This document shows positions 1-24,640 of a stretch of 24,640 nucleotides of DNA, in pieces. Position 1 is the stretch's first letter, and each line of letters opens with the position of its first letter. Source of the stretch: Geobacteraceae bacterium (GTDB lineage Bacteria > Desulfobacterota > Desulfuromonadia > Geobacterales > Geobacteraceae); assembly GCA_035281865.1 (NCBI GenBank), contig DATEVI010000328.1:1-24640 (forward strand), written 5' to 3'. A model generated the notes under the pieces. It was not told the DNA's origin. It ran no database searches and saw nothing but the letters and a program-made list of their open reading frames with translations. The position numbers and the translations under genes are program-made.

Positions 1-1390
1 CTTCCGTCATGAATCCCCGCATCTTCCGGTCAAAATAACTGATTCCTTCCCGCATGGTTTCGACCACGTAGTCGGGCAGCACCTCACCCAGATCCGTCTC
101 GCGGACTCCGGGCAAATAGGTTGAAGCAAAAACCTTCCCACGGCCTTTTCCCAGAAAAGCCATCAGGTTTTGAGCCGGGGCACAATAGTTTCCTCCACCG
201 GCAAGGAATGCCTTTCGTTCCCAGGTCCGCTGGAATTCTACTCCTGCAAGGGGACCCTGTCCATGAAAATCCTCCTCCCCGACCGGAACCACCAGGGCGC
301 TGTTGGCGAAGGGCGCGTTACGCCTGTAATTACTCATTCCGTTGGTCACAACCATACCTTCTTCGGACGAACCGCCGACTACCACCCCCCCGGGGCACAT
401 GCAGAATGAGTACATTGAACGTTTCGTGCGCGGATTGTTGTAGGCCAGGGCGTAATCGGCCACAGGGAGCGCGGGATGCCCGGGCATCCCGTACTGAATG
501 CGGTTTATCAGCTCCTGGGGATGTTCGACTCGCAGCCCCACGGCAAACGGCTTCTGCCGGAGCTGGACCGAGTGTCGCAGGAGCATTTCGTACGTGTCGC
601 GCGCGCTGTGGCCCGGCGCCAGCACCAGGTGATCGCATGGTATCTGATCATGATCGTTGAGGACGGCCGCAACCAGACTGTCCGCACTGCGGATAATGTC
701 GGTAAGCTTGTGCCGGAAAAGGATCTCAAAACCGGAGGCTTCGAGGCTTCGCCTTATTTCCAGAATGACGTGCCGGAGCCTGTCGGTTCCGATGTGGGGC
801 TTACCCAGGTAGAGGATCTCCCTCGGGGCGCCGAATTGGACCAGCTTTCCCAGTACATATTCCATGTTCGAGTCCCGGACTCGCGTCGTCAACTTTCCGT
901 CCGAAAAGGCGCCCGCTCCACCCTCACCGAACTGGACATTGCTCTCAGGATCGAGCATACCCCTGCTCCAGAACGACTGCACGTCCTGTAGCCTCTCATC
1001 CACCGGCTTGCCACGCTCGACAAGGGTGGCCGTCAGACCGAACTCCGAAAGCCTGATTGCGGCGAAAAGCCCGGCCGGTCCCATCCCCACGATGATGATT
1101 TTCCTGTCGCTGCCGATGCGGGGAAATGACTTCTTTTCCTCTGAAGCCGCCACCTGGACGTCAGGATCATTTCCAAATTTCTTGAGGAAGGCGGTCTCAT
1201 CGCTGACAGAAAATTCAATGGTCCAGATATACTGGATGGATGATTTTTTCCTGGCGTCCAGAGATTTCCGGACAACCCGGAAATGCAGGAGTTCAGCGGC
1301 GCTGAGCGAGAACCTGCCAATCAGCTTTTTCCTGGCTGTACTCTCATCTTCTCTGAAATCGAGGGCGAAGTTGCGAAATAAAAGGGGCAC
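1..1390 (-). CDS. NAD(P)/FAD-dependent oxidoreductase (uncharacterised FAD-dependent dehydrogenase family), 3' end cut off by the window edge
   Basis: Not in the ORF track because it has no stop in the window. Translated by hand from GTG at 1390 (AAGGTG upstream): MPLLFRNFALDF...IIIVGMGPAGLFAA (GxGxxG Rossmann motif)...ERGKPV...FGEGGAGAFSDGKL...FCMCPGG...REGISYFDRKMRGF. The frame was checked at both ends and at the recognisable motifs. Confidence 0.9.
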   Translation of the reverse strand, partial: MPLLFRNFALDFREDESTARKKLIGRFSLSAAELLHFRVVRKSLDARKKSSIQYIWTIEFSVSDETAFLKKFGNDPDVQVAASEEKKSFPRIGSDRKIIIVGMGPAGLFAAIRLSEFGLTATLVERGKPVDERLQDVQSFWSRGMLDPESNVQFGEGGAGAFSDGKLTTRVRDSNMEYVLGKLVQFGAPREILYLGKPHIGTDRLRHVILEIRRSLEASGFEILFRHKLTDIIRSADSLVAAVLNDHDQIPCDHLVLAPGHSARDTYEMLLRHSVQLRQKPFAVGLRVEHPQELINRIQYGMPGHPALPVADYALAYNNPRTKRSMYSFCMCPGGVVVGGSSEEGMVVTNGMSNYRRNAPFANSALVVPVGEEDFHGQGPLAGVEFQRTWERKAFLAGGGNYCAPAQNLMAFLGKGRGKVFASTYLPGVRETDLGEVLPDYVVETMREGISYFDRKMRGFMTE

Positions 1391-1402
1391 GGGATGTCAC
1401 CT

Positions 1403-1813
1403 TCAGCGGGTACCGGTCAACAATATTTTCCGGTCCAGAAGCTGTTCGACAATGATGACGACATCCAGAGGTTTGGTTGACTTGGGGATGTGAACTTTTG
1501 CACCCATCTCCGATGTTCGATGCTCATGGGCTTCTCCCCTGAACATGGAAGTCATCAGGATCATTACCGGGTCCTTCTCGCCCGCAAGCCGGGATATTTC
1601 GAGACAGGTGCTGACCCCTCCCATGTTGGGCATGATCAGGTCGCAGATGACCACATCGGGGGAATGTACCAGATATGCCTTGATGCCGGCTATACCATCG
1701 CCGGTTGTCGTTACCGAAAAACCGTTTTCCAGAAACGCATCCGACATCAGCTTGAGGAAAAAGGGATCGTCATCGATAATGAGAATTTTGGCGCGGCACT
1801 TTTCCATGAACAC
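1403..1813 (-). CDS. Single-domain response regulator (receiver)
   Basis: ILIIDDD acidic pocket, CDLIMP phospho-Asp, conserved Thr (MTS) and Lys (IPKS); no output domain. The start may be ATG 1807. Confidence 0.9.
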   Translation of the reverse strand: MFMEKCRAKILIIDDDPFFLKLMSDAFLENGFSVTTTGDGIAGIKAYLVHSPDVVICDLIMPNMGGVSTCLEISRLAGEKDPVMILMTSMFRGEAHEHRTSEMGAKVHIPKSTKPLDVVIIVEQLLDRKILLTGTR

Positions 1814-1872
1814 CTCTGGAGCGAGTCAGGGAATACTACAATAATATGGCGTGAAATGAAAGGGGAAAGGGT

Positions 1873-3096
1873 TCAGCGGGGCGTCTGGTCGGTCAAGGGC
1901 AACGATATGTTGAAAGCTGCCCCATTCCCTCCGGTATTCTCTACTGCTATCCTGCCATGGTATGTCTTGACAATTCGAAGCACTACCGACAGGCCGAGGC
2001 CCGTGCCGATCTTTTTGGTGGTAAAGAACGGATCAAAAATTTTATTGACATCTTCCTGCGGTATTCCTCTACCGGTATCAGAAACTTTGATGAATATATC
2101 CTTTTCGTTGTGATCGAGAAAGACCTTCAAGATTCCGCCATCGTGCATCTCGTCAATGGAATTTACAAAAAGATTGCTGAATATCTGCTCGATTTCCAGG
2201 GGGTCCGCTGCTATTGGCGGAGGAATCCGGCGAAAGTCACGCTCTACGCAGATTTTGTGCATCTCTATGCGGGATTTGAACAAACCGAGCGTGTCGTCAA
2301 TTATTTTGTCAATTAGAACCTCTTTAATTTCAAACCTGGGACGTTTAACCGCATCAAGCAATTTACGCAGTATCCCGTCTATGCGGTTGATTTCCTTCAT
2401 GATCTTATCCGTGTAATCGATCTTTTCAGGGTCGTCAAGGCCGCTTCTGATAAGCTGGGCAAAGAGCGATATGGAATTCAGCGGGTTTCTTATTTCATGG
2501 GCCATGCCGGCTGAAAAGAAGCCGAGAGTCGACAATTTTTCCGTCTGGATAATTTCCGCCTGGGCCTTTTGCAGCTCAAGTGTCTTTTCCTGTACACGGG
2601 CCTCTAGTTCGCGGTTCCATGCCTCAATTTCCCGTAAAAGATTTTCCCGTTCACGAAGCAACTCACGGTTTTTCAGCTCAACCCGTCGAATCTGCAGGAC
2701 CTTCTGCACCCTGTCAATAAGGTCCTTATTGACAAAAGGCTTCAGAATATAGTCGGAAGCTCCGGCTTTCATGAGCTCCACCGCAATTTCCTCGCTCCCC
2801 TTTCCTGTAAACATAATCACATATGTATCAGGGTAGCGGCGCCTGATTTCCTTCAAGGCGGAAAAACCGTCCATCCCGGGCATCATGTAGTCTACAATCG
2901 CCAAGTCGGGCTTTTCTGCCTCAATTACGGTCAGAGCTTCCGGTGCGCTGGAGGCAACGAGTGCCCTAAAACCACGGTTCCTGAGCAGGACCGAAATCAG
3001 ATCGAGATTTACCTTCTCGTCATCGACAACGAGAACAGTGTTTTGTTCCTGTACTGTCACCGTATTCATTCCTTGTGCTGCAACCTTGTGCTGCAA
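1873..3096 (-). CDS. Cytoplasmic hybrid histidine kinase (receiver - coiled coil - HisKA - HATPase)
   Basis: N-terminal receiver (VLVVDDE, VDYMMP, FTG, ILKPF), H-box AHEIRNPL, N-box NLFVNS, DTGRGI, FFTTK and GTGLGL. No transmembrane segment. The true start is probably ATG 3069 or GTG 3060. Confidence 0.93.
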   Translation of the reverse strand: MQHKVAAQGMNTVTVQEQNTVLVVDDEKVNLDLISVLLRNRGFRALVASSAPEALTVIEAEKPDLAIVDYMMPGMDGFSALKEIRRRYPDTYVIMFTGKGSEEIAVELMKAGASDYILKPFVNKDLIDRVQKVLQIRRVELKNRELLRERENLLREIEAWNRELEARVQEKTLELQKAQAEIIQTEKLSTLGFFSAGMAHEIRNPLNSISLFAQLIRSGLDDPEKIDYTDKIMKEINRIDGILRKLLDAVKRPRFEIKEVLIDKIIDDTLGLFKSRIEMHKICVERDFRRIPPPIAADPLEIEQIFSNLFVNSIDEMHDGGILKVFLDHNEKDIFIKVSDTGRGIPQEDVNKIFDPFFTTKKIGTGLGLSVVLRIVKTYHGRIAVENTGGNGAAFNISLPLTDQTPR

Positions 3097-3158
3097 TCAT
3101 ACGAAAGCATGTACATATGCAGACTTCACTATCAGAAAGATAAACTTCCTGCAACATG

Positions 3159-3180
3159 AAAAAGGCAGCCTTCAGCTGCC
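3159..3180 (-). terminator. Intrinsic terminator after the usp gene
   Basis: Minus strand GGCAGC-TGAAG-GCTGCC followed by TTTTT, about 35 nt after the usp stop. Confidence 0.65.
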
Positions 3181-3214
3181 CTCAGTTGCCTTATGCCTGT
3201 CCTGCCCGTAACGC

Positions 3215-3670
3215 CTATGCGCCGGTTGCCGGTGGACGAACTGTCATGACGGGACAAAGAGCGTTTCTCACCACTCTTTCTGCAGTACTTCCGAAAAGAA
3301 AATGGTCGATTCCGGCCCTTCCATGGGTTCCCATCACAATCAGATCAGCATTTTCATCACCGGCCTTCTTTAGTATCTCTTCATACGGTATGCCCGAGGC
3401 GGTGCATTTTTCGTAGTTATCATAATTTTTCAATTTCTGGCTGCAAAACTTGTCCATCATTTTCTCTGCACTTTGTGTAATCTCACGCTCAATAGTATCA
3501 AAAGAAATGTGAGGCACGTAAAAACCTCGCAAGTCGACCGGTTCATTTATCACGTGAATCACAATGAGTCTCGAATTGAATTTTTCCGCAAGGGATGCAG
3601 CATAATCAAATGCATACTCCGAGGTCTCGGAGAAATCGGTTGCGTACAGTATTTTCTTGAATTCTTTCAT
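3215..3670 (-). CDS. Universal stress protein (UspA family)
   Basis: KILYATDFS, DLIVMGTHGR, the ATP-binding motif G-x2-G-x9-GS (GTHGRAGIDHFLFGS) and CPVMTVR. Confidence 0.95.
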   Translation of the reverse strand: MKEFKKILYATDFSETSEYAFDYAASLAEKFNSRLIVIHVINEPVDLRGFYVPHISFDTIEREITQSAEKMMDKFCSQKLKNYDNYEKCTASGIPYEEILKKAGDENADLIVMGTHGRAGIDHFLFGSTAERVVRNALCPVMTVRPPATGA

Positions 3671-3724
3671 GGCATGCCCCCTCTGCGTATTGTCAGGCAG
3701 GCGGATCGGTTTTTCGAGACCCCG

Positions 3725-4105
3725 TTAATGGACGGTTTCTGTCAATACTTTTTTCAGGATCAGCTTCAATTCATCAATTCTTACAGGTTTGTTTACATAT
3801 TCGAAAGCGCCGAGATTCATTGCTTCAAGGTATGACTCAACACCACCGTATGCTGTTATCATAATAACATGCGTATTTGGATAGTTCCTGTTCAGTTCCC
3901 TGAGGAATGTAATGCCATCCATCTCGGGCATATTGATGTCCGTTACTATGACATTTACCTTTTGTCCGCGAAGATAATTCAGGGCTTCATAGCCGTTCGC
4001 CACACTGTCGACCAGAAAACCTTCCTTAGCAAGGAGCCTGCTCAGTGCGATACGTGCATTTTCCTCATCATCTACAACCAGAATTCTTGTCGCATTTTTT
4101 CCCAA
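3725..4105 (-). CDS. Single-domain response regulator (receiver)
   Basis: ILVVDDE, TDINMP, ITAYG, NKPV. The ORF track starts at 4168, but that codon lies in a promoter-like sequence. TTG 4105, preceded by GGGTG, is the likelier start. Confidence 0.88.
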   Translation of the reverse strand: MGKNATRILVVDDEENARIALSRLLAKEGFLVDSVANGYEALNYLRGQKVNVIVTDINMPEMDGITFLRELNRNYPNTHVIMITAYGGVESYLEAMNLGAFEYVNKPVRIDELKLILKKVLTETVH

Positions 4106-4140
4106 GTCGGCACCCAAATTTCTGAAATCACACGAGCTTA

Positions 4141-4168
4141 AGTGTAGCATTGACACCTGACCTGTCAA
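4141..4168 (-). promoter_or_regulatory. Sigma70-type promoter for the receiver-usp genes, overlapped by a palindrome
   Basis: Minus strand TTGACA-N16-TACACT with a TG extension (TGCTACACT). The inverted repeat TTGACA-N7-TGTCAA spans 4150-4168. Confidence 0.55.
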
Positions 4169-4198
4169 GCTTCCGCACCAGGAAAATAGCTCTCCTGA

Positions 4199-5047
4199 TC
4201 AACGTTGGCCTTTTCCGGCTTTCAGAACGACATGAGTTGTTTCTCCTCTTTCGCCGAAAGACTTCAATGTCTTGCCGTTAAGTTCGGCCTCGATACCTCC
4301 TGAATTACCGATGTCGAGGGTAAAACCCTTTTCGCCTTTCCACTCGATCAAATCTCCGGCTTTCAATTCATAATGCTGGGTAATGGCTTCATCTATCGCA
4401 ATATCCAGCCAGCCGTCCTCAATGACCCTTATTTTAAGCACCAACCCGTTCGGGACGGCGGGAAGGGCAACCGGCAGTTCTCCGGCAAATTCTTCCTTAA
4501 TTCTCTCAGTCGTCTCCGGCTCAGGAATATTTTCCGCAACTCCCGCAGCTTGTTCCTGAGGCAAAACCAGCCCTCCCGGTTTCACCGCCGGAGGAATCGC
4601 ATCAGTCCGACTCCCGCTTCTATCTTTGACGAATGGGAAATTTAAAAGAAAGTAGGATGCAACGCCAGCCGCGACGAGAAAGGATGCCAGTACATACAGG
4701 AGCCGACTGGCCGGCAAGAGACGCCTTTTCTTGTCCTGAGCACTTTCTGTCGGGGGTTCAGGGTTGTCCTGATAGATGTCAACCCCTGAAGTTTCCTTTT
4801 CATACAAATGAACAATTTCATTTTCAGGGAGTTTCAGATAGGTGGCGTAGGCGCGGAGAAAACCTTTGGCATAGGCGACACTGGGGAGCCGGTTATACAT
4901 TCCCTCTTCAAGTGCCTTCAGATATCCCTTCCCGATACGCGTAACCCGTGCGGCGTCATCGAGGCTTACTCCGCGGTTTCCACGCGCTTCCTTCAGAACC
5001 GCTCCAACAGGTTTCCACTTTTTTTCGACTTTGCACTGGTCAGTCAA
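4199..5047 (-). CDS. rodZ: RodZ-like cytoskeletal protein (N-terminal HTH, one TM helix, C-terminal periplasmic domain)
   Basis: VGAVLKEARGNRGVSLDDAARVTRIGKGYLKALEEG...YAKGFLRAYATYLKL HTH; TM LLYVLASFLVAAGVASYFLL; C-terminal IGNSGGIEAELNGK. Lies in the ndk-rlmN-TPR-rodZ order. TTG start with a GAGGA RBS. Confidence 0.85.
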   Translation of the reverse strand: MTDQCKVEKKWKPVGAVLKEARGNRGVSLDDAARVTRIGKGYLKALEEGMYNRLPSVAYAKGFLRAYATYLKLPENEIVHLYEKETSGVDIYQDNPEPPTESAQDKKRRLLPASRLLYVLASFLVAAGVASYFLLNFPFVKDRSGSRTDAIPPAVKPGGLVLPQEQAAGVAENIPEPETTERIKEEFAGELPVALPAVPNGLVLKIRVIEDGWLDIAIDEAITQHYELKAGDLIEWKGEKGFTLDIGNSGGIEAELNGKTLKSFGERGETTHVVLKAGKGQR

Positions 5048-5056
5048 CTTGTCCTC

Positions 5057-5800
5057 TCACTTCAACCCTTCCAGATGTTCCCTGGAAAGGTAGCCGATCT
5101 CCAAGTCAGGCGCAATTCGAATCACTTCCAGAAATGAAGATCTGGCTGATTCGTTGTCCCTGGTTTTTACATAGGCAAGGCCAAGGTAGTAATGGGCCTT
5201 GGCATAATTCTTTTCCAGTGCCACCGCTTTTTTGTATTCGGCAATTGCAATCTCCGTTTTTTCAGTCGCAAAGTATACCCTCCCTAAATCAAGCCGAGCG
5301 ATGGGATTTCCTGGATTTTGGGTGACTGCCGAACGGAAGATCGACAATGCCCTGCCATAATCTCCCTTCCCGTAATAGGCCCTACCCATATTTATCATGG
5401 CGGTTTCCTGGCCGGGGTAGAAAATATCGTCTGCTACTATGTTGAACTGTTGGGCGGCATCATCCCACCGGCCCATGGCAAGATAGTTCAGACCCAGATT
5501 GTTTTTCGCTTCGGTATAGTCGGGTTTCAGAGAAATCGCTTTCAGATATTTTTGTTCGGCCAGTTCATACTTATTTTTGCCGAAGTAGGCCCGCCCGAGG
5601 GAATTCAGCACCAACGGGTCATCAGGGGTCAATTTCTCCGCCTCCACAAGTTCTACGAGAGCGCTGGTGATGTTGTTCTCACCAAGAAAAGAGAGCCCCA
5701 TCTGGTAATGATACAAGGCCTGCTTTCTCGAGGCCTCGCCTAATGCGCATGAAGAAAGTGTCAGAGCCGCACATAGAAGATACGGGAGCAGATATTTCAT
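5057..5800 (-). CDS. TPR-repeat lipoprotein, PilF/PilW-like
   Basis: Signal peptide with lipobox LTLSSC, several TPR units (AKNNLGLNYLAMG, AMINMGRAY, AHYYLGLAY), AGGAGG RBS, and the conserved position upstream of rodZ. Confidence 0.85.
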   Translation of the reverse strand: MKYLLPYLLCAALTLSSCALGEASRKQALYHYQMGLSFLGENNITSALVELVEAEKLTPDDPLVLNSLGRAYFGKNKYELAEQKYLKAISLKPDYTEAKNNLGLNYLAMGRWDDAAQQFNIVADDIFYPGQETAMINMGRAYYGKGDYGRALSIFRSAVTQNPGNPIARLDLGRVYFATEKTEIAIAEYKKAVALEKNYAKAHYYLGLAYVKTRDNESARSSFLEVIRIAPDLEIGYLSREHLEGLK

Positions 5801-5856
5801 GTAAACCTCCTCTTTTCCGGAGCGTCAATCGGGGGGGGAAAACTGCTGGCCAGGAC

Positions 5857-6786
5857 TTACGGGAAGCCTCCCATTTCAGGAAGTCCCTCAAAATGCGTCA
5901 TCGCCTTCAAACCCCGGAAACGATCTTCAATTTCTTTGTAGGTGAGCTTTTTCAGTCTGTTCAGACTGAAATCCTCCACGGTAAATGAAGCCATCACGCT
6001 ACCGAATATGATGGCCCTGCGTATCCCCTCTTCGGAAGTGTCAGCAGTGTTGGCGAGGTAGCCCATGAATCCTCCGGCGAAGGTGTCCCCTGCACCGGTC
6101 GGATCGAAAACTTCCTCCAGCGGATATGCAGGCGCGGCGAAGATGGAAGAATCAGTAAACATCAGGACTCCATATTCACCACGTTTGACGATCAGGGTCT
6201 TGACCCCGATATCCAGTAATTTTCGCGCGGCCTTTACCAGATTCGGTTCTTGGGAGAACTGTCGAGCCTCGGCGTCGTTAATTATCAGTATGTCGACGTT
6301 TTTGACGACATTTCGAAGAGCCTCGGGCTTGGAGGTTATCCAGTAATTCATAGTGTCGCTGGCGACGACTTTGGGACTGTTAACCTGGCTCAGAACTTCC
6401 ATCTGCAGGTCGGGATCGATGTTCGCAAGGAAGATAAAGTCGCTGTCGGCGTACGATGAAGGTATTCTGGGCTTGAAACTCTCAAATACATTCAGGTGAG
6501 TTGCCAGCGTCTGCGCCTCGTTGAGATCGTATCCGTACTTTCCTTCCCATCGGAAAGTCTCCCCTGAATCTCTAACCAGACCCTGAAGGTCGATGGAACG
6601 GGATTGAAGAAAATCAACATGTTCCTGCGGGAAATCTTCGCCAACTACGGCGACCAGATTCACATCGGTGAAAAAACTTGCCGATGTGGAGAAGTACACC
6701 GCCGAACCCCCAAGCACATTCTGCACCTTGCCGAAAGGAGTCTCAATCGAATCAAAAGCTACTGAGCCTACCACAAGAATACTCAT
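5857..6786 (-). CDS. PfkB/ribokinase-family carbohydrate or nucleoside kinase
   Basis: N-terminal VVGSVAFD and LGGSA; C-terminal PfkB signature DPTGAGDTFAGGF. Confidence 0.92.
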   Translation of the reverse strand: MSILVVGSVAFDSIETPFGKVQNVLGGSAVYFSTSASFFTDVNLVAVVGEDFPQEHVDFLQSRSIDLQGLVRDSGETFRWEGKYGYDLNEAQTLATHLNVFESFKPRIPSSYADSDFIFLANIDPDLQMEVLSQVNSPKVVASDTMNYWITSKPEALRNVVKNVDILIINDAEARQFSQEPNLVKAARKLLDIGVKTLIVKRGEYGVLMFTDSSIFAAPAYPLEEVFDPTGAGDTFAGGFMGYLANTADTSEEGIRRAIIFGSVMASFTVEDFSLNRLKKLTYKEIEDRFRGLKAMTHFEGLPEMGGFP

Positions 6787-6846
6787 GTAATAATCTCCCC
6801 GAAAAAAAACGCGCCTCTTGTCTGCGAGAACCCGCAGTGACTGTCG

Positions 6847-7716
6847 CTATGGAAAATATTTTCCTATGATTGTGTCGAGTTTTGCCCTGCTTTCTTCCGA
6901 AATCATCATCCTGTCAGTGATAATCGCATACTGCAGAGCAGATGAGCAAGGGCATTCCCGCTGCGAAGAAATACGCGGGACGGCATTTTTTATAATGGTT
7001 CCGGCTGCGGCTACATTCTGCCGGATAATTGCCATGATCGCGTCTACCGACACATCGTCATGGGACTCGTGCCAGCAATCGTAATCGGTTGCAAGGGCCA
7101 GGACACCATAGCATATCTCGGCCTCCCGCGCCAGCTTGGCCTCGGGAATGTTTGTCATTCCGATCACGGAAGCGCCGATCGTGCGATACATATTCGACTC
7201 CGCACGTGTTGAGAAGGCGGGACCTTCCATGCAGATATATGTACCGCCGCGATGAGCCATCACGCCGGCTTCCCTCGTCGCACTATACAGGATATCGCTC
7301 AGTACTTCGCAGACAGGGTCAGCAAACTGCACATGCGCCACAATACCGTTACCGAAAAAGGTGTTTGCCCTTGTTCCGTTAGTGCGGTCGATAAACTGAT
7401 CAGGGATGACTATGTGTCCGGGGGCGATTTCTTCCTTCATGCTGCCGACGGCGGAAACAGAAATGAGATGGGTAACTCCGAGCTTCTTCATTCCGTATAT
7501 GTTTGCCCGATAGTTCACTTCCGTGGGGAGCAGTCGGTGACCTCTTCCGTGTCGAGGGAGGAATACCATTCTGACCCCGTCCAGAACGCCCGTGACGAAT
7601 TCGTCCGACGGCTCGCCGAAAGGCGTTTCCAGCCTTAACCGGGTGATTCCGCTCAGCCCCTCCAACTCGTAGAGTCCACTGCCTCCGATTACCCCTACAC
7701 AATGTTCTTCCATCAT
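6847..7716 (-). CDS. mtnP: S-methyl-5'-thioadenosine phosphorylase
   Basis: GVIGGSG, LPRHGRGH, EGPAFSTRAES, IGMT and ATDYD motifs; GGAGGA RBS. Confidence 0.93.
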   Translation of the reverse strand: MMEEHCVGVIGGSGLYELEGLSGITRLRLETPFGEPSDEFVTGVLDGVRMVFLPRHGRGHRLLPTEVNYRANIYGMKKLGVTHLISVSAVGSMKEEIAPGHIVIPDQFIDRTNGTRANTFFGNGIVAHVQFADPVCEVLSDILYSATREAGVMAHRGGTYICMEGPAFSTRAESNMYRTIGASVIGMTNIPEAKLAREAEICYGVLALATDYDCWHESHDDVSVDAIMAIIRQNVAAAGTIIKNAVPRISSQRECPCSSALQYAIITDRMMISEESRAKLDTIIGKYFP

Positions 7717-7805
7717 TCCTCCAAAAAATGCATTATAAGTGTCGATGGATCCGCTCCGCTTAAGCGTTAGAGAGGAAACCTTCTTGGACGCTCTAACTCG
7801 TCAAC

Positions 7806-8873
7806 TTATCCTCGCTTTCCTCGTGTCTCCGCTTCAACGCTTTCCAACGGCCTCTCCAGCCTCCCCTTGAGCTGTCCACAGGCTGCCGAAATATCCCCTC
7901 CCCTGCTGGAGCGGGTAATAACCGTGATGTTTCTGTCAAGCAGGTATTTGTGGAAACGGTCGATCTCCGCCTGTTCCGGGCTTTTGTATACACACCCCTC
8001 GTATTCGTTGAACGGTATCAGGTTAACCTTGGCGGGGATACCGTGAATAAGTTTCACGAATCTCTTTGCATCATCAAGGGAATCGTTAACACCCCCTATC
8101 AGAACATATTCAAAGGTAATCATCCGTCTGGATGGCAGAGGAAATTTCCTGCATGCAGCAAGAAGCTGCTGAATCGGGTATTTCCTGTTAACCGGCATGA
8201 TCCTGTCACGTTGCTCATCTGTCGTTGCATTAAGTGAAACTGCGAGGTTAACCGTTACGGACCTACCCAGGATTTCCATTTCGGGAACGAGACCTGATGT
8301 CGAAATAGTTACCCTTCGGTTGGAAAACTGTAGTCCGTCGGGACTTATTAGGACCTTAACCGCTTTTATGACGTTCTCCAGATTCGCCAGTGGCTCGCCC
8401 ATACCCATGAAGACTATATTCCTGATATCCTGTGTGTTTTTAACGGCACACACTTGATTGATTATCTCCGCGCAACTTAGGTTGCGCTCCAGCCCGAAGC
8501 TGCCGGTCAGGCAGAACCTGCAGCCCATCGCACAGCCAACCTGACTGGAAACACAGAGAGTATTGCGGCCTTCATCGGGTATCAGAACTGACTCGACACA
8601 AGCTCCGTCAGCTAGGCGAAACAGGTACTTCCTTGTCCCGTCTGGCGACGATTCCTCGACTTCCGGGCCAAAAGTGGTCACAAATGCACGGCCGGACAGA
8701 TCATTCCTGAAATCTTTTGAAAGATTGGACATCTGGTCAAACGTGGTTGCGTTCTTCTGGTATATCCATTTGAAAATCTGTTTCGCCCGGTATTTTTCCT
8801 TGCCCAAACCTTGAAGAAAATCTTCAAGCTCTTCAAGGCTTAAGTTTTTTATATCTACTTTGTTCATGTCCAA
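7806..8873 (-). CDS. rlmN: Radical SAM rRNA/tRNA C2-methyltransferase RlmN
   Basis: [15 protein letters not shown] (CxxxCxxC), [14 protein letters not shown] and C-terminal AACGQL. Confidence 0.96.
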
Positions 8874-8879
8874 GATATG

Positions 8880-8903
8880 AAAAAGCCCTTCATTGGGAAG
8901 GGC
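8880..8903 (-). terminator. Terminator-like hairpin between ndk and rlmN
   Basis: Minus strand GCCCTTC-CCAAT-GAAGGGC followed by TTTTCAT. It ends about 7 nt before the rlmN ATG, so readthrough is probably partial. Confidence 0.5.
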
Positions 8904-8924
8904 CGCTCTATTTTCTATTTCGCC

Positions 8925-9341
8925 CTATTGAGCAAGCTCTAATTGACTGAAAAAATATGGTATCTCGAATGCCGCGGATTCCGATGAATCCGAACCGTGC
9001 ACACAATTTTCCCCGATGCTCAGGCCGAATGCCTTCCTTATTGTTCCCGTCTCCGCTTCTGCAGGGTTCGTCGCGCCCATGAGCCTGCGCCATTCAGGAA
9101 CGGCGTTCCCTTTTTCCAGAACCAAAACAACAACAGAACTCCTGGACATATATGCACAGAGGTCGTTGAAAAAAGGTCGTTCCCTGTGAACGTAGTAAAA
9201 ACCTTCCGCCCCTGACTTGCCAAGACGAATCTTTTTCATTCCCACTATGGTAAAACCGGCAGACTCGATTTTTTCCAAGATTTTGCCGGTGATATTTCTT
9301 TCAACCGCATCGGGCTTTATTATCGCCAAAGTCCTGTTCAC
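8925..9341 (-). CDS. ndk: Nucleoside diphosphate kinase
   Basis: [20 protein letters not shown] and catalytic His in NCVHGSDS; GTG start with a GGAGG RBS. Confidence 0.97.
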
Positions 9342-9384
9342 TATTTCCTCCAGATGGATGGATTTGCCTCTAACCTAGCGTTTT

Positions 9385-9413
9385 TTGATAACATTCGTCA
9401 CCCGGATTGTCAA
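9385..9413 (-). promoter_or_regulatory. Sigma70-type promoter of ndk
   Basis: Minus strand TTGACA-N17-TATCAA with a TG extension. Confidence 0.6.
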
Positions 9414-9484
9414 GCGGATTTGTACACGCGCACAGTATCCTGCAGTTGCCTCTGAGACAATTAAGAATGTCAGGTTTTACGCAT

Positions 9485-9517
9485 AAAAAAAGCCTACAGA
9501 CAAATCTGTAGGCTTTT
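9485..9517 (-). terminator. Intrinsic terminator of the small lipoprotein gene (possibly bidirectional)
   Basis: AAAAGCCTACAGA-CAAA-TCTGTAGGCTTTT perfect stem, with a T7 tract on the minus strand. Confidence 0.8.
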
Positions 9518-9547
9518 CATCCTGTTGAAAGGAAGGCAAAGTGCCGA

Positions 9548-9727
9548 TTACTTTTTCTCTTCAGGAGCTGCAGGTGCAGGAGCCTGAGCAGAAGTCATCG
9601 GAGCCTGAGCAGGAGCAGCAGCTTCGGGAGTTGCTTCAGGTGCGGGAGCTTCTTCCTTCTTTTTGCAGCCGGCTGCGAAAGCCAGAGCAATGATAAGGCA
9701 CAGAGCTAACGAAATCAGTTTTTTCAT
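9548..9727 (-). CDS. 59-aa Pro/Ala-rich lipoprotein of unknown function
   Basis: ATG 9727 with a GAGGTG RBS; MKKLISLALCLIIALAFAAG|CKKKEEAPAPEATPEAAAPAQAPMTSAQAPAPAAPEEKK; has its own promoter and terminator. Confidence 0.85.
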   Translation of the reverse strand: MKKLISLALCLIIALAFAAGCKKKEEAPAPEATPEAAAPAQAPMTSAQAPAPAAPEEKK

Positions 9728-9805
9728 GGACGTTATCACCTCTTTTCTTTTTTGAATACCAAATCCGCGCATGGCGCGTGGTTTTTTAACAGCAAACAAG
9801 TGGCG

Positions 9806-9833
9806 AATATACTAGCTTTGGACGAAATGTCAA
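9806..9833 (-). promoter_or_regulatory. Sigma70-type promoter of the small lipoprotein gene
   Basis: Minus strand TTGACA-N16-TATATT. Confidence 0.55.
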
Positions 9834-10155
9834 GATTTTTTTGGCTCATTTACAAGGTTTTTAAACCCTGCTTTTTGGATGGAATGGATAAAATTTAATT
9901 ATTCCGATATTTTGAATAATATTGAGCATATTGTATTCATTTTTACCTCTTATAGCTCCTTTTTCCCCGATGTATGAAAAAAACTGGCTGCGCCCGGTTA
10001 ACCCCTAGGCGAAAGGTAATTGCGCCATTTGTCAATGATTACCCTTATTGTCCACAAAAATTCCTTTCACCTGATGACGGAATTCTGCCGGATATGCAAA
10101 ACAGGAAAAATGGTGTATATGAATTGAAAGAAAAAATGAATCATGGGGAGGGCGC

Positions 10156-10704
10156 GTGAATAAGTGTCTATCGTCTGCGGAAAAGGAAAAACTCATTAGC
10201 ATCGCAAGGGAATCCATAATCAGCTTCATCAACGAACGGCCGGTTCCGGATTTTGATGTAAAAGAAGAACAGCTCCTGGCCGGACAAGGATGTTTTGTGA
10301 CGATCAAGCGTGAGGGAAAGCTGCGTGGATGCCTCGGCCAGTTTACCTCGGATCGTCCCCTTCACCAGCTGGTCAAAGACATGGCCATCGCAGCGGCAAC
10401 ACGCGATCCCCGATTTTACCCTATGGGATGTGAGGACCTTGAAAGCTTTGAAATTGAAATATCAGTCCTTTCGCCCCTGAAAAAGATAGAATCGATCGAA
10501 GAGATCGAGGTTGGCAAACACGGGCTGTACATTGAAAAAAACTTTTACCGGGGCGTCCTGCTTCCCCAGGTGGCCGTAGAGCATGGATGGGACCGAAATA
10601 CCTTCCTGAGCCAGACCTGCCAGAAAGCTGGTCTGGACAAAAATGACTGGAAGGAAGAAGCGGATATTTACACTTTCATCGCAGAGGTTTTTGCGGAATC
10701 ATGA
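10156..10704 (+). CDS. AMMECR1-domain protein (AmmeMemoRadiSam system protein A-like)
   Basis: GCFVTIK...LRGCLG, AAATRDPRF, IEISVLSP, IEVGKHGLYI, GVLLPQVA and LSQTCQKAG family motifs; GTG start with a GGGAGG RBS. Confidence 0.92.
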   Translation: MNKCLSSAEKEKLISIARESIISFINERPVPDFDVKEEQLLAGQGCFVTIKREGKLRGCLGQFTSDRPLHQLVKDMAIAAATRDPRFYPMGCEDLESFEIEISVLSPLKKIESIEEIEVGKHGLYIEKNFYRGVLLPQVAVEHGWDRNTFLSQTCQKAGLDKNDWKEEADIYTFIAEVFAES

Positions 10705-10717
10705 ACTTTCGCACAAT

Positions 10718-12028
10718 CTATCTTCCCGCCCCTGCGGCAAATTCTTCGAGCATATCGGTGGTCACGGATTTGGGCCGTTCAATGGGATAACCCAGTGCAC
10801 GGTCCCAGATTATGTTGGCCAGGACTCCGAGAGCACGCCCTACCCCAAACAGAACCGTATAAAAATCATATTCGGTAATCCCGTAGTACCAATGAACCAC
10901 ACCGGACTGTGCATCCAGATTAGGCCACGGATTCTTTGCCTTGCCGTGCTGCTTGAGGATATCAGGTGCGACTTTGTAGATCATTTTGACGATCTCGAAC
11001 AGCTCATAATCGGGCAGATGCTTCTCGCAGAATCCCATAAGGGCCGTAAATCGGGGATCGGTTTTTCGCAGCACGGCGTGACCGTAACCCGGGATCACCT
11101 GGCCGCTGTTGAGTGTATCCCAAAGAAATTTCCTGAGGTCCTCCTCGGTGGGCACCTTTCCGCCCAAGTGATGCAGCACGTCCTGTATCCAGCGGAGCAC
11201 CTCCTGGTTCGCCAGGCCGTGCAGGGGGCCGGCAAGGCCGTTTATCCCTGCGGACAGACTATAATACGCGTCTGACAGTGCGGAAGCAACCAGATGAGTG
11301 GCATGGGCGGAGACGTTCCCCGATTCGTGGTCGGAATGGAGGATGAAGGTCATGCGAGCAGCATCGTCATAAGGCCGGGGAATACCCATCATGTGCGCAA
11401 AATTGGCCCCCATATCCAGGTATTTGCCGGGAGCAATGATCGTATCGGAGCGGTACTTCATCCGGTAAATGTATGCGGCAATAGCGGGAAGGCGTGCGAC
11501 GAGATTGCTGCAGTCTTCGTACATGGAATCCCAGAAATCGAACTTGCTCAACCCCTCCGCATACTTCTTTGCAAAGATCGACTCGCGCTGCATGGCCAGG
11601 ACGGCAGAGGAAAACATGGTCATGGGATGGGTGTCGCGGGGCATAGCCCGCAGCACATCAAAAACATACTGCGGAACCTGGGAGCGAAGGCTGAAGTCTT
11701 CGACAACGGACAGCGTTTCCACCATTGTCGGTACCTCTCCGGTAAGAAGGAAATACCAGAAGCCCTCCACATAGGGGTATTCACAACCGGGGACGTGGGG
11801 CAGGTCCGCGAAGGTTTCGCCAATAGTCTTTCCCCTGAAGCGGATCCCTTCGAACGGGTCAAGATATGAAATATCCGTAACCAGGCATTTTACGTTGCGT
11901 ACGCCTCCAATGCATTGGCCTATGGTCACCTGGTCGATTACAACATCTTTATAATCCTTGATCAATTTTGTCGTTCTGGAACGGTGGGCCTGTATCTTGT
12001 CAAACAGCTTTTCCTTCAGTGTTTTCAT
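10718..12028 (-). CDS. gltA: Citrate synthase, eukaryote-like type
   Basis: SYLDPFEGIRFRG, HSDHESGNVSAH, GLAGPLHGLANQEV, GYGHAVLRKTDPR and KNPWPNLDAQSG; catalytic His/His/Asp present; AAGGAG RBS. Confidence 0.95.
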   Translation of the reverse strand: MKTLKEKLFDKIQAHRSRTTKLIKDYKDVVIDQVTIGQCIGGVRNVKCLVTDISYLDPFEGIRFRGKTIGETFADLPHVPGCEYPYVEGFWYFLLTGEVPTMVETLSVVEDFSLRSQVPQYVFDVLRAMPRDTHPMTMFSSAVLAMQRESIFAKKYAEGLSKFDFWDSMYEDCSNLVARLPAIAAYIYRMKYRSDTIIAPGKYLDMGANFAHMMGIPRPYDDAARMTFILHSDHESGNVSAHATHLVASALSDAYYSLSAGINGLAGPLHGLANQEVLRWIQDVLHHLGGKVPTEEDLRKFLWDTLNSGQVIPGYGHAVLRKTDPRFTALMGFCEKHLPDYELFEIVKMIYKVAPDILKQHGKAKNPWPNLDAQSGVVHWYYGITEYDFYTVLFGVGRALGVLANIIWDRALGYPIERPKSVTTDMLEEFAAGAGR

Positions 12029-12138
12029 CCGGCGGGTCTCCTTCCCCTCAAAGGCTCTCCAAAAATTTTACATGAGCCTGAAATTAAATGCACATATCAC
12101 ATGTCGACTTCTGTTTCATGCCCGATATTGCACAGCCG

Positions 12139-13329
12139 TCATACGATTACAAGTTCCTGATTTGAACAGGTCAGTTGTTCAAGACCGCTTTCCGACAGGA
12201 AAAAGGTATTTTCGACGCCCACGGCGCCGACATCCGGAAAAACCAGTTTCGGCTCGAAGGCAAACACCATTCCGGGCTCCATGACCATCTCACTGAATCC
12301 CCGGGCAAGAAATGGATATTCGTCGATCTCAACTCCGATACCGTGCCCGATGAAAGAAACCTGGGCTCCTTTGTATCCCATGAAGTGATCGCGGTACCCT
12401 CGCTCAACCGCCAATTTCAGGCAATCATTGTAAATGTCGCCCCAAACCGCTCCGGGCCTCACCAGTTCCTTCATCCTCTCCTGCACCGAAAGCATGTCTT
12501 CATATCCGGTCATGAGGCGGTCGGAGAGTCCCCCTAAGGCAAACACGCGGGTCTGATCAACTAGATAGCCGTCGACACTACCGGCAAAGTCTATAATGAT
12601 CGGCTCGTTGCGGCTGATTTTCCTGTTGCTTGCACCCTGACCAAAGCATGGGCTGAGTCCCACGCCGCCGAGAGGAGTGTCGGTATAGGCGGCAACGGCA
12701 CTGTCCGGTCCGCAAAGGGTATGTCCGAACAACATCTCTCCATTGAAGACACGCATCCTGATAATGCCGAGATGCCCCTCAAGCCGGGCCGTGTATTCCA
12801 GTTCCGCCGCAATTTCCAGGTCGGTTGTTCCCTCCCTGACAACCTCGCGAGCCCGGCGATAAACCATATCCACCTGTCGGCCGGCGTCCCGCATGATGTC
12901 TATTTCGTAGGGAGATTTTATCATCCGCACCCTACGAATCAAGGGCGCTGCATCGCACATTTCGGCTTCCGTAAAAACCTTTCCATACCTCTCGAAAAAC
13001 GCCACCGGAAGCACATCGAATTCCATCCCGACCCGCTTTGGTTTCCGATAACCGTATCGGGAAATGATATCGGGTATTTCCCGCATCGAAGCAAAAGGGA
13101 CGATTTCCTGAAGAGCGGATTCTCTCACAGCTCGCTGAAAGTCCCTGCGCACCATGTAAACCGGGTCGCCTTCGACTGGAATGTACAGATTCCCGGATTG
13201 GATCGTACCGGTAAAATAGAAGAGGTCGGCATTCTGCAGAATAACCACCGCATCCAGGCCCTCGGCGGCCATAAGCTGCTGAAGTCTTCGGCATCGTGCA
13301 TCAAGTTCGCTTTTTGGTGTCAAACGCAT
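12139..13329 (-). CDS. Xaa-Pro aminopeptidase/prolidase, M24 family
   Basis: Metal ligands in IIDFAG, VDQTR, GHGIG, FEPK and VENT, plus an N-terminal creatinase-like domain. The true start is ATG 13329 (GGGAGG RBS). The ORF-track start at 13506 overlaps the upstream gene. Confidence 0.92.
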   Translation of the reverse strand: MRLTPKSELDARCRRLQQLMAAEGLDAVVILQNADLFYFTGTIQSGNLYIPVEGDPVYMVRRDFQRAVRESALQEIVPFASMREIPDIISRYGYRKPKRVGMEFDVLPVAFFERYGKVFTEAEMCDAAPLIRRVRMIKSPYEIDIMRDAGRQVDMVYRRAREVVREGTTDLEIAAELEYTARLEGHLGIIRMRVFNGEMLFGHTLCGPDSAVAAYTDTPLGGVGLSPCFGQGASNRKISRNEPIIIDFAGSVDGYLVDQTRVFALGGLSDRLMTGYEDMLSVQERMKELVRPGAVWGDIYNDCLKLAVERGYRDHFMGYKGAQVSFIGHGIGVEIDEYPFLARGFSEMVMEPGMVFAFEPKLVFPDVGAVGVENTFFLSESGLEQLTCSNQELVIV

Positions 13330-13352
13330 CGAATCCCTCCCATCCTCACTCC

Positions 13353-15011
13353 TCACGCCGTTTCTCCGGCATCCTCCAGTTGCAGCTCTCGTATTGCCAT
13401 TTCGCGGAGCTTGAATTTCTGGATCTTGCCGGAGGCCGTCATCGGGTACGAATCGACAAACTTTACAAACTTGGGAACCTTGTAGTTGGCAATCTTGCCG
13501 CGGCAAAACTCCCTCACTTCATCCCCTGTCAACGCCACGCCCTGCTTTAGCTTGACGGCGACCATGACCTGTTCACCGTACTTGCGATCTGGAACTCCAT
13601 ATACCTGGACGTCCGAAATTTTCGGATGCGTGTAGAGAAATTCCTCTATTTCACGCGGATATATATTTTCTCCACCCCGTATGATCATATTCTTCATGCG
13701 ACCAGTGATCTTGCAATACCCGTTTTCATCCATCACCGCCAGATCACCAGTGTGGAGCCAGTCGTCCTTGTCGATAACCTTCTCGGTCTCTTCGGGCATC
13801 TTGTAATAGCCTTTCATGACAAGATACCCTCGTGTACAGAGTTCACCCTGTTTGCCCGGAGGGAGGACAGCACCGGTTTCGATATCCACTATTTTGACCT
13901 CGACATCCGGAAGGGCCCTGCCGACCGTGCTCACCCTGAGCTCTATCGGATCATCAGTCCGTGTCTGGGTGATGACCGGCGATGATTCCGTCTGGCCGTA
14001 AGCAATGGTTATATCCGTCATGTTCATTTCCCTTACGACACGCCTCATTACCTCAATCGGGCAGGGAGAGCCGGCCATAATCCCTGTCCGCATGCTGGAA
14101 AGATCGAATTTTTCGAATTCGGGATGCTCCAGTTCGGCGATGAACATGGTCGGCACCCCATGCACAGCGGTGCAACGCTCCTTTTCCAGAACCTGTAAAA
14201 CCTTAAGCGGGTCGAAGGTTTCAACAGGTAACATGGTGGTGCCGTGGGTAACGCACGCCATGACGCCCAGCACACAACCGAAACAGTGGAAAAAGGGAAC
14301 AGGAATGCAAAGCCGGTCATTCTCGGTGAATTTCATGCATTCGCCGATATTGAAGCCGTTATTGATTACATTAAAGTGGGTAAGCATTACCCCTTTCGGG
14401 AAACCGGTGGTTCCCGACGTGTACTGCATGTTGATGACATCGTGGGGAGACAGGCCGCTCTCCGCTTCGGCAAGTTCGGCGTCGGTAACATCTTTGCCCA
14501 TCGCGACAATGTCGGAGAAATTGAACATACCCGCAGGGTTGTCGGAACCGATGAAGACCACCTTCTTCAGAAAGGGCAGCTTTTCACTCATGAGCTCGCC
14601 CGGTACGGCATTTTTCAATTCCGGAACAACTGTGTTAAGAATCTCGGGATAATCCGACTCCTTGAAGCATTTCACCAGGAACAGCGCACTTGAATCAGAC
14701 TGATGGAGGATATACTCCAGTTCAGCGGACTTGTAACTTGTATTTATGGTAACAAGAACAGCTCCAATCTTCGCAGTGGCAAACTGCAGGATAACCCATT
14801 CGGGGACATTGTTGGCCCATATGGAAACGTGGTCCCCCTTTTTCACGCCCATGCGCAACAGACCTTTTGCCGTCCGGCGGCACACCTCGTTGAACTCACT
14901 GTAGGTATAGCGCAAACCACGATCCATGTAGACCAGTGCCTCATTGTCCGGAAAGCGTGCCGCAATATGATCAAGCAGTCCCCCTACCGTAAAACCGAGC
15001 TGTTCCGACAT
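13353..15011 (-). CDS. AMP-dependent acyl-CoA synthetase (fatty-acid-CoA ligase family)
   Basis: [33 protein letters not shown] and catalytic Lys in SGKIQK; GGAGG RBS. Confidence 0.95.
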
Positions 15012-15059
15012 GCCGTAACCTCCAAATATTATTTAAAACACATCAAACCACTATTATTT

Positions 15060-15072
15060 TAACCTATTGATT
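15060..15072 (-). promoter_or_regulatory. Candidate IHF-binding site
   Basis: Minus strand AATCAA-TAGG-TTA is an exact match to WATCAANNNNTTR, in an AT-rich tract upstream of the acyl-CoA synthetase gene. Confidence 0.35.
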
Positions 15073-15332
15073 TAACGGGAGTTTTATGAATTAACACAGC
15101 GTAGACGACAAGTCAAGAATTTAGAACAGGGTATTATTTTCCTTTTGGTCTCACCGCAGCCCCGACCGATCCGGGCATAATAACTATTAAAACAATGATA
15201 TTACGCATTACGGATTTATTAGTCGTCTGCGCGGAAAATACTGCTCGTTCGAGTCGATTTTTGCCTGCCCAAAACTTGGGCAATCTGCTATTATGTGTGG
15301 TATTATTCACCGTTTCGTAACAGATAACATTA

Positions 15333-15367
15333 TTTTCCACAAGACTATCCACAGTTGCTGTGGAATG
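15333..15367. promoter_or_regulatory. Cluster of DnaA-box-like 9-mers
   Basis: TTTTCCACA at 15333 (exact TTWTNCACA), CTATCCACA at 15345 (1 mismatch), and CATTCCACA on the minus strand at 15359-15367 (2 mismatches). Confidence 0.35.
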
Positions 15368-15407
15368 CTCCGGATTTGCCTGTTACTACAGGTATTTTTA
15401 CGCCGTT

Positions 15408-15439
15408 GTAACATACTTGCAATATTGTTCGATTAGAAT
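15408..15439 (+). promoter_or_regulatory. Pho-box-like repeat plus -10 element upstream of phoB (autoregulation)
   Basis: GTAACA-tactt-GCAATA (11-bp period), then 9 nt, then TAGAAT. Same architecture as the pstS promoter. Confidence 0.55.
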
Positions 15440-15518
15440 CGTCCACAATTGCCCGCAGACCGGACGATGAAGGATTTCGATACGGAACGGGAATAACCCG
15501 CACGCAGGAGGCCGCCTA

Positions 15519-16199
15519 ATGAAAACAGTTCTCGTAATAGAAGATGAGAAGGACCTCGCGGACCTGATCTCCTTCAATCTGGAAAATGAGGGATATCGGG
15601 TGGTGACCGCCATGGACGGCACAGCGGGCCTGGAATCCGCCCGTAACAGTCTGCCCGATCTCATTCTTCTTGACCTGATGCTTCCCGGCATTACCGGAAT
15701 AGAGATATGCAAGATTCTCAGACGGAACGAAAAAACCTCAAAAATCCCCGTAATAATGCTCACCGCAAAAAGCGAAGAAATCGACAGGGTCGTCGGATTC
15801 GAAGTCGGCGCGGACGACTATGTGGTCAAGCCGTTCTCAAACAGGGAACTCATGCTCCGCGTCAAGGCGGTATTGAGACGGGGAGAACAGGACAAGCCAT
15901 CGGACAAGGTCATCAGGATCGGCGACCTTTCCATAGACACTTCGCGGCATCAGGTGACCTCCGCAGGCGAGGAAGTCATCCTCACCACCACCGAATTCAA
16001 ACTTCTCATCAATCTCGCGGAAAGACTGGGACGGGTTCAAAGCCGCGATGTCCTCTTGAAAAACGTCTGGGGATATAACTATATCGGCGACACCCGCACT
16101 GTAGATACCCACATAACGAGACTACGAACCAAACTGGGAGAGGCCGGAGAAATGATTAAAACCATCAGGGGCTTCGGATACAAGATGGAGGCGCCGTGA
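15519..16199 (+). CDS. phoB: OmpR/PhoB-family response regulator
   Basis: Receiver (IEDE, LDLMLP, LTAK, VKPF) plus winged helix (RTVDTHITRLRTKL, IRGFGY); heads the pst locus. Confidence 0.9.
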   Translation: MKTVLVIEDEKDLADLISFNLENEGYRVVTAMDGTAGLESARNSLPDLILLDLMLPGITGIEICKILRRNEKTSKIPVIMLTAKSEEIDRVVGFEVGADDYVVKPFSNRELMLRVKAVLRRGEQDKPSDKVIRIGDLSIDTSRHQVTSAGEEVILTTTEFKLLINLAERLGRVQSRDVLLKNVWGYNYIGDTRTVDTHITRLRTKLGEAGEMIKTIRGFGYKMEAP

Positions 16200-17965
16200 A
16201 ACTGAACATCCGCTGGAAACTGGTCGCATCCTATCTTGCCCTGGTCTTGATCATGGCCGCCGTGCTTTACGGATATCTCAATCATACGCTGGAAAAAAAC
16301 CTGCGCCAGGACGTGAAAGACAACCTGTTCAACGAGGCCGGGCTGGTAAGGCTCATGGCGGAAAAAGAAATCTCGGATATCCATCGGGATGCCCCGTCTC
16401 TGGCAGACAGAGCCGGTAAAACGATCAAGGCACGGGTCACCATTATCGCCCGAAACGGCCGGGTTACGGGTGATTCGGAAGTCGGTCCCGGAATGATAGG
16501 CAAGCTGGATAATCATGGCGACCGGCCCGAGATTGCAGCCGCCCTACAGCATGGTTCGGGAAGTTCCTTGCGCTATTCCACTACCCTTCAAACGCACATG
16601 CTGTACGTGGCCCTGCCCTTTGCAACGAAAACGGGGGAGACCGGCGCCGTGCGACTCGCCCTGCCCCTCTCGCAGGTCGAAAACGCACAATCGGAGCTTC
16701 GTAAGGTCCTCGCCGCGGCAGTAGTGCTGGCATTTCTTTGCTCGCTGCTTTTGGGTTATATATTTTCAAACATTACAACACGACCGCTCAGGACGATAGC
16801 CGCCGCCGCGGCACGCATCGGCAAAGGGGACCTTGGTTTTCGCATCCCTGTAACCGAAAAAGACGAAGCCGCGGGACTGGCGGCGGTCATGAACGACATG
16901 GCCATCCAGCTGGAAACACAGATGACCCGCATTTCCACTGAAAAGAGTCGGCTCGACACAATTCTCAGCAGCATGGGAGAAGGAGTGATGGTCACCGACA
17001 TCAACGGAACGGTGACACTTGCAAACCCATCCTTCAGGACTCTGTTCTCCCTTGGCGAATATGTGGAAGGGGAATCGCTCATCGAACTCACCCGTCAGCC
17101 GGTTTTGCACAATGCCCTGAGAAAGGTTCTGGACGCGGGCGAAGAAATCCTCGAGGAAATCACCCTTCAGCCTCCCGAGGAAAAGACCATTCTCACCCAT
17201 TGGGTTCCCTTGCTGGCAGGGGGATCAATGACGGGAGTAGTCGCCGTATTTCACGACATCACCGATCTGAAAAGGCTGGAAAAAATTCGCAGGGATTTCG
17301 TGGCAAATGTGTCCCATGAACTTCGGACCCCGGTGGCCGTCATCAAGGGTTATGCCGAAACGCTCATAAGCGACGGGCAGAAGATGGACCCGGAAAGGGT
17401 GGCCAGCTTCAGCAAAATCATCCATAACCATGCCGAACGCCTCACAATCCTCATCGGTGATCTTCTCACCCTTTCCCAACTCGAATCCGGAAAACTTGAG
17501 CTGAACCTTCAGCCGGTAGTCATCCAGGGCGCCGTAAACCGGGCATTCAGCCTGCTGGAGTCAAAGGCGAAAGAAAAAGAAATCACCATGCGGCAGGAAA
17601 TCGGTCATGCGGACACACCGGTACTGGCGGATCTGGGCAGACTGGAACAGGTATTAATCAACCTGCTCGACAATGCGATCAAGTACACTCCGCAAAAAGG
17701 CTGCATAACGGTATTCACCGAGGACTTCGGAAACAGGATACGTGTCAATGTATCCGACACGGGAATCGGCATCCCGGCAAAAGACCTGCCCAGGATATTC
17801 GAACGTTTCTATCGCGTGGATGCTGCCAGAAGCCGTGAACTGGGGGGGACCGGGCTCGGCCTTTCCATCGTCAAGCACATCGTTCAGGGCCATGGCGGCG
17901 CGGTATCGGTGGAAAGCGTTCCGGGCAAAGGATCGACATTCGCCTTCATACTCAGGAAGGCTTAG
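16196..17965 (+). CDS. phoR: Phosphate-regulon sensor kinase (TM - periplasmic domain - TM - HAMP - PAS - HisKA - HATPase)
   Basis: GTGA overlap with phoB, two TM helices, RRDFVANVSHELRTP H-box, NLLDNAIKYT, FERFYRVD and GTGLGLSI. Confidence 0.92.
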   Translation: MKLNIRWKLVASYLALVLIMAAVLYGYLNHTLEKNLRQDVKDNLFNEAGLVRLMAEKEISDIHRDAPSLADRAGKTIKARVTIIARNGRVTGDSEVGPGMIGKLDNHGDRPEIAAALQHGSGSSLRYSTTLQTHMLYVALPFATKTGETGAVRLALPLSQVENAQSELRKVLAAAVVLAFLCSLLLGYIFSNITTRPLRTIAAAAARIGKGDLGFRIPVTEKDEAAGLAAVMNDMAIQLETQMTRISTEKSRLDTILSSMGEGVMVTDINGTVTLANPSFRTLFSLGEYVEGESLIELTRQPVLHNALRKVLDAGEEILEEITLQPPEEKTILTHWVPLLAGGSMTGVVAVFHDITDLKRLEKIRRDFVANVSHELRTPVAVIKGYAETLISDGQKMDPERVASFSKIIHNHAERLTILIGDLLTLSQLESGKLELNLQPVVIQGAVNRAFSLLESKAKEKEITMRQEIGHADTPVLADLGRLEQVLINLLDNAIKYTPQKGCITVFTEDFGNRIRVNVSDTGIGIPAKDLPRIFERFYRVDAARSRELGGTGLGLSIVKHIVQGHGGAVSVESVPGKGSTFAFILRKA

Positions 17966-18264
17966 GGCTCGTCGCCGGTAATTCACCGGTAAGCCCTCAG
18001 GAAACCACTACTCCACCCGACGTCACGACTCCATCGCCTCCTCCCCCTTCAGACGATTCTCCGTTACCTCATCCCGGAAGCGTGAAATACTGACTCAGAT
18101 AAATACCGTCGTGGTGCACGTAAAGCAAATCCCTTTCCTGAATTCTCAGTTTCTGTCTCCATCCCAGTGGAATTGTAACATGAGCCGTCTATAATTGTTG
18201 TAGTGGAGTTCTCGCCACGCACCGAAGGGGAAGAGATGTAAGAGTTCAGCAGATTTTAGCACTT

Positions 18265-18299
18265 CCGTAACACGGCTGTAACATTTCTCCCACTATAAT
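18265..18299 (+). promoter_or_regulatory. Pho box and -10 element of pstS
   Basis: CCGTAAC-ACGG-CTGTAAC (7-4-7, 11-bp period, matching CTGT(C/A)A(C/T)) in place of a -35, followed by a perfect TATAAT at 18294-18299. Confidence 0.8.
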
Positions 18300-18334
18300 C
18301 CACGGAGAAATGTAATTAAAAAAAGGAGGTTCAG

Positions 18335-19366
18335 ATGTTCAAGAATTTGTGCAAATCCATAGTGGTCCTTTCCGCTCTTGCCGTTACGGCAATAGCCGGC
18401 CAGGCCTCTGCCGAGACGCTGATCAACGGCGCAGGCGCAACCTTTCCGTACCCGCTCTACTCGAAATGGTTCAGTGAGTACGCAAAGATCGATCCTTCAG
18501 TCAAGTTCAACTACCAGTCAATCGGCAGCGGTGGTGGTATCAAGCAGATTACGGCCCAAACGGTCGATTTTGGCGCGTCCGACAAGTTTCTTACCGATGC
18601 CGATCTGGCGAAGGCCCCGGGCAAGCTCCTGCACATCCCCACGGTAATGGGCGCGGTTGTCGTAACCTATAACCTCCCCGGCATCGGCAAGGGTCTCAAG
18701 CTCACCCCTGATGTCCTGACCGACATCTACTTCGGCAAGATCACCAAATGGAACGACCCGAGAATCGCCTCCGTCAACAAAGGAATCAATCTCCCCAATA
18801 GTCCAATCGTCGTCGTACATCGCTCCGACGGCAGCGGCACAACCGCGATCTTCACCGACTACCTCTCCAGCGTCAGCGCCGATTGGAAGAGCAAGGTCGG
18901 CATGGGCGCTTCCGTAAACTGGCCTGTAGGTCTCGGCGGCAAGGGCAATGAAGGGGTCGCCGGACAGGTCAAGAACATTAAGAACAGCATCGGCTATGTT
19001 GAACTGGCCTATGCCCATGAAAACAAGCTCCCCTACGCTTCCATGAAAAATTCCAGCGGCAGCTTCGTGGAGCCTTCCATCAAATCCACCAGTGCTGCAG
19101 CCGCCGGAGCAGCAAAGAATATGCCTGCCGATTTCCGCATTTCCCTGGTAAACCAGCCCGGCAAAGGCGCCTACCCCATCGTCGGCTTTACCTGGCTGCT
19201 CGTTTATCAACAGCAGAAAGATCCGGTCAAAGGTAAGAAGCTGGTCGAGTTCCTCAACTGGGAACTGAAGAAGGGCCAGAAAATGGCTTCAGCAATCCTC
19301 TACGCTCCGCTGCCGGACAATGTTGCAAAAATGGTGGAAAAGACCGTCAAATCCATCAAGTACTAG
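18335..19366 (+). CDS. pstS: Phosphate ABC transporter periplasmic binding protein
   Basis: Sec signal peptide, INGAGATFPYP, YQSIGSGGG, DFGASD, HRSDGSGTT, GGKGNEGV, GYVELAYA and AYPIVGFTW. Confidence 0.98.
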   Translation: MFKNLCKSIVVLSALAVTAIAGQASAETLINGAGATFPYPLYSKWFSEYAKIDPSVKFNYQSIGSGGGIKQITAQTVDFGASDKFLTDADLAKAPGKLLHIPTVMGAVVVTYNLPGIGKGLKLTPDVLTDIYFGKITKWNDPRIASVNKGINLPNSPIVVVHRSDGSGTTAIFTDYLSSVSADWKSKVGMGASVNWPVGLGGKGNEGVAGQVKNIKNSIGYVELAYAHENKLPYASMKNSSGSFVEPSIKSTSAAAAGAAKNMPADFRISLVNQPGKGAYPIVGFTWLLVYQQQKDPVKGKKLVEFLNWELKKGQKMASAILYAPLPDNVAKMVEKTVKSIKY

Positions 19367-19390
19367 AACTGGTCGGAAAAGAAAAGACGG

Positions 19391-19430
19391 AAAACAAGCG
19401 TGAGACACGCAATCTCACGCTTGTTTTTTT
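19391..19430 (+). terminator. Strong stem-loop with T tract after pstS
   Basis: AAAACAAGCGTGAGA-CACGCAA-TCTCACGCTTGTTTT perfect 15-bp stem that ends in a T7 run. Confidence 0.75.
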
Positions 19431-19465
19431 AAGCCATTTATGCAATCTATAGATCACTTGCCAAG

Positions 19466-19490
19466 GAGGCCGGCAAACCTTGCCGGCCTC
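19466..19490 (+). other. GC-rich 11-bp hairpin upstream of pstC
   Basis: GAGGCCGGCAA-ACC-TTGCCGGCCTC, ending 19 nt before ATG 19510. Confidence 0.6.
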
Positions 19491-19509
19491 TTCTGAGTCT
19501 GGAAGAAAC

Positions 19510-20514
19510 ATGAAAAACGATAATTGTGCAATCGAGGCGGGGGCCGGGTCGATAGTGGAAACGGGATCATCCTTACAGAAAATGAAGAAAATGTTGAACG
19601 GTGACTTCATCTTCAAAGGCATTACGGTCTTCTTCGCTTTCAGTATAATCCTCATCCTGCTCCTAATGCTCTTTGAGATGACCAGTCAGAGCCTGCCCTC
19701 CATCCGGAAATTCGGCTGGGATTTCATCTACAGCAGTCAATGGGATGCCGTGACGGAAGAATTCGGCGCCCTTCCTTTCATCTTCGGCTCCGTGGTATCC
19801 TCGATCCTGGCGCTTCTTCTGGCGACTCCCCTGAGCGTCGGCGCGGCAATATTCCTTACCGAGATCACTCCCCGAAAAATCGGAGGGATAATCTCTTCCC
19901 TGGTCGAATTGCTGGCGGCAATCCCCAGCGTCATTTACGGACTATGGGGCGTTCTGGTCATGGCACCCTGGCTGCAGAGAACCGTGCAGCCCTTTCTGAT
20001 AGAGCATTTCGGCTCACTTCCCTTTTTTCAGGGAGCTCCTTACGGGGTAAGCATGCTTGCCGCGGTCTTGATCCTGATGATCATGGTTATTCCCATCATC
20101 ACCTCCATAACCAAGGAAATCCTCATGGCCGTGCCCCAGAGTCAGCGCGAGGCGGCCATCGCCCTGGGGGCCACCCGCTGGGAGATGATTCGAATGGCCG
20201 TGCTCCCCTATGGGCGCTCCGGAATCCTGGGATCGGTCATCCTCGGGCTTGGACGGGCAATCGGAGAAACCATGGCGGTAACCATGGTGATCGGGAATAC
20301 CCCGCAGATATCATTATCCCTCCTCAACCCGGCCTACACCATGCCGAGCGTGATAGCCAACGAATTCGCCGAGACGACTTCCGACATGCACGCTTCGGCT
20401 CTCATGGAAATCGGCCTCATACTGCTGGCAGTTACCCTGATCATTAACATAATCGCCCGGTTTCTGGTTTGGAGTGTGACCCGCGGTGAGAGCAGAGGGG
20501 GGATGATCCAATGA
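19510..20514 (+). CDS. pstC: Phosphate ABC transporter permease
   Basis: FGALPFIFGSV, ELLAAIPSVIYGLWG, EAAIALGATRWE, LGLGRAIGETMAV and SVIANEF. Start moved to ATG 19510; the ORF-track TTG 19480 lies inside the hairpin. Confidence 0.96.
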   Translation: MKNDNCAIEAGAGSIVETGSSLQKMKKMLNGDFIFKGITVFFAFSIILILLLMLFEMTSQSLPSIRKFGWDFIYSSQWDAVTEEFGALPFIFGSVVSSILALLLATPLSVGAAIFLTEITPRKIGGIISSLVELLAAIPSVIYGLWGVLVMAPWLQRTVQPFLIEHFGSLPFFQGAPYGVSMLAAVLILMIMVIPIITSITKEILMAVPQSQREAAIALGATRWEMIRMAVLPYGRSGILGSVILGLGRAIGETMAVTMVIGNTPQISLSLLNPAYTMPSVIANEFAETTSDMHASALMEIGLILLAVTLIINIIARFLVWSVTRGESRGGMIQ

Positions 20515-21344
20515 CCGGTGTAAAACTGCGCAAAGCGAAAAACGTGCTCATGACCTTGCTGATGCTTGCCGCAACAGCTGCGATACTTTTTCCCCTCGTC
20601 ATCATATTTGCGCATATCGTCAAGATGGGATTCAGCTCGATCAGCCTCGACTTCTTCCTCCACATACCGAAACCGACCGGAGAAACCGGCGGTGGAATGG
20701 CAAACGGAATGCTCGGTTCCCTGGTCCTGATCGGCATGGCTTCCGCCATCGGGCTGCCTATAGGTATCTTCGGCGCCATATACCTCTCCGAATACGGAGG
20801 CGGGCGAATATCGAAAGTAATCCGTTTTGCAGCGGACGTGCTGAACGGTATCCCGTCGATAATTACAGGCATGGTCGCCTATACCCTCATAGTGGTGCCG
20901 ATGAAAGGGTTTTCAGCATTCGCGGGCGCGGTGGCGCTCGCCCTTATCATGACGCCGATAGTCCTGCGAACCGCCGAGGAACAGCTGAAACTGGTCCCCA
21001 ACTCGCTGCGTGAAGCCTCACTGGCGCTCGGCGTGCCCCTCTGGCGAACGACGTTCAAGGTCACCCTGCGGAGCGCCATGACGGGTGTCATGACCGGCGT
21101 ACTCCTGGCAGTCGCACGCATTGCCGGTGAAACGGCGCCCCTCCTCTTCACCGCGCTGGGGAATATGTTCTGGAGCAAGAAACTCACCGAACCGATCGCC
21201 GCCATGCCTCTCCAGATATTCAACTTCGCCATTTCTCCCTACGAGGACTGGCACCGTCTGGCCTGGGCCGGGGCACTCGTGCTCGTAACACTGATGTTCA
21301 CCATCAGCCTGGCGACCCGGTATTTCAGCAGGCAAAAATATTGA
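20511..21344 (+). CDS. pstA: Phosphate ABC transporter permease
   Basis: ATGA overlap with pstC; GIFGAIYLSEY, GIPSII, REASLALG and ARIAGETAPLLFT. Confidence 0.97.
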   Translation: MTGVKLRKAKNVLMTLLMLAATAAILFPLVIIFAHIVKMGFSSISLDFFLHIPKPTGETGGGMANGMLGSLVLIGMASAIGLPIGIFGAIYLSEYGGGRISKVIRFAADVLNGIPSIITGMVAYTLIVVPMKGFSAFAGAVALALIMTPIVLRTAEEQLKLVPNSLREASLALGVPLWRTTFKVTLRSAMTGVMTGVLLAVARIAGETAPLLFTALGNMFWSKKLTEPIAAMPLQIFNFAISPYEDWHRLAWAGALVLVTLMFTISLATRYFSRQKY

Positions 21345-21433
21345 CGGCTGATGAAGAAGACAAGGTGGCTGCGCGCCATTTCAACGGCGTGTTTAACCAA
21401 AAATACCGCGCATGACGCATTTCAGAGGATTTT

Positions 21434-22192
21434 ATGGGTACAAAAATCAAGCTTGAAGATATGAATGTATACTTCGGTAATAACCGGGCCGTAAAAGACG
21501 TCAGTATCGATTTCCATGAGAACATGGTTACCGCCATCATCGGACCGTCCGGGTGCGGCAAATCGACCGTCCTACGCGCCATGAACCGGATGCACGACAT
21601 GATTCCGTCCGCCCGTGTAACCGGAAAAATAATTTTCGACAATGGCGACATTTACGACAGAAATGTCGACCCGGTCGCTATACGACGAAGAATCGGCATG
21701 GTCTTCCAGAAGCCGAACCCCTTCCCTGCCATGTCGATCTACGACAACGTCATCGCGGGATACAAGCTTGTGGGCAGACTGAAAAGGCAAGATGCGGACG
21801 AGACCGTCGAGGAAAGTCTGAAGCGGGTAGCCCTATGGGATGAAGTAAAAGACCGGCTCAAAAAAAGCGCCATGGAACTCTCCGGAGGACAGCAGCAGCG
21901 GCTGTGCATAGCCAGAACCATCGCCGTAAAACCGGAAGTGATTCTAATGGACGAACCCTGTTCGGCACTTGATCCGATTGCAACGGCAAAGATAGAGGAA
22001 CTCGTCAACGAGCTGAAGGAGCAGTATACCGTCGCAATCGTCACCCACAACATGCAGCAGGCGGCCCGTGTTTCCGACTATACTGCCTTCCTGTACCTGG
22101 GGGAATTAATAGAGTTCGACAAAACTGGTAAAATATTCACCAATCCCGAGAAAAAACATACGGAAGACTACATTACCGGAAGATTCGGGTAA
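21434..22192 (+). CDS. pstB: Phosphate ABC transporter ATPase
   Basis: Walker [19 protein letters not shown], signature LSGGQQQR, Walker B LMDEP, SALDP and VTHNMQQA. Confidence 0.98.
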
Positions 22193-22193
22193 G

Positions 22194-22277
22194 GTCAGTA
22201 GTCAGTAGTCAGTAGTCAGTAGTCAGTAGTCAGTAGTCAGTAGTCAGTAGTCAGTAGTCAGTAGTCAGTAGTCAGTA
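22194..22277. repeat. Perfect tandem heptamer array (GTCAGTA)x12
   Basis: Counted 12 uninterrupted units (84 bp), starting 1 nt after the pstB stop codon. Confidence 0.99.
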
Positions 22278-22309
22278 GCCGGGAAGGCTTAAAGTAATTT
22301 CATAAAACG

Positions 22310-23005
22310 ATGGGGACACGGATGGAAAGAGAACATATAGTCAAACAGTACGACACTGAGCTCAACGAGATACGCACAAAACTCCTGGAGATGGGAGGCA
22401 AGGTCGAGCTGATGATCTCCAACTCGATCAAGGCGCTCGTAGACAGGGATTCGGAGCTTGCCGACCGGACCATCCTGTCCGACCACGAGATCAATCATCT
22501 TGAGGTGGAGACCGACGAAAGATGCCTCGAAGTGCTTGCCCGTTGGCAGCCCGCCGCCCGGGATCTTCGTTTCCTCACCCTGGCGCTCAAGATCGTCACG
22601 GACCTGGAGAGGATCGGAGACCAATGCGTCAGCATAGCCAGCAGGGTAAAGGAACTCAATGAGGAACCGCCGCTGAAACCATACATCGACCTTCCCCGGC
22701 TGGCTGAAGCGTCACGTACCATGGTCAAGGAAGCGCTGGACGCCTTTGTCCGGGGCGACGAACAAATGGCCATGAAGGTGTGCAATGAAGACCAGTTTGT
22801 CGATGACCTGAATATCCAGATCCAGCGCGAACTTTTGACTTTCATGATGGAAGACCCGTCCACCATAAGCCGCGCCCTGAAACTCAACTACATCTCCAAG
22901 TACCTGGAACGAATCGCGGACCACGCAACAAATGTTGCGGAAATGGTCATTTTCATGCTCAAAGGCAAGGACATACGACACACCTCGTCTCCCGGAAAGT
23001 TATGA
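22310..23005 (+). CDS. phoU: Phosphate signalling protein PhoU
   Basis: Two PhoU repeats with ExxxD motifs (EVETDE), QPAARDLR, DLERIGD and YLERIADHATNVAE. The start could be ATG 22322. Confidence 0.97.
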   Translation: MGTRMEREHIVKQYDTELNEIRTKLLEMGGKVELMISNSIKALVDRDSELADRTILSDHEINHLEVETDERCLEVLARWQPAARDLRFLTLALKIVTDLERIGDQCVSIASRVKELNEEPPLKPYIDLPRLAEASRTMVKEALDAFVRGDEQMAMKVCNEDQFVDDLNIQIQRELLTFMMEDPSTISRALKLNYISKYLERIADHATNVAEMVIFMLKGKDIRHTSSPGKL

Positions 23006-23025
23006 GTTTCTGGGAACTCACTGAG

Positions 23026-23055
23026 AGGGCGCGATTGCATTCGCGCCCTTTTTTT
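23026..23055 (+). terminator. Intrinsic terminator of the pst-phoU operon
   Basis: AGGGCGCGA-TTGCAT-TCGCGCCCT followed by a T tract. Confidence 0.85.
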
Positions 23056-23059
23056 CAAC

Positions 23060-23122
23060 TCACTTTACGTAAATGAATTTCTGTGGGGCCTTGCCCGGCT
23101 TTCTCATCGGTACTCTCAACAT
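23060..23122 (-). CDS. Candidate 20-aa basic small protein MLRVPMRKPGKAPQKFIYVK
   Basis: GAGGAG RBS 6 nt before ATG 23122 (in-frame ATGs also at 23125 and 23128); TGA at 23062-23060 lies next to the phoU terminator hairpin; downstream of a minus-strand Pho-box-like repeat. Confidence 0.35.
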   Translation of the reverse strand: MLRVPMRKPGKAPQKFIYVK

Positions 23123-23205
23123 CATCATCTCCTCTCTCTGAATCCTTTACCCACACTGTCCCTATCCCTGTTGTAAATTCACTTCGCAGACTTGGTAAAT
23201 TAAAT

Positions 23206-23224
23206 TGTTACAATCGTGTTACAT
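23206..23224 (-). promoter_or_regulatory. Inverted Pho-box-like repeat
   Basis: Minus strand GTAACACGATTGTAACA is 15/17 identical to the pstS box GTAACACGGCTGTAACA. Confidence 0.65.
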
Positions 23225-23255
23225 CTGTACTGCAGCCAAAAATCCCCATGTCGGC

Positions 23256-23275
23256 TATACTATCAGTGGTATAAT
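23256..23275 (+). promoter_or_regulatory. Extended -10 promoter of the downstream operon, with an overlapping inverted repeat
   Basis: TGGTATAAT (TGn-TATAAT) at 23267-23275; TATAC-N8-GTATA at 23256-23273; GGAGG RBS at about 23291. Confidence 0.55.
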
Positions 23276-23302
23276 TTAGTCAGCACACTGGGAGGTGGAA
23301 CT

Positions 23303-23644
23303 ATGGCACTCATTGACGATTTGAAGGGCAATGTGGTGAGCGGGCTTCTGATCGGTATCGGCGCGGCCATCCTGGCGCCGGTGGTTCTTCCGATTCTAGC
23401 GAGCATTGCCAAACCGGTGGCCAAAGCGGCGGTAAAAGGCGGCATCATGATGTACGAGAAAGGCAAGGAAGTCGTGGCGGAAACGGGGGAGATGCTCGAA
23501 GACATAGTGGCGGAAGCAAAGGCGGAACTGGCTGAAGAACAGCATGCAGCCGAGGCTGGGGCAGCGATGGCAGGGGCGGGCTCGGCCGGTGAAGCCATGC
23601 AGGATATAAAAAACACTTTCGCCCCGGGCGAGGGCCGGACTTGA
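23303..23644 (+). CDS. DUF5132-like small membrane protein with an N-terminal GxxxG helix (FezA-like candidate)
   Basis: ATG 23303 after GGAGG; SGLLIGIGAAILAPVVLPILASIAKPVAKAAVKGGIMMYEKGKEVVAETGEMLEDIVAEAKAEL recognised as the DUF5132 pattern. Confidence 0.75.
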   Translation: MALIDDLKGNVVSGLLIGIGAAILAPVVLPILASIAKPVAKAAVKGGIMMYEKGKEVVAETGEMLEDIVAEAKAELAEEQHAAEAGAAMAGAGSAGEAMQDIKNTFAPGEGRT

Positions 23645-24120
23645 TGATTCCAATTGCCCATTGCGTCCACAAAACCGCGACGAGGATCCGCATACGCATT
23701 CCCTCAAAAAAGGGTGACATGTCTTACTTTGCGGTTTTGCAGGAACAGCTTGTTCATTGTGAGCAAGTCACCGGGTCCGAGGCAAACTCTCTGACGGGCG
23801 GCGTCCTTATCTTTTATGCGGGGGATTTTAAAGCGATAGCGGATTATGCGAAACGACGAAGCATCTTCAGGCTGTCGGAAATTAGGCGAAATCCCGGCAT
23901 TATGAGCACTACCGTGACTACTTACAAAAGTCTGGACGACAGATTGAAGAAGCTGAGCGGAGGAGAACTGGATTTGCCAAGCGCGGCATTTCTGGCACTG
24001 GCGGGCGCGGGCGTTTACAAGATCGCACAGGGCAAGTTCGCGGCTCCCGCATGGTACACGGCCTTCTGGTACGCCCTGAACATATTTCTGAAGGCCCGGG
24101 AAAAGGGCAGTTCCAAATAA
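23644..24120 (+). CDS. HMA-like (HMA_2 type) domain protein with a C-terminal membrane segment (FezC-like candidate)
   Basis: TGATG overlap with the upstream gene; VHKTATRIRIRIP...EANSLTGGVLIFY resembles the HxxPGRxRxR...NxxTGSxLI pattern; no CxxC; hydrophobic C-terminus AAFLALAGAGVY...PAWYTAFWYALNIFL. Confidence 0.7.
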   Translation: MIPIAHCVHKTATRIRIRIPSKKGDMSYFAVLQEQLVHCEQVTGSEANSLTGGVLIFYAGDFKAIADYAKRRSIFRLSEIRRNPGIMSTTVTTYKSLDDRLKKLSGGELDLPSAAFLALAGAGVYKIAQGKFAAPAWYTAFWYALNIFLKAREKGSSK

Positions 24121-24164
24121 CTCATGCGGCTCTTGGGCTGCCTGGTGAAGAAGGGGGGGTCCCA

Positions 24165-24640
24165 ATGGCGGAAAAAATCACCAAAGAAGAAACAATAAAG
24201 GAAGAGGAAACATCAAAAGGGATCGGCAAGGCAGGCACGACAGTCAAAGAAGGGATCGTCGAGAGCCTCAAGGGCATTAACGAAATAGAAGCGGAAATTG
24301 TCAGTCTGGTCAGGAGCACGGTTTCCAATACCCTCCAGGCTACCGGCTCGGTTGCCAATGGAGGAGTGAACGTGTCCAAAGACATTCTCAAAGGCGCCAT
24401 TGCCGCTGCTGAAGAAGTGGGTACCGGTCTGACGGTAAGCACGAAAAGCGTTGCAAAAGGCATCATCATGGGAGTCAGCGACGTCGGAGGCGATGTATTG
24501 ACGGTTGCAGGCCAGACAATCAGAAGCGCCGTCAAGGGTGCGGCGGAAGTTGGCGGCGATGTGGGGGTGGTCGCAAGAAGGACCGTTGACGGCGTTCTTG
24601 AAGCAACAAAGGAGATTGGCGGGAATGTCGAGGAAGTTGC
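24165..24640 (+). CDS. Protein of tandem 22-aa amphipathic repeats, cut off by the window edge
   Basis: Not in the ORF track because it has no stop in the window. Translated by hand from ATG 24165 (G-rich RBS); open for 158 codons to the edge; at least six 22-aa units. Confidence 0.85.
   Translation, partial: MAEKITKEETIKEEETSKGIGKAGTTVKEGIVESLKGINEIEAEIVSLVRSTVSNTLQATGSVANGGVNVSKDILKGAIAAAEEVGTGLTVSTKSVAKGIIMGVSDVGGDVLTVAGQTIRSAVKGAAEVGGDVGVVARRTVDGVLEATKEIGGNVEEV

Follow-up and report, generated by a model that had tools for sequence, protein, structure and literature searches.

The three genes g1, g2 and g3 that close this 24,640-nt window (the whole stretch of DNA that was analysed) are best explained as the promoter-proximal part of a conserved operon whose remainder would lie past the contig end. 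This operon most likely encodes a Pho-induced divalent-cation pump together with PacL/Fez-like scaffold proteins, an explanation to which, taken as a whole, we give a probability of about 0.6. The conserved order in relatives is a DUF5132 protein, a CoBaHMA/hairpin protein, a 22-residue repeat protein, a CoBaHMA-fused P2A ATPase (SERCA/PMR1/LMCA1-like) and an altered MetK, and the first three of these genes are present here in the same order. No published description of the operon was found in the literature searched (DUF5132, PF19991, ferrosome-like, and ferrosome with calcium/phosphate starvation), and a phosphate-limitation study of Desulfovibrio alaskensis leaves it unmentioned.

The locus and the end of the contig

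Upstream of g1 the gene order is phoB-phoR-pstSCAB-phoU, followed by a terminator, and the three co-oriented genes behind phoU noticed in the sequence-only reading are indeed seen after this terminator. The features of the locus are as follows:

18266..18283, + strand: reference Pho box, CGTAACACGGCTGTAACA, in the pstS promoter, 10 nt before TATAAT
22310..23005, + strand: phoU, last gene of the phoBR-pstSCAB-phoU block (Pfam PhoU, E 8e-45)
23027..23055, + strand: phoU terminator, an 8-bp GC-rich stem, 6-nt loop and T7 run, read from the sequence and absent from the output of a simple scan
23206..23223, + strand: Pho-box-like direct repeat, TGTTACAATCGTGTTACA, an exact TGTWACA-N4-TGTWACA
23267..23275, + strand: candidate extended -10 element, TGGTATAAT, likewise read from the sequence
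23303..23644, + strand: g1, DUF5132 protein of 113 aa (PF17195 match)
23644..24120, + strand: g2, FezC-like protein of 158 aa with a CoBaHMA (HMA_2) domain and a C-terminal helical hairpin (PF19991 match)
24165..24640, + strand, running past the contig end: g3, helical protein built of 22-residue repeats (residues 1-158 of about 217)

The candidate -10 element is missing from the promoter scan output because it stands without a -35 element, and g1 is preceded by a strong ribosome-binding site (GGAGGTG). The end of the contig cuts g3, and the assembly (2.56 Mb, 91% complete) holds no sequence past 24640 because the window is the entire contig. Public metagenome contigs at the locus are short and share the same breakpoint, and two alternative unitigs diverge at 24593-24640; no extension was gained. 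One metatranscriptome contig bridges g2 and g3. Contig C4, which starts with a g3-like gene, was rejected as the continuation: this gene is a 79%-identical paralog, and behind it lie a further paralog and unrelated genes.

The three encoded proteins

The product of g1 is, as first described, a small protein with an N-terminal GxxxG membrane helix, its hydrophobic stretch (about residues 9-41) containing GLLIG (residues 14-18) and GIGAA. Pfam DUF5132 (PF17195) matches residues 35-79 with 52.7 bits (cut-off 25), and in 79 of 80 species loci the gene immediately preceding the g2 homolog encodes a DUF5132 protein. The tail is rich in Glu and Ala and ends with NTFAPGEGRT, without a His/Asp cluster. 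The predicted layout of g1, a GxxxG helix followed by a cytosolic helix and Glu/Ala tail, is of the FezA type and is FezA/PacL-like. Profile searches of g1 gave no match to DUF1490 at E up to 1 and none to DUF6110, and g1 has no metal-binding tail.

The start codon of g2 overlaps the stop codon of g1 (TGATG). The N-terminus of g2, HKTATRIRIRIPSKKG, is Arg-rich without CxxC, and HMA_2 (PF19991) spans the whole protein with 49.6 bits (cut-off 30). In the AF2 model (overall pLDDT 80.5), a beta0-beta-alpha-beta-beta-alpha domain is predicted at pLDDT >90, with strands 4-10 and 14-18 preceding alpha1, and is followed by helices at residues 84-104, 111-128 and 137-155, the C-terminal ones being of 18-19 residues each; compared with HMA domain folds, the model reaches TM scores by target of 0.6-0.7. 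The CoBaHMA domain is defined as an HMA-type ferredoxin fold with an extra N-terminal beta0 strand bearing His, conserved basic residues in beta1/beta2 and no CxxC, and g2 has the N-terminal beta0, the basic residues and IAHCVHKTATRIRIRIP without CxxC. R14 and R16 do not vary among 32 homologs, and the family extends over 201 species genomes. The initial description of g2 as a protein coupled to g1 through TGATG, with an Arg-rich, CxxC-less HMA-like domain and a C-terminal membrane segment, is confirmed.

The ortholog of g3 (217 aa, 93.7% identical) consists of eight 22-residue repeats. At offset 22 it reaches a self-similarity of 1.05, where shuffles attain 0.27 at most, and its hydrophobic moment is 1.31 versus 0.58 +/- 0.08 in shuffles, in agreement with the amphipathic-repeat protein originally proposed. 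The AF2 model (8 helices, pTM 0.70) is a compact solenoid and not an extended lipid-binding helix. Foldseek returned designed helical repeats only for this model, and searches in Pfam, NCBIfam and Atlas gave only sub-threshold matches (Senescence domain, E 0.009-0.07; DUF6781, score 0.76). The repeat protein, which the sequence-only reading did not know from described fez operons, is no peculiarity of this locus; it regularly belongs to the operon, a g3-like gene being located between g2 and the pump gene in 47 of 56 loci. Paralogs of g3 are also encoded outside the operon and as fusions with MucR domains.

The pump gene of related loci

A census of 80 species loci recovered the DUF5132 gene in 79, the pump gene in 64, a g3-like gene in 60 and the MetK gene in 59. 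Pump position was counted at the 56 loci with at least 6 kb of downstream sequence, and the pump gene lies within 4 kb on the same strand in 53 of them. The TM4 motif PEGL is found in 59 of 62 pump ORFs, including all complete pumps, and D[YF]SCA in none of the 62. The best solved relatives of the pump are SPCA1 (E 1e-143), LMCA1 (E 2e-133) and SERCA1 (E 6e-119). It aligns end to end with these P2A Ca2+(/Mn2+) ATPases (LMCA1, SPCA1/PMR1, SERCA) and carries PEGLP in TM4, N..E in TM5 and N..SD in TM6; it differs from them by an extra N-terminal CoBaHMA domain, and its gene lies outside the window. The pump scores 632 bits, below the NCBIfam equivalog cut-off of 798. From this family resemblance, we infer that the transported ion would be Ca2+-like.

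In the contigs of the nearest relatives, the order pstSCAB-phoU-(DUF445)-DUF5132-HMA_2-g3 leads into the N-terminus of the CoBaHMA pump. Both the CoBaHMA P2A pump and the MetK paralog are absent from the 91%-complete assembly, where a tblastn search with the pump of genome G004 returned only another P2-type ATPase (35-39% identity), CopA-like pumps and Zn/Cd-type P1B pumps. This P2-type ATPase was rejected as the pump of the operon: it has a PEAL motif and no HMA_2 domain, and is split over contigs C387 and C384. Neither a P2A pump of the expected type nor a P1B-6 pump appears in the assembly because the contig stops inside g3.

These absences bear on a pump-independent explanation, in which the trio would serve the Pho regulon as a module for membrane remodelling or envelope stress, sensing or buffering, for example, the loss of anionic phospholipids during phosphate starvation. 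Three of the 56 loci keep the small DUF5132 and HMA_2 genes without a pump and the assembly contains no operon pump, so the operon could lack a pump here as well. Furthermore, CoBaHMA has been proposed as a binder of anionic lipids, and OlsB/OlsA-like lipid genes are found near the operon in several loci. We consider this explanation quite improbable nonetheless, since the closest relatives, 82-94% identical, have the pump directly after g3, the contig here simply stopping inside g3, and since the concomitant lack of the MetK paralog points to a single unassembled stretch.

Link with the phosphate regulon

The Pho-box-like site upstream of g1, already pointed out in the sequence-only reading, is better than expected by chance. 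The repeat at 23206 is one of only two exact TGTWACA-N4-TGTWACA sites in the 2.56-Mb genome, and when one mismatch is allowed, only three sites are found: this one, that of the pstS promoter at 18266 and one on another contig. Some 45 nt separate it from the candidate -10 element downstream, whereas the pstS box occupies the -35 position. Among orthologous loci, a Pho box with at most 2 mismatches precedes the DUF5132 gene in 11 of 74, compared with 49 of 1480 control segments, and Nitrospirota loci display the same motif in the same orientation upstream of their DUF5132 genes. The adjacency of pst genes, which had been proposed for verification in other genomes, recurs as well, with pst or phoU genes within 10 kb at 15 of 35 fully flanked loci (Nitrospirota and Desulfobacterota); the neighbouring genes in relatives are pst, porin O/P, PHO4 and alkaline phosphatase genes. 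The Pho-box scan and this repeated adjacency in two phyla indicate that the phosphate link of the operon is real. The earlier suggestion that iron-phosphate storage is wired to phosphate status is thus retained for its phosphate half, while there is no evidence for iron because the neighbours are Pho genes and not Feo or Fur genes.

Comparison with ferrosomes and other known systems

The fez clusters encode FezA, FezB (a P1B-6 ATPase) and FezC (Grant et al., bioRxiv 10.1101/2020.01.10.902569), and the locus had been proposed to be the 5' part of such a cluster. The likeness is genuine in its architecture: a GxxxG membrane protein, an R-rich CxxC-less HMA_2/hairpin protein and a P-type ATPase starting with an R-rich HMA_2 domain are joined in one operon. 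Comparison with Fez proteins gave a divided answer, g2 being 32% identical over its full length (E 6e-16) to a FezC-like protein encoded beside a DYSCG/HNxxT pump, while the similarity of g1 to the FezA-like protein of a genuine fez cluster is weak (28% identity, E 0.003), that protein being a DUF6110 member and g1 a DUF5132 member. The proposal therefore stands for the accessory proteins, g2 being a FezC-like homolog and g1 having a FezA layout as predicted, but fails for the pump, which is P2A in relatives and never P1B-6.

A true fez operon would store iron with phosphate, and its P1B-6 FezB would be located either past the contig end or at another place in the genome. Such an operon would account for the resemblance of the first two genes to fezA and fezC, and the genome is 91% complete. 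We regard it as highly improbable. With FezB recognized as a P1B-6 ATPase carrying D[Y/F]SCA in TM4 and HNxxT in TM6, the search for such a pump was negative: no ORF with D[YF]SCx and HNxxT exists in the assembly, and no FezB-type P1B-6 pump at the 80 orthologous loci. The fez pump has about 720-760 aa, whereas the operon pump, which directly follows g3 in the nearest relative, is a 10-TM P2A ATPase of about 1000-1090 aa with PEGL. The genuine fez cluster examined contains FeoA and lacks the 22-residue repeat protein and the altered MetK. Feo and Fur genes are the neighbours of fez clusters, whereas no iron-homeostasis gene (Feo, Fur, DtxR) lies beside the present locus, which is flanked by phoBR-pstSCAB-phoU. 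Magnetosome genes were also considered in view of the patchy distribution, and no mam-type gene was found in any context.

Two other systems share parts of this arrangement. In the metal efflux platforms of Mycobacterium tuberculosis, the Glu/Ala-repeat TM protein PacL1 binds the N-terminus of CtpC and, as a scaffold, stabilizes this pump in foci of the plasma membrane (Boudehen et al. 2022; PMC9374683). As in the operon, the gene for a single-pass protein with a cytosolic Glu/Ala region immediately precedes that of a P-type ATPase with an R-rich N-terminus; however, CtpC is P1B6-like (CPC), and the system has no CoBaHMA-hairpin protein, repeat protein or MetK. With the PacL (DUF1490) scaffolds, g1 has only the TM and Glu/Ala-rich layout in common. 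In Microcystis aeruginosa PCC 7806, DUF5132 and CoBaHMA-hairpin genes flank ccyA (calcyanin) and are co-expressed with it and with a Ca2+/H+ exchanger (Bruley et al., bioRxiv 10.1101/2024.07.07.602159), so that both protein types again stand beside a calcium transporter. There, the transporter is an exchanger and not an ATPase, no Pho link is reported and the host is a cyanobacterium, whereas the operon described here is devoid of ccyA (GlyZip).

Proposed function

Under the preferred explanation, phosphate starvation would lead PhoB to switch the operon on, and the pump would remove a Ca2+-like divalent cation from the cytosol. By analogy with PacL1 and CtpC, g1 may be a single-pass scaffold or chaperone of the pump. 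The basic face of g2 and the N-terminal CoBaHMA domain of the pump would dock onto an anionic partner (lipid, phosphate or polyanion), and g3 would be a soluble or peripheral helical-repeat partner. The site of action would most likely be a pump platform in the cytoplasmic membrane, working in efflux, the main alternative being the filling of an internal compartment.

In that alternative, the operon would build or load a membrane-bounded intracellular storage body in which a Ca2+-type cation is kept together with phosphate, polyphosphate or carbonate, the calcium equivalent of a ferrosome, with g1 and g2 shaping or marking the membrane and g3 coating it. Several observations are in line with it: g2 is homologous to FezC-like proteins over its full length, and FezA, FezB and FezC are the most enriched proteins of isolated ferrosomes; DUF5132 and CoBaHMA-hairpin genes are found at the Microcystis locus for intracellular CaCO3; the modelled C-terminal helices of g2, by their length, may fit a wedge-like hairpin; and g3 is strongly amphipathic. 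The Pho wiring and the altered MetK are also compatible with a phosphate-rich body, as MetK enzymes also cleave triphosphate. We nevertheless deem a storage body unlikely. To our knowledge, bacterial P2A pumps of known location are exporters of the cytoplasmic membrane, and granules have not yet been seen in any carrier. The solenoid predicted for g3 is compact, and its paralogs occur off the operon and in MucR fusions; phosphate starvation would moreover be a strange moment at which to lay down a store of phosphate. Finally, R-rich/HMA_2 and PacL-like proteins also accompany efflux pumps of the plasma membrane (PMC9374683).

The most far-reaching version is a bacterial organelle not recognized so far, bounded by lipid, into which the calcium-type pump, guided by its CoBaHMA domain, would load Ca/Mg to be stored with phosphate or polyphosphate under Pho management. 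DUF5132 and FezC-like hairpin proteins would give it its shape, the 22-mer protein would form its coat, and the substrate of the altered MetK would be tri- or polyphosphate, with no synthesis of SAM. We consider this distinctly unlikely; if true, it would represent an acidocalcisome-like counterpart of the ferrosome across anaerobic Nitrospirota and Desulfobacterota.

Implications

The annotation of the locus is thereby corrected to a truncated copy of the operon that ends before the expected key gene, and not a ferrosome locus. Ferrosomes, mycobacterial efflux platforms and the cyanobacterial CaCO3 locus have in common a cation transporter with small membrane proteins of the DUF5132/DUF6110/DUF1490 type; ferrosomes and the CaCO3 locus also have CxxC-less basic CoBaHMA proteins, and CtpC has an R-rich N-terminus. 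In the operon described here, the same accessory kit is joined to another class of pump, the calcium-type P2A ATPases; uncultured anaerobes carry this operon in about 200 species genomes, and in two phyla or more it is tied to the Pho regulon. Should the kit serve generally to place or regulate P-type pumps, or to make mineral bodies, its range would widen from transition metals to Ca/Mg and be tied to phosphorus economy, and the link between Pho and the pump would be relevant to phosphorus cycling in soils and sediments.

Gene content of the locus

The three co-oriented genes behind phoU (g1, g2 and g3) stand at the end of one entire contig of 24,640 bases, in a metagenome-assembled genome (2.56 Mb, 518 contigs, 91% complete) whose nearest relatives in the genome collection carry the label Geobacteraceae. 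A spacer of ~250 nt separates them from the phoU hairpin.

Features of the window
15519-23005: phoB, phoR, pstS, pstC, pstA, pstB and phoU
23027-23055: GC-rich hairpin and T7 run after phoU, by reading of the sequence
23206-23223: Pho-box site upstream of g1, exact match
23303-23644: g1, 113 aa, DUF5132 (Pfam, 52.7 bits)
23644-24120: g2, 158 aa, HMA_2/PF19991 (Pfam, end to end)
24165 to contig end: g3, coding sequence cut by the contig end

What the sequence-only reading had observed of these genes was borne out in all its elements by inspection of the ribosome-binding site and TGATG overlap, Pfam, composition, AF2 and repeat analysis. The g1 gene, preceded by a GGAGGTG ribosome-binding site, encodes a protein whose hydrophobic stretch of 33 residues includes GLLIG/GIGAA and whose tail is rich in Glu and Ala (9 E and 14 A among 53 residues). 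The start ATG of g2 overlaps the g1 stop (TGATG), and its product begins with IAHCVHKTATRIRIRIPSKKG, devoid of CxxC. PF19991 corresponds to CoBaHMA, a domain described by Benzerara, Gaschignard and co-workers as an HMA fold with an added beta0 strand bearing a His and a basic patch. AF2 models g2 with this fold (pLDDT 80.5), including the extra beta0, followed by helices 84-104, 111-128 and 137-155; MerP, PacS and similar HMA domains superpose on the model (TM by target 0.6-0.7). The signature of the g2 family is GNFxAPAWYTAFWYALNIFLK. DUF5132 and HMA_2 each occur once in this genome.

g3 has no Pfam match. Its ortholog of 217 aa (93.7% identical) is built of eight 22-residue repeats, with an offset-22 self-similarity of 1.05 versus a shuffle maximum of 0.27 and a helical hydrophobic moment ~9 SD above shuffles. 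Its AF2 model (pLDDT 78.5, pTM 0.70) comprises eight helices of ~19 residues each, and fold likeness is limited to designed helical-repeat proteins. The repeat family is expanded in the genus as pairs of tandem paralogs outside the operon (L003, in this genome, G000:C4, at 1-552 and 715-1455; eight matches in the same-genus genome G004, on contigs C213, C229, C193 and C170), and elsewhere a ROS/MucR DNA-binding domain is fused to some members of the family, which argues against a purely organelle-coat role for g3.

A soil-metatranscriptome contig of 470 nt, 95% identical, covers 23748-24206, that is, the g2 3' end, the spacer and the g3 start; it fits co-transcription of the two genes in a relative or, instead, DNA carry-over. 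The pstB-phoU spacer is filled by a perfect (GTCAGTA)x12 tandem array (22194-22278). This spacer is strain-variable, since the contigs of three other soil metagenomes all diverge just 5' of position 22320 and there share an identical run of 30 letters.

A calcium-type pump in the operon of relatives

P-type ATPases in this assembly are limited to one CopA-like and one Zn/Cd-type pump, each with CPC, and to a P2-type pump that is split, has PEAL as its motif and lacks HMA_2; the D[Y/F]SCA plus HNxxT signature that defines FezB (P1B-6) is found in no ORF of the assembly. Metagenome contigs with a g2 82-83% identical present the order pstSCAB-phoU-(DUF445)-DUF5132-HMA_2-g3; where the longest contig continues past g3, the following gene opens with HMA_2 (R-rich) and Cation_ATPase_N segments. 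This pump gene is complete in G004 (HMA_2, Cation_ATPase_N, E1-E2, Hydrolase and Cation_ATPase_C domains; TM4 motif IPEGLPAV). Among solved proteins it comes closest to SPCA1 (E 1e-143), Listeria LMCA1 (2e-133) and SERCA1 (6e-119), and its top NCBIfam model is the PMR1-type Ca-ATPase, with a score below the equivalog cut-off.

The g2 family occurs in 201 of ~185,000 species genomes, in Nitrospirota/Thermodesulfovibrionales and many Desulfobacterota lineages. The census covers its best 80 loci.

Genes accompanying g2 in the best 80 loci
DUF5132 gene directly upstream: 79/80
Pump nearby: 64/80
g3-like gene nearby: 60/80
MetK paralog after the pump: 59/80
Small stand-alone HMA_2 gene nearby: 42/80

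Among the 56 loci with at least 6 kb 3' of g2, the pump lies on the same strand within 4 kb of g2 in 53, and a g3-like gene stands between both in 47. PEGL is present in 59 of 62 pump ORFs from the best 80 loci; in the other three, of which two are short, no TM4 motif was recognised, and D[YF]SCA is found in none of these loci. With no FezB in these loci or in the assembly, and with a PEGL pump in relatives, the operon lacks the hallmark of a ferrosome (fez) cluster and is not one, contrary to the candidate assignment of the sequence-only reading.

The MetK paralog ends the operon in relatives (for instance at loci L027:1011-2222, L032:13904-15112, L035:13340-14527 and L147:9640-10848). Relative to this genome's housekeeping MetK, KNQV replaces GDQG, HSGLTGRK replaces GDCGLTGRK and SGAALSGKD replaces GGGAFSGKD, and GHPDK is retained; judging from these substitutions, the paralog may not synthesize SAM.

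At loci L147 (G222:C110) and L148 (G196:C255), an R-rich CPC-type P1B pump lies within ~10 kb of the P2A operon, and G222:C110 and G273:C30 (L149) have nearby a small integral-membrane gene, MntP/YtaF-like by eye. These neighborhoods suggest islands of CoBaHMA-linked cation pumps. No published description of the DUF5132-HMA_2-g3-pump-MetK operon was found in the searchable literature; new here are the alignments with Fez proteins, the count of Pho boxes across the genome, the census of 80 loci and the assembly truncation of this copy.

Link with phosphate

The pstS promoter contains CGTAACACGGCTGTAACA 10 nt before TATAAT. A genome-wide scan for TGTWACA-N4-TGTWACA with at most one mismatch returned only three sites, located in this promoter, upstream of g1 and on contig C413. 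The Pho-box-like site of the sequence-only reading is an exact pattern match and a putative PhoB-binding site, ~45 nt upstream of a candidate extended -10 (TGGTATAAT, 23267-23275) and not at the -35 position. In several Nitrospirota loci the motif recurs 5' of DUF5132, as TGTTACAACTTTGTGACA and in the same orientation, and with at most two mismatches the pattern is found in 11/74 upstream regions versus 49/1480 control segments.

The same reading had called for a check of pst adjacency in other genomes: two or more pst/phoU genes lie within 10 kb in 15 of the 35 loci that are flanked on each side by 8 kb or more, a set that includes related genomes and is not independent. By chance, less than 1% would be expected, a rough estimate from one pst operon per 3-4 Mb genome. 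The arrangement varies, co-oriented behind phoU in the window and divergent from pstS in Nitrospirota; other loci adjoin porin O/P, PHO4/PhoU_div, phoBR, alkaline phosphatase or OlsB/OlsA-like genes.

Contig C413 carries, in the region ~3483-3787, the sole other exact copy in this genome, with a third upstream half-site. The gene behind this copy, cut by the contig end, encodes MTDTALYHIVTKVPVAKPSD...VYVTDDEGKLCGAVRLADLL, which by its sequence looks like a CBS/MgtE-type divalent-cation protein. A motif absent from the window, GTAGGCAAGTAATG, is common to loci L026, L031 and L032, which belong to different lineages; it stands 60-80 nt ahead of the DUF5132 start.

Comparison with fez and PacL systems

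Genuine fez-type clusters of the same phylum were picked by pump signature. One combines FeoA and a GxxxG protein of 85 aa with a DYSCA/HNxxT pump and an HMA_2 protein that is soluble; in another, a 188-aa HMA_2-plus-hairpin protein adjoins a DYSCG/HNxxT pump. The Fez likeness held for g2, which aligns over its full length, hairpin included, with this FezC-like protein (32% identity, E 6e-16), but much less for g1, whose alignment with the FezA-like protein is weak (28% identity, E 0.003), the latter being DUF6110 and not DUF5132. DUF6110 and DUF1490 (PacL) proteins are tied to P1B6 and P1B6-like pumps, and PacL1, a protein with Glu/Ala repeats and a TM domain, is a scaffold for the Mycobacterium tuberculosis pump CtpC in plasma-membrane foci and touches the N-terminus of CtpC (Boudehen et al. 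2022, PMC9374683). Given the g2 homology, these DUF-pump links and the PacL1 role, the accessory proteins belong to the same broad kit as those of fez and PacL systems. What differs here is the class of pump, the additional genes and the neighborhood.

Proposed mode and site of action

PhoB would turn on an operon whose core would be a calcium-type divalent-cation pump, with g1 as a PacL/FezA-like single-pass scaffold and g3 as a helical-repeat partner. The CoBaHMA domains of g2 and of the pump would dock on an anionic partner, for which the CoBaHMA authors proposed anionic lipid. A storage body, equivalent to a ferrosome but of a calcium and phosphate type, is an unlikely alternative; the alignment of g2 with the FezC-like protein supports homology and is uninformative on where the proteins act. 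Since known P2A pumps of bacteria, like the PacL precedent, act at the plasma membrane, the operon most likely builds a pump platform in the cytoplasmic membrane.
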